Assembly: GCA_038064435.1 (NCBI GenBank)
Contig: JBBTTC010000004.1
Location: 3,615 to 67,614 of the forward strand
DNA: 64,000 bases
From: Patescibacteria group bacterium
GTDB lineage: Bacteria > Patescibacteriota > Minisyncoccia > Phycocordibacterales > JACOZG01
Direction: 5' to 3'
Below the pieces are notes generated by a model, which was not told where the DNA came from, made no database searches, and saw only the letters and a list, made by a program, of their open reading frames with translations. The translations under genes were made by a program, and so were the position numbers. Of this stretch, positions 1 to 64,000 are shown piece after piece (within the stretch, counting starts at the first letter, position 1; every line of letters begins with the position of its first letter).

Positions 1-301
1 TTCTAATGATTTTGATTTGGCAAATGCTAGGTAAATAAAAAGGATTCCTGGTAGTGGTGAAATTAAACTACCGTAGTCGCACACGATGGAACCAAAACAA
101 TCTAGGTACGCACGGATTGACCCGACCGCAAACCATACTAAACCTAATATTAAGAAGCCCCATTTCATACCAAATCGTCACACATTGTAGCATAAAAAGA
201 ACCACCCCTGCCCGTAAAGGCAAGGGTGGTGCTGTTAGTAACCCTAGTATACATGTGTCACGCAAAAAAACAATGGGGTGTGGGTAACTTGAGATTTAGT
301 G

Positions 302-375
302 CGCGGCCAACCGGACTTGAACCGGCAACCTCTCGCGTGACAGGCGAGTGCTCTAACCAGTTGAGCTATGGCCGC
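302..375 (-). tRNA. tRNA-Asp (anticodon GTC)
   Basis: Cloverleaf on minus strand: acceptor GCGGCCA/TGGCCGC, anticodon loop CTGTCAC, T-loop TTCAAGT. Confidence 0.85.
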
Positions 376-472
376 TTTCTTTGGACACAAAATATACTAC
401 TAGCAAATCAATGATAAATCCAGTGGCCGATTTCAGCTTGACTCCATTATACCATTGTATATACTTTGGTAT

Positions 473-751
473 ATGAATACTAAAACGATTCTAAATGTTA
501 AGACAGACAAAAAATTGAAGAAGGCGGCCCAGGAAACGGCCGAGGAGTTGGGCTTGCCCCTAAGTACGGCAGTTAATGCTTTCCTGAAGCAATTTGTCCG
601 AGAAAAGGAAATCCGCCTCTCGGCCGATAAATATCGCCCCACCGCCTATTTGGATAGGATTATTCGCGCGGCAGAAAACGAGTTTGCTCGCGGGCAAACC
701 AATGGCCCATTTACGAACAAAGAACTACTCGCCCACCTCAAGCGTTTGTAG
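473..751 (+). CDS. RelB/DinJ-family antitoxin (ribbon-helix-helix)
   Basis: About 92 aa, resembles DinJ/RelB antitoxins; stop lies 3 nt before the toxin-like ORF; start taken at second Met of ORF 455..751. Confidence 0.6.
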   Translation: MNTKTILNVKTDKKLKKAAQETAEELGLPLSTAVNAFLKQFVREKEIRLSADKYRPTAYLDRIIRAAENEFARGQTNGPFTNKELLAHLKRL

Positions 752-754
752 AAT

Positions 755-1015
755 ATGCGATATTTTTTGGCCAAAAGTTTCGAGAAGGAATTTAAAAAAT
801 TACCAGAAAAAATTAGGGCGCGGGCAATAAAACAGTTACAAATTTTCGTCCACAATCCGATGGATCCTCGCTTGTATAATCATGCTCTGTCTGGGCCGCT
901 AGCCAACCACCGAAGCATTAAGATTACTGGTGACATCCGCGCTCACTATGTATTAGTCGGCGAGGAAATTGTCAGATTCGTGGCCATCGGCCCCCACAGT
1001 AAACTATACAAATAA
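755..1015 (+). CDS. RelE/ParE (YafQ-like) type II toxin
   Basis: 86 aa, RelE/YafQ-like sequence, immediately downstream of the antitoxin. Confidence 0.6.
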   Translation: MRYFLAKSFEKEFKKLPEKIRARAIKQLQIFVHNPMDPRLYNHALSGPLANHRSIKITGDIRAHYVLVGEEIVRFVAIGPHSKLYK

Positions 1016-1057
1016 ATCAACCAGGATTGTGAGGTCACACCTTTCGGAAAGGAACAT

Positions 1058-3004
1058 CTAATTGGGGCCGCAGGAGGAGCCAACGATGGAGCCGGTTATT
1101 TGTTTGGAATAGCCATCACTATCCACACACCAACTTTGATCATCAGCATCTGGCAATGGCGCAGAGACGGCAAAAGCACCGACCTTGCCCAAATTGTTAA
1201 CGGTAGAAACACAAGTGACTTTAGTAGCATCGCCGCCGCCGGCTCGCTGGAGAGAATCATAAATCGACTCGTCAGCAAATAATGTTTGTGCTTTGTTGCT
1301 GCATGGACCCAATGTAAACGGTTTTGTCCCATAACCACCTTTTTCCTCATAGACTAGTTCGGCCTGCGCCCTAATTGACGACAAGTGGGCCTTGGTGCTG
1401 GCTGCGGCTTGCTTGTCTCTGGCCGTATTGAAACCTAGCGCCTCGAGTATTTCGCTAACTGGCTTAGCACTGGCCGGCACTTCAACTATTACCGGCTGAT
1501 TAATGTCCGACAGGGTGGTTTTGAAGAGAAGATTCACCTGCTTGTCTTTGAGCTGGATAGCTGTGTCGGGCGGTACTAATCTGATCCGGTACTCGGACGC
1601 AACAGGAAAACCTTGCCCATCAACCCACAACGAGACAGCAGTATTCTGATCATAATAATCAAAAACCTTAGAAAATTCGCTACTGTTTAGATACTCAATC
1701 AATCCTTGATCGTCAAAACCAGACTGACGATAATCTGCGAGTTCGGGATCCTTGTCAATTTCAGCAACTAGCTTTTTATAAAAAGGCAGAAGTGCGTCTT
1801 TACGAATCTTAAGATCGTATCGGTACAAAGACTGATTATCAACCTTATCTTTATACGGGGGATTCTTGAGCACAAAGAGCCTTTCGCTGTCGGCCAAAGC
1901 CACAACTTTTTTGATCAAATGGACAGACTTTTCCCGGGCGCTTTTAAATTTTTCTTCTATTTCGGGCAATTCCGACACGAGGTCAGATAACTCATCACGC
2001 CCACCAATACTCGACAAGTCATTGGCCGAAACCTTGATCCACTGGCCCTTAACCGCCGAAAGGTCAAAGAAGAAAACGGATGGGAAATTGTTTAGTCTAA
2101 AATAATAATCTGAACCCTTCTTCAGCGCCTCCGCCCCCACCTTGTAAGTTAGATCGCCACCGGTATCACCATCGGCGGCAAAATTAAAACGCCAACTGGA
2201 TGGGGACGACTGGCCCCAATCAGCGGTAGCGCTAATGGCAACAGACCCGCTGATATCCGGTGGGATACGACTCGCGCTCTCGGTGAGTTGTGCCAAGAGT
2301 GGTTTTCCTGGCTCACTGGGTAGATAAAAATAACTATAACTATCTTTGGTAAAAGTAATTTGCTGGCCAGAGACAACCAAGCGTCTGTCTTCATATCCAT
2401 TGTCTTCATAATATCCATATCTTTCCGCGGCGCGACGAATGGTCAAAATCGATTGAGGCAGATCAAATGTCACCTTGAGACTAAAGTTCTTGCCCCCGTC
2501 AGTGACTTGATATTGATATGGCTGATGGGAAACAGGATCCTCAAAGTTGATTTTACGGCGACTGGTGGATAATTTATCTAGTGAAGTTGGATAAGGAGAC
2601 TTTGACTGCGCCAAGGCTGATAAAATGTCCGTAGCGTCTTTTGCCCGTTGAGCATCATTTTTGTACTTTTCCAACTGTTGTGTGTCGTTATATTCAATAG
2701 TAAACGGCTTGGCTCCAGTCTCTCGTACCGTCACATTGAGAGAACCAGATAAGGCATAGGTCAATGAATGAACTTCCGTCAGCTTGTCGGTCAATCCGGT
2801 AAATAAATTCCCCTCGTCGTAGGGTGGTTGGGAAAAAGGTCCAATCTTTTTTGCATAAGCGTAAGCCGCGCCCATAGCACCGAGCAAGATTATGACCAAA
2901 AAAATCAGCGGGATTAAGTGAGACTTTTTAGGCGAAGCTGGTACCACCAGAGTCGGCGGCACTGCTGGAATTGGGGTCACCGGCATAGTTTCCATACTCA
3001 ACAT
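1058..3004 (-). CDS. membrane-anchored hypothetical protein (648 aa) with pilin-like C-terminal Cys-loop motif
   Basis: N-terminal TM helix, large extracytoplasmic region; C-terminus SWCVDSDG...C is shared with the major pilin and ORF 22055..22714. Confidence 0.5.
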   Translation of the reverse strand: MLSMETMPVTPIPAVPPTLVVPASPKKSHLIPLIFLVIILLGAMGAAYAYAKKIGPFSQPPYDEGNLFTGLTDKLTEVHSLTYALSGSLNVTVRETGAKPFTIEYNDTQQLEKYKNDAQRAKDATDILSALAQSKSPYPTSLDKLSTSRRKINFEDPVSHQPYQYQVTDGGKNFSLKVTFDLPQSILTIRRAAERYGYYEDNGYEDRRLVVSGQQITFTKDSYSYFYLPSEPGKPLLAQLTESASRIPPDISGSVAISATADWGQSSPSSWRFNFAADGDTGGDLTYKVGAEALKKGSDYYFRLNNFPSVFFFDLSAVKGQWIKVSANDLSSIGGRDELSDLVSELPEIEEKFKSAREKSVHLIKKVVALADSERLFVLKNPPYKDKVDNQSLYRYDLKIRKDALLPFYKKLVAEIDKDPELADYRQSGFDDQGLIEYLNSSEFSKVFDYYDQNTAVSLWVDGQGFPVASEYRIRLVPPDTAIQLKDKQVNLLFKTTLSDINQPVIVEVPASAKPVSEILEALGFNTARDKQAAASTKAHLSSIRAQAELVYEEKGGYGTKPFTLGPCSNKAQTLFADESIYDSLQRAGGGDATKVTCVSTVNNLGKVGAFAVSAPLPDADDQSWCVDSDGYSKQITGSIVGSSCGPN

Positions 3005-3049
3005 TAATTGTCCTATGGTTGAGTTTAATCAACAAGGGGATAAGTGTGA

Positions 3050-3123
3050 TGCCGGCGGGAGGAATCGAACCTCCGACCTTGGGCTTATGAGTCCCACGCT
3101 CTAGCCAACTGAGCTACACCGGC
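3050..3123 (-). tRNA. tRNA-Met or tRNA-Ile2 (anticodon CAT), elongator type
   Basis: Minus-strand cloverleaf GCCGGTG...CTCATAA...TTCGATT...CGCCGGC. Confidence 0.75.
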
Positions 3124-3130
3124 AAAATCT

Positions 3131-3203
3131 TGTTGCGGGGGCCGGAATTGCACCGGCGCCTAGAGGTTATGAGCCTCTCGAGTTACTGCTTCTCTACCCC
3201 GCG
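3131..3203 (-). tRNA. tRNA-fMet-like (anticodon CAT), initiator-type acceptor
   Basis: CGCGGGG...CTCATAA...CCCCCGCAAC resembles E. coli initiator tRNA including a C1:A72 mismatch; D and T arms are atypical. Confidence 0.6.
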
Positions 3204-3232
3204 CTGAAGCAGATTGTATTCTATCCCGAACG

Positions 3233-3805
3233 TCAAATATAATCAAATTCTCGAAAAACTTTTTCGTAGAGAGCAACAACGCGTTTGGCCTCACGCTCGG
3301 TGACCACCAAATTAACCTCGTGGGCAATGCGGTTGCGAAATTTATGGGCCTCCCAAGCATCGTCAAGAGTTAAAAAATCGCTCCGGTCAACAACCTTGAG
3401 CCGCTCGCCCAAATTCTCGCCAGAGTAACGCAGATTACGCAACAATTGATCCAGTAATTTATCGGCCTCAATAACCGCCAAGACCCAATCGCTCGGCTGA
3501 CGCGAGTCAATGTGGCGGCGCACCTGCTCCCATTGCCGATTGCGAAATTGTTTATCCTTAACACTCGACTCCAAAATATCAACGAAGTCCCTGATCTCGT
3601 TACGCCGCAAACGAAACAGTTTGACGCCCAAAACTAAAATACCAGCAGCAAACACCAGAGTTAAAAAAGATAAAATAATTTTAAACCAAAAAATCTCCCG
3701 CGATAAATCCGGCGTAGCCGCCGGCGCATTGATGAAAAACTCATAAAGTTTGAGGAAGAAAAACTCTAAGTTAATAAAGCCCGGATCGTAATTAGCCGTA
3801 ACCAT
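3233..3805 (-). CDS. hypothetical membrane protein
   Basis: 190-aa ORF with one N-terminal TM segment; no recognised domain. Confidence 0.4.
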   Translation of the reverse strand: MVTANYDPGFINLEFFFLKLYEFFINAPAATPDLSREIFWFKIILSFLTLVFAAGILVLGVKLFRLRRNEIRDFVDILESSVKDKQFRNRQWEQVRRHIDSRQPSDWVLAVIEADKLLDQLLRNLRYSGENLGERLKVVDRSDFLTLDDAWEAHKFRNRIAHEVNLVVTEREAKRVVALYEKVFREFDYI

Positions 3806-3811
3806 AAATCA

Positions 3812-5218
3812 TTAGTAACCCAAGCGCCGGCCGATGGTAAACAACCACTCCTCGGCTCCGGCCGGCGCGATTAATTGCAAACCGAGAGGTAAATTATTAA
3901 CTCGGCCCATGGGTAAAGAAATGGCTGGCACGCCAGCTAAATTGGCTGGCACAGTAAAAATGTCTTCCAAATACATCGCCACCGGATCAGTACTGCGCTC
4001 ACCCGGCCGAAAGGCTGGTCCGGTGGTCGTGGGTGTGGCAATAAAATCTACCTCTTCCAATACACGCTTAGTCTCGGCAGTAATAGCCGCCCGCACGCCC
4101 ACGGCCTTGGCGTAGTACGCCTCATAATAACCGGCCGACAAAACGTAGGTGCCAATCATAATGCGCCGGCGCGGTTCAGAACCAAAACCAGCACCACGGG
4201 TAACGGCATAATCATCCACCAGATCTTCGCCGGCTTGATAATAGCCGTAACGCACGCCATCGTAACGAGCTAAGTTGGTTGAAGCCTCGGCCGGCATGAT
4301 AATGTAGTAAACTGCCAGTGCCTGACGCCAATGTGGCAAATCGACGGTCACAATGTCGGCGTTAGCGTCACGGAGTTTGGCTAGGGCCTGCTCAAACTGC
4401 GCCGCCACCGCCGGATCCAGTCCCGACTCCAAAAAGGCATGCGGCACACCCACCTTTATTTTTTGGGGCAACGGTCGCGGCGGAGGATAATCTTGACTGG
4501 TGGAATCTAGCGGGTCACACCCCGCAATTGCGCCATACAAACTGGCAACACAATCTACTGTTCGTCCCAGCGGTCCAATTTGATCGAGAGACGAACCAAG
4601 TGCCATAAGACCACTGCGCGACACAGCGCCATAGGTTGTTTTAAGACCAATCACCCCACAAAAACTGGCTGGCTGACGAATAGAGCCACCAGTGTCGGAA
4701 CCCAATGCTGCCAAGGCCACACCAGCAGCCACAGCCGCGGCTGAACCGCCCGACGATCCGCCGGCCACCCGTTCGGGATCAAGCGGATTACGCACCCAAC
4801 CGTAGGCCGAATTTTCAGTAGAACTGCCCATAGCAAACTCATCCATGTTGGTTCGGCCAAGCAAGACGGCGCCGGCGCGGCGCAGACGGTCGATTGCCGT
4901 GGCATCATAACTGGCGCGATAGTTTTCTAAAATTCTTGACGCCGCGCCGGCGCTCCGACCTCGAATCAAAATGTTGTCTTTAATTGCCAGTGGGATACCG
5001 AGCAAAGGATTGGGATCATTGTTGGCCCGCAATTTCTCGTCAGCGCTCGCGGCTTGATCCAGAGCATCAGCAAAAACTTCACGATAAATATTTAGGCGCG
5101 GATTTTCTAATTTAGCTCGCTCCCAATAGGCCGAGACTAATTCCGTCGCCGTGTAATCGCCTCGGCGTAGAGCCAAGCCAGCACTGGCAATAGTTAGATG
5201 ATTATGATCGAGTTTCAT
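3812..5218 (-). CDS. gatA: Asp/Glu-tRNA amidotransferase subunit A
   Basis: Amidase signature GGSSGGSAAAVAAG in a 468-aa protein. Confidence 0.95.
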   Translation of the reverse strand: MKLDHNHLTIASAGLALRRGDYTATELVSAYWERAKLENPRLNIYREVFADALDQAASADEKLRANNDPNPLLGIPLAIKDNILIRGRSAGAASRILENYRASYDATAIDRLRRAGAVLLGRTNMDEFAMGSSTENSAYGWVRNPLDPERVAGGSSGGSAAAVAAGVALAALGSDTGGSIRQPASFCGVIGLKTTYGAVSRSGLMALGSSLDQIGPLGRTVDCVASLYGAIAGCDPLDSTSQDYPPPRPLPQKIKVGVPHAFLESGLDPAVAAQFEQALAKLRDANADIVTVDLPHWRQALAVYYIIMPAEASTNLARYDGVRYGYYQAGEDLVDDYAVTRGAGFGSEPRRRIMIGTYVLSAGYYEAYYAKAVGVRAAITAETKRVLEEVDFIATPTTTGPAFRPGERSTDPVAMYLEDIFTVPANLAGVPAISLPMGRVNNLPLGLQLIAPAGAEEWLFTIGRRLGY

Positions 5219-5522
5219 TCTTGATCTTACCGATCAATACTGGTTTAACAGCAATCTGGCCAGCGCGCGAGCGCGGCGCGGCGGCGACGAGTTCCTCGTC
5301 GCCAGCCGCGGCTGGCACCGCCGGGCCGGCCAAGTCATCATCACGCCAAACATTCTTTAGTCGCAAATCGATGCTAGTTCCAGACTCCACGCTGATCGCC
5401 TTGAGTTGATCAACGTAGTCAAGAACAGCGCCGAGATCTTTTTGCCAAGCGACTTTGCCATCGTCAGTTACCCGCAAGCGTGACAATACCACCAACTTTT
5501 TAATGTCATCCGACGAAATCAT
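5202..5522 (-). CDS. gatC: Asp/Glu-tRNA amidotransferase subunit C
   Basis: About 100 aa, GatC-like, overlaps the gatA start. Confidence 0.8.
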   Translation of the reverse strand: MISSDDIKKLVVLSRLRVTDDGKVAWQKDLGAVLDYVDQLKAISVESGTSIDLRLKNVWRDDDLAGPAVPAAAGDEELVAAAPRSRAGQIAVKPVLIGKIKNETRS

Positions 5523-5537
5523 ACGAGCATCTTAGCA

Positions 5538-7556
<2,019 letters not shown>

Positions 7557-7561
7557 TTATT

Positions 7562-8098
7562 CTAATAGTAGTCGTTATAGTCAACCAGCAAACTGCGCTC
7601 GGTGCGTCGCGGATTGCTAGACACGCAACCGCTACCCGAGCCTATATTGTAACCGCTAGCCTCAATCAAGGTATCTGTCTGATCAGGATCCGCTGGTATT
7701 CTCTTGGTAACCTTCACGTCAACACAGGCACCATTATCTAATGCCAAACTGAATTGGGAAACTTGATTGCTAGGATGAGAAATAGTGAATACATTACTCA
7801 AACAAGAAGGGCCGGGGCCGCTGGCAGAAGCAAAAGAATCATTATTATTGCCAATCATAGCGCCAAAAACTTTGGGAGCAGAACCCGGATCAACGTAGGG
7901 ATAAACGTTGTCCCAATAGTGGGCGCACTCCAAACCAGTGAGCGCCGCATAATATGATTTGAGCGACTCGCGGGCTGTGGTGGAGATCAAAATTTGCTTG
8001 TAAGTGATGTTGAAGAGACTCAAACTAACGGTCAAGACAATGCTTACCAACAGTACGGCGTAGAAGAGTACGAATCCTTGGCTAAAATATTTTCTCAT
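7562..8098 (-). CDS. putative minor pilin-like protein (non-canonical N-terminus)
   Basis: N-terminal hydrophobic helix (SQGFVLFYAVLLV) lacking Glu5; last gene of the pseudopilin run. Confidence 0.35.
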   Translation of the reverse strand: MRKYFSQGFVLFYAVLLVSIVLTVSLSLFNITYKQILISTTARESLKSYYAALTGLECAHYWDNVYPYVDPGSAPKVFGAMIGNNNDSFASASGPGPSCLSNVFTISHPSNQVSQFSLALDNGACVDVKVTKRIPADPDQTDTLIEASGYNIGSGSGCVSSNPRRTERSLLVDYNDYY

Positions 8099-8102
8099 TT
8101 CA

Positions 8103-8711
8103 TCAATTGCTGGTCTTAAACAAATTTTGCACTAGGGTAACCGACTGAGATTGACCGCGATCGATCCAGTCAACGGTCGATGTAACTTTAAGCTCCTTGC
8201 CGGCAACAACTTCCTCAATCGTAAGCGTTCGGAAATATAAAAATCCAGACCAATAACCACCGCCGGCCGGATCGCCAAGAAACGACACGCACTCTACAAA
8301 GTCCACCGCTTGATTACAAATTTCATAATTATGATAAATATTATCGCCCAAATAAAGCCTTAGTGCTCTTATGGGATCACTTGGGCTAGGCAAGGGGGCA
8401 ATATTTATTTGCGACCCGCCATTTGCGGTCGTAACATCCACATAACAACCATTAGTAAAACAGGCGTTTAGTTTATTGTCCCAATCCGTGCCAGAACCTA
8501 ACGCTTGATTGAAATTACGTTGATTGATCACCGCCTCGAGAGCCTCTTGAGCCAAATAAGAACCGATAAGATAATTTTGCGCGTATCGCCCATCGCTAAT
8601 GCCGCGTGAGGCCATGGCCAAGGGGCCCAACACGCCAATGACCAAAATGGTGATGGCCACCAGCATCTCGACAAGAGTAAACCCGCGTTTGTGTTTAAAA
8701 AAATGATTCAT
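8103..8711 (-). CDS. type IV prepilin-like minor pilin / pseudopilin
   Basis: Class III signal KRGFTLVEMLVAI. Confidence 0.8.
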   Translation of the reverse strand: MNHFFKHKRGFTLVEMLVAITILVIGVLGPLAMASRGISDGRYAQNYLIGSYLAQEALEAVINQRNFNQALGSGTDWDNKLNACFTNGCYVDVTTANGGSQINIAPLPSPSDPIRALRLYLGDNIYHNYEICNQAVDFVECVSFLGDPAGGGYWSGFLYFRTLTIEEVVAGKELKVTSTVDWIDRGQSQSVTLVQNLFKTSN

Positions 8712-8713
8712 GT

Positions 8714-9325
8714 TTAATCAGAAATGGTGGTTTGCAATGTAAATTCAACCGGGTTACGCGGATCAACCACTCGCGCACTAAGCACCACTGACACCCGCGG
8801 GGCGGCTGGCTCGGTCGTTGGTAAATCAGGATGATCTTGATTACCATCCACATAAAATCGCAAGTCGGTGACTTCAACGCTCGGCAACGTAATTTGATTG
8901 GTTAGTGTATTTAAATTAATCGACCCACCGCTCGTTTCATCTGCAAATTTTATTGAGCCGGGAATTTCGCCGCTGGTGGGACGAAAAGCATAGAGAGCAT
9001 ACTGGCCGCTACTATCTTTAAGCAATAAACCTTCGCCGCCGTTACTGTCATCGCCAAAACCACAATTCTTATTACTAGCAGTGCCAATATTAATAGAGCC
9101 ACTGGCTTGATTAATGCAATGGCGTGTCTCAAAATATTTAATATTGTAAGCCATGTTTTCCAAGACGAAATGCAAATTGTCAGTCACCAATTTAATAGCC
9201 TGCACGCGCCGATTAACACGATTGGCCGTGAGCACCGCCCCAGTGGCTACCAAAGCCACCATCGAGAAAATCGTCACCGCCACCATGATCTCGATTAATG
9301 TAAAGCCGCGTTTGGTCATGAACAA
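8714..9325 (-). CDS. type IV prepilin-like minor pilin / pseudopilin
   Basis: Class III signal KRGFTLIEIMVAV. Confidence 0.8.
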   Translation of the reverse strand: MFMTKRGFTLIEIMVAVTIFSMVALVATGAVLTANRVNRRVQAIKLVTDNLHFVLENMAYNIKYFETRHCINQASGSINIGTASNKNCGFGDDSNGGEGLLLKDSSGQYALYAFRPTSGEIPGSIKFADETSGGSINLNTLTNQITLPSVEVTDLRFYVDGNQDHPDLPTTEPAAPRVSVVLSARVVDPRNPVEFTLQTTISD

Positions 9326-9948
9326 GTATAACCGTTAACCGTACCGGAGAACGGCTCGGCCAAAATTTGACCAGTAGAGACGACCCTAACGATCTGGCAA
9401 CGCTGTTGCTTGTCGCGGAGGGAATTTAAAACAATACCAATCTGGGTATACCCGGCACCCCCACCCAAGGTACCACCAGTGTTGTTGGTAAAAACAGCGT
9501 CAAGCTTGGGGCGGACAAACAAAACATTAAATGCCGACAACGGAGTGGCAAGATCACAACCAGACGAACAGTTGAGTCTAGCCAAAATGTTGACTCCGCC
9601 CGGCAGATTATAAGTTTCTATGCATTCAGTATTGCCGGAACCACAGCCAGAACCAACATCATAATAATTATTTTCAGTGGGTACGAAATCAGCGTACAAA
9701 ATTAAACTATTTGCACCGCCAAAATAAATCCCGTGGGAAGGAAATTTGCCAGCGAAGGACCGAGTGCCGACGCCGTAACTTTGTGCCTGACGAATAGTGA
9801 CGGCAATCTCCTGTGCTACCAACTCCAAAATAGTTTTGTCGCGGAAGCTTGGCAGATCAGCGATCACCACACTAGTGATGACGGTAAAAATACCGAGCAC
9901 CACCAACATCTCAATGAGCGAAAAACCGCGTTTAAAAGAAAAAAACAT
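9316..9948 (-). CDS. type IV prepilin-like minor pilin / pseudopilin
   Basis: Class III signal KRGFSLIEMLVVL. Confidence 0.8.
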   Translation of the reverse strand: MFFSFKRGFSLIEMLVVLGIFTVITSVVIADLPSFRDKTILELVAQEIAVTIRQAQSYGVGTRSFAGKFPSHGIYFGGANSLILYADFVPTENNYYDVGSGCGSGNTECIETYNLPGGVNILARLNCSSGCDLATPLSAFNVLFVRPKLDAVFTNNTGGTLGGGAGYTQIGIVLNSLRDKQQRCQIVRVVSTGQILAEPFSGTVNGYTCS

Positions 9949-10681
9949 TTAGATTGAAAAAAAAGTTGAGGGCAAAACCGAGCGCCAAGAAAGGCGCAAA
10001 CGGCACCTCCGCCTTAATTGTAGAATATCGTCCCACAGCGAGCAATGCCAAGCCCACACCAGCCCCGCTCCAAAACGACCAAACCATGGCACCTAAGGCG
10101 CCCGGCCAACCAAGAAGAAAGCCGAGGGCGAGGGCGAGTTTGGCGTCGCCCAAACCAAGCCAACGGCCGCGCGAACCCGCCCACAACAGAGCAAAAAATC
10201 CGGCCCAGCCAGCGCCGGTGGCCAAATACCACCAGCGATCGGGTTGAACTAGAGCATAAATTAAGGCTAGAGCGATAAGTAAATACACCGGCCCATCGGG
10301 AATAATTTGGTGCCGCCAATCATAGACTACGATCACAACGATCAAACTCATTACCAACCACCAAAGCAACCACCACCAATTAACTCCGGCCGGGCCGGCC
10401 GGAAATTTGCTGGCCACGGCGGCAAAGAGCGCCGCCGTGGCCAGCTCCACCAGCGGGTACTGCCAAGAAATTTTAGCGCGGCAGTAACGGCAACGGCCGC
10501 CCAAAAACAAAAAACTGAAAAGTGGTACCAGATCATACCAGGCGAGTTGCTGGCCGCAGGCCAAGCACAGCGATCGGCCGGCCACCGTGCGCCCGGTATT
10601 AAGTCGGTAAACAACAACATTCAAAAAACTGCCAACAATCAAGCCAAGGATAAACGTAAATACCAAAGTCAATTCCACCAC
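9932..10681 (-). CDS. pilD: prepilin peptidase (A24 family)
   Basis: N-terminal CxxC...CxxC zinc motif and polytopic membrane domain typical of PilD. Confidence 0.85.
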   Translation of the reverse strand: MVELTLVFTFILGLIVGSFLNVVVYRLNTGRTVAGRSLCLACGQQLAWYDLVPLFSFLFLGGRCRYCRAKISWQYPLVELATAALFAAVASKFPAGPAGVNWWWLLWWLVMSLIVVIVVYDWRHQIIPDGPVYLLIALALIYALVQPDRWWYLATGAGWAGFFALLWAGSRGRWLGLGDAKLALALGFLLGWPGALGAMVWSFWSGAGVGLALLAVGRYSTIKAEVPFAPFLALGFALNFFFNLNVFFF

Positions 10682-10713
10682 CCCCTCATTCTATCGCTTG
10701 CCAGCGCTAATCT

Positions 10714-10740
10714 CACTGTCAAGGACGATCCTTGACAGTG
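10714..10740. repeat. REP-like 27-nt palindrome cactgtcaaggacgatccttgacagtg (copy 1)
   Basis: 12-bp perfect stem with 3-nt loop; identical copy at 11438..11464; overlaps the 3' end of the RAYT ORF. Confidence 0.85.
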
Positions 10741-11405
10741 GAATACTCGATCCAATCGGAAACGAATTCCTGAAACTCATGCGCTTGATTAAAGTAATCT
10801 GGAAAATTTTTGTTGCCCGACAAGATTGAATCCGATGGTCGGGGCCTATCTCTATAGTAGGCGTAACTTGAATATTCATATTTATCAAGAAACTGTTGAG
10901 CAAATCTGGCGTCAATTATTATCTTGCTCTCCCAATTATGCGGATCAACTGTTTTCACGGGATTAAGATGAATATACGCAAAAAGATATTTAAGATACTC
11001 GTTATTATCAATATGGCTAGCTTTAAAAGTACCCTCGAACAAACTACCGCTTCGATTCTGCTTTTTATTGAAGTACATCGAGTATCCAGTTAAAAGCTTT
11101 TTCATAAAAATTGTCACACCATTATCGTCTTTTGCCCTTACCAATAAATGAAAATGATTGGGCATTAAACAGTAGGCCCCAATATCAACCATTTTTTCGC
11201 CGAACGATCTTGACCACAGATGGCTAATTGTCAAGGACGATCCTTGCCAGTCGCTGAGATGCACTGTTTGACGAAAATTTGCCACATGAAGCAAAACAAG
11301 AAAGCGAAGGTAGTCGCCATGGCCTAAAAATATTTGCCGACGATCGGTACCGCGATTGTAGAGATGATAATACTGGTCAGTAGCAAAAGCTGTTTTTCTT
11401 TGCAC
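10719..11405 (-). CDS. REP-associated tyrosine transposase (RAYT, IS200/IS605 TnpA-like Y1 HuH)
   Basis: HuH motif YCLMPNHFHLLV and conserved Tyr region; flanked by REP hairpins. Confidence 0.8.
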   Translation of the reverse strand: MQRKTAFATDQYYHLYNRGTDRRQIFLGHGDYLRFLVLLHVANFRQTVHLSDWQGSSLTISHLWSRSFGEKMVDIGAYCLMPNHFHLLVRAKDDNGVTIFMKKLLTGYSMYFNKKQNRSGSLFEGTFKASHIDNNEYLKYLFAYIHLNPVKTVDPHNWESKIIIDARFAQQFLDKYEYSSYAYYRDRPRPSDSILSGNKNFPDYFNQAHEFQEFVSDWIEYSTVKDRP

Positions 11406-11437
11406 AAAATAATTTTAACACCTCCCTATCGATAAGT

Positions 11438-11464
11438 CACTGTCAAGGACGATCCTTGACAGTG
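11438..11464. repeat. REP-like 27-nt palindrome (copy 2, identical)
   Basis: Exact repeat of 10714..10740, upstream of the RAYT gene. Confidence 0.85.
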
Positions 11465-11480
11465 GGCGCAGGAAAACAAA

Positions 11481-11504
11481 AACCCCGTGAGGGGTTTTTG
11501 TGGC
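11481..11504. terminator. bidirectional intrinsic terminator-like hairpin
   Basis: aaaaaccccgtgaggggttttt: GC stem with A- and T-runs on either side. Confidence 0.5.
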
Positions 11505-11554
11505 TGTGTCAGGACAGTGCGCTCGTGTGTCCGAAAGGACGGTCCTTGACAGTC
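11500..11554. repeat. degenerate REP-like elements
   Basis: gtcaggacagtg ... aaggacggtccttgacagtc, partial matches to the REP consensus. Confidence 0.5.
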
Positions 11555-11570
11555 AACGGCTAGGATAGTT

Positions 11571-12047
11571 TTAGGAACAGGAAGCAGCCGCAGCGCCACC
11601 TCCAATGGCCGCACCGGCTTTGGCTACACCAGCACTATTAACACACCATGATGTCGTATCTGGTAGGGTAGCCGAGACGGCCCAAGATGATGCCGCCGTT
11701 CCACCAGCAGCAGCCGTAAGATCACTGGATACACACTGAGCATCAGCATTAGCGTACGCGCCCTCTACGGCCACAATAGCTTGATTGATGTTGGTGTCAG
11801 CAAACAGAGTACTTGCTGTCGCCGCGCAATCGCCCAAATCGAAATCGGTGCCATAGCTTGTATTGTTGTCATAAAAAATCTCGGCTGAAGTCCTGATGCC
11901 AGCCATGTTTCCCTTAATAGCCCCGATGGTGCCTTTCTGGCGTGCTGTGTTCAAACTAGCCAGCACAATACCCGACAGGATGCCGATGATAGCAATAACG
12001 ACCAGAAGCTCGATGAGGGTAAAACCTCGTTTATAATTCTTACTCAT
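11571..12047 (-). CDS. type IV pilin (major pilin candidate)
   Basis: Class III signal KRGFTLIELLVVIAIIGIL; about 158 aa; C-terminal SWCVNS...C loop; sits between pilC and pilD. Confidence 0.8.
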   Translation of the reverse strand: MSKNYKRGFTLIELLVVIAIIGILSGIVLASLNTARQKGTIGAIKGNMAGIRTSAEIFYDNNTSYGTDFDLGDCAATASTLFADTNINQAIVAVEGAYANADAQCVSSDLTAAAGGTAASSWAVSATLPDTTSWCVNSAGVAKAGAAIGGGAAAASCS

Positions 12048-12153
12048 TATTTTCTTGAAAAACTTACTATTATCTACGACCAAATTGTTAATAAATGACG
12101 GCGTTCATTATAAACCCCCGCCCCAAACTGGCCAAGCGACCTGTGGATAACCA

Positions 12154-13359
12154 CTAGATGCCGGAAGCCAAATTGTAGATCGGCATGAGCACCGAGGTGA
12201 GCAACACGCCCACCATGAGGCCCAGAACCACGATCATGGCCGGCTCGATAAGGTCCACCAAGGTGCGGATCTCCTGTTCCACTTCGCGCCGGTAAAAACG
12301 CGACAGAGTGGAAAGTACGAAGCTCAATTTGCCCGATTCTTCGCCCACTTTGATCATCTGGATCATGATGTTAGGAATCTCGTGATATTTGTAGAAAATG
12401 GCTGACATTTGCCCGCCACCCTTGATCGTCTCGCTAGCCTCTTTAAGAATCTCGCGATAAATTTCACTGCCCACCACTTCGGAAGTAATTTCCAGCGCCC
12501 GCACCATGGAGATGCCGCTGGAAAGCATGGTACTCAAATTATCGGCCATGCGTGAGAGATAAATTTTTTGATACAGGCGGCCGACGTAGGGCACGGTGAG
12601 CTTAAAGCGGGCCAAGCTAGACCGACCGCCACCCGTACGCAAGTAACGCTGAAAGAAAAAGGTTAAAATGCCCAGCACGATCAAAAGCGGCGCCCAGTAA
12701 TTAATAAAGAAGTCGCTAACGCCGATGACGATGCGCGTGTAGATTGGTAGAGTCTGCCCCGTCTCGAGCAAAATGACACTCAACTTGGGAATAACTAAAG
12801 TGATCATCAAGATCATCACCACAATAAAGGAAACGATGACAAATAGCGGGTAAATTAGGGCGTTTTTAGCCTTGGACGTGAGTTCGAAAGCCCGCTCTAA
12901 GTAATCGGCCAAATAGGTAAAGTTATCCGACATTTTGCCCGACTCTTCACCAGCCTGAACCATGTGAACATAAAAATCAGAAAAAACTTTGGGGTGCTTG
13001 AGCAGGGCGCCGGAGATGGGCACGCCGCTCTTGATGTCGTCGGTGATCTCGGTGAGAACGTGGCGAAAGTAAGGATTGTCGGTCTCGGCGGCCAGCATGC
13101 GAAAGGTGGCCAAAGCCGAGACCTTGGCCTCAAACATGGTGGCGATCTGCCGCGACACCAAAACAATATCTTTATTTTTTACCTTGTGGCCAAGATGAAA
13201 GTGTTGACCGAGAAAACCAGTTTCGTCTTCAGCGTTAATGTCCACAATCACCAAGCCGCGCGTTTGCAGTGAGGTGATGGCGATGTTGACGTTAGGCGCG
13301 TCAATCGAGCCAGATTGCTGTTTCCCCTCTTTATCAACCGCCTGATAATTAAAAATCAT
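12154..13359 (-). CDS. pilC: type IV pilus platform protein PilC (GspF family)
   Basis: 401 aa, duplicated T2SS-F domain architecture with 3 TM segments. Confidence 0.9.
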   Translation of the reverse strand: MIFNYQAVDKEGKQQSGSIDAPNVNIAITSLQTRGLVIVDINAEDETGFLGQHFHLGHKVKNKDIVLVSRQIATMFEAKVSALATFRMLAAETDNPYFRHVLTEITDDIKSGVPISGALLKHPKVFSDFYVHMVQAGEESGKMSDNFTYLADYLERAFELTSKAKNALIYPLFVIVSFIVVMILMITLVIPKLSVILLETGQTLPIYTRIVIGVSDFFINYWAPLLIVLGILTFFFQRYLRTGGGRSSLARFKLTVPYVGRLYQKIYLSRMADNLSTMLSSGISMVRALEITSEVVGSEIYREILKEASETIKGGGQMSAIFYKYHEIPNIMIQMIKVGEESGKLSFVLSTLSRFYRREVEQEIRTLVDLIEPAMIVVLGLMVGVLLTSVLMPIYNLASGI

Positions 13360-14420
13360 AGCAGGCGATCCAAACTCTTGGGATTAAGCGAGTAGCGGTA
13401 GGCCACTTCGGCCGAGATCTGACTGCTACGCACCAGCTCGGACAAAGAATGATTGAGATCGATCATGCCTTGGTCGGAGCCGGTTTCGATCACCACATCA
13501 ATTTCCGGCGTGCGGCCCTCACGGATCAAGTTGGAAACAGCGTTGTTGTTAACCAAAAGCTCGTAGGCCGGTATTAGGCCGCCAGCGAGACGCGGCACTA
13601 GGCGCTGGGAGAAAATGCCGAGCAAACTGCCGGCTAGCTGAACGCGAATCTGGCGCTGTTGGTTGGGCGGGAAAGAGTCAATGATGCGGTCGATGGTTTG
13701 CGAGGCGCTATTGGTATGCAAGGTAGAAAAAATCAAGTGGCCGGTCTCGGCGGCGGTGACGGCGGTGGCGATGGTGTCGGGCTCGCGCATCTCGCCAATC
13801 ATGGCCACATTCACGTCTTGACGAAACATGGCGCGGAGGGCGGAATGGAAGTCGGCGGTATCAAACTTAACCTCGCGCTGATCAATAATGGAGCGATCGT
13901 TTTGAAAAATGTATTCCACTGGATCTTCGATCGTTACAATATGCTCGGCCCGCTCGGTGTTGATGAGTTGAATCATGGAAGCCAAGGTAGTGGACTTGCC
14001 CTGCCCAACCGGGCCGACTAAAAGGAAAAAGCCCTGCTCGCGACGCGTAAATTCCGTCAAGCGATCGGGCAAATTGAGTTCGGAAATTGATTTGATTTTG
14101 TTGGGAATAAGACGAAAAGAAGCGCCCACCACGCCCTTTTGGTAAAAAGCGTTGCCGCGAAAGCGTAAACCGCCAGCCACGCTGTAAGAAAAGTCGATGT
14201 CTTTCTTTTTGAGAAAGACTTCTCGATTGCCCTCGCTTAACGCCTCGGTAATTAAACCAATGGTGTCGGCCGGGGTGAGCTCGGGTTTTTTTACAATCGG
14301 AATTAAATCGCCCGAGACCCGAATAGTGGGATGGCGACCAACCGTTAAGTGCAGATCAGAGGCACCCTCGCGCGCCACGATCACCACCAAATCTTCTAAC
14401 TCTTTTTTGTAGTCGGTCAT
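13356..14420 (-). CDS. pilT: type IV pilus retraction ATPase PilT
   Basis: 354 aa, Walker A GPVGQGKSTT, PilT-length secretion ATPase. Confidence 0.85.
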   Translation of the reverse strand: MTDYKKELEDLVVIVAREGASDLHLTVGRHPTIRVSGDLIPIVKKPELTPADTIGLITEALSEGNREVFLKKKDIDFSYSVAGGLRFRGNAFYQKGVVGASFRLIPNKIKSISELNLPDRLTEFTRREQGFFLLVGPVGQGKSTTLASMIQLINTERAEHIVTIEDPVEYIFQNDRSIIDQREVKFDTADFHSALRAMFRQDVNVAMIGEMREPDTIATAVTAAETGHLIFSTLHTNSASQTIDRIIDSFPPNQQRQIRVQLAGSLLGIFSQRLVPRLAGGLIPAYELLVNNNAVSNLIREGRTPEIDVVIETGSDQGMIDLNHSLSELVRSSQISAEVAYRYSLNPKSLDRLL

Positions 14421-14836
14421 GATTTAAAAGCTGGCGGTACGGCTCGACCTAATTTTAACTGCTTCTGACCGGCAATCTCTTTGACCTTGGCCACCACCTC
14501 GGACGGCGTGGAGCTGGCCTTAACGATGTAACCGTCCACACCAAGGGTTAACGCTCGTTCAATATCATCCTTCTGTCCCAAATTGGAGAGAACGATGACC
14601 GTGGCGCGTCCCGTTACACCTTTATTGGCCAATTCTTGAATAAGTTGGAAGCCGTCCATGCCGGGCATGATGATGTCGATAAGGCAAATATCGGGCTGGA
14701 GACTGCCCGACACCTTCTCCAACGCTTCAGCGCCACTCATAGCCGACTCGATCGAGTAACCCAACTCCGAAAATTTGAGTGAGTACATATCGATCAAAAA
14801 CTTATCATCATCCACCAGCAAGATTTTTTCAGCCAT
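14417..14836 (-). CDS. single-domain response regulator (CheY/PilH-like receiver)
   Basis: Receiver-domain motifs LLVDDD...IDIIMPGMDG...K. Confidence 0.8.
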   Translation of the reverse strand: MAEKILLVDDDKFLIDMYSLKFSELGYSIESAMSGAEALEKVSGSLQPDICLIDIIMPGMDGFQLIQELANKGVTGRATVIVLSNLGQKDDIERALTLGVDGYIVKASSTPSEVVAKVKEIAGQKQLKLGRAVPPAFKS

Positions 14837-14851
14837 ACTTATATAATTATA

Positions 14852-16423
14852 TTACAGCTTACTCACCTCTTCAAATGGGATCTGCCCGGCAAAAGCCTTG
14901 ATTAGGGCATCCTCCCGCATGGTCAAAAAACCGTTGTGCCGAGCGGCTTTGTGGATGTCTTCTTCGGTGGGTTTAGTAAGCATCATATTTTCCACCTCGG
15001 GCGTGATACGCAAAACCTCAAACGCAGCAATACGGCCGCGCGTACCGCCCGGGCAGGTGGGTGAACGACTGGCGCGATAAACTTGGGCCGGCGGCTGGAG
15101 GCGCCCCTGCGCCTCCTTGGGAACCTCGGCCAAAATACTCTCAACCATGGCCTTAACACCACCCTCCACCGGCACTGCTTCTTTGGAATCGGCACACAAG
15201 AGCGGCACCAAACGTTGACCAATGGCCAGCACCAAGGTGGCAGCAATTAAGTATGGCTCGACACCCATGTCGACCAAACGCGGGATCACGCCGGCGGCAC
15301 TGTTGGTGTGCAAAGTGGCCAACACTAGGTGGCCGGTGAGTGAGGCCTGCACGGCCAAACGCGCCGTTTCTTCGTCGCGAATTTCGCCAACCATGATGAT
15401 GTCGGGGTCTTGACGCAAAATCGAGCGCAAACCGTTGGCAAAAGTATATTCAATCTCGGGCCGAACCTGGGATTGATTAACACCAGCAATGTTGTACTCA
15501 ATTGGATCTTCCAAACTAACAGCATTGTTTTTCTCTTTATCCAGCTCGTGAAGCATGGCATAGAGCGTGGTCGTTTTACCCGAGCCCGTTGGACCAGTGA
15601 CCAAAACTAAACCGTAGGGACGCTTAAGAATCTCGCGGATCACCACTAAATTCTCGTCACTCAAGCCGAGACCCGACATGTTGATAATATTTTTCTCCGG
15701 ATCAAGAATACGGATCACCACCTTCTCGCCAAAGTATGTTGGCAAGGTAGAAACACGGAAATCGATCTTGCGATTATCGATCCGGGCCGAGAAACGTCCG
15801 TCTTGTGGTTTGCGTCGCTCATCCAGTTTCATATTGGTCAAAATTTTGATGCGAGCCACCACCGCCTCATGCACCGAGGTAGGCAAAAACAAACTAGTAA
15901 ATAAAGCCCCATCGACACGAAAACGCACCTTAATATTGTCGGTCGACGGCTCAATGTGGATGTCGGAAGCATTGCCAGAAACAGCGTGTTGTAAAATCAC
16001 GGCCACAATTTTGGTTACCGGCGCCTCTTCCACAATCGTGGAACCAGTTTTAGCCGAGGTGATCTCACTCTTCAGCGCCGTCTCTGATTCTTCAGCCTTG
16101 ATTTCAGCATCCAGATCGCCCAAAGCCTTTGAAACCTGAGTCGTTAATGCCTCATAGCTGTTGATAACACGATTAAAATCGGCTTCAGAAATTAGAAAAA
16201 CCTTAAAAGGTAGCCCGAGACGCGAAGTGATAAACTGCAGAGCGTCACGAGCTTCAATATTGGTAGGCTCCGTCATGCCCACTTCGAGCACACCGTCGGC
16301 CAAACCGATCGGCACAAAACGATAGTAAGCCGCCGAACTACGGGAAATGTACTTTAAAACCTCGGGCGAGATACGCTCGTCCTCACCCAACTGACGACTT
16401 GGTACCTTAAGATCGCTATCCAT
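14852..16423 (-). CDS. pilB: type IV pilus assembly ATPase PilB (GspE family)
   Basis: 523 aa with N-terminal GspE-N domain, Walker A GPTGSGKTTT and tetracysteine motif. Confidence 0.9.
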   Translation of the reverse strand: MDSDLKVPSRQLGEDERISPEVLKYISRSSAAYYRFVPIGLADGVLEVGMTEPTNIEARDALQFITSRLGLPFKVFLISEADFNRVINSYEALTTQVSKALGDLDAEIKAEESETALKSEITSAKTGSTIVEEAPVTKIVAVILQHAVSGNASDIHIEPSTDNIKVRFRVDGALFTSLFLPTSVHEAVVARIKILTNMKLDERRKPQDGRFSARIDNRKIDFRVSTLPTYFGEKVVIRILDPEKNIINMSGLGLSDENLVVIREILKRPYGLVLVTGPTGSGKTTTLYAMLHELDKEKNNAVSLEDPIEYNIAGVNQSQVRPEIEYTFANGLRSILRQDPDIIMVGEIRDEETARLAVQASLTGHLVLATLHTNSAAGVIPRLVDMGVEPYLIAATLVLAIGQRLVPLLCADSKEAVPVEGGVKAMVESILAEVPKEAQGRLQPPAQVYRASRSPTCPGGTRGRIAAFEVLRITPEVENMMLTKPTEEDIHKAARHNGFLTMREDALIKAFAGQIPFEEVSKL

Positions 16424-16818
16424 TAGCGACGATTAGTAGTTGAAGCCGAGCTGCCCGATGTACTAGCCACCGCGGCGGCCTCAACACCGATGGGCAAGAA
16501 AGGATTGGGTCGACCCTTGGGCTGACGCTGAAGAACAACGCTGTGATCTTGGAGTCCGCGCAAAAACAGGGGGGAAGTTAAAAATTCGTCAGTCAGGTTA
16601 ATTCTCTGCATGGCGGCAATGAGACGTAAAAATTGATCATTGGCTTGGGCGGTGTCGGTGAGACCGCCTTCGAGAAAACCGGCCGGCCGCAAACCATCTG
16701 GCTCGGGCGGAGTGGCCTCACCAAACAACCACCAATAACCAGCAAAAATCGCTACCGCCACAAGACCAAAAACTATCACCGCCAAAATTGGTTTTTTTGT
16801 CATCATGTTTTTAGCCAA
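16423..16818 (-). CDS. small membrane protein in pilus assembly operon (PilP-like position)
   Basis: 131 aa, single N-terminal TM; translationally coupled to pilB. Confidence 0.4.
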   Translation of the reverse strand: MAKNMMTKKPILAVIVFGLVAVAIFAGYWWLFGEATPPEPDGLRPAGFLEGGLTDTAQANDQFLRLIAAMQRINLTDEFLTSPLFLRGLQDHSVVLQRQPKGRPNPFLPIGVEAAAVASTSGSSASTTNRR

Positions 16819-17345
16819 TAAGTTTGCAGTTCAACATTGTAAGTTGACGGGCTTTCGTTGGCCGCCGTAAAACCGAGGCTCACCACATCAACCACGCGCA
16901 AGCTGTTGGCCAACTCATTGAGTAGTATCTTAAGCTGATCGTAAGAAGCCGTCACAGCAAAGCTTACGCCGAGCGGCTCGGGCACGGTCACCGTCCGCTC
17001 ATCCGCCACAGCGGACTCCTGCTCGCTAGTGCGAACCGAAATATTTTTAACCACCAAACCAAGGCCACGAGCGATGCTATTGATTTCAATAATTAAACGA
17101 ACGTTGTCGATATGGTCGGGTAAAAGCTTTTTGAGACGAGTTTTTTGGTCTGATGAAATATTGTTATAGTCAGCCAAGAGCGCATCGTAAATTTCTCGCG
17201 ACTGCTTGGCCGTGTCTAAAACTTCCTGCAATTCGTCACGACGAAGCTTAAGGGTGTTAACCTCTTGCATCCATGGATCGGTAAGATAGAAAAAACCGGC
17301 AATCGCCCCGCCAATTAGCAACAATGGTAAAAACAATCTAATCAT
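16803..17345 (-). CDS. PilO-like pilus assembly protein
   Basis: N-terminal TM then coiled-coil, 180 aa, between the PilN-like ORF and pilB. Confidence 0.55.
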   Translation of the reverse strand: MIRLFLPLLLIGGAIAGFFYLTDPWMQEVNTLKLRRDELQEVLDTAKQSREIYDALLADYNNISSDQKTRLKKLLPDHIDNVRLIIEINSIARGLGLVVKNISVRTSEQESAVADERTVTVPEPLGVSFAVTASYDQLKILLNELANSLRVVDVVSLGFTAANESPSTYNVELQTYWLKT

Positions 17346-17974
17346 GGTGTGGAATTATCGAGATAACGTTGGTAGGAAACGAGTTCCGGCGCCAGATCAA
17401 GCGTGAGCTTAAAACCGACTCGACCATTGTCACCCAAAACAAGGTCGGAGAAAACGAATTTGCTGATCTCCCGACCGGCCTCAGCGCCCAGCTCATCCGA
17501 CTGCAAAGCAATACTCTCGTAACCGGCCGCTTTGCCACTTAAAACCACTTGCCCCTCACGATAATTAAAATTATCGTAACTAATAGTCTTTAACGTTTGA
17601 GCTTCAAGTAAATCGAAAACTGGCAAAAGGGTTAGGTGCCCGCCAATCACACTCTTCGCCCCCTGCAACCGATCATAAAAAGACTGGATGTCGGCAATTA
17701 ATTGTTGATCAAGCTCCTGCCGCTGACGTTCTAACTTGGCCTCCAAACCACAATTGATCGTGGTTGAGTCAAGACTAGTTTCGCAAGGACGCTTTATTTC
17801 ACTAGTTAAATAGGAGCGAAAAGCGTAAACACCACCAGCAAACAAAAAACTTACCACAAACACTAACGTGCTTAAAATCATAAACAGACTACGTGGTTCA
17901 TGCCGGCGACTTGGGCCAGTGGCCAAAACCTGTTTGGGTATAAACGAAGTGTTGTCGTGATTATCCATAGCCAA
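17342..17974 (-). CDS. PilN-like pilus assembly protein
   Basis: Short cytoplasmic N-terminus, TM, coiled-coil periplasmic region; follows pilM. Confidence 0.55.
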   Translation of the reverse strand: MAMDNHDNTSFIPKQVLATGPSRRHEPRSLFMILSTLVFVVSFLFAGGVYAFRSYLTSEIKRPCETSLDSTTINCGLEAKLERQRQELDQQLIADIQSFYDRLQGAKSVIGGHLTLLPVFDLLEAQTLKTISYDNFNYREGQVVLSGKAAGYESIALQSDELGAEAGREISKFVFSDLVLGDNGRVGFKLTLDLAPELVSYQRYLDNSTP

Positions 17975-19078
17975 TTATCTTAATTCAGCCAATTGCCGAA
18001 GGGCCAAGCCAGTGGCCACGGCAAAGCCGGGGCCGGTGGATGCCAGAGCTTTTTCCAAAAAGGCCGGGGCCTGGGTTTTGGCAAAAGGGTTGCCCAACTC
18101 CACCGGCGCAGCAAAACTTTTGGCCGCCATCTCGAGCAAACCCTTAAGTAGGGCGCCACCGCCCAACAAAACTATTTTACTCACGGCTCGTTTTTGCTGT
18201 TCTTGATAAAGCATTAAAACTTTATTGGTTTCAGAAAATATATACTCGACGATAGTGTTGACCGTGCTGGAAATGTCACCGCCCTCCAGATGTTCCACCA
18301 GCCCCACTCGCCGCTTGATCTCCTCAGCCTTAGCAAAATCAACTCCGAGGGCCCGAGCGATGCTAAGGGTAATATCCTGCGCTCCCTTACCAATAGTGTG
18401 CGACAGTCGAACAATGCCATAATCCACTACCGTTACCTTGCTGGTGGAGGCACCGATGTCTAAAATAACGGTGACCGTCATTTCGCCAGAAAAGACCGCT
18501 CGCAGGGCACTGAAGGTCTCGATTTCAAAAAACGCTGGCGTTAATCCCTTGGCCTGACTGATGTCGCGATATTGGCTAATCGTCTCTTGGTGAATGGCGG
18601 CGACTAACACCTGCGTCTTTTTTTCTCCACCTTCACTCCTCACGGCCGGTGGCGGAATCACCCACCAATCTAACTCCACTTCCGAGATCGGCACCGGCAC
18701 ATACTTCCGCGCCTCAATCGGAATCACCTTAGTGAGAGTGGCGGCCGGAATATTGCCCGGCAAGGTAACCATAACCAACAAACTAGAGCGCAAGGGTATG
18801 GCCAAGGCGCAACTAGCGGCCGTGACGCTGGCTTCAGTAAAAAGGTCGGTTAATAGTTGGGCCGTCTTCTCATTATTAAGACGTGCCACCTGACTTACGG
18901 CCAGATCGGCATAGGGACCGATCGCCAGTTCACCATAAGTTTCTAACACGGCCTGACCTTTGTCCTTTTTTAGTTGAACCACCTTGACCGACGACGAGCC
19001 AATATCAATACCCACCACTTGGGTTGATTTTTTTTGCCAAAGACCAAAACTAAAAAACTTTTCTAGCGGCCTCACCAT
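17975..19078 (-). CDS. pilM: type IV pilus assembly protein PilM (actin-like ATPase fold)
   Basis: VGIDIGSSSVKVV phosphate-1 motif, 367 aa. Confidence 0.85.
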   Translation of the reverse strand: MVRPLEKFFSFGLWQKKSTQVVGIDIGSSSVKVVQLKKDKGQAVLETYGELAIGPYADLAVSQVARLNNEKTAQLLTDLFTEASVTAASCALAIPLRSSLLVMVTLPGNIPAATLTKVIPIEARKYVPVPISEVELDWWVIPPPAVRSEGGEKKTQVLVAAIHQETISQYRDISQAKGLTPAFFEIETFSALRAVFSGEMTVTVILDIGASTSKVTVVDYGIVRLSHTIGKGAQDITLSIARALGVDFAKAEEIKRRVGLVEHLEGGDISSTVNTIVEYIFSETNKVLMLYQEQQKRAVSKIVLLGGGALLKGLLEMAAKSFAAPVELGNPFAKTQAPAFLEKALASTGPGFAVATGLALRQLAELR

Positions 19079-19125
19079 AACATTATGATAACATACTTAA
19101 TGCTATGGATTGATAGAATTGTAGC

Positions 19126-19788
19126 ATGTGGTTGAGCATGTTTATCCACAGTTTACTAAATTTAATTTTACCGGCTCGATGTTTTGGTTGTGGTTCTGGT
19201 GGTGACTATCTCTGCACGGCCTGTTTGCAAGCCGCACCAACGGCCGAGATTGACGACACTGGCGTTGAAGCACTGTTTGATTATCGACATCCACCTATCC
19301 AGCGCGCCATTTGGGCCTTAAAATACCGCCACGCTAGTTCGATTGCCGATATTTTTGCCGGCGCGCTTGGGGCACGATTACTGGATGAAGTGGCCGACGA
19401 GCGTTGGGTCCGGCCGGGTCGCGGCACGCCGGTGATCATTACCGGCGTGCCGCTCTGGCCAGCGCGTGAGCGCTGGCGCGGCTTTAATCAAGCCGCCGCC
19501 CTAGCCAAAAGTGTAGCCAAAAAATCACCGTTTCCGCTCGAATTCCGCTCTGACATTCTGATTAAAATTAAAAATACTCCGCCGCAGGTTTCGCTCAACA
19601 GCCGAGCGACCCGACAAAAAAATGTCCGCGGCGCTTTTGCCGCTGGGCGGCCGGCGGCGGTTGCCGGCCGCGATATCATCGTCCTCGACGACGTCACCAC
19701 CACCGGCGCCACCCTCACTGAGGCGGGCCGAGCGCTCGGCGCGGTCGGCGTTGGTTCCGTCTTCACCATCGCCGTAGCTCGCGGGTAA
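19126..19788 (+). CDS. comFC: ComF family competence protein (phosphoribosyltransferase domain)
   Basis: N-terminal Cys4 zinc finger plus PRTase motif IIVLDDVTTTGATL. Confidence 0.85.
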   Translation: MWLSMFIHSLLNLILPARCFGCGSGGDYLCTACLQAAPTAEIDDTGVEALFDYRHPPIQRAIWALKYRHASSIADIFAGALGARLLDEVADERWVRPGRGTPVIITGVPLWPARERWRGFNQAAALAKSVAKKSPFPLEFRSDILIKIKNTPPQVSLNSRATRQKNVRGAFAAGRPAAVAGRDIIVLDDVTTTGATLTEAGRALGAVGVGSVFTIAVARG

Positions 19789-19832
19789 AAAATGTGTTAG
19801 GTTGATGATCGTTACAGAGATAATTGAGCAAT

Positions 19833-19919
19833 GGAGAGTTGGCTGAGTGGTCGAAAGCGCCTCACTGCTAACGAGGTAGGGGGTTACTCCCCTCGTGGGT
19901 TCGAATCCCACACTCTCCG
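19833..19919 (+). tRNA. tRNA-Ser (anticodon GCT)
   Basis: GGAGAGT acceptor, long variable arm, anticodon loop CTGCTAA, T-arm GGGTTCGAATCCC. Confidence 0.85.
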
Positions 19920-19925
19920 AACGCA

Positions 19926-19941
19926 GTCCGCGGCGGCGGAC
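19926..19941. repeat. GC-rich hairpin gtccgcggcggcggac (variant of the recurring 16-nt palindrome)
   Basis: Seven nt past the tRNA-Ser 3' end; related copies at 36110, 36491 and 39377. Confidence 0.7.
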
Positions 19942-20111
19942 AAGTGAGGAGAGTGAGCGAGCCAACTGCTTGGCTCGCGTTGGGATTCGAACGGCGGAGT
20001 GCTCGATTTTTATCAAAAAATCGGCACGAGCCGGTGCCCAGACCGATCCGCCTTGGGCGGAGAGAGTCGCGGGCGAATCCTACGCATTTCGCGTCAATTA
20101 AAATACACGCC

Positions 20112-20732
20112 ATGGCAAATCAAATAACACACATAGTTTTGGCAGAGAGAATATCGGATCAACTTTTTAAAAAATTTACTCGACATACATTTCTTGTGGG
20201 GACGGTTTTTCCTGATATTCGATACCTAAAAGTAATCGAGCGCGATAAAACTCATTTTAAAGGATTAACTTTGGAGGATATTTTGAACGAAACCAGTCCT
20301 TTCGTTGCTGGTATGAAATATCACAGTTTGGTCGACGAAGTTCGGGAAAAATACGTGATCGAAAAGAACATTTACCAATTTTTTCCTGCCTCGAAATTTA
20401 TCAAGCACGCCCTTAAAACCTACGAGGATGAGATCTTATACAATAAAGTTTCTGACTGGAGCGAAATCGTAAAATATTTTGACATCATTGCCGACGGAGA
20501 AATAAAACTTGTCGAGCAGTCTGACAAGCTTAAATTGTGGCATTCGGTAATTCAAGAATATTTTAAGGAATCGCCAACCGACAATTCTCGCCGGGGCTTT
20601 GTTCTTGGGATTGGATTTTCTGATGAAATTGCGAGTGAAATAAATGGACTGATTGATAAAATGCGACAAATTCCGGAGGTTCGTGAAATCATCTTAGATT
20701 TATATAATAATTGGGATTCACTCGTACAATGA
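20112..20732 (+). CDS. hypothetical protein (AT-rich island)
   Basis: 207-aa ORF in a low-GC region downstream of tRNA-Ser. Confidence 0.5.
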   Translation: MANQITHIVLAERISDQLFKKFTRHTFLVGTVFPDIRYLKVIERDKTHFKGLTLEDILNETSPFVAGMKYHSLVDEVREKYVIEKNIYQFFPASKFIKHALKTYEDEILYNKVSDWSEIVKYFDIIADGEIKLVEQSDKLKLWHSVIQEYFKESPTDNSRRGFVLGIGFSDEIASEINGLIDKMRQIPEVREIILDLYNNWDSLVQ

Positions 20733-20757
20733 CCAAATCAAATATATACTGCTTGAT

Positions 20758-20994
20758 ATGAATATAGTGACCGGAAAATATCGCCACTACAAGGGCAAGG
20801 AATATGAAGTGGTTGGCGTGGCTAAACACAGCGAAACTCTGGAAGAGCTCGTGGTCTACCGAGCTTTGTATGGCAATCACGATCTGTGGGTCAGGCCGAC
20901 TAAGATGTTTCTGGAATCAGTCGAGGTTGATGGAAAATTGATTCTGCGCTTCCAGTTTGTGGAAAATCGATCTTTCCTCGGCGCACACCAATAA
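20758..20994 (+). CDS. DUF1653-like small protein
   Basis: YRHYKGKEYEVVGVAKHSETLEELVVYRALY...WVRP resembles DUF1653. Confidence 0.55.
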   Translation: MNIVTGKYRHYKGKEYEVVGVAKHSETLEELVVYRALYGNHDLWVRPTKMFLESVEVDGKLILRFQFVENRSFLGAHQ

Positions 20995-21001
20995 AAAAAC
21001 C

Positions 21002-21196
21002 ATGAAAACTCTAAAATGCGACCGATGCGAGCACGAAGAGACGGCAGAAACATTTGAAGAATGGATGAATAAACTCAAGCCGCACTACTTCAAAGACCAT
21101 GCTGATGTGATGAAAGACTCAAGCAAAACCAAAGAAGACATGGAAAAATGGATGACCGAAAACAAGGCGAGATTTGATTCTGTCCCAACATCTTGA
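21002..21196 (+). CDS. hypothetical small protein
   Basis: 64-aa ORF with CxxC pair (CDRCEH), AT-rich. Confidence 0.35.
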   Translation: MKTLKCDRCEHEETAETFEEWMNKLKPHYFKDHADVMKDSSKTKEDMEKWMTENKARFDSVPTS

Positions 21197-21247
21197 ATTT
21201 TCGGACTGGAAACGGTGCTGGCGCGCCTTCACTAAACGACATTTAAC

Positions 21248-21931
21248 ATGACCCAAATTATCTTTAAATACGATCTCGGCAAGGACACAGAAAACTTCAT
21301 CCGTGGAACTCGGGCGAAGAATAGCTCCAAACCAACTAGGCTTCAGGAAGTATACGTCGCTCAAAACGGCACCGATTATGACGAAGTAAAAGTTAAGGAA
21401 TTTTTAGAATCATACGCAAACGAGATTTCTCTCGATCCGAATAAAGCGGTGAAAGAGCTTGAGGAAAGCTGGAAGAAGATAGAAAAAACATTTCTGCAAC
21501 GAATTGAAACCATGTTCAAAATCACTTACCCGACCTCACAAATTACCGCCTACCTCACCACCAACCAGCGTTGCACCTATAACATTCCCGAAAATTATTT
21601 CTTCGTAAATTTCACTGCCAAATCTTCTAACCACATTATCATGCATGAACTATTCCATTTTTATACCTGGTACACACTTCATGATGATCTGGTGGCAGCG
21701 GGAATAGACGAAAATCAATATAACAACATTAAAGAATCGCTTACGATTCTGCTCAACACCGAATTTCTAGAATTGATGAACGGCGCACACGATGAGGGCT
21801 ACCCTCAACACGTCGAGATGCGCGAGAAAGTACAAGAATTATGGAGCAGTTCAAAAAACATCCGGGAAGTTGCTTCCGGTGTGTTTTCCCTCCCCAACCC
21901 CAGCAACTCAAGTTCTTATTCCTCATCGTAG
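21248..21931 (+). CDS. hypothetical protein with HExxH motif (possible zinc-metallopeptidase-like)
   Basis: IIMHELFHFYTW; no other recognised similarity. Confidence 0.4.
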   Translation: MTQIIFKYDLGKDTENFIRGTRAKNSSKPTRLQEVYVAQNGTDYDEVKVKEFLESYANEISLDPNKAVKELEESWKKIEKTFLQRIETMFKITYPTSQITAYLTTNQRCTYNIPENYFFVNFTAKSSNHIIMHELFHFYTWYTLHDDLVAAGIDENQYNNIKESLTILLNTEFLELMNGAHDEGYPQHVEMREKVQELWSSSKNIREVASGVFSLPNPSNSSSYSSS

Positions 21932-22054
21932 GCGTGCTTGAGACCGCCGGCGGAAAAATTACTCTCACGCCCGCCCATCAGACCCCCAAAAACACATACT
22001 CCTACGAAGACCTAAGATTGGTGAAGTTGTTCTTGTCATTGTAAGATAAGACAG

Positions 22055-22714
22055 ATGGATCAAACGATCAACCCACAACCACCACCCAAATCAAAAGTTG
22101 GCTGGAGGTGGCTAGCGCCGGCATTGCTGGTCTTAATTTTTATGTATTTTCTCGTACTCGAAAACTTAGGGTTTTTTGCGAGAAGAGACTACACGACATG
22201 GTTGGATTTTATTACTTGGACACTGGTGATAACTTGGTTTGCCTCCATCGTGGTTTCAATTATTTTGGGCATTATTACTCCTAATAAAAAATATAAATCT
22301 ATATCCTTATTGTTGGCAGTAACAGCGCTGGTTTTGACCTACTATTTGTCTCTGCCGCAAAGTCATCCGAAAAGACCCTCTGGCGCCGGGACAAGAGCAG
22401 CTATGGCTACGGTCCGTTTCGAATCCGAACTTTTTTACGACAATGTTGGCAATAATACTTACGGCCAAGTAACTGCAAATTGCGAGCAACCCAATTCACT
22501 TTTCGATTACGAGCCCATTAGGCAGGCAATCAATGCGGCCGAACAATATTCGAAGAACGAGGCAGTATGCCTATCGACGCCGGAAGCTTATGCCGCCTCA
22601 ATTAAACTGCCAGACAAAAACACATTTTGGTGCATCGACAGTACCGGTTTTGCCGGCGAAACTTTAAGAAACATCACCCGGCCCATCTGTGGGGAAAAAG
22701 TGTCAAATCAGTAA
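22055..22714 (+). CDS. membrane protein with pilin-like C-terminal Cys-loop motif
   Basis: Three N-terminal TM helices; C-terminus FWCIDSTG...C shared with the pilin. Confidence 0.5.
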   Translation: MDQTINPQPPPKSKVGWRWLAPALLVLIFMYFLVLENLGFFARRDYTTWLDFITWTLVITWFASIVVSIILGIITPNKKYKSISLLLAVTALVLTYYLSLPQSHPKRPSGAGTRAAMATVRFESELFYDNVGNNTYGQVTANCEQPNSLFDYEPIRQAINAAEQYSKNEAVCLSTPEAYAASIKLPDKNTFWCIDSTGFAGETLRNITRPICGEKVSNQ

Positions 22715-22721
22715 CCGGTGA

Positions 22722-23381
22722 TCAGACTAAATCTTTTTTCTTGCTCTCAAATTCATCTTTATTAATTTCGCCTTTGGCGTAACGGCTTTTAAGAACTTCA
22801 AGAGCGGAACCGCCCGGCACCTGCCCATGACCCGCTAGCCATTTAACGAGCGAAACAACACCAAAGATCACCAATACCCACCATAAAATCATCAATAGCC
22901 AACCGAGACCACCGGCGCGTGCATGAGCAAAATATCCGGGCCCACCACCGCCCCAGGTCTGCATCATCGGCATCCAACCACCAAAATTGCCCATACCGCC
23001 CAAAGCTGAAGCCGACGGATCACAACCCGACAAACGTTTGCCGAGCGCGATGTGAATCTGCTCCTCTCCCTCCTCACCATGAGCTTGGACCATCATGGCA
23101 TTCATGGCGGCATGCGACTCGCCCATCATCTGCCCCATGTAATATTCGCCCAGCACGCCAAACTGTTCGTCGCCCAAACTCGTGCAGGTAATTTCTTTGG
23201 CCTGCAATTTAGACCACAGTTCCAAGCCTTCTTGTTCCTCACGGGCGGTATGCTCCACAATTTCATCCCAATCAACTGCGACACCCGCGCGGCCGCCACC
23301 CATCATCATCTGCGCTTCAGCGTCATTGATAAAAAACAAAACACTGCCAGCAAACATCATCCCAAAAATAATTTTTTTCAT
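22722..23381 (-). CDS. exported Met/His-rich protein with C-terminal SHOCT domain (candidate copper-binding)
   Basis: Signal peptide; Met-rich stretches MMMGGG, MGQMMGESHAAMNAMMVQAHG, WMPMMQTWGGGG; C-terminal TM plus SHOCT-like LKSRYAKGEINKDEFESKKKDL. Confidence 0.5.
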   Translation of the reverse strand: MKKIIFGMMFAGSVLFFINDAEAQMMMGGGRAGVAVDWDEIVEHTAREEQEGLELWSKLQAKEITCTSLGDEQFGVLGEYYMGQMMGESHAAMNAMMVQAHGEEGEEQIHIALGKRLSGCDPSASALGGMGNFGGWMPMMQTWGGGGPGYFAHARAGGLGWLLMILWWVLVIFGVVSLVKWLAGHGQVPGGSALEVLKSRYAKGEINKDEFESKKKDLV

Positions 23382-23397
23382 GTTTACAATTAAATCG

Positions 23398-23781
23398 CTA
23401 TTTAAACCAATCTCTGGGTGTGCGCGGCCAGCCGCGCACCAAAAGTAGGGCCAGCGGCGCGCCCCAATTAGCCCAACGTTCGACGAAATCCCAAATTGGA
23501 TCAGGCCCGAATGGCCAGCGAACCATTGCAGTCCATAGTCCCCACACCATCATCCAGAGGAGAGCTACACGAACCGGCCTAATGAGAACTAAGAGAGCTA
23601 ACGTTACGTCGATAATGCCAATAAAAAAAAGAATCGTGGTGATTGTATCGGCATTGATAATACCGAATGGATAGAAATACTTAAACCACCCCTCCTTGCC
23701 CTGAAGCGCAAACATACCGTGGCCAATGAACTCGCCAGCCACCGCGATACGCAAAACCCATTCGACAAGTTTTACATTCAT
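23398..23781 (-). CDS. small polytopic membrane protein (DoxX-like)
   Basis: 127 aa with about 4 TM helices. Confidence 0.4.
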   Translation of the reverse strand: MNVKLVEWVLRIAVAGEFIGHGMFALQGKEGWFKYFYPFGIINADTITTILFFIGIIDVTLALLVLIRPVRVALLWMMVWGLWTAMVRWPFGPDPIWDFVERWANWGAPLALLLVRGWPRTPRDWFK

Positions 23782-23839
23782 TAATTATTTTTATTACTAA
23801 ACTATTAATAAACACCGCTCATTTTAATTTTACCACCTT

Positions 23840-25900
23840 TTACAATTCTCGTCTCTTTAATAAAATAGCATTAACCGAAACGATAATCGTGCTGACTGAC
23901 ATCAACACCGCGGCCAAGGCCGGTTCCAGCACAATACCGCGAAAAGCCAAAGCGCCAGCGGCCAGCGGCAGGGCAAAGATGTTGTAGCCAGCCGCCCACC
24001 ACAGATTTTGAATCATTTTGGAATAAGTGAGCTGAGACAATCTAATAATTTTCACAATATCGCGTGGATCATTCCGCACCAAAATGATTCCGGCCGACTC
24101 GATCGCCACATTGGTGCCAGCGCCGATGGCAACACCGAGATCGGCGGCGGCGAGGGCCGGCGCGTCATTAATGCCATCACCCACCATGGCCACCTTCAAG
24201 CCACGACCCTGCAGAGCCTTAACCTTAGCTGATTTTTGCTCTGGCAAAACGCGGGCAAAGTATTCCTCAATACCCAATTCGGCGGCAACCTGTTTGGCCA
24301 CATCTTCAGAATCACCGGTGATCATCGCTGTTTTCACACCCAAACCATGAAGCTGCTCGATGGCTGCCTTGGCCTCCGGACGAATAGTATCGGCCACGCT
24401 GATGGTCCCGATCTTCTGCCCGCCAACTTCCACCACAATATCGGCACCGCCCCGATGACCAACAAAAACGTTTTGGCCATCAACCACCGCTTCGGCGCCA
24501 ATACCGGGAATACGCTTAAAGTTTTGCGCCGACTTAACAATTAACTTTCGATGCTTGGCCTCGGCGACAATGGCTTGAGCAATGGGATGTTCCGAGTGTT
24601 CGTCCACGGCCGCGGCTAGGGCTAAAGATTCGTCCGAGCTAACTCCAGTAACGGCAAATTTACCGGCCGTTAGAGTGCCAGTTTTATCAAACAACACCAT
24701 ATTGACCGTCCGGGCCGCCTCGAGCGCCAAGCGCTGCTTGACCAAAAAACCGTTCCGCGCCGCCTTGGTGGTGGAAATTGATGCCACCAGCGGCACGGCA
24801 AGGCCGAGTGCGTGCGGACAAGCCACCACCAACACCGCCACCAAACGCGCCACGGCAAAACCTACTTCCGCGCCAGCCAACAGCCACGAAACCAAGGTGA
24901 TCACTCCGCCCCCCACCGCCACCACGGTTAAGTAGAGCGCCGCGCGATCCGACAAAATTTGTAAGCGTGATTTAGAAGCCTGCGCCTCGGCCACCAACCG
25001 CATCACTCCAGCCAAAAAAGTTTTCTCACCAATACTATCCACCCGGACTTGCAACGAGCCGTCGCCATTGATCGTACCGGCAATCACCCTATTGCCAGAT
25101 TTCTTAACCACCGGCTTGGATTCACCGGTCACCATTGACTCATTAATGTCCGAGTCACCGCTAATGATCGCGCCGTCGGCGGGAATTTTAGCCCCCGGAC
25201 GCACCACCACCGTATCGCCGGCCAACAATTCCGACAAAGCGATCATTACGGTTTTTTCTCCACGGACGACCTCGGCCGTATCGGGCAATAGTTTCGATAA
25301 TTCTTTTAGCGCGCCCTGCGCGCCAGAAACGGCCCGCATCTCCAACCAGTGACCAAGAAGCATGATCGTGATCAGAGTGGTCAACTCCCAGAACAGCGCC
25401 TCCGCACCGGCAAAAACTGCATAGACGCTCCAGAAGTAGGCGGCGGAGATGGCGATGGCTATTAGGGTCATCATGCCGGGCAGTCGTCCCTTAATTTCCC
25501 GCCACGCTCCAGCCATAAAAACCCAACCGCCATAAAAGAAAACCAGAGAACCCAAAATTAACGGCAAATAATCAGTGCCCGGGAAAGCCGGTGGTGACCA
25601 GAGTCCGCCAGAGGCGGATCCGCCTATGGCGGAAAAAATCATTTGAGTAACATCGGCATACAGCACCACCGGTATCGTCAAAACTAAACTAACCCAGAAT
25701 TTACGCATAAACATGGCGGTGCTGTGACCTGCGTGTTTACTCGTACTGTGCTTAATCGGCACCAAACTCATTCCACATTCCGGGCACATGCCCGGCCGAG
25801 ACTGTTGCACCTCCGGATGCATGGGGCAAGTGTAAACTGTCCCCGCTCTATCTTGGTGCGATTCGTTTTTAATTGGTGTGTGATGACAACAATTGTGCAT
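23840..25900 (-). CDS. heavy-metal (copper) translocating P-type ATPase, CopB-like
   Basis: His/Cys-rich N-terminus, YTCPMHPEV...CPECGM zinc-ribbon metal-binding domain, CPH transduction motif, DKTGTLT phosphorylation site, GDGINDAP hinge. Confidence 0.9.
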   Translation of the reverse strand: MHNCCHHTPIKNESHQDRAGTVYTCPMHPEVQQSRPGMCPECGMSLVPIKHSTSKHAGHSTAMFMRKFWVSLVLTIPVVLYADVTQMIFSAIGGSASGGLWSPPAFPGTDYLPLILGSLVFFYGGWVFMAGAWREIKGRLPGMMTLIAIAISAAYFWSVYAVFAGAEALFWELTTLITIMLLGHWLEMRAVSGAQGALKELSKLLPDTAEVVRGEKTVMIALSELLAGDTVVVRPGAKIPADGAIISGDSDINESMVTGESKPVVKKSGNRVIAGTINGDGSLQVRVDSIGEKTFLAGVMRLVAEAQASKSRLQILSDRAALYLTVVAVGGGVITLVSWLLAGAEVGFAVARLVAVLVVACPHALGLAVPLVASISTTKAARNGFLVKQRLALEAARTVNMVLFDKTGTLTAGKFAVTGVSSDESLALAAAVDEHSEHPIAQAIVAEAKHRKLIVKSAQNFKRIPGIGAEAVVDGQNVFVGHRGGADIVVEVGGQKIGTISVADTIRPEAKAAIEQLHGLGVKTAMITGDSEDVAKQVAAELGIEEYFARVLPEQKSAKVKALQGRGLKVAMVGDGINDAPALAAADLGVAIGAGTNVAIESAGIILVRNDPRDIVKIIRLSQLTYSKMIQNLWWAAGYNIFALPLAAGALAFRGIVLEPALAAVLMSVSTIIVSVNAILLKRREL

Positions 25901-25906
25901 AAGGTT

Positions 25907-26332
25907 TTATTTGAGTTCCCACTTAAATAAACGTTCGGAAACAGCACCAACGTTTTTGATTTTTAATTCCAGATAGTTGGAAGAGTAATCGAGAGATTGG
26001 AATACCAGTACACCCGCCCGATGATGCCCGCCGACTGCTCCCTCCCATCTTATGGGCCGATGCTCCGCGCCTCGGTCATCAGTCAAAGTAGTTACACTGA
26101 CCATATCCTGATCTAGTTCGATCGAATGTGTATCCATCACTACGTTGAACATCCATTCCCGAGAACCGGACGACAACTTTATGGGCGTCACGGCCACAGT
26201 AACACCGGCCCGCTGATCGCTTTTTGTTTCCCATTTTTGCTGTACTTGTTCTGGCAAACGCTCCTCATAAAAAACCAATATCGCCACAAGGAAAGCGGCG
26301 ACCAAGATGATTATGGTCGTTGATTTTTTCAT
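25907..26332 (-). CDS. hypothetical exported protein
   Basis: 141 aa with N-terminal TM/signal; coupled to the ATPase gene. Confidence 0.4.
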   Translation of the reverse strand: MKKSTTIIILVAAFLVAILVFYEERLPEQVQQKWETKSDQRAGVTVAVTPIKLSSGSREWMFNVVMDTHSIELDQDMVSVTTLTDDRGAEHRPIRWEGAVGGHHRAGVLVFQSLDYSSNYLELKIKNVGAVSERLFKWELK

Positions 26333-26772
26333 AGATGCTTTTTGAACTTGATGATTTTATGACCGATAAATACGATCCCCAAAATATTGAAGGCTAAACC
26401 AACCCAAAAGATCTGTAACTGATATTGAGCGACGAAGGAAAGAGCACCGGCCAAACCAAGCAAAGGCACGATATTGGTCAAGTAATGGGCGCAACACGAA
26501 ATCATCGAGAGCGTCGAAGTTGTACCGGTCACGCCCAAAATCTTAGCCGCGCCGGGCCGTCCGACGATCAGACCCCGAAGATAAACATACAAGCCAACCT
26601 GAACACCAAAACCAAAAGCCAAACTGGTGATAAAATACCAGAAATCAGCAAACTGCCCCCAAGTAAAATTCCAACCAGAAACCAAGGTCAACACCGCAAA
26701 ATACAGCCCGAGCAACAGCAAGCTGGCCGATAAACCGTATACTAGTGATTTTTTTACCTCAAACATCCTCAT
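26329..26772 (-). CDS. hypothetical membrane protein
   Basis: 147 aa, 4 TM helices, CCAHY motif. Confidence 0.4.
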   Translation of the reverse strand: MRMFEVKKSLVYGLSASLLLLGLYFAVLTLVSGWNFTWGQFADFWYFITSLAFGFGVQVGLYVYLRGLIVGRPGAAKILGVTGTTSTLSMISCCAHYLTNIVPLLGLAGALSFVAQYQLQIFWVGLAFNILGIVFIGHKIIKFKKHL

Positions 26773-26781
26773 AGTTTTATT

Positions 26782-27558
26782 TTATACCCCACAACTAACT
26801 TGCTCTTGCCGTTCGGATGAAGCCAATGAAGCGGCGATTTTGGCGTAACCCGAAGCGCTGGAATACTGGGCGTCCAAAACTTCACGCGGTTTGACGGCAT
26901 CCCATTCGACACCCTGATTTTTGAAGTAAACAGCAATGGTCCGATAATGATCCGGAAACCAGTAAGTATTAGCGATGAGCGCCATCTGCCACATCTCTTC
27001 TTCGCTCGCACCCTGCGCGGCCATTAATTCTAGCAAGCCCAACATCGCCATACCATGATTGCAGTCAGGGAAATGCGCCGAGTTATTACAGCATGGCCGA
27101 TAAATCCCCCGCGCTAGGCGATCAACGATCGCCTGTTGCTCGGGTGTTAGGGTGACAAATTGATGCTGACTGTAGTGATCCATGGTCGGACCACGAGCCA
27201 AGGTCCAACCGCCGGTCGAGGCAAAATTGCCGGCGCCACCGTAGCGCGCGTCCATCATTTCGCCCGATTCCAATATTGGATTTTTATTCGCCAAACCGAG
27301 CGCCCAAAACAAATTAAGCCACTGGTGAGAATTGGCCGCCGTAATTTCTAGCGGCGCTAATTTTTGATCAGTTAGCCAAGCATCGTATCCGGCTGGCAAT
27401 TTTTCAACGTCAATTACTCCGGACGCCACCAACCGGGCACCCAAGTCACCCCAATGCAACTTCACACTCTCAACCTCTTTTGTCGGTTGTGATTTTGGCA
27501 AACCAATCAGAACAATTAACAGAACTAAAATTGCAATCGTTAAACTATTTTTCATCAC
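26782..27558 (-). CDS. hypothetical exported Cys-rich protein
   Basis: Signal peptide; RPCCNNSAHFPDCNHGM cluster; 258 aa. Confidence 0.45.
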   Translation of the reverse strand: MMKNSLTIAILVLLIVLIGLPKSQPTKEVESVKLHWGDLGARLVASGVIDVEKLPAGYDAWLTDQKLAPLEITAANSHQWLNLFWALGLANKNPILESGEMMDARYGGAGNFASTGGWTLARGPTMDHYSQHQFVTLTPEQQAIVDRLARGIYRPCCNNSAHFPDCNHGMAMLGLLELMAAQGASEEEMWQMALIANTYWFPDHYRTIAVYFKNQGVEWDAVKPREVLDAQYSSASGYAKIAASLASSERQEQVSCGV

Positions 27559-27720
27559 AGCAATGAGCTAATTTTTTTACAATGTCGCCAATCGACCACG
27601 GCTTTCCGTTACCGATCTCATTTAGTATCTGGCGGCGCTTTTCGCATTTCGAACAATGCGGAAGGTGGAGAATTTTTGTAATCTTAGCGATCATGTCGCC
27701 CAACTTGAATTGTTTTTTCA
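27548..27720 (-). CDS. possible small Cys-containing protein (below ORF-track length cutoff)
   Basis: By-eye translation gives MKKQFKLGDMIAKITKILHLPHCSKCEKRRQILNEIGNGKPWSIGDIVKKLAHCCDEK with an upstream RBS; not in the ORF track. Confidence 0.25.
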
Positions 27721-28500
27721 TAACAGAAAAATTAATACCCCAAGAATCACCATGGCTACTCCGCCCCAGAGTCTAAGATTTTTTGTTTCGGATTTTTTCC
27801 AACTCTGCACCTTAGCGATCAGCTCGCGGTTGCTAGCGATGAGTAGAATAATTACCAATGGCAGGACAAAAATTAGATTGTAGAGAAGTAAATAACCAAC
27901 ACCAGTTAGATACGTGCTGTAATCGTGGAGCAAACCGAGCACCATTAAGTAGGGTCCGCCGGTACACGGGAACTCGCACAAGCCTACCAAAGCCCCCAGC
28001 AAAAAAGCCGCCGGCAAGGTAGCACGAGACATCAGGCCGGCCATTTTTTTGTGAGCCACGGACGGGATCCGTAGCTTGACCGGAAAAGACGGGAAGAATT
28101 CATTCACCAGATTAAGGCCGCCGAGCGCCAACAAAAGCGCCGCCCCCACCTTGGCCATAAAATGCGGAGTATTGAAGAGATGCAGAGCTTGGAATAAACC
28201 GAGGCCGATTAACAGATAAACCAGCAATAAGCCCAAAATATAGACGCTACCAATCTTAAGAATACCGGCCCGCGACTTGCCCAAAGATAGCAAAAAGCCG
28301 ACGGTTAAAATCAGAAGGCCAAAGGCGCAGGGATTGATGCTGTCGATCAAGGCCGCCACCGCCACCAAGGGCAAAAGCCATTTCCCGCCCGCGCTTAAGT
28401 TCCACAACGCGGTTGTGCCGATATTACCGGCGCGAAAGAAAATCACTCCGCCAAAGATGATGAGAGCTAGGGCGATTAGAATCGCCAATTTTTTACTCAT
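27718..28500 (-). CDS. ccdA: cytochrome c biogenesis / thiol-disulfide transporter CcdA (DsbD transmembrane family)
   Basis: Conserved Cys in TM1 (INPCAF) and TM4 (FPCTGGPYL). Confidence 0.8.
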   Translation of the reverse strand: MSKKLAILIALALIIFGGVIFFRAGNIGTTALWNLSAGGKWLLPLVAVAALIDSINPCAFGLLILTVGFLLSLGKSRAGILKIGSVYILGLLLVYLLIGLGLFQALHLFNTPHFMAKVGAALLLALGGLNLVNEFFPSFPVKLRIPSVAHKKMAGLMSRATLPAAFLLGALVGLCEFPCTGGPYLMVLGLLHDYSTYLTGVGYLLLYNLIFVLPLVIILLIASNRELIAKVQSWKKSETKNLRLWGGVAMVILGVLIFLL

Positions 28501-28994
28501 TAGGGTGTGACTAGAGCCGAAAAGCCGAGCTCGACTGGCCGGCCGGTGCTATTTTCAATCGTCACCACGCGCTGGATCCGGCCCACGCCGGCCGGCCCGT
28601 GGGCGGCCGGATCAAACACCACTTCAATCAATGCTTCATCGCCGGGCGCCAAATTTTCGTCGATCTTGGGAATGGCGCCATGACCGGGCATACCGTAGGG
28701 GCCAATTTTTTTACCGTCAACAGTAAGTTCGGCCGTGGTGCACATGCAAGAGGTATACATTTTATTAATGGTCACCACAGTCGGGCTGGTATTTTTAATG
28801 CTAAAAACATGCTTAACCATACCAGCGGCCATGGAAATGGTGCCAAAATTGTAATCGGGGTTTTCTTCAACCACCAGAGCCGCGCCACCACTGGCCGCGG
28901 CCGGAACAGTTTTTTGATCAGTGGGACGGGCCAACCAAATCAATCCAGACAAACCGAGAATAACAACGACAATGTAAATAGTTATTTTGTTCAT
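28500..28994 (-). CDS. DUF1573-like exported protein
   Basis: Signal anchor then beta-rich domain with CMC motif. Confidence 0.45.
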   Translation of the reverse strand: MNKITIYIVVVILGLSGLIWLARPTDQKTVPAAASGGAALVVEENPDYNFGTISMAAGMVKHVFSIKNTSPTVVTINKMYTSCMCTTAELTVDGKKIGPYGMPGHGAIPKIDENLAPGDEALIEVVFDPAAHGPAGVGRIQRVVTIENSTGRPVELGFSALVTP

Positions 28995-29093
28995 AGTGAT
29001 TAATGATTAACAAAACAAAAATCCCTCAACCGAGGGATAAGCAGGCTGACGGAGCAAAACGCCATTCGACAAAACGACCCTCACTCCGTCGCC

Positions 29094-29534
29094 CTAAAAA
29101 ACGGTTGGACTAGTTTCGTGCAAAGCCAACCAGCGATTGATTTTGACTCGAGCTGGCGCAACCTCAAGCCCAAATCGTGCCCAAATTCTCGGGGGCGATT
29201 CAGAAAAGACCGTCCAACCAATAATCACCAAAAGAGTGACGAGCAGCAACAGGGCTCCCAAACTAACAGTCCAAAAACTTGAGGCTGGCCCCTTGGCCGC
29301 GCCAAGATGAAAATTAAGAGCAGTTAAAAAACCGCCACTGGCTGGACAATCAGCTAAACTAATTAACTCGGCCAAACAATCATGATTATTCTGGCCAGCC
29401 GCATGACCCATTAATAATGGACTAAAAACCATCAAACCGGCCAAAACAACGATTAACAATATCGCCACACCGTAAGTTAAAAAACTCAGCCGCAACATGA
29501 CGTTCATTTTAACAAAATGTGTGGTAGACTTCAA
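29094..29534 (-). CDS. hypothetical membrane protein
   Basis: 146 aa, two TM helices, Cys pair CLAELISLADC. Confidence 0.35.
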   Translation of the reverse strand: MKSTTHFVKMNVMLRLSFLTYGVAILLIVVLAGLMVFSPLLMGHAAGQNNHDCLAELISLADCPASGGFLTALNFHLGAAKGPASSFWTVSLGALLLLVTLLVIIGWTVFSESPPRIWARFGLEVAPARVKINRWLALHETSPTVF

Positions 29535-29536
29535 GC

Positions 29537-30112
29537 ATGATTAGCTTTTTAAAGAGAAACATATTATTGATGGTCGCCTTTGGTTTGCCAGTGGTATTTA
29601 TTGCGGGAGTAGTTTTGAGTATTTATCTGCCCGGTGTGTCAACGGCTTATGATTTCGTCTACGCGAGCTGTAACAAAAGCTATGGTTATTACGATGATGT
29701 TTGTAGCCGGTATCTAAACAACGCTCATGTTGTAGAAAATGGCAAGCTGGTAAATAAGCCGATTGATCCGACCCAAGACATAAACCGAAACAAAATTCCC
29801 GATGCCAACGAGTTCACGGCGCGCTTTTTCCGTCACGATACAGCTAAAAACGAGAGTCGAGAAATTACTCTGGGCGAGACGCAAATGTTAAATTTCAATC
29901 AGCTTTTGACTTCGCCCGACGGCGTGACGATCAGTAGCCACTCCAGCTATAATTCTGGCTTCTTCCCACTGTTTGACGGACGATCCAGTTATGGCCGATC
30001 ACTAGTCAAGGGCCGCCGCAGTACACGCCTCAATTTAATTAACGGCGTCGATCGCTATTATGATCCGTCCGACTTTCACTTTGTCGGCTGGGTTTTACCA
30101 GGTAGAAACTAA
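29537..30112 (+). CDS. hypothetical membrane-anchored protein
   Basis: 191 aa with N-terminal TM. Confidence 0.4.
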   Translation: MISFLKRNILLMVAFGLPVVFIAGVVLSIYLPGVSTAYDFVYASCNKSYGYYDDVCSRYLNNAHVVENGKLVNKPIDPTQDINRNKIPDANEFTARFFRHDTAKNESREITLGETQMLNFNQLLTSPDGVTISSHSSYNSGFFPLFDGRSSYGRSLVKGRRSTRLNLINGVDRYYDPSDFHFVGWVLPGRN

Positions 30113-30118
30113 AAAATT

Positions 30119-31096
30119 ATGAACAAAGATGAATTATTGCGTGAATTGGCGTTAAAAATTAGCACGGGCGAGATAAATCGCGAGGAGGTTACCCGCAGTC
30201 TCGGCGGGTCCGCCGCGGCGGATCTAGGCGAGCCAGCAACTCCGGCTCCACACATCGGCTTAACCAAGTGGTTTTATTGGTTGGGCGGCATTATCGCCAT
30301 CGTGGGTATTATTCTTTTTGTTGGTCAGTTTTGGGACGATTTAGGTTCAGCGGCGCGCATCATCGTCACTCTCGGTTTTGGTTTAATCTTGGCTGCCACT
30401 GGCTCGATGCTACTAAAACAAAAACCAAACCAAATGATCGGCTCAATCTTCCACACCTTGGGCGGTTTACTGATTCCGGGTGGAACCATGGTGCTGTTGT
30501 ACGAGCTAGATGTAGACTTATCAACTCTCTGGCCAATTACCATTAGTTTTGGCTTGATATTCGTTTTTTACTTGGCATTAGCGGCCGCGCATAAACGTCC
30601 GATTCTAACTTTCTTTGCCGTCGCCAACGGCACAACTTTCGTCTATCTGCTGATAGAATCACTGATCGAGGGCCGCGCCTACGAGCACGAAAATCTTTAT
30701 GCCTATCTCACCATGATCGTGGGTATAACCTACCTCCTGCTGGCCCAACAATTCAGCCGCGGTTGGAATAAGCAACTGGCCGGGCTATTTAATTTCTTCG
30801 GCAGTGCTGGTTTTTTGGCCGCGGCCGGCTCGCGCATCCCTGACTCGGTACCGTGGCAACTAATTTATGTTCTGTTCGTCTTGGCCATGTTGTTTTGGTC
30901 CATTCGAGCTAAGAGTCGAGGAATTTTGGCTGTTAGCACCATCGCCCTACTGGCGTACATTGGTTTTATTACCCAAGAATACTTCGTTGATTCCATCGGG
31001 TGGCCAATCGCTTTGATAATCCTTGGTTTTGTCTTTATTGGTCTTGGCTACGCTTCAATCAATATCAGCAAAAAATACATTCAGGCCGCCAATTGA
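30119..31096 (+). CDS. polytopic membrane protein (DUF2157-like)
   Basis: 325 aa, soluble N-terminal segment then about 8 TM helices. Confidence 0.45.
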   Translation: MNKDELLRELALKISTGEINREEVTRSLGGSAAADLGEPATPAPHIGLTKWFYWLGGIIAIVGIILFVGQFWDDLGSAARIIVTLGFGLILAATGSMLLKQKPNQMIGSIFHTLGGLLIPGGTMVLLYELDVDLSTLWPITISFGLIFVFYLALAAAHKRPILTFFAVANGTTFVYLLIESLIEGRAYEHENLYAYLTMIVGITYLLLAQQFSRGWNKQLAGLFNFFGSAGFLAAAGSRIPDSVPWQLIYVLFVLAMLFWSIRAKSRGILAVSTIALLAYIGFITQEYFVDSIGWPIALIILGFVFIGLGYASINISKKYIQAAN

Positions 31097-31134
31097 TAGC
31101 TCGCTGGTCTCATTGTCGCTTTTACAGATAAGCT

Positions 31135-31644
31135 GTGGTAGCATTGGAAAATATGGAAAATTCAAGAAATGTGGTTATAGGACTTGTGATCTTGCTAGTT
31201 TTAGTAGTTGCTGGCGCCATTTGGCTAGGCCGCGGTGATGAAGCCAACCGGCAAACCGGAGCGGCCAACCAACCCGGCGCTAACGGCCAAGGTGCTAGTG
31301 GTGGTGACGCAACGGTGACTGTCAACGATCAGTTTCCCGGCCAGATTGTTTACTTATCTAACTTGTCCCTACCAACTGGCGGTTGGGTAGTTATTCATGA
31401 AGATGGTGGTGGCGCGCCGGGCGCCGTCGTTGGTCAAAAGTATTTTTCCGCCAGTGATCGCGTAGGTGTGATTAATTTAAATCAAACTACAATTAATGGC
31501 CGCCGCTATTGGGCCATGGTTCATACCGATAACGGTGATGGCATCTTTGATCCGACGGTTGATCTACCGGCGCAAAATGCGGTTGGAGAAAATGTAATGG
31601 TCGGTTTTAACGTCACAACGACTTTGCCGGAAAATAAGGGCTAA
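31135..31644 (+). CDS. hypothetical exported protein
   Basis: Signal anchor, Gly/Asn/Gln-rich linker, beta-rich domain. Confidence 0.4.
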   Translation: MVALENMENSRNVVIGLVILLVLVVAGAIWLGRGDEANRQTGAANQPGANGQGASGGDATVTVNDQFPGQIVYLSNLSLPTGGWVVIHEDGGGAPGAVVGQKYFSASDRVGVINLNQTTINGRRYWAMVHTDNGDGIFDPTVDLPAQNAVGENVMVGFNVTTTLPENKG

Positions 31645-32719
31645 GGGAAGTTCGCCACACATCTCCGCGCCAAGTCCAATCACGATCCATCCCGCCCAAA
31701 AGCCAAACCTGATCCCGCCAAACAATAACTCCGTGATCCTCGCGACCAGCCCAAACGGGCTGGTCGCTAGTTTTTTGCCAGTTAACACCGTCGGCCGTGA
31801 ACCAAACATCATTACCAGTTGTGGGGTAATCTGGCGCCGTCTGCCAACCACCCACCAACCAGAGTTTATCTTGCCAAGCCACTAGGCCCTCCCCGTGCCT
31901 CTCACCCCACGGCGCAATCGCCACTTCCTGTTTCCAGATTAAACCATCGGCCGATGACCACACATCACTCATCGCTCGCTCCTGACCCACCCCAATGCCA
32001 CCAGCTACCCAGAGACGCCCGCGCCACACTTCCATTGCCTGATCGTAGCGCGCCGGCCAAGCCGCGGCTGGCGTTAGTTCGCGCCAACTTATTCCGTCAT
32101 CCGATACCCAAACATCATTAAAAGATCGGCGCTGGTCAAAATTAACTCCGCCAGTCAACACTAATTGATTATTAAAAACACTGACCGTTTGACCTTCGCG
32201 CTCCGGCCACGCGCCCCGGCCAACCCATTGCCACGACACTGCGTCGTCTGAAACCCAAATACCAGTGTGATAACCAGTCACCGAACTCCAACCGCCCATC
32301 AACCATAACTGACCGCGAAATTCAACCACCGACATTGACCGTAATGGCGGCCAAGCGGCGGCCGCAACTTCCTGCCGCCACTCACGACCATCAGCCGTAG
32401 ACCAAATATCGTGATGGTGTGGGAGAGTCCAATAAGCTACTTGGCCGCCGGTCGCGACTGGCGTACCAGTCAAACCACCGGCCAGCCACAATCGATCACG
32501 CCAAGTAAAAACGGCGGCGGCATCACGCGGCCCCCAGGCCGCTGCCGACTCCACTAACTGCCAATTTAGGTTGGGCAATGTCGAGGGCTTGGAGGCGATG
32601 ACGGGCTGACTAATGGCGGCCGGCAAGGACGTTGATTTAGTTATCAGTTTCCCCGTAGCGATTAGGATCAAGCCGAGCACCAAACCAATCAATAGATAAG
32701 TAATTGGAGGCAATTTCAC
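31613..32719 (-). CDS. BNR/Asp-box repeat beta-propeller protein (sialidase-like or glycosidase-like fold)
   Basis: Repeated SxDGxxW units (SDDGISW, SADGLIW, TADGVNW, TADGREW, SDDAVSW) about every 45-50 aa; signal anchor. Confidence 0.6.
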   Translation of the reverse strand: MKLPPITYLLIGLVLGLILIATGKLITKSTSLPAAISQPVIASKPSTLPNLNWQLVESAAAWGPRDAAAVFTWRDRLWLAGGLTGTPVATGGQVAYWTLPHHHDIWSTADGREWRQEVAAAAWPPLRSMSVVEFRGQLWLMGGWSSVTGYHTGIWVSDDAVSWQWVGRGAWPEREGQTVSVFNNQLVLTGGVNFDQRRSFNDVWVSDDGISWRELTPAAAWPARYDQAMEVWRGRLWVAGGIGVGQERAMSDVWSSADGLIWKQEVAIAPWGERHGEGLVAWQDKLWLVGGWQTAPDYPTTGNDVWFTADGVNWQKTSDQPVWAGREDHGVIVWRDQVWLLGGMDRDWTWRGDVWRTSLSPYFPAKSL

Positions 32720-34908
32720 TGGCTCAATCTAACACATTTGCTGAAGTCCAGACAACCACGATAAGCTATAGATCAATGTTACTCAACGAACCACTGATCC
32801 GTCATTTCCGCCTCACCGCGGGGCAAAAGGCTGGACTAAGCAAATTAAGGCTGAACACGGCACGTGATTTACTTTTCCATCTGCCGGCTCACTACGGCAT
32901 CGCCGCCACCGAGAAAAACATCGCCCTACTCATCACTGGCGAACAAGTCTCGATCCACGGATTAGTAATCAAAAGCCAAATAACCAAGGCCTGGCGACGG
33001 CGCATCCCCATGGCCGAGATCGTGATCAGTGACGGCACCGGCCAGATCAAAGCACTCTGGTTTCATCAGGCCTATTTAGCCAAAGTGGCCACCATCGGTG
33101 CCACGGTGCGACTAACAGGTAAAGTAGCCGAGTCACGCGCCGGGGAAAAATATTTAGCTAACCCAACCCTGGAGCTGACAACCGGACTGCCCGAGGCGCC
33201 GGCCACGCTTTTTAACCCCAACTCACCGCCCGATCCCCACCTCCAACCAATTTATCCAGAAACACGTGGGTTGTCGTCCCTCTGGCTCACTCACGCCATC
33301 CGCCGCTTAATGACAGAAATAGATTTGGAGCAAGTCACCGACCCCTTGCCAATCGAGATTTTGCGGCGCTATCACCTACCTAGCCTAAACACTGCTCTTA
33401 TTTGGATCCATCAGCCCAAACGGGAGAGCGATGCTCGAGCGGCGCGCAAACGTTTTTCCTTCCAAGAAATTTTTTTCATTCAACTTGAGCGCCAACGCGC
33501 CAAACTACAATATCAAACCAATCACGCTCATCGTCTCGCCATCGCCCAAGAGCCAATAGATGAGTTCGTCAAAAATTTTCCCTTTAGTCTCACCGCCGGG
33601 CAAAATCAAGCCATCCACCAAATCCTCGAAGATCTACGTTCCGACCAACCAATGCTTCGACTACTGGAGGGAGATGTGGGCTCGGGTAAAACGGCCGTGG
33701 CCGCCACCGCGGCCTACGCGGCCATCGCGACAGGCTGGTCGGTGGCCTACATGGCGCCAACCGAGATTTTGGCCCGTCAACACTTCCAGTCCTTCATGAA
33801 CTATTTTGGCCCCAGCGGGATCAATTTGGGGTTAGTTACATCGGGCGAAGCACGCAAATTCCCATCCAAAATCAATCCGCGCGACTCAACCCATGTTCCT
33901 AAAACCCAACTTCTCAAGTGGGTCGCTGACGGTACCATACCGCTAGTGGTCGGCACACACAGCTTATTGGCTGAAGCAGTTAAATTTAAACGTCTGGCTC
34001 TAGTTATTATCGACGAACAACACCGCTTCGGAGTTAAGCAACGAGCCAAACTGGTTAACAAACCGAGCACGGCGGCACCTCACCTACTCTCGATGACGGC
34101 TACACCCATCCCCCGCACCTTGGCGCTCACCATCTACGGCGACCTCGATTTGTCTGTCCTCGCCGAGTCGCCGCCGGGGCGGCGACGAGCAATTACCACG
34201 ATAGTGGCCGAGGCCGAACGCCCGGCCGTTTACCAAAACATTAAGCTCGAACTGGCCGCCGGGCGCCAGGCCTACGTCATTTGCCCGCGCATCGACGAGG
34301 AAGATGGGGATAATAAGTTAGAATTGAAATCTGCTAAGAGTGAACTACGACGTCTCCAAACCAAAATTTTTCCCGACTTTCGTCTCGGCTTGATTCATGG
34401 CCGACTAAAATTAAAGAATAAGGATGAAGTTATGGCCAACTTTACCGCCGGTCAAATTGATATTTTGGTCTCCACCTCGGTTGTCGAAGTAGGCGTTGAT
34501 GTACCCAACTCTACCATCATAATCATTGAAGGTGCTGAGCGTTTTGGCCTAGCTCAACTGCATCAACTTCGCGGCCGGGTGGAAAGGAGCCAGCATCAAG
34601 CTTACTGTTATTTATTTAGCGAACGCCTGAATGGAAAATCCTTGGCCCGACTACGAGCACTGGAGAAAGCCGAGAGTGGTTTTGCGTTGGCCGAACTGGA
34701 CCTCAAGTTGCGCGGCAGTGGCTCACTTAGCGGCGCCAAGCAATGGGGTCTCTCGGACATTGGTATGGAGGCTATCCAAAATATAAAAATGGTCGAAGCC
34801 GCACAGAAAGAAGCCAAGACCTTACTAACCCTCGATCCGGAACTAAAATCTTATCCCGAACTAGCCAAGCAAGTAGCTAGTGATCAGACCACCCAACATT
34901 GGGAGTAA
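32704..34908 (+). CDS. recG: ATP-dependent DNA helicase RecG
   Basis: 734 aa with wedge domain, helicase motifs GDVGSGKT and DEQHRFG, RecG length. Confidence 0.9.
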   Translation: MEAISLAQSNTFAEVQTTTISYRSMLLNEPLIRHFRLTAGQKAGLSKLRLNTARDLLFHLPAHYGIAATEKNIALLITGEQVSIHGLVIKSQITKAWRRRIPMAEIVISDGTGQIKALWFHQAYLAKVATIGATVRLTGKVAESRAGEKYLANPTLELTTGLPEAPATLFNPNSPPDPHLQPIYPETRGLSSLWLTHAIRRLMTEIDLEQVTDPLPIEILRRYHLPSLNTALIWIHQPKRESDARAARKRFSFQEIFFIQLERQRAKLQYQTNHAHRLAIAQEPIDEFVKNFPFSLTAGQNQAIHQILEDLRSDQPMLRLLEGDVGSGKTAVAATAAYAAIATGWSVAYMAPTEILARQHFQSFMNYFGPSGINLGLVTSGEARKFPSKINPRDSTHVPKTQLLKWVADGTIPLVVGTHSLLAEAVKFKRLALVIIDEQHRFGVKQRAKLVNKPSTAAPHLLSMTATPIPRTLALTIYGDLDLSVLAESPPGRRRAITTIVAEAERPAVYQNIKLELAAGRQAYVICPRIDEEDGDNKLELKSAKSELRRLQTKIFPDFRLGLIHGRLKLKNKDEVMANFTAGQIDILVSTSVVEVGVDVPNSTIIIIEGAERFGLAQLHQLRGRVERSQHQAYCYLFSERLNGKSLARLRALEKAESGFALAELDLKLRGSGSLSGAKQWGLSDIGMEAIQNIKMVEAAQKEAKTLLTLDPELKSYPELAKQVASDQTTQHWE

Positions 34909-36036
34909 CTACTCAATCACAAAACTGGCGTCACTCAAATCACTAAAACCGGGAGTGTTGTAGTAGCAGTAAGCGTGGCACGCGATGTACATCTTGTAAT
35001 TTCCGGGTGTCAACGTGGTGGGAATCGTCCAACTATAATCGCCATCGTTATTTAACATAGTAAAAAGATTAACAACAGCCGCTGGATCATTGCTTGGTAA
35101 ATCCTGATTGAATAAATCGAGGCGGATAAAACTATTGAGATCTGCTCCCGTCCAACGAACCACCTGCGCGGTGCCACGCGGCCAAACCTCACCGCCGTTG
35201 GGCGCAACCACAGTGACGGGTAAACTGGGAATTTGCATGATGAAGGGCTGACCATTAACCCCACAACGTTGGCCATCGGCAGTGTTGCTGTAATAATCAT
35301 CAAGACAAATCCAAATGTTGTAACGCCCTGATCTAGTAACTCGCGTGCCGTCGGCCGCTAAGCCCACCGACCAATCAAAACGTCCATCGTTAGAAGTGGT
35401 AGCGATGTGATGCAGATCGTCCTCGCCTTCGGCCTGAAAAGCTATGGCCACATTGGCACTGGCACTATTGGCATTCCAAAAAATGGCCTGACTAGAATCC
35501 ACAAACCAAAGCTCGCCACCATTGGGAGTGGTCAACGCGATCGTATCGGGAATGGTCATGGTGGTTACCCAAAAATAATTATTGCTGGCATCACAAACCG
35601 TTCCGGCGCAAACCTGCAAATGATAAGCGCCATCGGTAATGTAACTACCGCTGGACAATCTTCCCGCCAACCAAGAATAAGATCCGGAATTAATGACGTT
35701 GCTGGCTATCGTGCGACTGGGACCGTTTTCCACCAATAGCTTGATGGTTACTGCCGTGGCATCAAATCCGTAATTATTCCAACTCACCACATGGCTAGTG
35801 CCACGTAACCAAACCTCTCCCCCGTTCGGAGCAGTTACTCGTGGTAATGACACAGGGGCATAGTCAATCAATTTAGTTTGCCCAATGGCCAGAGATGACT
35901 GGTCTGGACTATGAACCTGCCATAAACGCAATTGCTGGATTAATTGCCCGAACAAATCACTTTCGGCTCGAGCAAAAACTGGAACAAACAAGGTAAATAA
36001 GAGCAACGTCCCGCACAAAATTTTTATTTTTGTCAT
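34909..36036 (-). CDS. exported protein with three PNGGEVW-type repeat domains
   Basis: Signal peptide; three repeats of about 100 aa each with PNGGE[VL]W...V.W; same module in ORF 54795..56267. Confidence 0.5.
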   Translation of the reverse strand: MTKIKILCGTLLLFTLFVPVFARAESDLFGQLIQQLRLWQVHSPDQSSLAIGQTKLIDYAPVSLPRVTAPNGGEVWLRGTSHVVSWNNYGFDATAVTIKLLVENGPSRTIASNVINSGSYSWLAGRLSSGSYITDGAYHLQVCAGTVCDASNNYFWVTTMTIPDTIALTTPNGGELWFVDSSQAIFWNANSASANVAIAFQAEGEDDLHHIATTSNDGRFDWSVGLAADGTRVTRSGRYNIWICLDDYYSNTADGQRCGVNGQPFIMQIPSLPVTVVAPNGGEVWPRGTAQVVRWTGADLNSFIRLDLFNQDLPSNDPAAVVNLFTMLNNDGDYSWTIPTTLTPGNYKMYIACHAYCYYNTPGFSDLSDASFVIE

Positions 36037-36109
36037 GCTAAAATATTATTTTGCCTTTCATCATATCATAATCTATAGTGAAGAGCGAGGCGCGTCAGCA
36101 CGTGTAGCT

Positions 36110-36124
36110 CAGCGGTAGAGTCCG
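36110..36124. repeat. GC palindrome tccgccgcggcgga inside a partial tRNA copy
   Basis: Follows a 25-nt exact copy of the tRNA-Ile 5' end (36088..36112) and precedes ATACACGCC (the anticodon-stem 3' strand). Confidence 0.7.
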
Positions 36125-36156
36125 CCGCGGCGGATACACGCCATTTGCGTTAAAAT

Positions 36157-36399
36157 ATGTTTACGGTATATATTTTACAAAATCAAGTCGGAAAATTGTA
36201 TACTGGCCAAACAAAAAACTTTGAAACAAGGCTAATCGAACATAATGTGACTGGTCATGGCTATACTGCTAAACATCGCCCATGGAAGGTGGTGCTGATG
36301 GAAAAATACCAGAATCGCACCGAAGCGATGAAACGAGAAAAATATCTGAAAACTGGGGCGGGGCGCGACTGGATAAAAAGACAATTATTGCACGTGTAG
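36157..36399 (+). CDS. small GIY-YIG nuclease family protein (UPF0213/YhbQ-like)
   Basis: VYILQNQVGKLYTGQTKNFETRLIEHN fits the GIY-YIG core; stop codon lies inside the tRNA 5' end. Confidence 0.7.
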   Translation: MFTVYILQNQVGKLYTGQTKNFETRLIEHNVTGHGYTAKHRPWKVVLMEKYQNRTEAMKREKYLKTGAGRDWIKRQLLHV

Positions 36400-36461
36400 C
36401 TCAGCGGTAGAGTAGGCGTCTTATACACGCCCGGTCCCTGGTTCGAATCCAGGCACGTGCA
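36390..36461 (+). tRNA. tRNA-Ile (anticodon TAT, predicted to read AUA)
   Basis: Cloverleaf: acceptor GCACGTG/CACGTGC, anticodon stem GGCGT/ACGCC, loop CTTATAC, T-arm CCTGG-TTCGAAT-CCAGG. Confidence 0.7.
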
Positions 36462-36490
36462 TCCTACAAAAAGACCAGTTCGATGGTAGA

Positions 36491-36505
36491 GTCCGCCGCG
36501 GCGGG
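36491..36505. repeat. GC palindrome gtccgccgcggcggg, flanked by a D-arm-like segment and an acceptor-like segment
   Basis: GGTAGAGT-CCGCCGCGGCGG-GCACGTGCA lies 30 nt past the tRNA-Ile 3' end. Confidence 0.7.
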
Positions 36506-36513
36506 CACGTGCA

Positions 36514-38403
36514 CTAGAGAAGAGGTTTTTCGATCACTTCTTTGCGTTTGGGTTTAATGCCATGAGAGACGAGCAGGGCATTGAAGTCTTCGTGATCGAT
36601 TGTTTCCACCTTAATTAATTCCTCCGACAGCGCATCGAGAATCAAACGGTGATTGGTGAGCACCTTCTTGGCCTCGGCCAAAGCCTCGGCCATAATGCGC
36701 GACACTTCTTGATCCACGAGTGCCAACACTGCTTCGGACGAATACTTTTCAGTGATGCCGCCTAAACCGGAGAAGGATTTTTGGCTACCGGCCTCGGTGG
36801 CAATAGGACCAATCTTGTCGCTCATGCCATATTTCGTCACCATATTGCGCGCCACATAGGTGGCCACGGCAATATCGTTGGCCGCGCCAGTAGTAATGTC
36901 GCCAAAAATTATTTGTTCGGCGGCATAGCCGCCGAGCGATACGGCGATCTCATCCAAAAATTCTTTTTTTGATTCCAATTTTTTATCCTCAAACGGCAAC
37001 TTGAGCGTGTAACCGGCGGCATGACCGCGAGAAATAATTGACACCTTGTGCACCGGATCAGAAAAGGGCAAAATCGAAGCGATCAAGGCGTGACCCATTT
37101 CGTGATAAGCCGTGATGCGTTTTTCGCGCTCAGATAAAATATGACTTTTGCGTTCCGGCCCAAGCAAAACTTTTTCGACTGACCGGACTAGGTCATATTG
37201 CGTGATTTGTTTACGATTTTCGCGTGCGGCCAAAATGGCCGCCTCGTTCATTAAATTGGCCAAGTCAGCACCCGAGAAACCGGGAGTGCGCTCAGCGATC
37301 ACCGTTAAATTAACGTCTTCACCCATCGGCTTTTTGTGACCATAAATTTTTAAAATCGCCGCGCGATCTTTAATGTCTGGTTTATCCAGCAATACTCGCC
37401 GATCAAAACGGCCGGGCCGAAGCAGAGCCGAATCGAGCACATCGGGCCGGTTGGTGGCCGCCATAACGATCAACTTCTCATTGGGCTCAAAACCATCCAT
37501 CTCGACCAAAATTTGATTGAGCGTCTGCTCGCGTTCATCGTTACCACCGCCCAAACCCGAACCACGATGCCGGCCGATAGCATCAATTTCGTCAATAAAG
37601 ATGATGGCCGGCGCGGCGCGCTTGGCCAAGCGAAACAGGTCGCGCACTCGGCTAGCGCCGACGCCCACGAACATCTCCACGAACTCGGAGCCAGAAAGAT
37701 AAAAAAACGGTACGCCAGCTTCGCCAGCCACAGCTCGGGCCAACAGAGTTTTGCCGGTGCCGGGCGCACCGGTGAGCAACACGCCCTTAGGAATCTTAGC
37801 GCCGATGTCGAGAAACTTTTTGGGATTTTTAAGAAAATCAACAATTTCCAATAACTCCTCCTTGGCCTCGCGCACACCAGCCACGTCTTTGAAAGTGATC
37901 TTTTGTTTTTTGTCTTTAGGGTCAATCACCCGCGCCTTGGACTGGCCGAAGGAAAAAGCCTGGACACTGGCTCCACGCAACTGGCGCGAGATCAGCCAGA
38001 AAATTAAAAACAAAAACAGCACCGGCAAAATAAATGGCAGGAGATTGAGCAACCAAAAGCTCAAACCGGTTGGATTGCTGATCTCAATGGTCACCTGCCC
38101 CAGCGCCTCGGCCGACACGCCGTAATTGGCGAGGGTATCGGAGAGCGATGTTTCCACCTCCTTTTGCGATCGCTTACTAGTACCATCTTTAAATCCCACG
38201 GTTAGCGCATCACCTCGTACTTCGATTTTTTCCACCTGACCCACTCGCACCGCCGTGGCTAGTTCGGAAATGGTAATGTTGTCAGTCGTCGTTCGATTCT
38301 CGATAATTAACGAGTAAACACCAACTAAAACCATCAAAATTAAGATGGTTGAAACAACCTGCCGTCCGAACTGGTTCATGATTTTACCCCTAGGTTTTTC
38401 CAT
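36514..38403 (-). CDS. ftsH: ATP-dependent zinc metalloprotease FtsH
   Basis: Two TM helices, AAA Walker A GPPGTGKT, second region of homology, HEMGH zinc motif. Confidence 0.95.
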
Positions 38404-38482
38404 TGCCTAAATGCTCTTGTGCCTGATTATACAAAAAAAGTCTGACATGGAAAGAAAAACGAGCTAGAATGCTAACTGTATC

Positions 38483-38935
38483 ATGGTTTATGTGAAGAAT
38501 GACAAAGCTTATTTTGATTACGACCTGCTCGAAAAATTCGAGGCCGGCCTGCAATTGTTGGGCCTGGAGGTAAAGAGTCTCAAGCTTGGTCGAGCCCAAC
38601 TGCCGGGGTCACACGTGATTATCCGTGGCGGCGAAGCCTTTTGGGTGGGCGGCATGATTCATCCCTACCAACCGGCTAACACACCAGATGATTATGATCC
38701 TAGTCGCACGCGCAAGTTGCTGTTAAGTAAAAAAGAAATCGCGCATCTGCAGGTTAAGAGCCAGGCCGAAGGATTGACAATCATACCACTTTCGGTTTAT
38801 AGTAAGGGTCGGCAGATTAAATTAGAAATTGCCCTAGCGCGCGGGCGCAAAAAGTTTGATAAACGACAGGTGTTGAAAAAGCGCGTCGCCGAACGCGACA
38901 TAGATCGGGCGCTTAAGGGTCGCCGAGATTTTTGA
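38483..38935 (+). CDS. smpB: SsrA-binding protein SmpB
   Basis: 150 aa with SmpB-like N-terminus (KAYFDY...LLGLEVKSLK) and basic C-terminal tail. Confidence 0.85.
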   Translation: MVYVKNDKAYFDYDLLEKFEAGLQLLGLEVKSLKLGRAQLPGSHVIIRGGEAFWVGGMIHPYQPANTPDDYDPSRTRKLLLSKKEIAHLQVKSQAEGLTIIPLSVYSKGRQIKLEIALARGRKKFDKRQVLKKRVAERDIDRALKGRRDF

Positions 38936-38947
38936 CAATTGATTTTT

Positions 38948-39322
38948 GGGGATGATCGGCCTCGACATTTAGTGTTGCTGGTTCGGGCAGGTCGAGTTCT
39001 CTGGATACTCGTTAAACACCGGAAAAGCATAAGTGTAAACTTATCGTCTACGGGTAGTCGGGGTGTGGCTTCGCCATATCCTGTTACCCCCTCTTTCGCC
39101 TTAGGCTAAAGAGCATCAGCGCTGGAGACTTCCGATATCTGGACGCTGGTGTTATATCTTCGGGATAGTTGGCGCGACGCCTCGGCGCGCTGGCGAACCA
39201 TAGAGGCACAGATCGGGCGGGTTTTGACTGTTCGGCCCCGCTCGAACTTAATTAAACAGTCTAAGCTTGTAGATCGCACCACTAACCCTATTTGCACCCG
39301 GGTTCGATTCCCGGCATCTCCA
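38948..39322 (+). ncRNA. ssrA: tmRNA (ssrA)
   Basis: 5' GGGGATGATCGGCCTCGAC and 3' GGGTTCGATTCCCGGCATCTCCA pair into a tRNA-like domain; directly downstream of smpB; CCA not encoded; tag frame not resolved. Confidence 0.7.
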
Positions 39323-39338
39323 CTCATTAAAACATTAG

Positions 39339-39368
39339 CGTCCTTCGGGGCGCTTTTGTTTTTTGAGT
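39339..39368 (+). terminator. intrinsic terminator for tmRNA
   Basis: agcgtcc-ttcg-gggcgct hairpin followed by tttgtttttt. Confidence 0.6.
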
Positions 39369-39376
39369 GGAGATGA

Positions 39377-39392
39377 GTCCGCCGCGGCGGAC
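39377..39392. repeat. perfect 16-nt palindrome gtccgccgcggcggac inside an inverted partial copy of the tmRNA 3' end
   Basis: Minus strand reads T-arm-like CGGCGTTCGATTCCCGG, then the palindrome, then acceptor CATCTCCACTC (39369..39412). Confidence 0.7.
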
Positions 39393-39502
39393 GTCCGGGA
39401 ATCGAACGCCGGAGCGAGCGAAGGTGAGCGAGGCGGGGTCACGACCGCCGCGAGTACGCGGCGAGTTGTGACCGATTCCCCCATTCGAGCTAAAATAACC
39501 CC

Positions 39503-39742
39503 ATGGCTGAGAAAATTGTAAAAGTAAAAGTTAATGCCGGTGCGAAAACGGAAAAGTTGGTGGAGATCGAGCCGGATGTATTTAGGATTAGAGTGCAGGA
39601 ACCGCCAGAAAAAGGCCGGGCCAACAACCGCGTGGCCGAACTATTGGCCGCTCACTTTAAAATCCCAAAATCAAGCGTGTGTTTGATCAGCGGCGCCGTT
39701 TACCGCGAAAAAATATTTTCGATTGATTTAATGCCCGGATAA
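39503..39742 (+). CDS. DUF167 (YggU/UPF0235) family protein
   Basis: 79 aa; KVKVNAGAKTEKL...RANNRVAELLAAHFKIPKSSVCLISG resembles YggU. Confidence 0.6.
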   Translation: MAEKIVKVKVNAGAKTEKLVEIEPDVFRIRVQEPPEKGRANNRVAELLAAHFKIPKSSVCLISGAVYREKIFSIDLMPG

Positions 39743-39759
39743 TAAAAAACAAGACAGAA

Positions 39760-40449
39760 CTACCGCAAATTATCAACGTAAACCCCACCGATACCAAGAT
39801 TAGCACCATCTAATCCGATAGCATCAAAACCAGTGAAAGATGGGCCGCCGGTGAATGGTACCCAATCCGTCCATGATCCATTATTCAATTTATACCTAGC
39901 GGTCTTGTCAGCCGAACGCCACTCAATGTTTATCAAATTCCAAGTGTCATCTTCGTAGCTACCGAAGTTAACACGAGTGTCAGTGCGCGCATCGATATAA
40001 TTAACGTTGCCATTTTTATTGAAAGCTACGACGATTCGTGATGGGCCGTCCCAGGATCCCTGATACATTCCCAGTTGAACATTTTCCGAATGGAAACTTA
40101 CATAACTGGCTCGATTTTGAGTTTTTACCCAGAATGATTGCCGGCCGTCCGCCAAAGCTCTCCCCGTATTTTTAGTAATAATACTTTCGCCCATTGAATT
40201 AAAATTGCTCAGGGCTTTTGCACCCTCTTTAAACACAAGCCCCTGCGCCAACCAGCGATTCCCGTTTTCTCGATCGGTCCATCCTCCCTGACCAACAACC
40301 GATCCGTCTAAAAAAGAATTGAAATTCTCACATAACACCGCGCGACATATCTGAGACCAAAAACCTAACCAGGGCTTCGGCCTCGCCTCGACGAAAGTGA
40401 AAAAGGATAGCCCGATCACCAACGACAGTGCCAAATGTAATTTTTTCAT
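39760..40449 (-). CDS. hypothetical exported protein
   Basis: Signal peptide; 229-aa beta-rich protein. Confidence 0.4.
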   Translation of the reverse strand: MKKLHLALSLVIGLSFFTFVEARPKPWLGFWSQICRAVLCENFNSFLDGSVVGQGGWTDRENGNRWLAQGLVFKEGAKALSNFNSMGESIITKNTGRALADGRQSFWVKTQNRASYVSFHSENVQLGMYQGSWDGPSRIVVAFNKNGNVNYIDARTDTRVNFGSYEDDTWNLINIEWRSADKTARYKLNNGSWTDWVPFTGGPSFTGFDAIGLDGANLGIGGVYVDNLR

Positions 40450-40502
40450 ATGTTAAAACACTACATTATGAAATATATTTTGTCCAGCCGACCACGATGA
40501 TT

Positions 40503-40922
40503 CTAGTGGTGCATCCTGCCGCCCCGATCAACATGAGTAATACAAAAAAACTGTCTTTTTTGATAACCAAAAACCCTAAATAGACCCCTCTGCTCTATTC
40601 TAAAATGAAAATAGTACTGTTCGACCAACTTTTCCGGAGTGGTATTTTGCTCATGAATCATATTAAAGCTATCGGTATTTTGCCTTTCGGGCGTTATGCC
40701 ACTTTCTCTCGGAAGATTTGAGAATTGCCCCCAAGTTAGTTTCTCGATATGCCTGAGACGTGCAATAAAATTTTCAGCCTGTACTTTTGTTAAATTCCAA
40801 AATGAATAGTTCTTGTTCAGCGAGCAATCGCAAATCAAAAACAAAATCTTATCCCCCGTGTATCTTAGATCTATTTTGCTGGGCGTGATCACCTCATCCA
40901 TGACCGTATTCACCCGTACCAA
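40503..40922 (-). CDS. hypothetical protein, candidate toxin partner of the Panacea-domain gene
   Basis: 139-aa ORF 3 nt downstream of the Panacea ORF on the same strand in an AT-rich block; no recognisable domain. Confidence 0.4.
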   Translation of the reverse strand: MVRVNTVMDEVITPSKIDLRYTGDKILFLICDCSLNKNYSFWNLTKVQAENFIARLRHIEKLTWGQFSNLPRESGITPERQNTDSFNMIHEQNTTPEKLVEQYYFHFRIEQRGLFRVFGYQKRQFFCITHVDRGGRMHH

Positions 40923-40924
40923 AA

Positions 40925-41401
40925 TTACTTATTCAACAAGGGCGTATAGTATTCACCAATTGCTTTGTTGCTTATCTCTTTGTTGGAAGAATTATATGCT
41001 TCCCTCCAGGGTGTATGCGCGTGGGTGATGTCAACGAGTCGACTGGTCGAATACCCACCAAAAGCTTCCCAGACCCTTTTTAGTGTTTCTTTGTCCTCTT
41101 CAGAAATCGTACTTCTGTCCTCTTCAATAATAATAATGGCCTTGCTGCCATGTTTTTTCAGTTTGTGATAGACATTAGGAACCACTGGGCCAAACTCCCA
41201 GGCCTCAATCGGATCAGCAAAAAGGGGTTTGCCAATTTTTGCGAGAAAATAAACCTGGGCAAAATAAAGTATTTTCTGAAGCTTGAGATTGGTCACCCCC
41301 TCTCTTTCTTTGTTGTCTCCCACAACCTGTTGCGAACCCAGATAAATAAAATATTTCGCTACATCCTCGGCCTTATATAAGTTTTTTGATTGTGTGGCCA
41401 T
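40925..41401 (-). CDS. Panacea-domain (DUF4065, SocA/GepA-like) putative antitoxin
   Basis: KLQKILYFAQVYFLAKIGKPLFADPIEAWEFGPVVPNVYHKL matches the Panacea/DUF4065 core. Confidence 0.6.
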   Translation of the reverse strand: MATQSKNLYKAEDVAKYFIYLGSQQVVGDNKEREGVTNLKLQKILYFAQVYFLAKIGKPLFADPIEAWEFGPVVPNVYHKLKKHGSKAIIIIEEDRSTISEEDKETLKRVWEAFGGYSTSRLVDITHAHTPWREAYNSSNKEISNKAIGEYYTPLLNK

Positions 41402-41468
41402 CGTCGCTTACATTATACACTTTTTATTAAAATTCAATGATCACCTTTCAGAGTTGAATAATATCATC

Positions 41469-41933
41469 ATGCCAACATGGCGACACATCACAAGAATTGC
41501 CCTGGCCGCTCTGGTCGCCTGGTGGTTTTTTAGCTACGTTCTCGTCCCCATCCGCGTTTCAGGCCGGAGCATGGAACCTGCTTATGACAACAGCGACTTT
41601 AATTTTATTAATCGCACGGCCTATTGGCGCAAAAATCCGGCTCGGGGCGACGTGGTGGGCGTATCATTCACTGGGCAACGACTGATGTTACTCAAGCGCA
41701 TTGTGGGTCTGCCGGGCGAGAGTGTGGCCATCATTGATGGCCAGATTGAGATTAACGGGCAAGTGCTAAGCGAACCCTACGTGCAAACAGCGAAGCAACC
41801 GTGGCAAGTGCCAGCCGTGCACCTGTTGGACCAAGAATATTTTGTGGTCGGCGACAATCGCGACACAGCCCAAGCTGACCACGTTTTTGGCACGGTCAAA
41901 GCTGAACGAATGGTGGGTAAAATTTTATGGTAA
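41469..41933 (+). CDS. lepB: signal peptidase I
   Basis: S26 boxes SGRSMEP, LLKRIVGLPGE, VVGDNRDTAQADHVFG. Confidence 0.85.
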   Translation: MPTWRHITRIALAALVAWWFFSYVLVPIRVSGRSMEPAYDNSDFNFINRTAYWRKNPARGDVVGVSFTGQRLMLLKRIVGLPGESVAIIDGQIEINGQVLSEPYVQTAKQPWQVPAVHLLDQEYFVVGDNRDTAQADHVFGTVKAERMVGKILW

Positions 41934-42439
41934 GAAAAAATATGATCGTAATCATTGTTCTGGCTGTGATCATCGTCGCCGGCATTATTTTCTTCTGGTG
42001 GTGGTTTGGCGCCAATCATCAAATTAAAAAATTGCTTAACAGCTTGGAATCAACCATAAGTTTTGATAACCGACCAACCTTAATCGCGACCAGCATCAAA
42101 GCCGAGCGCCTGATTAATTATTTTTCCTCCGACGTGGCGCTCGACATCAAGAGTGATGACGGCCTAGTGGAATTGCATACCACCGACCGCGAAGAGATAA
42201 GAGATTACTTCCTGGCCAGCCTTCAGCGAGTATCGCTGATAAACGTCCGGTTTCTCGACACACAGATTAACGCCAACCGCGGCCGCGCCAGCTTGGAAAC
42301 AACCGCCCGCGTGAGGGTCCTCTCCGATTTTGGCGAAACAAACTTGATCCTCCCCTTGCGTATGGTACTTGAGCACTCATCGGGCGACTGGCAAATCCAA
42401 AGCGTCAGCTCAATTGAAATTATTAAGCGTTACCGCTAA
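41927..42439 (+). CDS. hypothetical membrane-anchored protein
   Basis: 170 aa with N-terminal TM. Confidence 0.4.
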   Translation: MVRKNMIVIIVLAVIIVAGIIFFWWWFGANHQIKKLLNSLESTISFDNRPTLIATSIKAERLINYFSSDVALDIKSDDGLVELHTTDREEIRDYFLASLQRVSLINVRFLDTQINANRGRASLETTARVRVLSDFGETNLILPLRMVLEHSSGDWQIQSVSSIEIIKRYR

Positions 42440-42457
42440 TCGATCCCCAAATATCCC

Positions 42458-42485
42458 TTGACAGGGTATATGGGTATGCTATAAT
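42458..42485 (+). promoter_or_regulatory. consensus sigma70-type promoter (TTGACA, 16-nt spacer, TATAAT)
   Basis: Exact -35 and -10 hexamers read directly. Confidence 0.6.
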
Positions 42486-42546
42486 AAAGACAGTTCTGTA
42501 TCGATCTGTTTAACTATCAGGAGGAGAAGAAAAGGAGGTGGATCAA

Positions 42547-42580
42547 AGGCGCACGGTCGCAAGACACGGCGCCTTTTTCT
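42547..42580 (+). terminator. terminator-like hairpin inside a 5' leader (possible attenuator or small RNA 3' end)
   Basis: aggcgc...gcgcct stem followed by ttttt, about 55 nt downstream of the promoter and 100 nt upstream of the next start. Confidence 0.45.
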
Positions 42581-42682
42581 GTTTCGGCCGAGACTCTGGA
42601 CTTATGGTCGGAGTGTCGCTAGCATTAAATCAGCGTTTAGTTGTTTGAAAACTTAAACATTACTTCTGCACAGGAGACACAG

Positions 42683-43462
42683 ATGAGAATGATCATGGTA
42701 ATGGTGGCGGTCGTGTTGATGGGTGGCTGTGCGAACAAAGTTGACTTCCGCCCGCCAGAGCGGGCGGCGGCGCAAGCAGTAGCCGATCGACCGATCGCCA
42801 CCGAAGTGGTGCCAATCAGCATTCCGCATGACGACACCAAACCGATGTGGGTGGTTGTGGTTGAGCCCTTCGACATGGGCGCCAGTGGCGTTACTTCCGG
42901 CAACGCTCCGGAGACCATTAACCCCGGTGAACAAATTGGTCGCGGCGTGTCGGCCCAGTTGGCCACGGCCCTGCGCCGAGTCGGCAACATTTCCGTCATG
43001 GATCAGAACATCTACGAACGGCGAGTAGCGGCTGGCACCTTCCGGCTCGGCGACAACGAGCGCGGCCCGTACATTATTAAGGGCACGGTCACGGAGTTTG
43101 GCGAGACCAATGATCAAAGCGGCCAAGGCTACAGCACTGGTCCCAATGTGCCGGCTATGTTCATCCCCTACGTCGGCGGCATTGTCTCATATGGCATCGG
43201 CACCGAAGCCAGTGCGGAAACAGAGCGGCGCGGCATGGTGGCCTTTGATCTGCAAATTATCGAGCCCGAAACCGGGCGCTTGCTGACCTCATTTGTAAGC
43301 GAGGGCACATTTGTGAGTGTGGCCAAGAGCACGCGGCAAACCAAGTGGGGCAATACCACCACCAAATCCGACGCGGCGGCCAGCGCCATCGGCCAAGCGC
43401 AACGCGTGGCTCTCAACAAAGCCGTGACTCAAATCCACGCCGAGCTCGCCGCTCGACCGTAA
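42683..43462 (+). CDS. CsgG-family lipoprotein (curli-type secretion channel-like)
   Basis: Lipobox LMGGC; IGRGVSAQLATALRRVGNISVMDQNIYERR and IIKGTVTEFGE resemble CsgG conserved blocks. Confidence 0.55.
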   Translation: MRMIMVMVAVVLMGGCANKVDFRPPERAAAQAVADRPIATEVVPISIPHDDTKPMWVVVVEPFDMGASGVTSGNAPETINPGEQIGRGVSAQLATALRRVGNISVMDQNIYERRVAAGTFRLGDNERGPYIIKGTVTEFGETNDQSGQGYSTGPNVPAMFIPYVGGIVSYGIGTEASAETERRGMVAFDLQIIEPETGRLLTSFVSEGTFVSVAKSTRQTKWGNTTTKSDAAASAIGQAQRVALNKAVTQIHAELAARP

Positions 43463-43488
43463 AAATAGGAGCGCGGTAAGCAAAACTC

Positions 43489-43522
43489 CATCACCCCTCC
43501 GCTGTGGCAGAGGGGTTTTTGT
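43489..43522 (+). terminator. intrinsic terminator
   Basis: cccctccgctgtggcagagggg followed by tttttgttt. Confidence 0.6.
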
Positions 43523-43629
43523 TTCCTCTGTTTGCCCCAACCGGCTAGTTGCTATTGGTAAAATTATATGGAAAGATAAACGCTCAGAAAGACCTAGTTG
43601 TTTAACATAAAAACAGAAGGGAGGCCACG

Positions 43630-44187
43630 ATGGCGAATATGCACATTGAGGTCGTTCGGGCAGTGTTTTGTTGCCGAGGCAAGGTGTTGTTGATCCTAGA
43701 GAACTTTGTTGCTAGCGACGGACTTTACTGGTTGCCGCCGGGCGGCAAAATAAAGGCCGGCGAACAAGCCGCGGACGCGCTTTATCGCGAACTGGAAGAA
43801 AAGCTCGGCCTCAACGAAACCCAGCGTCTCGCATTGGGGATCAGATTCAAAAGATACTGCAGACTCCAAGGTCCGGGTTGGCAACCGAAAGAAATCTTGT
43901 TCGTCCAACACTTTATCTGCGAGTTGAAGGAATTTTTTGATCCTGTTTTACTCGATGGCCAAGTAACTGCCCGCTGGCTTAACGCCGAACCAGCGGGCGG
44001 CAAGATCGGCGACATCACTCGATCATTGCTTGACCACCTAAGGCTCGACGGCTACCTTCGTCCGTCATCCTCTGCCCCCGTCATTCGCCGCGGTCCGCCA
44101 CAGGCGGACAGGCGAATGACGGGGGTTTTTATTTCACCCATGTCCGGGAACATATTCCCAAACCACGGCCGGTGTGATAAGAATTAA
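43630..44187 (+). CDS. NUDIX hydrolase
   Basis: Nudix box GGKIKAGEQAADALYRELEEKLGL. Confidence 0.7.
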   Translation: MANMHIEVVRAVFCCRGKVLLILENFVASDGLYWLPPGGKIKAGEQAADALYRELEEKLGLNETQRLALGIRFKRYCRLQGPGWQPKEILFVQHFICELKEFFDPVLLDGQVTARWLNAEPAGGKIGDITRSLLDHLRLDGYLRPSSSAPVIRRGPPQADRRMTGVFISPMSGNIFPNHGRCDKN

Positions 44188-44226
44188 AGTGGCATTAGAA
44201 CCTTAACAACCGAAAGGGGGTGCGAG

Positions 44227-44907
44227 ATGGATTGTAATCGACTGATGCCCGATGATTTTTTCGAAACGTTTGATTTTGCTGAAGATCGCCCGCGTTGCCT
44301 ACTTCGGCGCGGCCACCGTGGCGAACATCTATCTCGCCTCCTCGAAGGCCACTTCATTAGCTGGCTGTCGGGTCGAAATGGTCACCCCTGGCAGTGGTCG
44401 GAAGTGGTGCCGTCGGCCGCGGCCAAACTAATTTATCGATTGCAGCCAGCAAGCGAGATTAAGAAAAAGATCATTGAATGGCGAGGTGTCATCCGTTGGC
44501 ATCGCGACCAAGTGGGTCATGATCGCTGTTGGCTTGACGACGGACACGTTTATAAAATCGTGCTTGGCCTTGAGACAACACACCCGCCCAGCAAAACGGT
44601 GTGTGAAGATTTATGTACCCAATATCACCACGGTCGGTCGGGGAAAAAATTTATTCGCGGCCAGAATAAGTTAAATGGAAAAAAGCCCGACGATGATTTA
44701 GAGAAAATGAGTCGGCACCGACTTGAACTAGAATGGGCCAAATTACTCAAGGCGGTGACTGCCCACTATCGACTAGGTGACGGCGAACGACTGGCGCGCG
44801 ATGACCAGAAACTATATCGTGTCCTACCAGAAAAAACTCCGGCTGACCAACGCCTGCCGACGGCTAATGAATTCAAACAAGGCTGTCGAGAATTTCTCGG
44901 CTGGTAA
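44227..44907 (+). CDS. hypothetical protein
   Basis: 226 aa, His/Cys-containing (HRGEH, HDRCW, CEDLC), no recognised domain; followed by a hairpin and T-run. Confidence 0.4.
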   Translation: MDCNRLMPDDFFETFDFAEDRPRCLLRRGHRGEHLSRLLEGHFISWLSGRNGHPWQWSEVVPSAAAKLIYRLQPASEIKKKIIEWRGVIRWHRDQVGHDRCWLDDGHVYKIVLGLETTHPPSKTVCEDLCTQYHHGRSGKKFIRGQNKLNGKKPDDDLEKMSRHRLELEWAKLLKAVTAHYRLGDGERLARDDQKLYRVLPEKTPADQRLPTANEFKQGCREFLGW

Positions 44908-44932
44908 CCCCGTTGATTTTTCGGCGGGGTTT

Positions 44933-45145
44933 TTATTTCTTTAATAACCTCCAGCCCGTGACGGCTAAGTAACCAGCAACGAGAAAAGCGGCGGCACTCC
45001 ACCAGAGCGGAATGTCTAAACCAGCCACCATGGCCGGCCAGTTGTTAACAAATCTCCAACCGTGGAGAAGCGCGATTAGGGCAAAAATTGTCGCTGTCAA
45101 ACTAAAATATTTTTTTGTTTCCATATTGTTTATTGTACCATACAC
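44933..45145 (-). CDS. small two-TM membrane protein
   Basis: 70-aa ORF with two hydrophobic helices. Confidence 0.35.
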   Translation of the reverse strand: MYGTINNMETKKYFSLTATIFALIALLHGWRFVNNWPAMVAGLDIPLWWSAAAFLVAGYLAVTGWRLLKK

Positions 45146-45151
45146 ACAAGT

Positions 45152-45180
45152 TTGACTTTAAAGCCCATGTGGATTAATAT
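45152..45180 (+). promoter_or_regulatory. sigma70-like promoter for infC operon (TTGACT, 17-nt spacer, TAATAT)
   Basis: Hexamers read directly, about 25 nt upstream of the infC start. Confidence 0.45.
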
Positions 45181-45204
45181 GACTCAAACTAAGCCCAGGA
45201 AGAA

Positions 45205-45825
45205 TTGAGAGAAAGAATCAATATCAATCATCAAATTAGAGCCGCCGAACTGCGCGTCGTGGACGAAGCGGGGGCTAACCTGGGGGTTTTGTCATTATCG
45301 GCAGCTCTAGCCTTAGCTCTAGAGCAGGGTCAAGATCTGATTGAAATCTCCCCCACGGCCCGACCACCAGTGGCCAAGATAATGGACTACGGCAAATTCC
45401 AGTACCTTAGCAACAAGAAAAACAAGTCTGCCAAAACTAAAACCGCCGCCACCGAAACTAAATCTATCCAGATTAAAATCGGGACGGGTGACCACGACCT
45501 ATCTATTAAGGCCGGCAAGGTCTCGGATTTTCTCAAGGAGGGTCATCGGGTCAAAGTGGAATTGTTTTTATCTGGTCGGGCCAAATATTTTGAAGCCAAG
45601 TTTTTAGAGGAACGGCTGGCTCGCGTCCTCAAGTTTATTACCGAAAATTATCGGGTCGCCGACGGCCCCGTGCGCGGCCCACGCGGACTAAGCGTGATCA
45701 TCGAACGAATCAAGGGACAAAAGGAAACAAATTCTCATGAAAACCAACAAGTCATTTCAGAAGAGGTTAAGGTTAACCCGTCGCGGCAAAGTGCTGGCGC
45801 GCCAACCGGGCAAAAACCACTTTAA
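45205..45825 (+). CDS. infC: translation initiation factor IF-3
   Basis: IF-3 N- and C-domain similarity; non-AUG start (TTG/ATY) is typical for infC; about 30-aa C-terminal extension overlapping rpmI. Confidence 0.8.
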   Translation: MRERININHQIRAAELRVVDEAGANLGVLSLSAALALALEQGQDLIEISPTARPPVAKIMDYGKFQYLSNKKNKSAKTKTAATETKSIQIKIGTGDHDLSIKAGKVSDFLKEGHRVKVELFLSGRAKYFEAKFLEERLARVLKFITENYRVADGPVRGPRGLSVIIERIKGQKETNSHENQQVISEEVKVNPSRQSAGAPTGQKPL

Positions 45826-45919
45826 CGCCAAACAGCGTCGCTCCAAACAGCTCAGCCAAAATCGCTTGGCCGAGTTTAATATTCGTCACAAAACCCTAAG
45901 CAGTTACCTAGCCCATTAA
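45737..45919 (+). CDS. rpmI: 50S ribosomal protein L35
   Basis: MKTNKSFQKRLRLTRRGKVLAR, 60 aa. Confidence 0.8.
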   Translation: MKTNKSFQKRLRLTRRGKVLARQPGKNHFNAKQRRSKQLSQNRLAEFNIRHKTLSSYLAH

Positions 45920-45925
45920 ACTACT

Positions 45926-46285
45926 ATGCCAAGAGTAAAACGTGCCACCATTGCCATTAAACGCCGCCGCAAAATTCTTAAAGCGGCTAAGGGTTATCGC
46001 TTTGGCCGCAGTAAAAAAGAACGCGAAGCGCGCACGGCCCTTTACCACGCCGGTCTCCATGCTTTCGCTCATCGCCGCGATAAAAAGAATGATTTCCGTC
46101 GCCTGTGGCAAATCCAGATCAATGCCGCCGTTCGCCCGCTCGGTCTTAGTTACAGTCGTTTTATTTATTTACTCAAACAAAAAAAGGTCCGTTTGGATCG
46201 AAAGATTCTGGCCGCGTTGGCCCAATCCCAACCGACCGCCTTCGGCGGCCTAGTGCAAATTCTTAAAACACCCGCTGGTCGCTAA
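45926..46285 (+). CDS. rplT: 50S ribosomal protein L20
   Basis: MPRVKRATIAIKRRRKILKAAKGYRFGRSK. Confidence 0.9.
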   Translation: MPRVKRATIAIKRRRKILKAAKGYRFGRSKKEREARTALYHAGLHAFAHRRDKKNDFRRLWQIQINAAVRPLGLSYSRFIYLLKQKKVRLDRKILAALAQSQPTAFGGLVQILKTPAGR

Positions 46286-46841
46286 ATTTGTTTTTGGCCA
46301 CCAATTCCAGCACCCGGGCCACGAGTTTGGCCGGATCAGAATCAAAGATCACCAAATCATTAGGCCGTTGACCCTTATCAATAATGTCTTTAATCAGCTC
46401 GTCAGTCGGCCAATCGCCCTGCAAAACACCAATAGGCTTGTGATCCTCGAATGCCACCGAAAACTCGTTGATCGTCCCCACGCGCCCACAACCAATTAAA
46501 ATCCCGTCTGACGAACGAGTTAATAATAAATTACGCCCCGAATAACCAAAGCCGGTGTAGATAATTAGATCAAGATAATCAACCGGCAGACCGTAATTTT
46601 CCACATGATCCCGTTCGTTGTAGGCCGGTGACAAACCCAGAGAAACACCGCCGGCCTCTTTGGCGCCGATCGTCGCCCAGAGCGGAAAACCAGTAGTGGC
46701 ACCCGTTACCAGTACGGCCCCCTGCTTCACCACTTGTCGCCCCAGTTCCTTGGCAATTTCTAATGCGTTAATACCGCAGTGGCCAGTCTCGGCGGCACCC
46801 GAGACGCACAGCTTAACTTTTCGATGATCATGTTTGCTCAT
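46263..46841 (-). CDS. LOG/TIGR00725-family Rossmann-fold protein
   Basis: VSGAAETGHCG...VLVTGATTG...GYSGRNLLLTR pattern. Confidence 0.6.
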   Translation of the reverse strand: MSKHDHRKVKLCVSGAAETGHCGINALEIAKELGRQVVKQGAVLVTGATTGFPLWATIGAKEAGGVSLGLSPAYNERDHVENYGLPVDYLDLIIYTGFGYSGRNLLLTRSSDGILIGCGRVGTINEFSVAFEDHKPIGVLQGDWPTDELIKDIIDKGQRPNDLVIFDSDPAKLVARVLELVAKNKFSDQRVF

Positions 46842-46861
46842 GAATTGTTAATTATAACAAA

Positions 46862-48223
46862 CTACAAAGTAAATTCCTGACCGGCCACTGGCGCCACAGC
46901 ATCAAGACCAACATAATCACGTAAACGTTGAGTTAGAAACCAAGATGCTTCCGGTTCACCCAGAGCAACAAAGACTTTTTTCAATCCGTCCGGCGCCTGG
47001 CGAATAAAATCCACCAATCCCGGCCCGTCTTTATGCGCCGAGTAGCCGCCAGCCATCACCACTCGCGCGCGCACGTCCACGGTCTCACCGGCAATCGTCA
47101 CGGTCTTAACCCCATCCTGCAGTAATCGACCCAGACTACCGGCGGCCTGGTAACCTACCAGCAATAGCGCACTGTGTGGATCAGATAAGTAGCGTCGTTC
47201 ATGATGCAAAATTCTCCCTCCATTCGACATGCCCGAACCAGCAATAATAATTTTGCGCTGATTGACCAAATTGATAGCCTTAGATTCATCGGTGGTGAGG
47301 GTCATTTTAAGTTGGGGGAAACGAAACAAACTGCCGGGCTGGCCACCATAAAGCAGATCGGGTTTGAGATAATCAGCAAAATATTTCTGGTAAACTGCCG
47401 TGACCTTAATAGCGAGCGGTGAGTCTAAAAAAACCGGCACTAGCGGCACGCGCGAATGAGTCATCATTGCCTTGACTTCGTAGAGCAGCTCCTGCGTGCG
47501 CTCGATGGAAAAGGCCGGGATGAGCAAGGTGCCACCGACATGCATTGTTTCTTCAATAATACGCTCCAGTTTTTCCTGCCGCATTGATGAAACCTCGTGT
47601 TGGCGATTGCCATACACACTTTCTGTTACCACGTAATCAATCGCCGGTAATGACTCAACGTCAGGCAACAGTGGCATAGGCGAATTACCCACATCGCCGG
47701 TAAACATAAACCGTTCGCCATCCGCTGTAATCATGATCATGGCCGAGCCAAGAATGTGACCAGCGTTAAACAGTTCCGCTTTTATGCCGCCAGACAGTTC
47801 CTGAATTTGATGATACGGGAGTACCTGCCACAACTTCATCGTCTCAACGATGTCGGCCTCCTCGTAGAGCGGTTCGGGCTGACGACTTTTATTGCGCGCC
47901 GCCTCTTTGGCCAACACCCCCAAACTGTCATGAAGGCCAAGCTCGGCCAACTCGCGCGTTGGTGCCGTGGAAAAAATTTGCCCGCGGAAACCCTGCCGCA
48001 CCAAACGCGGTATGCGACCAATGTGGTCAAGGTGGGCATGAGTGATAAAAAGGTAATTGACACCAGCCGGCGAGTAAGGAAAGGGAGCAAAATTTTTATC
48101 CTCGGCCACTTGCCGACCCTGGATCAAACCACAATCCACGAGCAAACGGTGGCCGTCATTAGTAGTGAGTAAAAAGTTGGCACCCGTCACACTTCCGGCC
48201 CCACCACAAAAAGCTAGCTTCAT
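46862..48223 (-). CDS. metallo-beta-lactamase fold hydrolase, beta-CASP family (RNA-processing nuclease-like)
   Basis: HAHLDH motif plus beta-CASP-like C-terminal region, 453 aa. Confidence 0.7.
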   Translation of the reverse strand: MKLAFCGGAGSVTGANFLLTTNDGHRLLVDCGLIQGRQVAEDKNFAPFPYSPAGVNYLFITHAHLDHIGRIPRLVRQGFRGQIFSTAPTRELAELGLHDSLGVLAKEAARNKSRQPEPLYEEADIVETMKLWQVLPYHQIQELSGGIKAELFNAGHILGSAMIMITADGERFMFTGDVGNSPMPLLPDVESLPAIDYVVTESVYGNRQHEVSSMRQEKLERIIEETMHVGGTLLIPAFSIERTQELLYEVKAMMTHSRVPLVPVFLDSPLAIKVTAVYQKYFADYLKPDLLYGGQPGSLFRFPQLKMTLTTDESKAINLVNQRKIIIAGSGMSNGGRILHHERRYLSDPHSALLLVGYQAAGSLGRLLQDGVKTVTIAGETVDVRARVVMAGGYSAHKDGPGLVDFIRQAPDGLKKVFVALGEPEASWFLTQRLRDYVGLDAVAPVAGQEFTL

Positions 48224-48246
48224 GTCCTAATTCTAACAGAGAAAAT

Positions 48247-48286
48247 GAAAACCCGTTCGTCAGCCGCGGCTGACGAACGGGTTTTC
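48247..48286. terminator. bidirectional intrinsic terminator
   Basis: aaaacccgttcgtcagc-cgcg-gctgacgaacgggtttt: perfect 13-bp stem with A- and T-runs on either side. Confidence 0.65.
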
Positions 48287-48442
48287 ATTACCGGTTACTT
48301 GGAGGAAAGACTAACTAAAATAAGGTGGGTTCCCGCAAAGACAAGCCACGGCTCGCCCTATTTTAGGATCCCGATTAAAGATCGTTAGGTCCCCCAAATA
48401 ACCTACCCTAATTATACCCCCGCCACACAATCAAGCAAATAA

Positions 48443-48928
48443 TTAATCCACACCCCGCTCATCTTCCGATCCCAAATAGAGGAAATCGGGTTTGCTATAG
48501 CCGTGGATCTCGTCCGCGGTAAAGAAGCGGCGGATCTCGACGACGGCCGTTTCTACCGAGTCCGAGGCATGAACAATATTGGTCTGACCACTCAAAGAAA
48601 AATCGCCACGGATACTACCGGCGTCAGCCTCATAACCCTTGGTTGGTCCGACGATCAGTCGCACGGCCTGCACCGCCTTAATACCCGAAACCACGATTAG
48701 CGCCACCGGCGCCGATTGCATAAATCGCTTCAGCGAACCAAAAAAGGCCTTGTCTTTGTGATGAGCATAGTGATCGTCAAGCGTCACATCGCCCAACCGA
48801 GCCATCTTGAGAGCAATGATTTTTAACCCTTTCTGTTCTAAGCGAGAAATGATCGCCCCGAGCAAGCTGCGCTGAATAGCATCTGGCTTAACAATAATTA
48901 AACTTTGTTCTTCCAAATTTTTAGCCAT
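48443..48928 (-). CDS. ndk: nucleoside diphosphate kinase
   Basis: LIIVKPDAIQRSLLGAIISRLEQKGLKI and the active-site His region. Confidence 0.85.
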   Translation of the reverse strand: MAKNLEEQSLIIVKPDAIQRSLLGAIISRLEQKGLKIIALKMARLGDVTLDDHYAHHKDKAFFGSLKRFMQSAPVALIVVSGIKAVQAVRLIVGPTKGYEADAGSIRGDFSLSGQTNIVHASDSVETAVVEIRRFFTADEIHGYSKPDFLYLGSEDERGVD

Positions 48929-48937
48929 AAAAATATT

Positions 48938-49693
48938 CTAGACTGTTAAAATTTCGCTACCGCGCTCCGTCACTACCGCCGTGTGTTCAAAGTGGGCACT
49001 GCGACTGCCATCGCGAGTGAGATAGGTAAAGCCGTCGGACGACAGCCTAACCGTGCCACCGCCCAAGGTCAACATTGGCTCAATGGCCAAAACCTCACTA
49101 GCGACCACCCGCTCGCCCTCACCCGCCTGACCTATGTTGGGCACGAGCGGTTCTTCGTGCACTTCGCGCCCGACCCCGTGGCCACCCAAGGCCGTCACCA
49201 ATCCCAATTTCTCCACGCGCGCCACGGCCGCTACGGCCGCACCCACATCGCCCAAACGTCCGCCAGCGCGCAAAGCGCCAATACCAGCCAACAAAGCTCG
49301 ACGGGTGATCTCAATGAGCCGTGCGGATTCCTGATCAACTTGCCCCACCGGCACAGTAATGGCCATATCGGTAAACAAACCCTGGTGGCGCAAGCCCAAA
49401 TCTAAACTAACAATATCGCCTTCTACAATTACGCGCCCACCGGGCAATCCATGCACCACTTCATCGTTGACCGATACACACAGGGCAGCAGGAAAGGGCT
49501 GGCGGGCGCCGGCCGGTTGGTAGTTCAAAAAAGCCGGCTCATCACCGCCGGCGGTGATCAAATTACGGGCTAGCGAATCAAGCTCGAGCGTGGTGACTCC
49601 GGGCCTAACGGCCGTGGCCACTTGACGTAAAATAGCAGCTAAACGCGCGCCCCCGGCGCGCAAAATTTTAACCTCGGCCACGCTCGCCCTCAT
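48938..49693 (-). CDS. map: type I methionine aminopeptidase
   Basis: Pita-bread fold metal ligands; 251 aa. Confidence 0.85.
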   Translation of the reverse strand: MRASVAEVKILRAGGARLAAILRQVATAVRPGVTTLELDSLARNLITAGGDEPAFLNYQPAGARQPFPAALCVSVNDEVVHGLPGGRVIVEGDIVSLDLGLRHQGLFTDMAITVPVGQVDQESARLIEITRRALLAGIGALRAGGRLGDVGAAVAAVARVEKLGLVTALGGHGVGREVHEEPLVPNIGQAGEGERVVASEVLAIEPMLTLGGGTVRLSSDGFTYLTRDGSRSAHFEHTAVVTERGSEILTV

Positions 49694-50295
49694 ACCAACC
49701 GAGCAATCTCCGTGGCAATGGCCGCCACTGATTGATCACCAGCAATAGCAGTAAAGCGATAGCGCGGCTGGGAATGATAATAATCAAGTACCGGCACCAC
49801 GTCACGGTCAAACCAATCTAAACGCTTTTCATTGCCGGTGGTGTCACGATCATCAATCCGACCGCGTCCAGCCAAACGTTCAAGCGATACCGCCCGATTA
49901 ACTTCCAGAAAAACTATTTCTCGTTTATTAATACCGTACAAATCAAGGGCCGTATCGAGCGCCTCGGCTTCAATTAACGAACGGGCGGCGCCGTCAAAAA
50001 CCAAGTGTTGGTCGCCACGAAAATTATTAACCAACAAATTACTCCACGCCCAAACGGCCAAAAAACTGGCACTGCGTTCGCCTCGCTCCATGGCGGCCTT
50101 GGCTAGTCGAGCAGTATGATTAGTTTGGTTGACTAGTTCACGCAGAGAATTCCCCGGCTCGATGTATAAAACATTATCTTGACCCAAATGCTCAATTAAC
50201 AACTTGGCTTGAGTGCCCTTGCCAGCGGCCGAGCGACCCATAAAAATAAAGGCGACTGGTTCAGGCACGGAAAAAGATGACCACCGCCACCGCAA
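49690..50295 (-). CDS. adk: adenylate kinase
   Basis: P-loop GRSAAGKGTQ; sits after secY. Confidence 0.8.
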   Translation of the reverse strand: MRWRWSSFSVPEPVAFIFMGRSAAGKGTQAKLLIEHLGQDNVLYIEPGNSLRELVNQTNHTARLAKAAMERGERSASFLAVWAWSNLLVNNFRGDQHLVFDGAARSLIEAEALDTALDLYGINKREIVFLEVNRAVSLERLAGRGRIDDRDTTGNEKRLDWFDRDVVPVLDYYHSQPRYRFTAIAGDQSVAAIATEIARLV

Positions 50296-50455
50296 AAATG
50301 ATCAAGGCAAAAACCATCAAATAACGATTGGCGGCGCGATTATCAGCAATCCGGCCGCCAGATAAACGCACCAACCATCCGGCCAACCCGCCACCAGACG
50401 ACCGGCCGCGGCCACCGTAATATTCTTCATCGGGATTCAAAATAACCTGATTCAT
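50261..50455 (-). CDS. small membrane protein
   Basis: 64 aa, Gly/Arg-rich N-terminus and one TM; between secY and adk. Confidence 0.3.
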   Translation of the reverse strand: MNQVILNPDEEYYGGRGRSSGGGLAGWLVRLSGGRIADNRAANRYLMVFALIIFAVAVVIFFRA

Positions 50456-50472
50456 AGACTTAAGTTTAACAC

Positions 50473-51744
50473 CTAGTACTGGCGCATGGCAATTTGCGCG
50501 TCAATCTGTTTAGACAGCTCCAAAGCCACGGACACCACGATCAAGAGAGCTGTGCCGCCAATCGCCAATGAACCCAGATTGGTAATCGCTCGAATAACAA
50601 GCGGTAACATAGCCACCACGCCGAGAAACAGGGCGCCCACCAAGGTCAAACGATTAACGATCCGATTGAGATACTCGGTAGTCGGCCGGCCCGGACGAAT
50701 ACCGGGTATAAACGCGCCGTTTTTTTGTAAATTTTCCGAAATCGATTGCGGATCAAAGGTGATGGCCGAATAAAAGTAAGTAAAAATTACCACTAAAATA
50801 AAATATAAACCGCCGTAAATCCATTCGTTGTTCAAGCCCCTCAACAAGCCGTCAGACAGAGATTGCACAATATTGTTATCAATACCGGACAACAATCGAA
50901 TAATCAATTGCGGGAAAAGCAAAAGCGACAAAGCAAAGATAATGGGCATTACGCCAGCCTGATTGAGACGAATAGGTAAATAGGTCGACGTGCCGCCATA
51001 AAGCTTCATGCCGCGCATACGTTTAGCATAAGTGACGGGGATCGGGCGCTCGGCCTCGGTCACAATCACCACTAGTGCCACCATCGCTATGGCCACCACC
51101 GCCAAAACTAGATAGGTCGGGACTTGGGCAGGATCAAAGGTGGCAATCGTCTGGCTAACAACGCTAGGAATTCCGGCCAAAATACCGGCAAAAATAAGTA
51201 ATGACACGCCATTACCAATACCGTACTGGCTAATTAGCTCACCCAACCACATGAGCAAAACCGAACCAGCGGCGACCACCAAAACATTTTCCAGCCGATC
51301 AGAAAAACTAAGTGGAAAAAGAACATTCTGACTTTCTAGCAATGCCAACAAACCATAACCCTGCAAAACGGCTAGCGGCACGCTCAAAAAGCGAGCGTAT
51401 TGTGTTAGTTTGCGTCGGCCCGCCTCACCAGCATTTTGATAAATTTCTTTCAACGCCGGAAAGGCCACCGTGAGAAGTTGCATGGCGATCGACGCCGTGA
51501 TGTACGGCCCCACTCCCAACATGACGATAGATAAGTTTGACAGGCCACCGCCGGAAAACAGGTTGAGCAAACCCAAAAATTGATCGCCACTAAAAATCTT
51601 TCCCAGCACCTCGGTATTAACACCGGGAATGGGCACCGAAGCGGCCAAACGAAAAACAACTAACGCTCCGAGCACAAAACTAATCTTTCGCCGCAGAACG
51701 GAATCCTGAAGAATTATTCTGATTTTTGACCACCAGGCTGTCAT
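50473..51744 (-). CDS. secY: preprotein translocase SecY
   Basis: 423 aa, 10-TM SecY architecture, after rplO. Confidence 0.95.
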   Translation of the reverse strand: MTAWWSKIRIILQDSVLRRKISFVLGALVVFRLAASVPIPGVNTEVLGKIFSGDQFLGLLNLFSGGGLSNLSIVMLGVGPYITASIAMQLLTVAFPALKEIYQNAGEAGRRKLTQYARFLSVPLAVLQGYGLLALLESQNVLFPLSFSDRLENVLVVAAGSVLLMWLGELISQYGIGNGVSLLIFAGILAGIPSVVSQTIATFDPAQVPTYLVLAVVAIAMVALVVIVTEAERPIPVTYAKRMRGMKLYGGTSTYLPIRLNQAGVMPIIFALSLLLFPQLIIRLLSGIDNNIVQSLSDGLLRGLNNEWIYGGLYFILVVIFTYFYSAITFDPQSISENLQKNGAFIPGIRPGRPTTEYLNRIVNRLTLVGALFLGVVAMLPLVIRAITNLGSLAIGGTALLIVVSVALELSKQIDAQIAMRQY

Positions 51745-52163
51745 TTAATTTGGCCGCCGGCCGCCTCAATGGCCGACCGAGCGCTAACCGACAGTTGGCA
51801 ACCGCTAACCACAAACTTTTTGCTCACGCGACCCGAGCCCAAAATCTTAACTCGAGCCGGGCCGCGACTAATTAAACCCTTAGCAACTAGGGTGACGGGA
51901 GAAATCTCGGCCCCCGCGTCAAATTGCCTTTCCAGATCATAGAGATTAACCACGGCCGCGGCCAACGTCACGAGTGGCGCGCTGTGACCACGTCGCTTGG
52001 GTAATTTTTTAATAATGTCACGTAGCTCGGGCCGAATGCGGTGGCCAGAACGGGCCTTTTGCCCCTTGGTGCCGCGGCCCGAAGTGGTACCGCGCTTGCC
52101 GCCACGGCCGATAATTTTACGGGACTTGTTGGGGCTCTGCTTTTTTAGTTGGTGTAATTGCAT
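51741..52163 (-). CDS. rplO: 50S ribosomal protein L15
   Basis: GRGGKRGTTSGRGTKGQKARSG. Confidence 0.9.
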   Translation of the reverse strand: MQLHQLKKQSPNKSRKIIGRGGKRGTTSGRGTKGQKARSGHRIRPELRDIIKKLPKRRGHSAPLVTLAAAVVNLYDLERQFDAGAEISPVTLVAKGLISRGPARVKILGSGRVSKKFVVSGCQLSVSARSAIEAAGGQIK

Positions 52164-52606
52164 ATTAATTCCAGGGCGCGCATGGTGGCCCGAGCGTTAT
52201 TTAGTTTATTTTTGCTTTTGGAAAAAAACTTGGCTGAAGCATCGCGCACACCGGCTAGATCAAGAACGATGCGAGCTGAACTACCAGCCACCAAACCGCG
52301 ACCGGGCGCGGGCGCCAAGCGTACACGAGAACTGGCAAACTTGGCCTCGACGTCATAAGGCAAGGACGACCGTTCGGTGAGTTTGAGGCGGAGCATATTT
52401 TTGCGGGCCGACTTAAGCGCCTTGTCCATCGCCAAAGAAATGTCGGCGGCCTTACCCACACCCACCCCCACGCCACCGCGCCGGTCGCCAGCCGCTAGGG
52501 CAACCGAGAAGCTAAACCGCCGCCCACCCTTCACCACCCGTGTGACGCGGCGGATACTCAAAGTCTTTTGCTCCAGATCGCTAGCTTGATTGCTCTTTTC
52601 TCGCAT
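52145..52606 (-). CDS. rpsE: 30S ribosomal protein S5
   Basis: IRRVTRVVKGGRRFSF. Confidence 0.9.
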   Translation of the reverse strand: MREKSNQASDLEQKTLSIRRVTRVVKGGRRFSFSVALAAGDRRGGVGVGVGKAADISLAMDKALKSARKNMLRLKLTERSSLPYDVEAKFASSRVRLAPAPGRGLVAGSSARIVLDLAGVRDASAKFFSKSKNKLNNARATMRALELICNYTN

Positions 52607-52609
52607 AAT

Positions 52610-52960
52610 TTAAAAATTAAGACCGCCGCCGCGGGCACCATCGGCCAAAGATTTAACCCGACCAGCATAGAGGTAGCCGGCGCGGTCAAAAGCGACCTGT
52701 TTGATCTTTAATTTGCCAGCGCGCTCGGCCAAAACAGCACCGACCTTGGCCGCCAACTCCAGTGGCTTACCACCCTTCAATTCCTGATCGCTGGCCGCCG
52801 CCACCGTGCGACCCACATCATCGTTAATGAGTTGAGCATAAATATGTCGCGAAGAACGAAAAACGGCGAGACGCGGCCGCTCGGCCGTGCCCTTAACCTT
52901 GGCGCGCACCCGTTGATGTCGCCGCCGACGCTGATCAATTTGTTGATTAATTCTAGACAT
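52610..52960 (-). CDS. rplR: 50S ribosomal protein L18
   Basis: [18 protein letters not shown]. Confidence 0.9.
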
Positions 52961-52963
52961 ATT

Positions 52964-53512
52964 TTAAGCCACCACCTTCTTGCCCTGTTTGCGCTTAATT
53001 ATCTCCGTATCATAACGGATCCCCTTACCTTTGTAGGGTTCTGGCTTTTTGAGGTCACGTAACTCGGCGGCAAAACGTCCAACCAATTCTTTATCGACCC
53101 CACTTAAGCCAATGGTGTTTTTATCAACCACCGCCCTAATGCCAGTCGGCACCCCAACCGTTACTTGGTGAGAAAAACCAAGATTAAAGACCAAGTTCTC
53201 GCCCGTTAGATTAACTTTATAGCCCACGCCTTCGAGCAACAGCTTTTTCTCAAAACCAGTGTTGACGCCACGCACCATGTTTTTAATGTGCGCCGTGGTG
53301 GTGCCCCAGCGCGCGCCACTCGCCGCCGGTCGGGCCGGCGTAACTCGCACCGTGCCGCCATCGTCGGCCACCGTCACCACCATATCCGCATCAAATCGGC
53401 GCGACAGTTCCCCCTTCGGCCCCTTAATGTTAACAGCACCGTCTGACTGCTTGACCGTCACACCACTGGGAACAACGATTGTTTGTTTGCCAATTCTTGA
53501 CATGATTACCAA
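52964..53512 (-). CDS. rplF: 50S ribosomal protein L6
   Basis: SRIGKQTIVVPSGV, 182 aa. Confidence 0.9.
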   Translation of the reverse strand: MVIMSRIGKQTIVVPSGVTVKQSDGAVNIKGPKGELSRRFDADMVVTVADDGGTVRVTPARPAASGARWGTTTAHIKNMVRGVNTGFEKKLLLEGVGYKVNLTGENLVFNLGFSHQVTVGVPTGIRAVVDKNTIGLSGVDKELVGRFAAELRDLKKPEPYKGKGIRYDTEIIKRKQGKKVVA

Positions 53513-53898
53513 ATTTTAAATAACGCCTCACCACCCACACCGCTCCGCCGCGCCTCATCACCCGTCATTACGCCACGCGGCGTAGACATCACCACCAAAC
53601 CAAGACCGTGTTTGACGGGCCGTAAATCGCGAGCGTGCCAATAGACGCGGCGCGAGGGCTTGGACACACGCTCCAAACCATTGATCTTGCGGCCCTCGCC
53701 GCGCGGTGGCAATTGAATGTCAATTAACTTCCGCGCCCGGCGACCCTTTTTCACCGCCACCTGCAAATAACCAGCTCCCATCAACACCTTAGAAATTTCC
53801 ATCTTGAGCGTAGAATAAGGCACCTCGAGGCCGGCCCGGCCGGCCATAACCGAGTTTTTAAGGCGAGTAACGAAATCAGAGATCGGATCGCTAGTCAT
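53506..53898 (-). CDS. rpsH: 30S ribosomal protein S8
   Basis: DPISDFVTRLKNS. Confidence 0.9.
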   Translation of the reverse strand: MTSDPISDFVTRLKNSVMAGRAGLEVPYSTLKMEISKVLMGAGYLQVAVKKGRRARKLIDIQLPPRGEGRKINGLERVSKPSRRVYWHARDLRPVKHGLGLVVMSTPRGVMTGDEARRSGVGGEALFKIW

Positions 53899-53914
53899 GA
53901 CCAGAAAAATTTAT

Positions 53915-54100
53915 TTACCACGAAGACTTTTTAACGCCCGGCAATTGACCGTCATTGGCCAATTCACGGAAACAAATACGACAGAGTGCAAAATCACGCA
54001 TAAAAGAACGCTTGCGACCGCAACGGAAACAGCGCCGCACCAAGCGGCTCGAAAACTTGGGCGGCTTGGCCGCCCGGGCAATGACCGAAGTCTTAGCCAT
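53915..54100 (-). CDS. rpsZ: 30S ribosomal protein S14 type Z (zinc-binding)
   Basis: 61 aa with CxxC...CxxC. Confidence 0.9.
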
Positions 54101-54171
54101 AAGCCGCTATGCTAGCAGGGTCACGGCCCGAAGTCAATACATTTTGGGCTTTTGTGTTAAAATGTGTCTTG

Positions 54172-54657
54172 ATGGGTAAGTTTAATTTCAAGGACGAGAA
54201 AGACCTTGCGACTGTTAAAGAAAAATCTGAAGCTTTCTATGGAAGTATTAAAAAAGTGCACTGCCCATATTTTGGAGAAAATGTTGTGTTCAATGCCAAA
54301 GGAATAAGACACTTAAAATTCAAGTCGGACGAACGAGCCCGCACCCGAGAAGATCAATATTCGCGGCTCAAGCTTATCCATTTAGCGCCGGAAGTGTTGA
54401 AGCTGTCCCGGACAGTACAAGGTATCTGGCATACGAAACGTTTTGAAATACAAAAAACCCACAGTCGGTGGGAAAAAATTCTTAAGAATGTTTCGTTTTA
54501 TGAATTTCTGGCGGTGCTGGATAGTGTTCGTATAAAAGTTATCGTCAAAGAGGTGGTCGGTGGAGAGAAACATTTTTGGAGCGTCATACCGTTTTGGGGT
54601 ATTGATAAAATTAACGGTAAAAGAATACTGCACGGAAACAAAACTGATCTGGAATAG
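54172..54657 (+). CDS. hypothetical protein, AT-rich gene inserted antisense within the spc ribosomal cluster
   Basis: 161-aa ORF with markedly lower GC than flanks; no recognised domain. Confidence 0.45.
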   Translation: MGKFNFKDEKDLATVKEKSEAFYGSIKKVHCPYFGENVVFNAKGIRHLKFKSDERARTREDQYSRLKLIHLAPEVLKLSRTVQGIWHTKRFEIQKTHSRWEKILKNVSFYEFLAVLDSVRIKVIVKEVVGGEKHFWSVIPFWGIDKINGKRILHGNKTDLE

Positions 54658-54794
54658 ACACTAAAAAATACCGCTCGTTGTGCGGCATTCTTTAGTGGTG
54701 CCTGGCTACAGCTTGGAATAGCCGTGACAGGGCAGGGCCCTCCAAGCACCGCTCCTATTCTAGCAAATCACAAATAAATCTTCAACAGACAAAC

Positions 54795-56267
54795 CTAGAA
54801 CACTGGAGCGGGGCAGGCCGGGAGTTTTTGGCCCAACCAGGGCTCATACACGCCGGCGCCGTTGAAGAGGTCAACCAGTCGCAAATAATCCTGATAGGTC
54901 ACCGTGCCACTGCGATCAATATCGCTTTGGTAGAGAGCAACACTTCCTACGCCATTAATGGCATTAGTAAGAGCACTAATATCCTTAGCATTTACTTCCC
55001 CATTGCCATCCACGTCCCCGGGCAAATATCCAAGACACACGCTGGTCTTGGTTGGCTTATTGGCAATTGAAACGCGTTCGCCCGGCTTTAGTGACCGCGA
55101 CAAGGAAACCTTGAAACTACGATATGGATAAACCGCTCCACTGTAATTCGCTCGAGTGACCACGACTGGATCGATAGCGTTGGAACTTATCACCGAAAAA
55201 GAGTCGGCTGTGATGTTGTACAAATCTGTCGAGTAAGTTAAATCTAAGATGTCATAACTTTCACCCGTTGGAGAACTTCGATCACCTCTTGGCGCAACAA
55301 AACTAGATCCGATCTGGGTACCATCCAGTTTTGATGGCTGGCGAGCATCAACAGAGCCGTTTGCCGGAGCAGATGATATAATAATCGGTCCGGTCAAATC
55401 AGTCCCGACTGTTGGTGGATACGTGGGCACAAGAGCAACATCGGCAGTTGAATCATAAATCTTGAAGTACGAATCACTGCGATCGCAAACTTCGCTACCA
55501 GTAACTGGATCACCTAGGCAAATACTCATTCTATAAACACCGGCAGGCACCTTCGAATCTCGATAACCCGCACCAACTGTCCAAGAAAAACCGCCTCTTT
55601 GATCTGGGGCCAAACCAAGCATGAGCGTGTAGGCCGCGAACGGAACGCCACTATTCTCGTCAGTTATCAAGCTAATATTAACAATCCGGTTTGCCGGAAC
55701 ATTAAAAGCGTTCCAGATTATCCTCTCTTGACTGCCAAGAAACCATCCTTCTCCACCATTGGGCGAAACAACTTTGATCGAAACAGGATTGGGTGGAAGT
55801 AAATTGCAAAGCAGACGATTCATGGCCGTGCGGGTTTGGGGGCCGACGTAGGCGATGTTGCCGGTGGCGCGCTCGAGAATATTATTTTGATCCTGGAACT
55901 TTTCGAGAGCGCGGAGAGTGATGCGGCCAAAAAAGCCGTAAGTGGCACCTTTGGGCAACTCAAACACGCCAGCCTTTTCTAAAGCCTTTTGCATTAAACG
56001 AATCTGGCGACTACCGCCGTAGTCTTCATCACCAAAAAACAGGTCTTGAGTAATGACCGAACACCGCTCGCTGGGAGGATAACCAATGGGATCGGGGACC
56101 GGAACATACGGCTGAGACGGAGTAGTCGGCCGGCTCACCGCCTGACTATTTAACAACATTATTAACTTCTGCAATTCACCGGCGCCAATAGTTTGCGCGC
56201 CAGCATTGGCTGAACCAAAAATTAGACCCACAGCCAAAAGAGCCAGTAAAATATATTTCTTTTTCAT
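54795..56267 (-). CDS. exported protein with PG-binding-1 domain, PNGGEGW repeat module and C-terminal dockerin-like repeats
   Basis: Signal peptide; peptidoglycan-binding helix region (GFFGRITLRALEKFQ); VVSPNGGEGW; dockerin-type DVDGNGEVNAKD / DIDRSGTVTYQD. Confidence 0.55.
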   Translation of the reverse strand: MKKKYILLALLAVGLIFGSANAGAQTIGAGELQKLIMLLNSQAVSRPTTPSQPYVPVPDPIGYPPSERCSVITQDLFFGDEDYGGSRQIRLMQKALEKAGVFELPKGATYGFFGRITLRALEKFQDQNNILERATGNIAYVGPQTRTAMNRLLCNLLPPNPVSIKVVSPNGGEGWFLGSQERIIWNAFNVPANRIVNISLITDENSGVPFAAYTLMLGLAPDQRGGFSWTVGAGYRDSKVPAGVYRMSICLGDPVTGSEVCDRSDSYFKIYDSTADVALVPTYPPTVGTDLTGPIIISSAPANGSVDARQPSKLDGTQIGSSFVAPRGDRSSPTGESYDILDLTYSTDLYNITADSFSVISSNAIDPVVVTRANYSGAVYPYRSFKVSLSRSLKPGERVSIANKPTKTSVCLGYLPGDVDGNGEVNAKDISALTNAINGVGSVALYQSDIDRSGTVTYQDYLRLVDLFNGAGVYEPWLGQKLPACPAPVF

Positions 56268-56281
56268 ATAACAAAATTATA

Positions 56282-56908
56282 TCACTTACCCTTCTTGAAA
56301 GGAAAGCCGATGGAGTGGAAAAAGTCGAGCGCCTCGGCTCGCGACTTGGCTGTGGTAACAATGGTGACAGCCAGCCCAAAAACGTCCTTGAGATCCTCAT
56401 CCGCCGTTTCCGGAAAAACGCTATGTTCGCGAACGCCAATAGTTAAATTTCCCACCTCATCAACACTTTTGTCGTCATAACCGCGAAAGTCCCGGGTACG
56501 CGGGATGGCAATATTAAGCAAACGATCGAGGAAATCATACATGCGCGCGCCACGCAAAGTAACCATATGGCCGATCACCTCGCCCTGCCGCACCTTAAAC
56601 GAGGCGACAGACTTCTTCGAGCCGCGGGGCGCGGCGCGCTGGCCGGTGATCTTGGTTAGCCTGTCAGCCACCAGTTCTTGACGTTTGGCCTCACGGAGCT
56701 TGCCAGTACCAGAACTAACCACCACCTTAACGAGGCGCGGCGCAGCCAGATCATTGGTCACGCCCAATTTAGTTTTAAGGGTCGGCCGAGCTTTAATAAT
56801 TTTGTCTTTGATCGGTATCATATTTAAATAGTCTGACCACAACGCCGACAAACGCGGGTCTTTTTGCCCGCCACTATTTTGGCGGCCAAACGCACGCCGC
56901 GCCGGCAA
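56282..56908 (-). CDS. rplE: 50S ribosomal protein L5
   Basis: L5 similarity; true start probably the internal Met near 56821 (MIPIKDK). Confidence 0.85.
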   Translation of the reverse strand: MPARRAFGRQNSGGQKDPRLSALWSDYLNMIPIKDKIIKARPTLKTKLGVTNDLAAPRLVKVVVSSGTGKLREAKRQELVADRLTKITGQRAAPRGSKKSVASFKVRQGEVIGHMVTLRGARMYDFLDRLLNIAIPRTRDFRGYDDKSVDEVGNLTIGVREHSVFPETADEDLKDVFGLAVTIVTTAKSRAEALDFFHSIGFPFKKGK

Positions 56909-57126
56909 TGACTGCAGTAGAGCATCACATTAGAGCGGTCAATTGGCCGAGCTACTTCCACCACTTCACCCTTTTGGCCGGCGCGGCGCGGCTTTTGCCG
57001 GCGCTTAACCAAACCTACGCCCTCCACCACCAAACGCGCGCCAACCACTTTGGCCACGGCGCCCTCGCGCCCGCGATCCTTACCGGCAATCACCTTAACC
57101 TTATCACCCTTTTTAATCGTCAACAT
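56824..57126 (-). CDS. rplX: 50S ribosomal protein L24 with C-terminal Cys4 extension
   Basis: KKGDKVKVIAGKDRG KOW motif; C-terminal CSHC...CRRC. Confidence 0.85.
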   Translation of the reverse strand: MLTIKKGDKVKVIAGKDRGREGAVAKVVGARLVVEGVGLVKRRQKPRRAGQKGEVVEVARPIDRSNVMLYCSHCRRGVRLAAKIVAGKKTRVCRRCGQTI

Positions 57127-57129
57127 AAT

Positions 57130-57501
57130 TTAAACAATTTCTGGCGCTAGCGAAGCAATTTTTTGATAACCCAGTTCGGCGATCTCGCGCGGAATTGGTC
57201 CAAAAACCCGTCCACCACGAGGCTCGGGCTTGTCTTTTTCCAAAATCACCACCGAGTTATCGTCAAAACGGATGTACGAGCCATCAGGCCGCCGAAAATT
57301 ATTTCTCTGCCGTACCACCAAAGCCCGCACCACTTCTTTTTTCTTAACCGCCTTCTTAGGTTCAGCTGTTTGCACCGACATAATCACCACGTCACCAATT
57401 TGGGCATACCGGCGGCGCGTCCCACCGAGCACTTTAAAAATGCGTCCTAGTTTGGCGCCAGTATTGTCGGCCACTCTAACTATGGTGCGAGGTTGAATCA
57501 T
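57130..57501 (-). CDS. rplN: 50S ribosomal protein L14
   Basis: MIQPRTIVRVADNTGAK. Confidence 0.95.
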   Translation of the reverse strand: MIQPRTIVRVADNTGAKLGRIFKVLGGTRRRYAQIGDVVIMSVQTAEPKKAVKKKEVVRALVVRQRNNFRRPDGSYIRFDDNSVVILEKDKPEPRGGRVFGPIPREIAELGYQKIASLAPEIV

Positions 57502-57758
57502 GATGAAATTTTACTGACCACCACAAAATGCTTATGGCGGGAAAGCGGGCGAACCTCGCGGATTACCACTCTGTCACCCACCTTATACTCATTTTTCTCG
57601 TCATGCGCCTGATAACGCTTAGAGCGCTTCAGAAACTTGCCGTATTTGGGATGTTTAACAAAACGATTAACCCGCACAACTACGGTTTTGTCGGGCTTGT
57701 CCGACACGACCTCACCACGCCAACTGCGTCCACTATTATGTGTAAGTTTATGAGTCAT
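57498..57758 (-). CDS. rpsQ: 30S ribosomal protein S17
   Basis: GEVVSDKPDKTVVVRV...HDE. Confidence 0.9.
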   Translation of the reverse strand: MTHKLTHNSGRSWRGEVVSDKPDKTVVVRVNRFVKHPKYGKFLKRSKRYQAHDEKNEYKVGDRVVIREVRPLSRHKHFVVVSKISS

Positions 57759-57763
57759 ATCAT

Positions 57764-58183
57764 TTAGTGGCGGCTAATCACTTTGGTTTTAAGGGGTAAT
57801 TTGGTACCAGCTTTACGTAGAGTCTCACGGGCCACAGCGTCCTCCAAGCCATCAACCTCAAACAACACCCGACCCGGCCAAACCTCAAACTCATAGCCCT
57901 GCGGGTCGCCCTTGCCCTTACCCATGCCCACCTCGGCAGCTTTAGCCGTGTAGGGCTTATCAGGAAAAATGCGGATCCACAGTTTACCGCCCTTCTTCAT
58001 TTGCCGCACAATGGCCTTGCGCGATGATTCAATTTGATTCGAGCGGATCCGGCCAGCGCTCTGAGCCTTCAGACCGTGCGAACCAAAAGATAAGCTCAAA
58101 CCGCGCGTCTCTAGTCGCGGCTTGTTGGGATTGCGGCGCATCGTGTGCCACTTGCGATATTTAACTTTTTTAGGAAAAAGCAT
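57764..58183 (-). CDS. rplP: 50S ribosomal protein L16
   Basis: MLFPKKVKYRK. Confidence 0.9.
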   Translation of the reverse strand: MLFPKKVKYRKWHTMRRNPNKPRLETRGLSLSFGSHGLKAQSAGRIRSNQIESSRKAIVRQMKKGGKLWIRIFPDKPYTAKAAEVGMGKGKGDPQGYEFEVWPGRVLFEVDGLEDAVARETLRKAGTKLPLKTKVISRH

Positions 58184-58185
58184 GG

Positions 58186-58875
58186 TTAATTTTGAGCGCG
58201 ATCAAAAACTTCCCCCTTATAAATCCAGACCTTAATACCAATCACACCGTAAGACAAGTACGCCTCCTCGCGAGCAAAATCAACGTCGGCCCGCAAGGTT
58301 TGTAGTGGCAATCGACCAATCTTGAGCGTCTCTCGTCGACCAATTTCGGCCCCACCTAAACGGCCCGAGATGTCGATCCGTACTCCCTGCACCTCTTTGT
58401 TGGCCATCACTTTGTCGGCCATTTGCTTCATTATCCGCCGGAAGTGCAAACGTTTTTCCAAACCCTCAGCGATCATGTAGGCTACAATTGCCGCATGGGC
58501 CTCGGGTTGCCGGACTTCTTCGATGTCGAGATGTAATTCGCCCGGCAAAACCAAATTCTGACGCTGGGCCAATTTAACAATTTCTTGCTTGAGCTTGATT
58601 GATCCCTCACCACTCCGGCCAATCACCATACCCGGGCGAGAAGTTTTAACTATAATGCGCCACGAATTTTGCCCGCGCTCTATCTCAATAGCGTTAATAT
58701 AAAAACCACGCAAACGTTTTTTTAAAAACTGGCGAATCAAAACATCGGCTCGTAAAAAACTACGATACTTATCACGCACACCAAACCAGCGCGACCGCCA
58801 ATCACGGATCAAGCCAAGACGATGAGAATAAGGATGGACTTTGTGCGTCATATTATTTAGTCGGCCGTGGGCCAA
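58186..58875 (-). CDS. rpsC: 30S ribosomal protein S3
   Basis: KH domain and S3 C-terminal similarity, 229 aa. Confidence 0.9.
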   Translation of the reverse strand: MAHGRLNNMTHKVHPYSHRLGLIRDWRSRWFGVRDKYRSFLRADVLIRQFLKKRLRGFYINAIEIERGQNSWRIIVKTSRPGMVIGRSGEGSIKLKQEIVKLAQRQNLVLPGELHLDIEEVRQPEAHAAIVAYMIAEGLEKRLHFRRIMKQMADKVMANKEVQGVRIDISGRLGGAEIGRRETLKIGRLPLQTLRADVDFAREEAYLSYGVIGIKVWIYKGEVFDRAQN

Positions 58876-59179
58876 GCTCCACCACCACTCGACTCAAGCG
58901 GCGCCGAAGTGGGAAAGCCCGCCCACGCGCTCCGGGACGAAAGCGCCGCATCACCAGACCCTTATCAACACGAATGTTTTTGACATACAGGTCACCGTCC
59001 ACCGCGGCGGACGCGGCGGCGGCGGCCGACTTGATCGCTGTGGCCAGCGGTCCCGCCGCGCGTTTACCCAAAAACTTCAGTTGAGCTAAAGCTGTGGCCA
59101 CCGACTGACCACGCACCAGATTAGCCACTAGGCGAACCTTGCGTGGCGATTGATGATAACTGGCTAAAGTGGCTTTCAT
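58853..59179 (-). CDS. rplV: 50S ribosomal protein L22
   Basis: SPRKVRLVANLVRG. Confidence 0.9.
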   Translation of the reverse strand: MKATLASYHQSPRKVRLVANLVRGQSVATALAQLKFLGKRAAGPLATAIKSAAAAASAAVDGDLYVKNIRVDKGLVMRRFRPGARGRAFPLRRRLSRVVVELGPRPTK

Positions 59180-59181
59180 GT

Positions 59182-59541
59182 TTATTTACTATCCGCACCA
59201 ACCTTCTTTTCCGCCACCACGTCTTTGGCGGCCTTAGCGGCGGCAATCTCGGCCTCCTTCTTTTTCATCTCCAACTCCTTTTGCATTTTACCGCCATGAC
59301 GTAGGAACTTGCGCGTCGGCGCAAATTCGCCCAAACGATGCCCGACCATCTCTTCCGCCACCAATACCGGCAAGTGAGCTCGGCCATTATGCACGCCAAA
59401 GGTAAAACCAACCATCTCGGGTGTGATCTGGCTAGCGCGCGACCAAGTGTTTAGCACCCCCACTTGATCCGGTTTGCGACCGTGAATCTTTTTTAGCAGT
59501 TTGGGATGAGTAAACGGCCCCTTGTGTAGTGAACGAGTCAT
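59182..59541 (-). CDS. rpsS: 30S ribosomal protein S19 (Lys/Ala-rich C-terminal extension)
   Basis: SLHKGPF...NGRAHLPV; about 30 extra C-terminal residues. Confidence 0.9.
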
Positions 59542-59592
59542 AAATTAGAGTCGGCGCTAATACTAAGTAAACCAGACAATACTGTCAAACCA

Positions 59593-60435
59593 CTAGGCGC
59601 GGCGGCGGCTCTGGCGCCGCGAAACAACAAACACCTGTGAATATTTCTTAACCGGGCGAGTTTTGCGACCACCAGTAACCTTGCCCCACAGGGTCTTGGG
59701 TCGCCGCGTACCACGACCTTGTCGACCCTCACCGCCACCATAGGGATGATCGACCGGATTCATGGCTGAACCACGCACCGTGGGTCTTACACCCAACCAT
59801 CGTGAGCGGCCAGCCTTACCCAATTTAATCAGTTTGTTGCTGTCGTTGGACACGGCACCAATACTGGCCCAAGCATTTTCATTAATTCTTCGCACTTCAG
59901 TTGAAGGCAACTTCACATTAGTGTAACCAGAATCATTTGATAGCACTTCAGCAAAATTGCCCGCTGACCGTACCAGTTTGGCCCCGCCCCGAGGCTGAAT
60001 TTCTATATTATAAACAAAGCTACCAACTGGAATCTTTTTGAGTGGCAAACGATTGCCCGGACGAATATCGGCCGACTCGGCCACCAACACCTTGGAGCCC
60101 GGCGGAAGGTCAGCCGGAGCCAAAACATAGCGCCGCTCACCGTCGGCGTAACACAATCGAGCGATAAAACCCGAGCGATTGGGGTCATATTCCGTGGTCT
60201 CCACTACCGCCGGGATATTAATTTTGTTGTAATACCAGTCAATCGTTCGAAAACGACGCTTGTGGCCACCACCTTTATGGCGAACGGTAATTCGCCCCGC
60301 ACGATTGCGACCAACGCCGCGTTTAAAACCGCTAGTTAAAGACCGAAGCGGCTGCACCCCGGGGGTTAAATGCTCCCGGTAAGGTATGGTGACGGTGTGG
60401 CGTGTAGATGGAGTGCGTGGTCGACGAGTTTTCAT
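59593..60435 (-). CDS. rplB: 50S ribosomal protein L2
   Basis: 280 aa; GGGHKRRFR and C-terminal GRNRAG-like region. Confidence 0.95.
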   Translation of the reverse strand: MKTRRPRTPSTRHTVTIPYREHLTPGVQPLRSLTSGFKRGVGRNRAGRITVRHKGGGHKRRFRTIDWYYNKINIPAVVETTEYDPNRSGFIARLCYADGERRYVLAPADLPPGSKVLVAESADIRPGNRLPLKKIPVGSFVYNIEIQPRGGAKLVRSAGNFAEVLSNDSGYTNVKLPSTEVRRINENAWASIGAVSNDSNKLIKLGKAGRSRWLGVRPTVRGSAMNPVDHPYGGGEGRQGRGTRRPKTLWGKVTGGRKTRPVKKYSQVFVVSRRQSRRRA

Positions 60436-60698
60436 AAATCAATTTTCTGGCCGGCAGGCAAATAAACTAAAGCCTTTTTGAAACCCGGACGCCGGCCCCA
60501 ATGGCCGCGCACTCGACGACGCTTAGAGGGGGCGTTGATGATATTGATTCGGAGCGGCGTTACCGAGTAGGTCTTTTTGACTGTTTTGGCAACATCCGCT
60601 TTGGTGGCCCGCAGACTAACAACAAAAGTATAAACGCCACGCGCCGTTAGCCCGGAAGATTTTTCAGTTTGTCGGGATTTAATAATTAACTCAGTCAT
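60432..60698 (-). CDS. rplW: 50S ribosomal protein L23
   Basis: 88 aa, L23-like. Confidence 0.85.
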   Translation of the reverse strand: MTELIIKSRQTEKSSGLTARGVYTFVVSLRATKADVAKTVKKTYSVTPLRINIINAPSKRRRVRGHWGRRPGFKKALVYLPAGQKIDL

Positions 60699-61432
60699 GA
60701 TAAACGCTTGGTTAAAACCTCCAAACTAGCCAACGGTTCAGTTACCACTAAATATTTATAAGTTATGAGATCACTCGGATTAACCTGACGTGTTTCCTGC
60801 ATGAGAACAGAAGAAAAATTACGAAAACTCTGACGAGTGGCCGTTGCCACCGTGGGCATGGCGATCAGCGCCCGCTTACCGGCCTGATAGTTAATTTTGT
60901 TAAACCCGGTAATCTTGGACCACGCCGACAAATAACCACGGGCCACCTTGGTTTTGGGGGCGGCCAAAGTTAAGTGATCAACAAACAATACTTCCCCATC
61001 GCGCCACTTTTGCGCCAAAAGAGTGCGCACAGCTTCAATCGTCATTTTTTTATTAACCGTCCGAGCATAGTTGCGCTCCTTGGTTGGACCATGAGTCGCG
61101 CCACCACCACGCCAAATGGGCGAACGAATCGAGCCATGACGTGCCCGACCAGTGCCCTTTTGCCGCCACGGCTTTTTGCCCCCGCCAGCCACCTCACCTC
61201 GACCCTTGGTGTGGGCCGTGCCGCGGCGGTGAGAAGTTTTTTCAGCCATAATCACCTGATGTACTAGGTCGGGCTTCCACGGGGCAGAAAAAATCTCCGC
61301 CGGCAGTTTAATCTGCCCAGACTCTTGGCCCTCTTGATTGTAGACTTTAGCTTCCATATTTAATCTCCAGCTTACCGCCACGGCGACCAGGTACAGCGCC
61401 ACGGAGCAAAAGCTCGCCACGCACCGGATCAA
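60695..61432 (-). CDS. rplD: 50S ribosomal protein L4
   Basis: L4 similarity; probable start at the internal Met near 61357. Confidence 0.85.
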   Translation of the reverse strand: MIRCVASFCSVALYLVAVAVSWRLNMEAKVYNQEGQESGQIKLPAEIFSAPWKPDLVHQVIMAEKTSHRRGTAHTKGRGEVAGGGKKPWRQKGTGRARHGSIRSPIWRGGGATHGPTKERNYARTVNKKMTIEAVRTLLAQKWRDGEVLFVDHLTLAAPKTKVARGYLSAWSKITGFNKINYQAGKRALIAMPTVATATRQSFRNFSSVLMQETRQVNPSDLITYKYLVVTEPLASLEVLTKRLS

Positions 61433-61772
61433 CCACCAACACCGTCAAATTGCGCACCGTCACTCGCTGGCCGCCCATGCGGCCGGCCATGCGCATACCT
61501 TTCGGCACGCGAGTGCGTAAACCGCCGCCGATACTACCCGGCTCGCGCTCGGAATGCTTTTGCCCGTGGGTACGCGGACCACCAGCAAAGCCGTGCCGCT
61601 TAACCACGCCCTGAAAACCCTTGCCCTTGGAAATGCCGCGGACGGCCACCGCATCGCCCGGCGCAAACATATCGGCGGCCACTTCGCCACCCACAATCGT
61701 CGCCGTCTCGGCCCGGCCGTCGGTACTAAAGACTCGGGTCATACCCTTTTTTATACCCACAAAGTGCTTCAT
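61347..61772 (-). CDS. rplC: 50S ribosomal protein L3 (shortened form)
   Basis: KKGMTRVF N-terminus and SKGKGFQGVVKRHGF core; only 141 aa. Confidence 0.85.
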   Translation of the reverse strand: MKHFVGIKKGMTRVFSTDGRAETATIVGGEVAADMFAPGDAVAVRGISKGKGFQGVVKRHGFAGGPRTHGQKHSEREPGSIGGGLRTRVPKGMRMAGRMGGQRVTVRNLTVLVVDPVRGELLLRGAVPGRRGGKLEIKYGS

Positions 61773-61773
61773 G

Positions 61774-62121
61774 TTACATCATCTTGACATCAATATTAAC
61801 TGCCGACGGCAAATTAATATTGGTCAATTGCTCAATGATTTTGGCCGAGGGATTGAGAATGTCGATCATGCGTTTGTGTACGCGCATCTCAAACTGCTCC
61901 CGAGCATTCTTGTGCACAAACGAACTACGATTAACTGTGTACTTTTTGATCTCGGTAGGTAGAGGCACCGGACCGCGAATTTGGGCATCGTAACGATTAG
62001 CCGTATCAACAATTTGTTTGATACTAGCGTCGAGAATCTTGTGCTCGTAAGCCGAGACCCGAATACGAATTTTCTGTAAATCGGTCAGGTCTTTGGTCGG
62101 TTTGGCAACCTTCTTGGCCAT
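61774..62121 (-). CDS. rpsJ: 30S ribosomal protein S10
   Basis: IRIRVSAYEHKILD. Confidence 0.95.
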   Translation of the reverse strand: MAKKVAKPTKDLTDLQKIRIRVSAYEHKILDASIKQIVDTANRYDAQIRGPVPLPTEIKKYTVNRSSFVHKNAREQFEMRVHKRMIDILNPSAKIIEQLTNINLPSAVNIDVKMM

Positions 62122-62147
62122 GGTCTCGGTTAATTAAAAACTTCTTA

Positions 62148-63341
62148 TTAAGCAATAATCTTGGTCACCACACCAGCACCAACCGTCTTGCCACCTTCAC
62201 GAATAGCAAAGCGTTGCTTTTCTTCCAGCGCCACTGGCGCCAGCAGTTTAACGGTGAAAGTGATAGTGTCCCCCGGCATCACCATTTTCACATTCTCCGG
62301 TAGGGTCACCTCGCCAGTTACGTCCGTAGTACGGATATAAAACTGCGGCTTGTAGCCGGTGAAAAATGGAGTGTGGCGACCACCTTCCTCTTTCTTCAAA
62401 ATGTAAACCTCGGCAGTGAAGTCGGTGTGCGGCGTCACCGATCCGATCTTGGCCAGCACTTGGCCACGAGTAATGTCTTCCTTCTTGGTGCCACGCAAAA
62501 GAATACCGGCATTGTCACCAGCAATACCCTCATCCAACTGCTTGTTAAACATCTCAATACCGGTCACCGTGGTTTTGCTAGTAGGATGGATACCCACAAT
62601 TTCCACCTCTTCGCCCACCTTAACCTTGCCGCGCTCGACGCGGCCAGTTACCACGGTCCCTCGCCCTTCGATCGAGAAAATGTCTTCGACGGGCATCAAG
62701 AACGGCTTATCAATCTCGCGCACCGGGTCAGGAATATAAGTGTCAAGAGCGTCAGTCAAAGCCAAAACTTTCTTGGCCCATTCATCATCGGCCGTTTTAG
62801 CTTCCAGCGCCTTAAGGCCAGAGCCACGGATCACCGGGGCATTATCACCATCGTACTCGTATTTGCTAAGCAATTCTCGCACTTCGGTTTCCACCAAATC
62901 AATTAGTTCCGGGTCGTCGACCATATCTACTTTGTTGAGAAAAACCACAATCTTGGGTACGCCCACCTGCCGAGCCAAAAGAATGTGTTCGCGCGTTTGT
63001 GGCATCACGCCGTCGGTAGCCGCCACCACGATAATGGCTCCGTCCATCTGCGCGGCGCCGGTGATCATGTTTTTGATGTAATCAGCGTGACCCGGGGCGT
63101 CAATGTGAGCATAGTGCCGCTTGTCAGTCTCATACTCATTGTGCGACAGAGCAATGGTAATGCCGCGCTCGCGCTCTTCGGGCGCGTTATCAATTTCATT
63201 TACCCCCTTGAGCTTAACCTTCTTGCCCGACAAATTAAGCACATTTAAAATAGCGGCGGTCAGGGTAGTTTTGCCATGGTCAACGTGGCCAATGGTGCCA
63301 ACGTTGACGTGTGGTTTGGAACGATCAAATTTCTCTGCCAT
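62148..63341 (-). CDS. tuf: elongation factor Tu
   Basis: [25 protein letters not shown]-binding motifs; 397 aa. Confidence 0.98.
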
Positions 63342-63515
63342 ATTTATTTGAACTAATTTCCTTGACTAATAATTTTTTGACAATAAAAACGACGCCAAAT
63401 GCGTATGGCTAATGCTAACAGAGACCAATAACAGAGTCAAACTGCTGTAATGACTTGCTAAATCGCCACGGCCAGATAAGATAAGAAGTAGATTTACAGT
63501 ACCTTTTACTTGGGA

Positions 63516-64000
63516 GGACGAAGAATGAATATCGGTATTATTGGTTACGGCGTGGTGGGTGGAACCACTGGCCAAGTCTTTGAGCGTGTACATGAAGTCT
63601 GGCCGTATGACAAATACAAAGAACCCTACTGCGCTCGCGAACACCTGCTAACTCTAGCGCGTCAAGCTGAAGTAGTTTTTATCTGTGTGGACACACCGAT
63701 GAAGAGATCGGGGCAGATTGATTGTTCGTCAATCCGCAATTCACTGGATGATCTGGAAGAAGCCTTGCGCGAAATCGGCCGTGACCCAAGCGAAGTGCTG
63801 GTAGTTATTCGCTCAACGGCCGTTTCCGGCACAGCAGAAGGTTTGGCCGAGGACTACCCCTTTCGCATTGCCGTCAATCCCGAATTTTTGACGGAACGTA
63901 ATGCTCTAGCCGACATGCAAAACACCAAGTACGTGGTGATCGGTACAAACGAACCACAGAGTGCCGACACTCTACGTCGCATCTATTTGGCTGTTTTTCC
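63516..64000 (+). CDS. UDP-glucose/GDP-mannose 6-dehydrogenase family protein (N-terminal part, runs off the window)
   Basis: By-eye translation MNIGIIGYGVVGGTTG (Rossmann GxGxxG) ... NPEFLTERNA; RBS GGGAGG upstream; not in the ORF track because there is no in-window stop. Confidence 0.65.

Follow-up and report, generated by a model that had tools for sequence, protein, structure and literature searches.

The small gene that follows a Panacea-domain gene in an AT-rich block of a Patescibacteria (CPR) genome raises the question of what the second gene of such a pair encodes: a toxin of a new family, a member of a family already catalogued, or a protein that is no toxin at all. The original prediction, made for the 64,000-nucleotide stretch of DNA analysed here (hereafter the window), paired a Panacea antitoxin with an unclassified downstream partner that might represent a new toxin family. 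To answer this question, we examined the boundaries and composition of the two genes, their distribution in other genomes, and the sequence and predicted structure of the partner.

The two same-strand open reading frames of 158 and 139 aa are present in the ORF list, on the minus strand, and the string KLQKILYFAQ...PLFADPIEAWEFGPVVPNVYH is found in the 158-aa translation. This first gene, panA (40925..41401, minus strand; ATG start), encodes a putative antitoxin consisting of a stand-alone Panacea (DUF4065) domain. The partner had been described as starting 3 nt further downstream. That distance belongs to the mechanical ORF (40503..40922, minus strand; 139 aa), which includes an upstream extension to a TTG at 40922. 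We place panT, a putative toxin with a RelE/BECR fold and a predicted RNase, at 40503..40901 (minus strand; 132 aa from the ATG at 40901) with a spacer of 23 nt, because all 229 of the 229 close homologues are of about 132 aa and begin with MDE; public gene calls also put the start at the 132-aa ATG. The spacer (40902..40924, minus strand) contains GGGTGA (40915-40910), a Shine-Dalgarno-like sequence 8 nt ahead of the panT ATG. The PanT protein of the window is on record in a Patescibacteria-group MAG from Hainich groundwater. The cassette has a GC content of 40.8%, compared with 49.8% for the whole window, and lies within the lowest 1% of the 900-bp GC windows of the latter. The block is AT-rich, as had been supposed, but its 10-kb flanks have 50-51% GC, not the roughly 57% first given.

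The identity of PanA as a Panacea protein is borne out by profile searches. It matches Pfam SocA_Panacea (PF13274) with an E-value of 1.9e-25 and 90.4 bits (cutoff, 25.7) over residues 41-132, spanning profile positions 1-112 of 113, and phrog_1281 with an E-value of 1e-47 over residues 6-155. Panacea was the sole domain found with Pfam and PHROGs, which revealed no N-terminal HTH, PAD1 or ZBD domain. By tblastn, 196 phage records and 101 plasmid records carry Panacea genes about 35-41% identical to PanA; a tblastn search of phage and plasmid records with PanT returned no match.

When one genome was scanned for each GTDB species, 30 loci were found, nearly all of them in Patescibacteria and including one in the cultured Minisyncoccus archaeiphilus. 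In 27/27 distinct intact cassettes (L001-L037), the two genes share a strand and panA directly precedes panT, from which 6-26 nt (mode, 21) separate it, and the same arrangement, with a short gap or a short overlap, holds for 5/5 distant PanT members (20-32% identity). Every intact partner homologue examined was located directly behind a Panacea gene, and an intact panT lacking panA was not encountered among these loci; this supports the original prediction in so far as it pairs a Panacea protein with a closely linked, toxin-type partner downstream. The pair also shows the reciprocity that Kurata et al. look for, namely, a two-gene locus with a gap of at most 100 nt in which the relatives of the partner also lie next to PanA. 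The pair stays intact while its neighbours differ in four independent contexts (signal peptidase/SmpB, ClpP/trigger factor, GroEL/LemA, and serine recombinase/HTH), and the GC content of the cassette is below that of its flanks in 23 of 25 loci (means of 38.1% and 42.9%). The compositional foreignness of the cassette and the changing neighbourhoods agree with the horizontal acquisition that had been suggested. Since the pairwise identities of PanA and PanT co-vary (r=0.85; Mantel test, 0 of 5000), panA and panT form a single unit that travels and evolves together. Of 351 pairs drawn from 27 cassettes, 91% show a higher identity for PanA than for PanT (means of 68.6% and 61.6%). Type II antitoxins are usually less conserved than their toxins, and a labile antitoxin that is the more conserved partner is unusual. 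In two further loci, an intact panA is followed by a panT broken by a single frameshift (L032, 4001-4394; L034, 3990-4385), which could reflect either real decay of the toxin gene or homopolymer assembly errors.

The cassettes also share signals for expression. In 26 of 27 related loci, a TATAAT or TATACT box, often in the form TGnTATAAT, is located 0-13 nt (mostly 6-10) before the panA ATG, and there is no Shine-Dalgarno sequence. The corresponding box of the window (TATAAT, 41412..41417, minus strand), read from the sequence, lies 10 nt 5' of the panA ATG with no Shine-Dalgarno sequence between them, and it probably drives transcription of a panAT mRNA with little or no leader. A simple scan for sigma-70 consensus promoters and terminators gave nothing convincing; it missed the TATAAT box because the nearest −35-like hexamer is at a 14-nt spacer. 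The window spacer has the sequence GGGTGAATAC in common with that of L009, its closest relative. In roughly half of the related cassettes (L004, L006, L008, L013-L015, L017, L019 and L022-L025), the spacer forms a strong hairpin (z-scores of −3 to −6) that pairs the UAG stop codon of panA with a CUA just ahead of the panT AUG, and this pairing suggests translational coupling of the toxin to the antitoxin. The spacer of the window (40902-40924) has no such fold (z-score, 0.15), and GGGTGA takes the place of the hairpin.

We also looked for traces of an integrated element around the cassette. An island integrated at ssrA is not supported, because in the window the cassette is bordered by neither direct nor inverted repeats, and a second copy of the tmRNA 3' end is likewise absent. 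No empty site came to light in JGI metagenomes, which were scanned with the neighbouring 229-aa protein, for which no relative was found, and with SmpB, for which there were 80 loci (best, 61% identical), none of them with DUF167, the 229-aa gene, LepB or PanAT. The 229-aa ORF (39760-40449, minus strand) begins 53 nt downstream of panT and has a hydrophobic, signal-peptide-like N terminus and a GC content of about 45%; it has no Pfam match on record and no relative in JGI metagenomes, and it is unlinked to the cassette in other genomes. A tmRNA gene (38948-39323; Rfam, 114.5 bits) directly follows smpB, and the tag peptide that ARAGORN assigns to it, VNLSSTGSRGVASPYPVTPSFALG, is unusually long at 24 aa. 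PanT, predicted to cut mRNA, is thus encoded 1.2 kb from ribosome-rescue genes; this closeness is probably a coincidence, because the cassette occurs in other genomes without such a context.

Elsewhere in the window, ARAGORN identifies a tRNA-Ile with the anticodon UAU (tat) at 36389-36464. This tRNA is uncommon in bacteria, in which AUA is usually read by a lysidine-modified CAU tRNA. Two more AT-rich blocks, of 39-43% GC, are found at 19850-21450 and 10450-10750. The former begins right after tRNA-Ser(GCT) (19832-19920) and contains several small hypothetical ORFs; the latter overlaps a 228-aa ORF (10719-11405) with a PNHFHLL motif, which we take to be reminiscent of IS200/REP-type tyrosine transposases.

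To which group of Panacea partners, then, does PanT belong? A broad family profile (A2) recognises Emek gp16 with 56.8 bits, a Legionella adelaidensis partner with 60 bits and an Escherichia coli plasmid homologue with 57.7 bits, proteins encoded directly 3' of panA in Salmonella phage Emek, on an L. adelaidensis plasmid and on an E. coli plasmid, respectively. In the catalogue of Kurata et al. (2022; PMC8832971), the Emek pair (YP_006560565/YP_006560566) and the L. adelaidensis PanA (WP_058461122) are assigned to PanT cluster T1. Because the family profile matches these T1-listed proteins, we regard PanT, on the evidence of profile comparison, as a divergent branch of this catalogued, predicted-RNase cluster and not as the new toxin family first envisaged. 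With about 217 table entries, T1 is the most common of 88 PanT clusters (PMC8832971). The window family profile matches T1 proteins with 57-60 bits and is collinear with them from end to end. This link is transitive, since a profile restricted to the close CPR clade matches T1 proteins weakly (10-21 bits; hhalign, 42%), although again collinearly over the whole length, and strongly only by way of intermediate sequences. A second word-indexed search with profile A2 retrieved the close clade again and nothing further, and the 93-aa partner of a Helicobacter cinaedi prophage PanA proved unrelated to the family.

The organisation of the locus likewise follows T1. In T1 PanAT pairs such as Emek gp15/gp16 and those of E. 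coli MOD1 and Clostridium cadaveris, a Panacea gene of the "noNTD" type lies upstream of a hypothetical gene of about 130-160 aa, with a short gap; the T1 rows examined carry "noNTD" PanA and the order "A|T" throughout (PMC8832971). The window pair has this layout, with a PanA devoid of an extra N-terminal domain and the antitoxin gene preceding the toxin gene. Yet the gammaproteobacterial and phage T1 proteins share no more than about 20-25% identity with the CPR clade, which has H99, R109 and H123 where T1 proteins have A, P/A and W. The part of the table examined has no rows from Parcubacteria or Patescibacteria (PMC8832971). According to Table S1 of Kurata et al. (PMC8832971), T1 proteins are labelled as predicted "mRNase"; when assayed in E. 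coli, neither Emek gp16 nor the E. coli MOD1 protein was toxic, and the C. cadaveris protein was toxic, although its own PanA failed to neutralise it. Validated toxin-antitoxin pairs are absent from T1, and further RelE-like PanT clusters, T14 and T28, are listed in the same study (PMC8832971).

The structure predicted for PanT with confidence by AlphaFold2 (34 homologues; pLDDT, 82.8; pTM, 0.77) consists of a strand, helices and a three-stranded sheet, with the strands of the C-terminal sheet at residues 97-101, 109-115 and 118-125. The model has the RelE/ParE (BECR) fold. In structure comparisons, the RNases RelE, HigB, YoeB and YafQ score above ParE. Foldseek retrieves the same proteins with a target-normalised TM-score of about 0.6, but its E-values are not significant, and a Foldseek search of BFVD found nothing significant. 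The assignment to RelE rests on the predicted structure, because PanT and 66 diverse relatives have no Pfam match at an E-value of 1 or lower, the RelE, ParE, YoeB, HigB and YafQ models included, and a PDB sequence search with the PanT family found no match.

The original statement that the partner has no recognisable domain thus holds for Pfam, but NCBIfam, PADLOC, PHROGs and structure prediction all provide leads. PanT aligns to 91 of 103 positions of the NCBIfam model MAG6450_fam (NF046006) and scores 32.9 bits where the curated cutoff is 40; the same model matches 51 of 66 PanT relatives (best E-value, 2.5e-12). The window protein is therefore related to this family while falling short of its threshold. 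The name MAG6450 is that of an uncharacterised Mycoplasma agalactiae gene for a conserved hypothetical protein. In addition, positions 173-276 of the 284-position PADLOC model of NsnC match PanT with an E-value of 6e-6 and 44 of 66 relatives (best, 3.5e-12). This region of NsnC is PB-BECR1, a predicted RNase effector of the BECR superfamily that is closest to YafQ (Li et al. 2025, PMC12065111). PanT and the PB-BECR1 domain of the Menshen system (NsnABC) are thus homologous in sequence, and both are structurally closest to toxins of the RelE/YafQ type. Unlike its Menshen counterpart, PanT stands alone, without the N-terminal PIN-like domain of NsnC, and is paired with a Panacea protein as its putative controller. 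Neither NsnA (ParB-DUF262) nor NsnB (ABC ATPase) is found among the window neighbours of panT, which instead encode Panacea, a signal peptidase and a secreted protein.

Residue conservation was evaluated in an alignment of 186 sequences, made up of a CPR-centred set of 66 collected with the profile of the window protein and 120 T1-like proteins from proteobacteria and phages. D125 is invariant throughout. In the 120 T1-like proteins, F21, W57, E72, R101, G112 and H132 vary little or not at all, E72, R101 and H132 being invariant; in the set of 66 they are the commonest residue, but not invariant (E72 in 54/66, R101 in 63/66 and H132 in 45/66). In that set only, R109 is invariant and H99 is present in 61/66. 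In the PanT model, strands one and two of the C-terminal sheet carry conserved polar residues, and others are found where the third strand ends and at the C terminus of the chain. The sheet and tail (residues 96-132; 40506..40616, minus strand) include H99, R101, R109, H123, D125 and the C-terminal H132; the codon of E72 is at 40686-40688 on the same strand. Catalytic residues of the RNases with this fold are K52, K54, R61, R81 and Y87 in RelE, E46, R65, H83 and Y84 in YoeB, and H50, H63, D67 and H87 in YafQ. By secondary-structure position, the conserved polar residues of PanT would correspond to the catalytic positions of RelE, YoeB, HigB and YafQ. PanT exceeds these four toxins in length by about 40 residues; it has an insertion at residues 63-95 and an N-terminal strand in which a DCS motif is invariant across the CPR clade, and its antitoxin is Panacea instead of RelB, YefM, HigA or DinJ.

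Taken with the T1 assignment, these data lead us to regard as reasonably probable a type II PanAT module in which Panacea directly blocks a RelE-like, RNA-cutting PanT; we go no further than this because two T1 proteins were non-toxic in E. coli. The locus is a bicistronic, chromosomal cassette of the toxin-antitoxin type in a Patescibacteria (CPR) bacterium, with panA and panT probably co-transcribed from the promoter that abuts the panA start codon. PanT would most likely be an endoribonuclease that shuts down translation, probably through the kind of mRNA cleavage on the ribosome that its structural relatives carry out. Its likely active site comprises Glu72, Arg101, Asp125 and the C-terminal His132, together with His99 and Arg109 in the CPR branch. 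PanA would most likely neutralise PanT by binding directly to the protein, since stand-alone Panacea proteins of B. choladocola and G. mesophilus have been shown to neutralise a toxin directly (Ernits et al. 2023, PMC10440598). Such a cassette might serve to stabilise a genetic element or to defend against phages.

The other explanations differ in what PanT does and in what PanA does to it. PanT might be a ParE-like, non-nucleolytic protein that poisons DNA gyrase. The residue pattern and the homology to the predicted RNase domain PB-BECR1 nevertheless favour an RNase over a gyrase poison, the RelE-type RNases outscore ParE on the PanT model, and the family keeps the Glu/Arg/Asp set and a C-terminal His at the chain end, as the RNase members do; we therefore consider gyrase poisoning very improbable. 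PanT could also be an inert, non-toxic RelE-fold accessory factor that binds RNA or the ribosome, with no toxin-antitoxin system at all. The lack of toxicity of two of the three T1 proteins assayed is what one would expect of such a factor, but the third was toxic, the 186 sequences show strong conservation of polar residues at RNase-type positions, and the absence of solitary intact panT genes alongside two panA genes with a frameshifted panT (assembly errors apart) is at odds with it, so that this, too, appears very improbable. As for PanA, SocA, the antitoxin of the Caulobacter type VI system SocAB, has the same Panacea domain and is the protein in which this domain was originally characterised, which raises the prospect of an adaptor that hands PanT over to ClpXP for degradation. 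PanA does match the NCBIfam SocA equivalog (SocA_antitoxin), yet the match is partial and its 81.4 bits are far under the cutoff of 190. Moreover, PanT has a RelE fold and is unrelated to SocB, and Kurata et al. (2022; PMC8832971) observed stable complexes of the type II kind for every PanA-PanT pair that they examined. Adaptor-mediated degradation is thus highly improbable.

An anti-phage role deserves more weight, although we still consider it unlikely. Its biochemistry would overlap with that of the favoured reading, and the differences would lie in the role of the pair and in the way PanT is controlled. Under this scenario, the locus would be an abortive-infection sensor-effector in which Panacea senses infection and then releases or activates a RelE-like RNase that is inert when untriggered; the CPR-wide PanA-PanT clade would accordingly be a trigger-activated defence or conflict module, with Panacea as its sensor, and not a classical addiction system. 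The homology of PanT to the Menshen effector domain points in this direction, as do the failure of two of three T1 proteins to show toxicity on plain overexpression in E. coli, the higher conservation of PanA relative to PanT, and the sensory role of Panacea proposed by Ernits et al. (PMC10440598). So do the surroundings of two distant cassettes: L043, on a contig from SRR23258159, lies near genes for a SacI-type restriction enzyme, a DNA methylase, a KAP NTPase and AAA_13, and L039 adjoins a DEAD/SWI2-SNF2 helicase gene. On the other hand, the neighbours in the window and in most CPR loci are housekeeping genes (lepB and those for SmpB, ClpP and GroEL) and not defence genes, and a scan of IMG/VR viral contigs found no relatives of the CPR clade. 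If the sensor-effector reading were nonetheless true, PanT-T1 and PB-BECR1 would be one interchangeable RNase effector shared by toxin-antitoxin-type and multigene defence systems, one that in Menshen works with a ParB/ABC-ATPase sensor, and the non-toxicity of the overexpressed T1 proteins would be explained.

Overall, our results remove a false lead, since the partner that seemed unclassified groups with T1, the most abundant Panacea-associated cluster, for which mRNase activity had already been predicted. They add a predicted RelE/BECR fold for the T1 branch, a set of conserved candidate catalytic residues, and a sequence-level bridge between PanT-T1, the NCBIfam MAG6450 family and PB-BECR1 of Menshen. 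The strongly conserved Patescibacteria clade, with the cultured M. archaeiphilus among its members, could be used to decide whether T1 represents a toxin-antitoxin or a defence system.

Follow-up and report, generated by a model that had tools for sequence, protein, structure and literature searches.

The window, which is the whole 64,000-nt stretch of DNA analyzed in this study, comes from an ultra-small bacterium of the Patescibacteria group. On its minus strand, the upstream block of ribosomal protein (r-protein) genes ends with rplE (uL5; 56282..56821), recognized by the Pfam domains Ribosomal_L5 and L5_C. The open reading frame (ORF) of this gene reaches 56908, and its start was placed at the ATG at 56821 (MIPIKDK) because rplX ends at 56824. 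The downstream block, rpsZ-rpsH-rplF-rplR-rpsE-rplO-secY, is headed by rpsZ, which encodes a zinc-ribbon uS14 (53915..54100, minus strand; Pfam Ribosomal_S14 and the ORF list). Three genes, not two, occupy the 2181-nt spacer between rplE and rpsZ in the window: X490 (54795..56267, minus strand), which encodes a protein of 490 aa and begins 14 nt past the rplE stop; Y161 (54172..54657, plus strand), a 161-aa ORF on the strand opposite to X490, rplE, and rpsZ; and a small RNA (sRNA) gene of about 90 nt (54659..54753, minus strand), which lies in the 137-nt spacer between the X490 and Y161 ORFs. An earlier reading of this DNA (hereafter the sequence-only reading) had described two genes splitting rplE from rpsZ. 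Both of them and their strands were confirmed by the ORF list, but the sRNA gene, which more than anything else sets this locus apart, had been overlooked. The same reading had the feature start at 54109, which is an upstream in-frame ATG; the true start of Y161 is at 54172, because all homologues (564/564) begin with MGKFNF.

The X490 gene was found on at least eight independently assembled contigs from several samples, and the window is 99.97-100% identical over 3.6 kb to the three contigs compared with it (L204-L206). Of these, L205 and L206 derive from H41 samples of the Hainich aquifer wells. An assembly chimera at the rplE-rpsZ junction could be ruled out, since independently assembled contigs carry the same arrangement. 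In a sister contig, the only SNP in 3.6 kb creates a nonsense codon at the invariant G44 of Y161.

To place this arrangement among related genomes, the junction was surveyed in 80 Patescibacteria relatives, 56 of which have a measurable rplE-rpsZ gap. The median L5-to-S14 gap is about 445 nt, with 40 of the 56 gaps longer than 150 nt and 27 longer than 500 nt. Median gaps at the neighboring junctions are 6.5-11 nt (L24 to L5), 8 nt (S14 to S8), and 13 nt (S8 to L6), none of the gaps there exceeds 500 nt, and the median is 2-13 nt at 9 of the 14 other junctions. At 24 further loci rpsZ is absent from the available sequence; nine of these contigs break off no more than 302 nt past rplE, and six run for at least 4.9 kb without rpsZ. 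When the spc operons were compared, the two inserted protein-coding genes proved not to be shared by the relatives, none of which (0/80) carries X490 and Y161 in the rplE-rpsZ gap. Most of the genes in the gaps have no relationship to one another (115 singletons among 142 proteins, comprising 135 gap ORFs and 7 window queries) and include toxin-antitoxin (TA) modules, an IS200 TnpA, a cmk/truB-like pair, pilins, and large secreted proteins. The window itself lacks the canonical spc order, in which rplE and rpsZ are adjacent with a gap of at most tens of nucleotides, and the adjacency of rplE and rpsN/rpsZ, which had been taken as near-universal, fails in this lineage.

The window also differs from a canonical single spc unit in having predicted transcription signals between rplE and rpsZ. 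A promoter scan identified a predicted rpsZ promoter at 54109..54137 (minus strand), which consists of a -35 element TTGACT (54132-54137), a 17-nt spacer, and an extended -10 element TGC-TAGCAT (54109-54117), and ends 8 nt upstream of the rpsZ ATG. This fits the internal promoter that the sequence-only reading had expected. Equivalent promoters (at least 9 of 12 matches) are present in 14 of the 56 relatives, that is, they are detectable in only about a quarter of them, including some with rplE-rpsZ gaps of only 48-135 nt. In addition, the fold predicts an intrinsic terminator at 54660..54696 that would work in both directions (RNA-sense sequence ACUAAAGAAUGCCGC-ACAACGA-GCGGUAUUUUUUAGU) and starts 3 nt past the Y161 stop. 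It is common to sRNA and Y161, which are arranged back-to-back on it, and would also end read-through from rplE-X490. Under this arrangement, X490 would be read together with rplE or just after it, the rplE-X490 and sRNA transcripts would halt at the shared terminator, the Y161 mRNA would halt there from the opposite side, and rpsZ with its downstream genes would restart at their own promoter, 8 nt from the ATG. The expression of r-proteins need not suffer from the cargo, because the terminator would halt the incoming transcripts and rpsZ would restart from its own promoter; with these two predicted elements in place, the proposed disturbance of r-protein stoichiometry by convergent transcription is unlikely.

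Together, these data indicate that the rplE/rpsZ junction is a transcription-unit boundary and an insertion hotspot in this branch of Patescibacteria, a habitual break point at which different relatives hold different cargo. A literature search found nothing specific on an insertion hotspot at rplE/rpsZ. The S10-spc-alpha cluster is very stable in Gammaproteobacteria and Bacilli, where changes occur between rather than within operons (Brandis 2021, PMC8046335). As in the break-up of the cluster described there, a few genes enter at a boundary here, and the blocks are later fully separated in some genomes. Unlike in that study, the boundaries in Patescibacteria are rplE/rpsZ and a second one at rplB/rpsS, both of which lie inside operons of E. 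coli and Bacillus, and turnover at the Patescibacteria boundary is far higher.

Judged from its sequence, X490 is a fast-evolving near-orphan, a lineage-specific secreted protein with a predicted wall- or surface-binding role. It has a PG_binding_1 domain (23.7 bits; Pfam cut-off 23), a C-terminal type I dockerin (Dockerin_1, 30.6 bits; cut-off 22.9), and a putative signal peptide read off the sequence (MKKKYILLALLAVGLIFGSANA), and thus combines both Pfam gathering scores and the putative export signal characteristic of secreted PG-binding/dockerin proteins. The PG-binding-1 and dockerin assignments proposed earlier were borne out by Pfam. The PNGGEGW motif, previously described as a repeat, is present only once, in a Kre9/KNH-like 'SPNGGEGW' segment. 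Only eight homologues were found, the best of which is 40% identical over 62% of the query, and the GC content of X490 (0.489) is near the genome average. A -10-like TATAAT with TGn (56276..56281, minus strand) was read from the sequence; it overlaps the stop codon of rplE, lies 8 nt ahead of the X490 ATG, and might act as an additional, leaderless promoter. Otherwise, with a spacer of 14 nt, X490 would be co-transcribed with rplE.

The third gene is a predicted structured RNA of about 90 nt that appears to be previously undescribed. Its promoter, also found by the scan, lies at 54757..54785 (minus strand) and consists of a -35 element TTGAAG (54780-54785), a 17-nt spacer, and an extended -10 element TGC-TAGAAT (54757-54765). 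By-eye reading of the alignment located a sigma-70-type -35/extended -10 promoter at the same position in all 89 unique homologous loci (89/89), about 6-7 nt before helix P1, and a GC hairpin with a U-tract at the end of the gene in the same 89 loci. Folding, covariation, and a covariance model delineate a three-way junction core at 54697..54750 (minus strand), formed by P1 (GGUGCUUGG/CCAGGCACC; 54742-54750 paired with 54697-54705), P2 (AGGGC-CCU-GCCCU; 54729-54741), and P3 (ACGGC...GCUGU; 54708-54725). The minus strand folds at -49 kcal/mol (z = -5.3), compared with z = -1.7 for the plus strand, and the strand of the gene is fixed by G-U pairs, such as pair 35-61, which is G-U in 80 of 83 sequences. 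In the alignment of 83 sequences, 96.6% of cells are paired, versus 34-52% in slid controls. Double-sided changes affect 16 of 34 pairs, a number matched by none of 500 shuffles (0/500), although 78 of the 83 RNAs were retrieved by an exact 27-nt pattern in which the whole of P2 and the 5' strands of P1 and P3 are fixed, so that the core covariation rests mainly on five distant sequences and wobble changes. The terminator helices 4 and 5 show covariation in 9 of 15 pairs, and the noncoding block beyond the Y161 ORF is conserved. The covariance model scores the window sRNA at 86.4 bits (E = 1e-19). The sRNA thus has the features of an independent gene, namely a conserved predicted sigma-70 promoter, an intrinsic terminator, and a structure backed by covariation in a set that is biased by its retrieval.

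Among known RNA families, a scan of the whole window against Rfam 15 at gathering thresholds returned only tmRNA and tRNAs, and E-value scans of 2.6-kb and 161-nt segments (E ≤ 5-10) returned only terminator-like matches of at most 16 bits. Several candidates were considered on their generally known features. SRP RNA was rejected because the motifs of a GNRA-capped helix 8 are absent; a hammerhead or other small ribozyme was rejected because joining segments of 1, 3, and 2 nt could not accommodate a catalytic core; and a tRNA-like RNA, 6S RNA, and Y RNA were likewise rejected. A literature search found nothing specific on this sRNA family. Upstream of the sRNA promoter, a DnaA-box-like motif (TGTGGATAA) occurs in 62 of 87 loci, versus 2 of 72 controls, which hints at cell-cycle control.

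The 161-aa ORF is a real gene, as indicated by the sequences of its 564 homologues, which have a constant length of about 161 aa, share 63-79% identity, and span many candidate phyla, with a mean column identity of 76% for the family. About 600 Y161 clusters were found among 5.8 billion proteins. The gene had been described as AT-rich and foreign-looking, and both descriptions hold: its GC content is 0.401, versus 0.498 for the window (1.7th percentile of same-size windows), and its homologues elsewhere occur in unrelated contexts. Y161 has a putative promoter, which may be leaderless, in a -10-like TAAAAT with TGn (54158..54163, plus strand) that was read from the sequence and lies 8 nt upstream of its ATG. 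Some of the homologous loci have a similar -10 element 8-11 nt upstream of the start codon; no Y161 promoter is conserved across loci, and many copies are instead translationally coupled to hsdM. Neither a target-site duplication nor terminal inverted repeats were found flanking the module in the window, and no Y161 relatives were found in IMG/VR, GenBank phages, or PLSDB plasmids.

Remote-homology and structure prediction, which the sequence-only reading had suggested for this protein, pointed to an LPD3-like fold (PF18798), although the window protein itself has no Pfam match. The AF2 model is an alpha/beta protein (pLDDT 81). In a Foldseek search of this model against BFVD, the best two matches are annotated as LPD3, with probabilities of 0.97 (TMq 0.45) and 0.90 (TMq 0.48) and weak E-values of 0.05-0.3. 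The modeled fold is therefore consistent with LPD3. Whereas the window protein has no match to PF18798 at E ≤ 0.1 (gathering score 27 bits), 24 of 34 homologues match it at E ≤ 0.01, and two of them (P0044, 28.0 bits; P0055, 27.5 bits) exceed the cut-off over the full profile. Searches of the window Y161 against Pfam and NCBIfam gave no match, and PHROGs gave one marginal match (E = 0.03). PADLOC-DB 2.0 has no match for Y161 or X490 at E ≤ 0.1. Against the PDB, a sequence profile search gave nothing meaningful and Foldseek gave nothing below E = 0.2, and no informative domain fusions were found in longer members of the family. LPD3 is a domain of the polyvalent proteins of phages and conjugative elements (Iyer et al. 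2017, PMC5512222), with which Y161 appears to share the fold and a weak full-profile sequence similarity. The known LPD3 domains are parts of giant multi-domain proteins, whereas Y161 is a stand-alone chromosomal protein of Patescibacteria with a constant sRNA neighbor. Toxin activity is not indicated for Y161, because LPD3 was not classed as enzymatic in that study; a literature search found nothing specific on LPD3 function.

Y161 and the sRNA are closely linked across genomes. Among the 111 loci identified by the RNA pattern, Y161 is present in the same geometry in 101. Conversely, the sRNA was found in all of the 10 distinct protein-anchored loci (70% down to 27% identity), two of which were detected by the covariance model though they lie outside its training set. 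No Y161 relative without the sRNA was found, and at least eight loci carry the sRNA but not Y161. An intact sRNA lies beside a truncated Y161 in several loci (L095/L138, L127, and L180/L182), and in others the place of Y161 next to the sRNA is taken by different genes: NYN (twice), DUF3800, RusA, and AntA. Such asymmetric decay, in which the RNA is kept and Y161 is lost, is what would be expected if the RNA were a protective partner. In two loci (L199 and L210), the terminator overlaps the end of the ORF of the Y161 homologue.

With regard to genomic context, the pair is most often found in type I restriction-modification (R-M) operons, where it lies between hsdM and hsdS. In 21 of 37 loci with an abutting ORF, hsdM lies directly upstream, and complete hsdM-Y161-<sRNA-hsdS-hsdR operons are present in L097 and L109. 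Only between roughly one-quarter and one-half of the loci are visibly R-M-linked, and in 53 of 68 loci with enough flanking sequence hsdM is not directly upstream, as judged by a single-query tblastn search. Elsewhere, the pair occurs in island-like regions or has phage-like or defence genes as neighbors. None of the 111 RNA-anchored loci adjoins L5 or S14, and no hsd genes are present within the 64-kb window, where the pair is a solo module.

The explanation that we favor, and consider reasonably probable, is that of a boundary and hotspot carrying a three-gene cargo that includes the Y161-sRNA pair. The gene content, hotspot, promoters, terminator, RNA structure and strand, sRNA-Y161 linkage, and R-M context that enter into it were computed here. 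To judge from its sequences and distribution, the pair itself was probably acquired horizontally as a protein-RNA accessory module, which is possibly TA-like. In such a module, Y161 would be a low-GC, horizontally acquired gene converging on the sRNA; the two would be inherited as one unit and act as a protein-RNA pair; and the abundant structured sRNA may bind or counteract Y161 or the 3' end of its mRNA, as an RNA antitoxin, or a regulator of a defence-linked effector, would do. The DnaA-box-like motif is left unaccounted for by this explanation.

Several known systems resemble the pair in part. Type I TA systems with a convergent, 3'-overlapping antisense sRNA are represented by txpA/RatA and bsrG/SR4 of Bacillus subtilis. 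As in these systems, the protein and sRNA genes converge and have a terminator region in common at their 3' ends, the sRNA has a strong predicted promoter of its own, the genomic settings resemble islands or prophages, and the RNA outlasts the decayed protein gene. However, the type I toxin is a hydrophobic membrane peptide of fewer than 60 aa, whereas Y161 is predicted to be a soluble alpha/beta LPD3-like protein of 161 aa, and the type I overlap is much larger than the convergent overlap of Y161 and the sRNA, which comprises only the terminator hairpin of about 37 nt. The conserved three-way junction lies outside this overlap and points to the binding of a protein, not to antisense pairing alone. 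In type III TA systems, such as ToxIN and CptIN, which are defence-associated, a structured RNA neutralizes its protein partner by direct binding. By analogy, the sRNA might neutralize Y161 in the same way, and both are associated with defence. The type III RNA is a co-directional tandem-repeat RNA located upstream of an endoRNase toxin, whereas the sRNA here is single-copy and convergent, no tandem repeats were seen in the Y161-sRNA region, and Y161 shows no sign of being an endoribonuclease. Accessory genes are also known in type I R-M loci, including the PrrC anticodon nuclease of the EcoprrI locus and the rlo genes of Campylobacter. Like these, Y161 and the sRNA are inserted between the hsd genes of otherwise complete type I operons, so the pair could plausibly act as a regulator or as a backup defence. 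They have no sequence or domain similarity to Y161, which moreover comes with an sRNA gene and also occurs away from R-M.

Alternatively, Y161 and the sRNA could form a core, vertically inherited ribonucleoprotein of Patescibacteria, with a role in RNA processing or the cell cycle for instance, whose position at rpsZ would reflect ordinary shuffling. The strong conservation of Y161 across named candidate phyla is unusual for a toxin-like or defence gene and would fit a core function equally well; the constant protein length, the conserved sequence and structure of the sRNA, the DnaA-box-like motif, and the absence of Y161 from the collections of phages, plasmids, and viruses that were searched point in the same direction. 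We nevertheless regard this alternative as unlikely, given the atypically low GC content of Y161 in the window, the presence of the pair inside type I R-M operons or near phage-like and defence genes, the truncated and nonsense copies of Y161, and the loci that retain the sRNA alone; the modest number of clusters, which is small for a universal gene of a well-sampled group, is a weak argument in the same sense.

A second alternative is that the sRNA chiefly regulates or insulates type I R-M operons in cis, with its antisense promoter and bidirectional terminator setting hsdM apart from hsdS-hsdR, while Y161 is an R-M accessory protein (for instance, a restriction-alleviation or specificity modulator) and the copy in the window is the leftover of a decayed island. 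It would explain why the hsdM-Y161-<sRNA-hsdS-hsdR order recurs, and it agrees with one locus (L117) in which the sRNA directly follows hsdM without Y161, with the divergent orientation of the sRNA promoter and hsdS, about 90 nt apart in L109, and with the report that R-M islands are mobile cargo in Patescibacteria (PMC12455944). Yet most flanked loci have no hsdM directly upstream in the single-query tblastn search, the window contains no hsd genes, the sRNA also lies next to NYN, DUF3800, and RusA genes outside R-M operons, and the conserved three-way junction exceeds what an insulator or terminator needs, all of which make such a role decidedly doubtful. The one-off foreign insertion into a single spc unit that the sequence-only reading had envisaged, with read-through or convergent transcription perturbing stoichiometry, accords with the real antisense orientation and foreign composition of Y161 and with the stability of the cluster in Gammaproteobacteria and Bacilli (PMC8046335), but is highly improbable in view of the variable junction across the lineage, the predicted rpsZ promoter here and in relatives even without an insert, the bidirectional terminator between the converging genes, and the identical, stable arrangement in several samples.

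Beyond the favored explanation of a hotspot with a three-gene cargo, we tentatively propose, as a possibility on which we would not yet insist, that Y161 and its sRNA represent an undescribed protein-RNA system of Patescibacteria, in which a defence- or R-M-linked effector would be checked or guided by a dedicated RNA, and which might constitute a new RNA-antitoxin-like class and give a first functional handle on LPD3, and that rplE/rpsZ and rplB/rpsS are unrecognized integration hotspots. The r-protein cluster serves as a fixed syntenic marker for the binning and phylogenomics of CPR/Patescibacteria, yet it has two soft junctions here. Contigs often break and foreign genes gather at both of them, which bears on the curation of metagenome-assembled genomes, and the soft junctions are informative as to how streamlined genomes acquire accessory genes beside highly expressed operons. 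The predicted sRNA family is widespread, strongly conserved, and outside Rfam, and is tied to LPD3-like proteins and type I R-M operons. Should the pair prove to be a defence or TA-like module, a phylum regarded as having few defences would gain an RNA-protein system, and a role would be suggested for a domain carried in the polyvalent proteins of phages.

The S10-spc ribosomal-protein cluster lies on the minus strand of the window, and two genes split it between rplE and rpsZ. In the ORF list, rplX (56824-57126, minus strand) is followed by rplE (56282-56821, minus strand; Pfam L5), and a 490-aa ORF on the same strand (X490, 54795-56267) begins 14 nt past the rplE stop codon. Beyond a 137-nt spacer lies a 161-aa ORF on the opposite strand (Y161, 54172-54657), and another 71 nt separate it from rpsZ (53915-54100, minus strand; Pfam S14), which leads into rpsH, rplF and the remaining genes of the block. 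X490 is present in at least eight contigs from several samples, and the three contigs compared match the window at 99.97-100% across 3.6 kb. Therefore, the two-gene split first noticed in the sequence-only reading is real, as attested by ORF coordinates, Pfam and these matching contigs.

Other features of the cluster were also recorded. The gene for uL30 (rpmD) is absent between rpsE and rplO, which overlap at 52145-52163; absence of uL30 is a CPR trait. The uL3 ORF (rplC, 61347-61772) has only 141 aa and overlaps a long ORF called as rplD, and a short uL3 without an internal region has been described in CPR (PMC9297842). In addition, rplP and rpsQ are separated by only 5 nt (57758-57764) and rpmC (uL29) is missing; the corresponding gap is ~221 nt in most relatives, a size fitting rpmC, and is the rpmC gene that the window genome lacks. 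Lineage-specific loss of uL29 is known in CPR (PMC9297842). At Rfam gathering level, the 64-kb window contains only tmRNA and five tRNA genes (38948-39325, 19833-19919 and 36390-36461 on the plus strand; 302-375 and 3050-3203 on the minus strand).

The assumption that rplE and rpsZ are fixed side by side fails for this lineage. We compared 80 rplE loci, taken from the species-level genomes nearest to this one (L5 55-71% identical to that of the window), with neighbouring genes placed by tblastn. The 56 measurable rplE-rpsZ gaps have a median of ~445 nt (interquartile range 128-1376); lengths above 150 nt occur in 40 of them, and above 500 nt in 27. In the sequence fetched for the further 24 loci rpsZ was not found; nine of these contigs stop at most 302 nt past rplE and six extend at least 4.9 kb without it. 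Medians are 2-13 nt at nine of 14 other ribosomal-protein junctions, 24-39 nt at L22-S3 and S3-L16, and 160 nt at L18-S5. The rplB-rpsS junction is likewise variable (median gap 609 nt, more than 300 nt in 24 of 36) and forms a second soft junction in relatives (L008-L087 among the retrieved loci), many of which lack rplB in the ~2 kb preceding rpsS; the window junction is intact, at 51 nt (59541-59593).

Proteins from the rplE-rpsZ gaps are nearly all mutually unrelated (115 of 142 compared are singletons). Inspection of the sequences identified PemK, HicAB and RelE modules, an IS200-type transposase, a cmk and truB-like pair (four or five genomes), guanylate kinase, pilins and very large secreted proteins. 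Some relatives carry unrelated housekeeping blocks (NusG-L11, adk-map) in the gap, which indicate full disconnection of the cluster. X490 and Y161 are absent from this gap in all 80 relatives, which speaks against a lineage-wide ancient rearrangement. The internal promoter that the insertion had been thought to imply was also found: a predicted sigma-70-type promoter precedes rpsZ in the window (TTGACT, 17 nt, TGC-TAGCAT, 8 nt, ATG), with an equivalent in 14 of the 56 relatives, several having an rplE-rpsZ spacing of just 48-135 nt. From the variable gap, its unrelated contents and the rpsZ promoter, we therefore conclude that in this clade the rplE-rpsZ junction separates two transcription units and takes up insertions with high turnover. 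This agrees with cluster break-up elsewhere, in which small insertions at operon boundaries precede disconnection (PMC8046335), and differs in that the site falls within an operon in E. coli and Bacillus. Exactly 8 nt before the ATG, rpsZ (54101-54117), Y161 (54155-54171) and X490 (56268-56284) each have a -10-like element extended by TGn (TAGCAT, TAAAAT or TATAAT), and none of the three has an obvious Shine-Dalgarno sequence; together these features suggest that their mRNAs may be leaderless.

As proposed from the sequence, Pfam assigns X490 a PG_binding_1 domain and a C-terminal Dockerin_1, and a signal peptide can be read from its sequence; the motif PNGGEGW, taken earlier for a repeat, occurs only once. 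Only eight homologues were detected, the best with 40% identity over 62% of the length, and at this position the closest relative (L008) encodes another secreted protein, of 174 aa, in the orientation of X490. X490 is a fast-evolving, lineage-specific surface protein.

Y161 is AT-rich, as the sequence-only reading had stated (GC 0.401 vs 0.498 for the window; 1.7th percentile). Its origin in a Patescibacteria (CPR) genome agrees with a database protein of 100% identity, annotated as from a 'Patescibacteria group bacterium'. A total of 564 homologues of near-constant length (~161 aa) share 63-79% identity with it, with a mean column identity of 76%; their source names include Zambryskibacteria, Daviesbacteria, Azambacteria, Nealsonbacteria, Kaiserbacteria, Magasanikbacteria and Paceibacterota. 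An exhaustive search gave 586 family clusters at 50% identity, almost exclusively free-standing proteins 150-170 aa long, and searches of IMG/VR, GenBank phages and PLSDB plasmids yielded no relatives. Pfam has no match to the window protein itself, but 24 of 34 homologues match the whole LPD3 profile (PF18798), two of them above the gathering score. Its AlphaFold model (pLDDT 81, pTM 0.76) has helices followed by a long beta-meander and no significant match in PDB by sequence or structure; among viral models, the best matches are two LPD3 proteins (probabilities 0.97 and 0.90). Remote homology and structure prediction thus both point to LPD3, and Y161 belongs to this superfamily or very near it. 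LPD3 has no assigned function and is not among the putatively enzymatic LPDs (PMC5512222). The genomic contexts of Y161 relatives are unrelated: after obg, beside a cation ATPase and methylase/AIPR genes, or after a Bro-N gene. On L001, a 719-kb Paceibacterota contig, a pair resembling a diversity-generating retroelement (bAvd and an RVT_1 reverse transcriptase; 8016-9414) lies ~1.5 kb downstream of the module formed by Y161 and the small RNA described next.

Alignment of the flanks from four genomes revealed a ~95-nt block just past the Y161 stop codon whose conservation exceeds that of the coding sequence. It folds at -49 kcal/mol (z = -5.3) on the strand opposite Y161, the minus strand of the window, vs -35 kcal/mol (z = -1.7) on the Y161 strand. 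A 27-nt pattern from this block retrieved 111 metagenome loci, and 89 unique loci, 84 of them from the pattern scan, were compared. All 89 have a predicted promoter in the RNA sense (-35 near TTGACA, extended -10 TGnTAtAaT), ~6-7 nt between the -10 and the start of helix P1, and a GC hairpin followed by a U-tract at the 3' end of this predicted small RNA (sRNA). On the minus strand of the window, the predicted promoter is at 54757-54785, P1 pairs 54742-54750 with 54697-54705, P2 is at 54729-54741 and P3 at 54708-54725, and the predicted terminator (54660-54696) starts three bases past the Y161 stop codon. In an alignment of 83 sequences, standard pairs fill 96.6% of cells vs 34-52% when the partners are slid, both sides have changed in 16 of 34 pairs, and none of 500 shuffles reaches any of five structure measures. 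Frequent G-U pairs, seen for instance at pair 35-61 in 80 of 83 sequences, settle which strand is transcribed, as the opposite strand would carry A-C mismatches there. In 78 of these 83 sequences, P2 as a whole and a single strand each of P1 and P3 are dictated by the 27-nt search pattern, so the core owes its double changes mainly to the five distant sequences. No Rfam 15 family matches the sRNA; our covariance model (R1) finds exactly one copy in the window (54659-54753, minus strand; 86.4 bits, E = 1e-19). A DnaA-box-like 9-mer (TTATCCACA/TGTGGATAA, at most one mismatch, either orientation) occurs at or just upstream of the -35, 40-70 nt upstream of the sRNA 5' end, in 62 of 87 unique loci (L003, L089, L102 and 59 others) vs 2 of 72 control regions; the window copy lacks it (54786-54830).

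The RNA and the protein are tightly linked. In 101 of the 111 RNA-anchored loci, Y161 converges on the RNA in the same way and at a constant spacing, the others being at contig ends or having another gene in the slot. Conversely, each of the ten distinct loci that were located from the protein only has the sRNA (Y161 identities 70, 68, 63, 50, 40, 39, 32, 31, 29 and 27%). The distant ones show compensatory P1 changes, different stable P2 tetraloops and a P3 insertion, and two outside the model-building set were detected by R1 at 53 and 32.5 bits. Among the loci examined, no Y161 relative was seen without the sRNA, and decay is one-sided, the RNA persisting where Y161 decays. It is intact next to truncated Y161 (L095/L138, L127, L180/L182) and beside NYN-domain proteins (twice), DUF3800, RusA, an AntA antirepressor fragment or hsdM directly, the replacing genes converging on its terminator (L093, L166, L128, L152, L146, L117). 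DUF3800 genes associate with several orphan RNA motifs, as Rfam naming reflects. In the sister contig L205 (5600-6170), assembled independently from this population, the sole difference from the window in 3.6 kb is a nonsense codon (GGA to TGA) at the invariant Y161 residue G44, a hint of decay that at ~4x coverage could be a sequencing error. An alternative that we consider less likely than our account of the locus is that the two form a core ribonucleoprotein.

The usual home of the pair is type I restriction-modification (R-M) operons. HsdM, the type I methylase, is the ORF abutting the Y161 start in 21 of 37 loci with a sizeable abutting ORF, and complete operons in L097 and L109 comprise hsdM, Y161, the antisense sRNA, hsdS and hsdR. 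Of 123 loci, many on contigs of just 1-3 kb, 26 yielded HsdM, 19 HsdS and 9 HsdR. Two ORFs of 297 and 164 aa with no Pfam match lie between the sRNA and hsdS in L097 (4119-5555), L173 and L194, and L097 has a PemK toxin gene between hsdS and hsdR. In aquifer MAGs, R-M systems are reported to move with genomic islands, with horizontal transfer mainly among Patescibacteria (PMC12455944). No hsd genes occur in the 64-kb window, and none of the 111 RNA-anchored loci has L5 or S14 nearby; as such, the window copy is a stand-alone module at an uncommon location. A second alternative, again less likely, is that the sRNA and Y161 are a dedicated R-M regulator.

Computation supports an arrangement in which transcription of rplE-X490 and of the sRNA ends at a predicted bidirectional terminator, the Y161 mRNA ends there from the other side, and rpsZ and the genes downstream restart from their own predicted promoter. 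The shared terminator and the rpsZ promoter would therefore insulate the cargo from the ribosomal-protein genes. The interpretation in the sequence-only reading is thus supported in part. Its view of a one-off perturbing insertion survives least: its two genes stand, but its fixed junction does not, and convergent-transcription effects on ribosomal-protein stoichiometry are not expected with this terminator and promoter.

Under our preferred reading, Y161 and the sRNA would act jointly as a protein-RNA pair, with the sRNA controlling Y161 by binding either Y161 itself or the 3' end of the Y161 mRNA, as an RNA antitoxin-like element or a regulator of an R-M-linked effector. Such control is argued for by the strong near-consensus promoter, the conserved fold, the one-sided persistence and the defence-island context; we count against it the extreme conservation of Y161, the lack of an enzymatic signature in LPD3, the short antisense overlap and the DnaA-box-like motif, which our account leaves unexplained. 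We put this role forward tentatively, as rather doubtful, and regard the account of the locus as a whole as fairly probable. Type I toxin-antitoxin systems with convergent sRNAs have a similar geometry, but their defining small hydrophobic toxin is not present here; type III systems are excluded by the lack of repeats and by orientation. PrrC and the rlo genes occupy comparable positions within type I R-M loci but share no homology with the pair. In the open-access literature we found no paper on the sRNA, the Y161 family, or rplE-rpsZ or rplB-rpsS variability in Patescibacteria, which is no proof of novelty. That an operon boundary collects accessory cargo is nothing unusual as such; what is new here is where the boundary falls and how fast its contents turn over, and most of all the sRNA-LPD3 module. 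The predicted sRNA gene, which the sequence-only reading had missed, is what makes the region most valuable.
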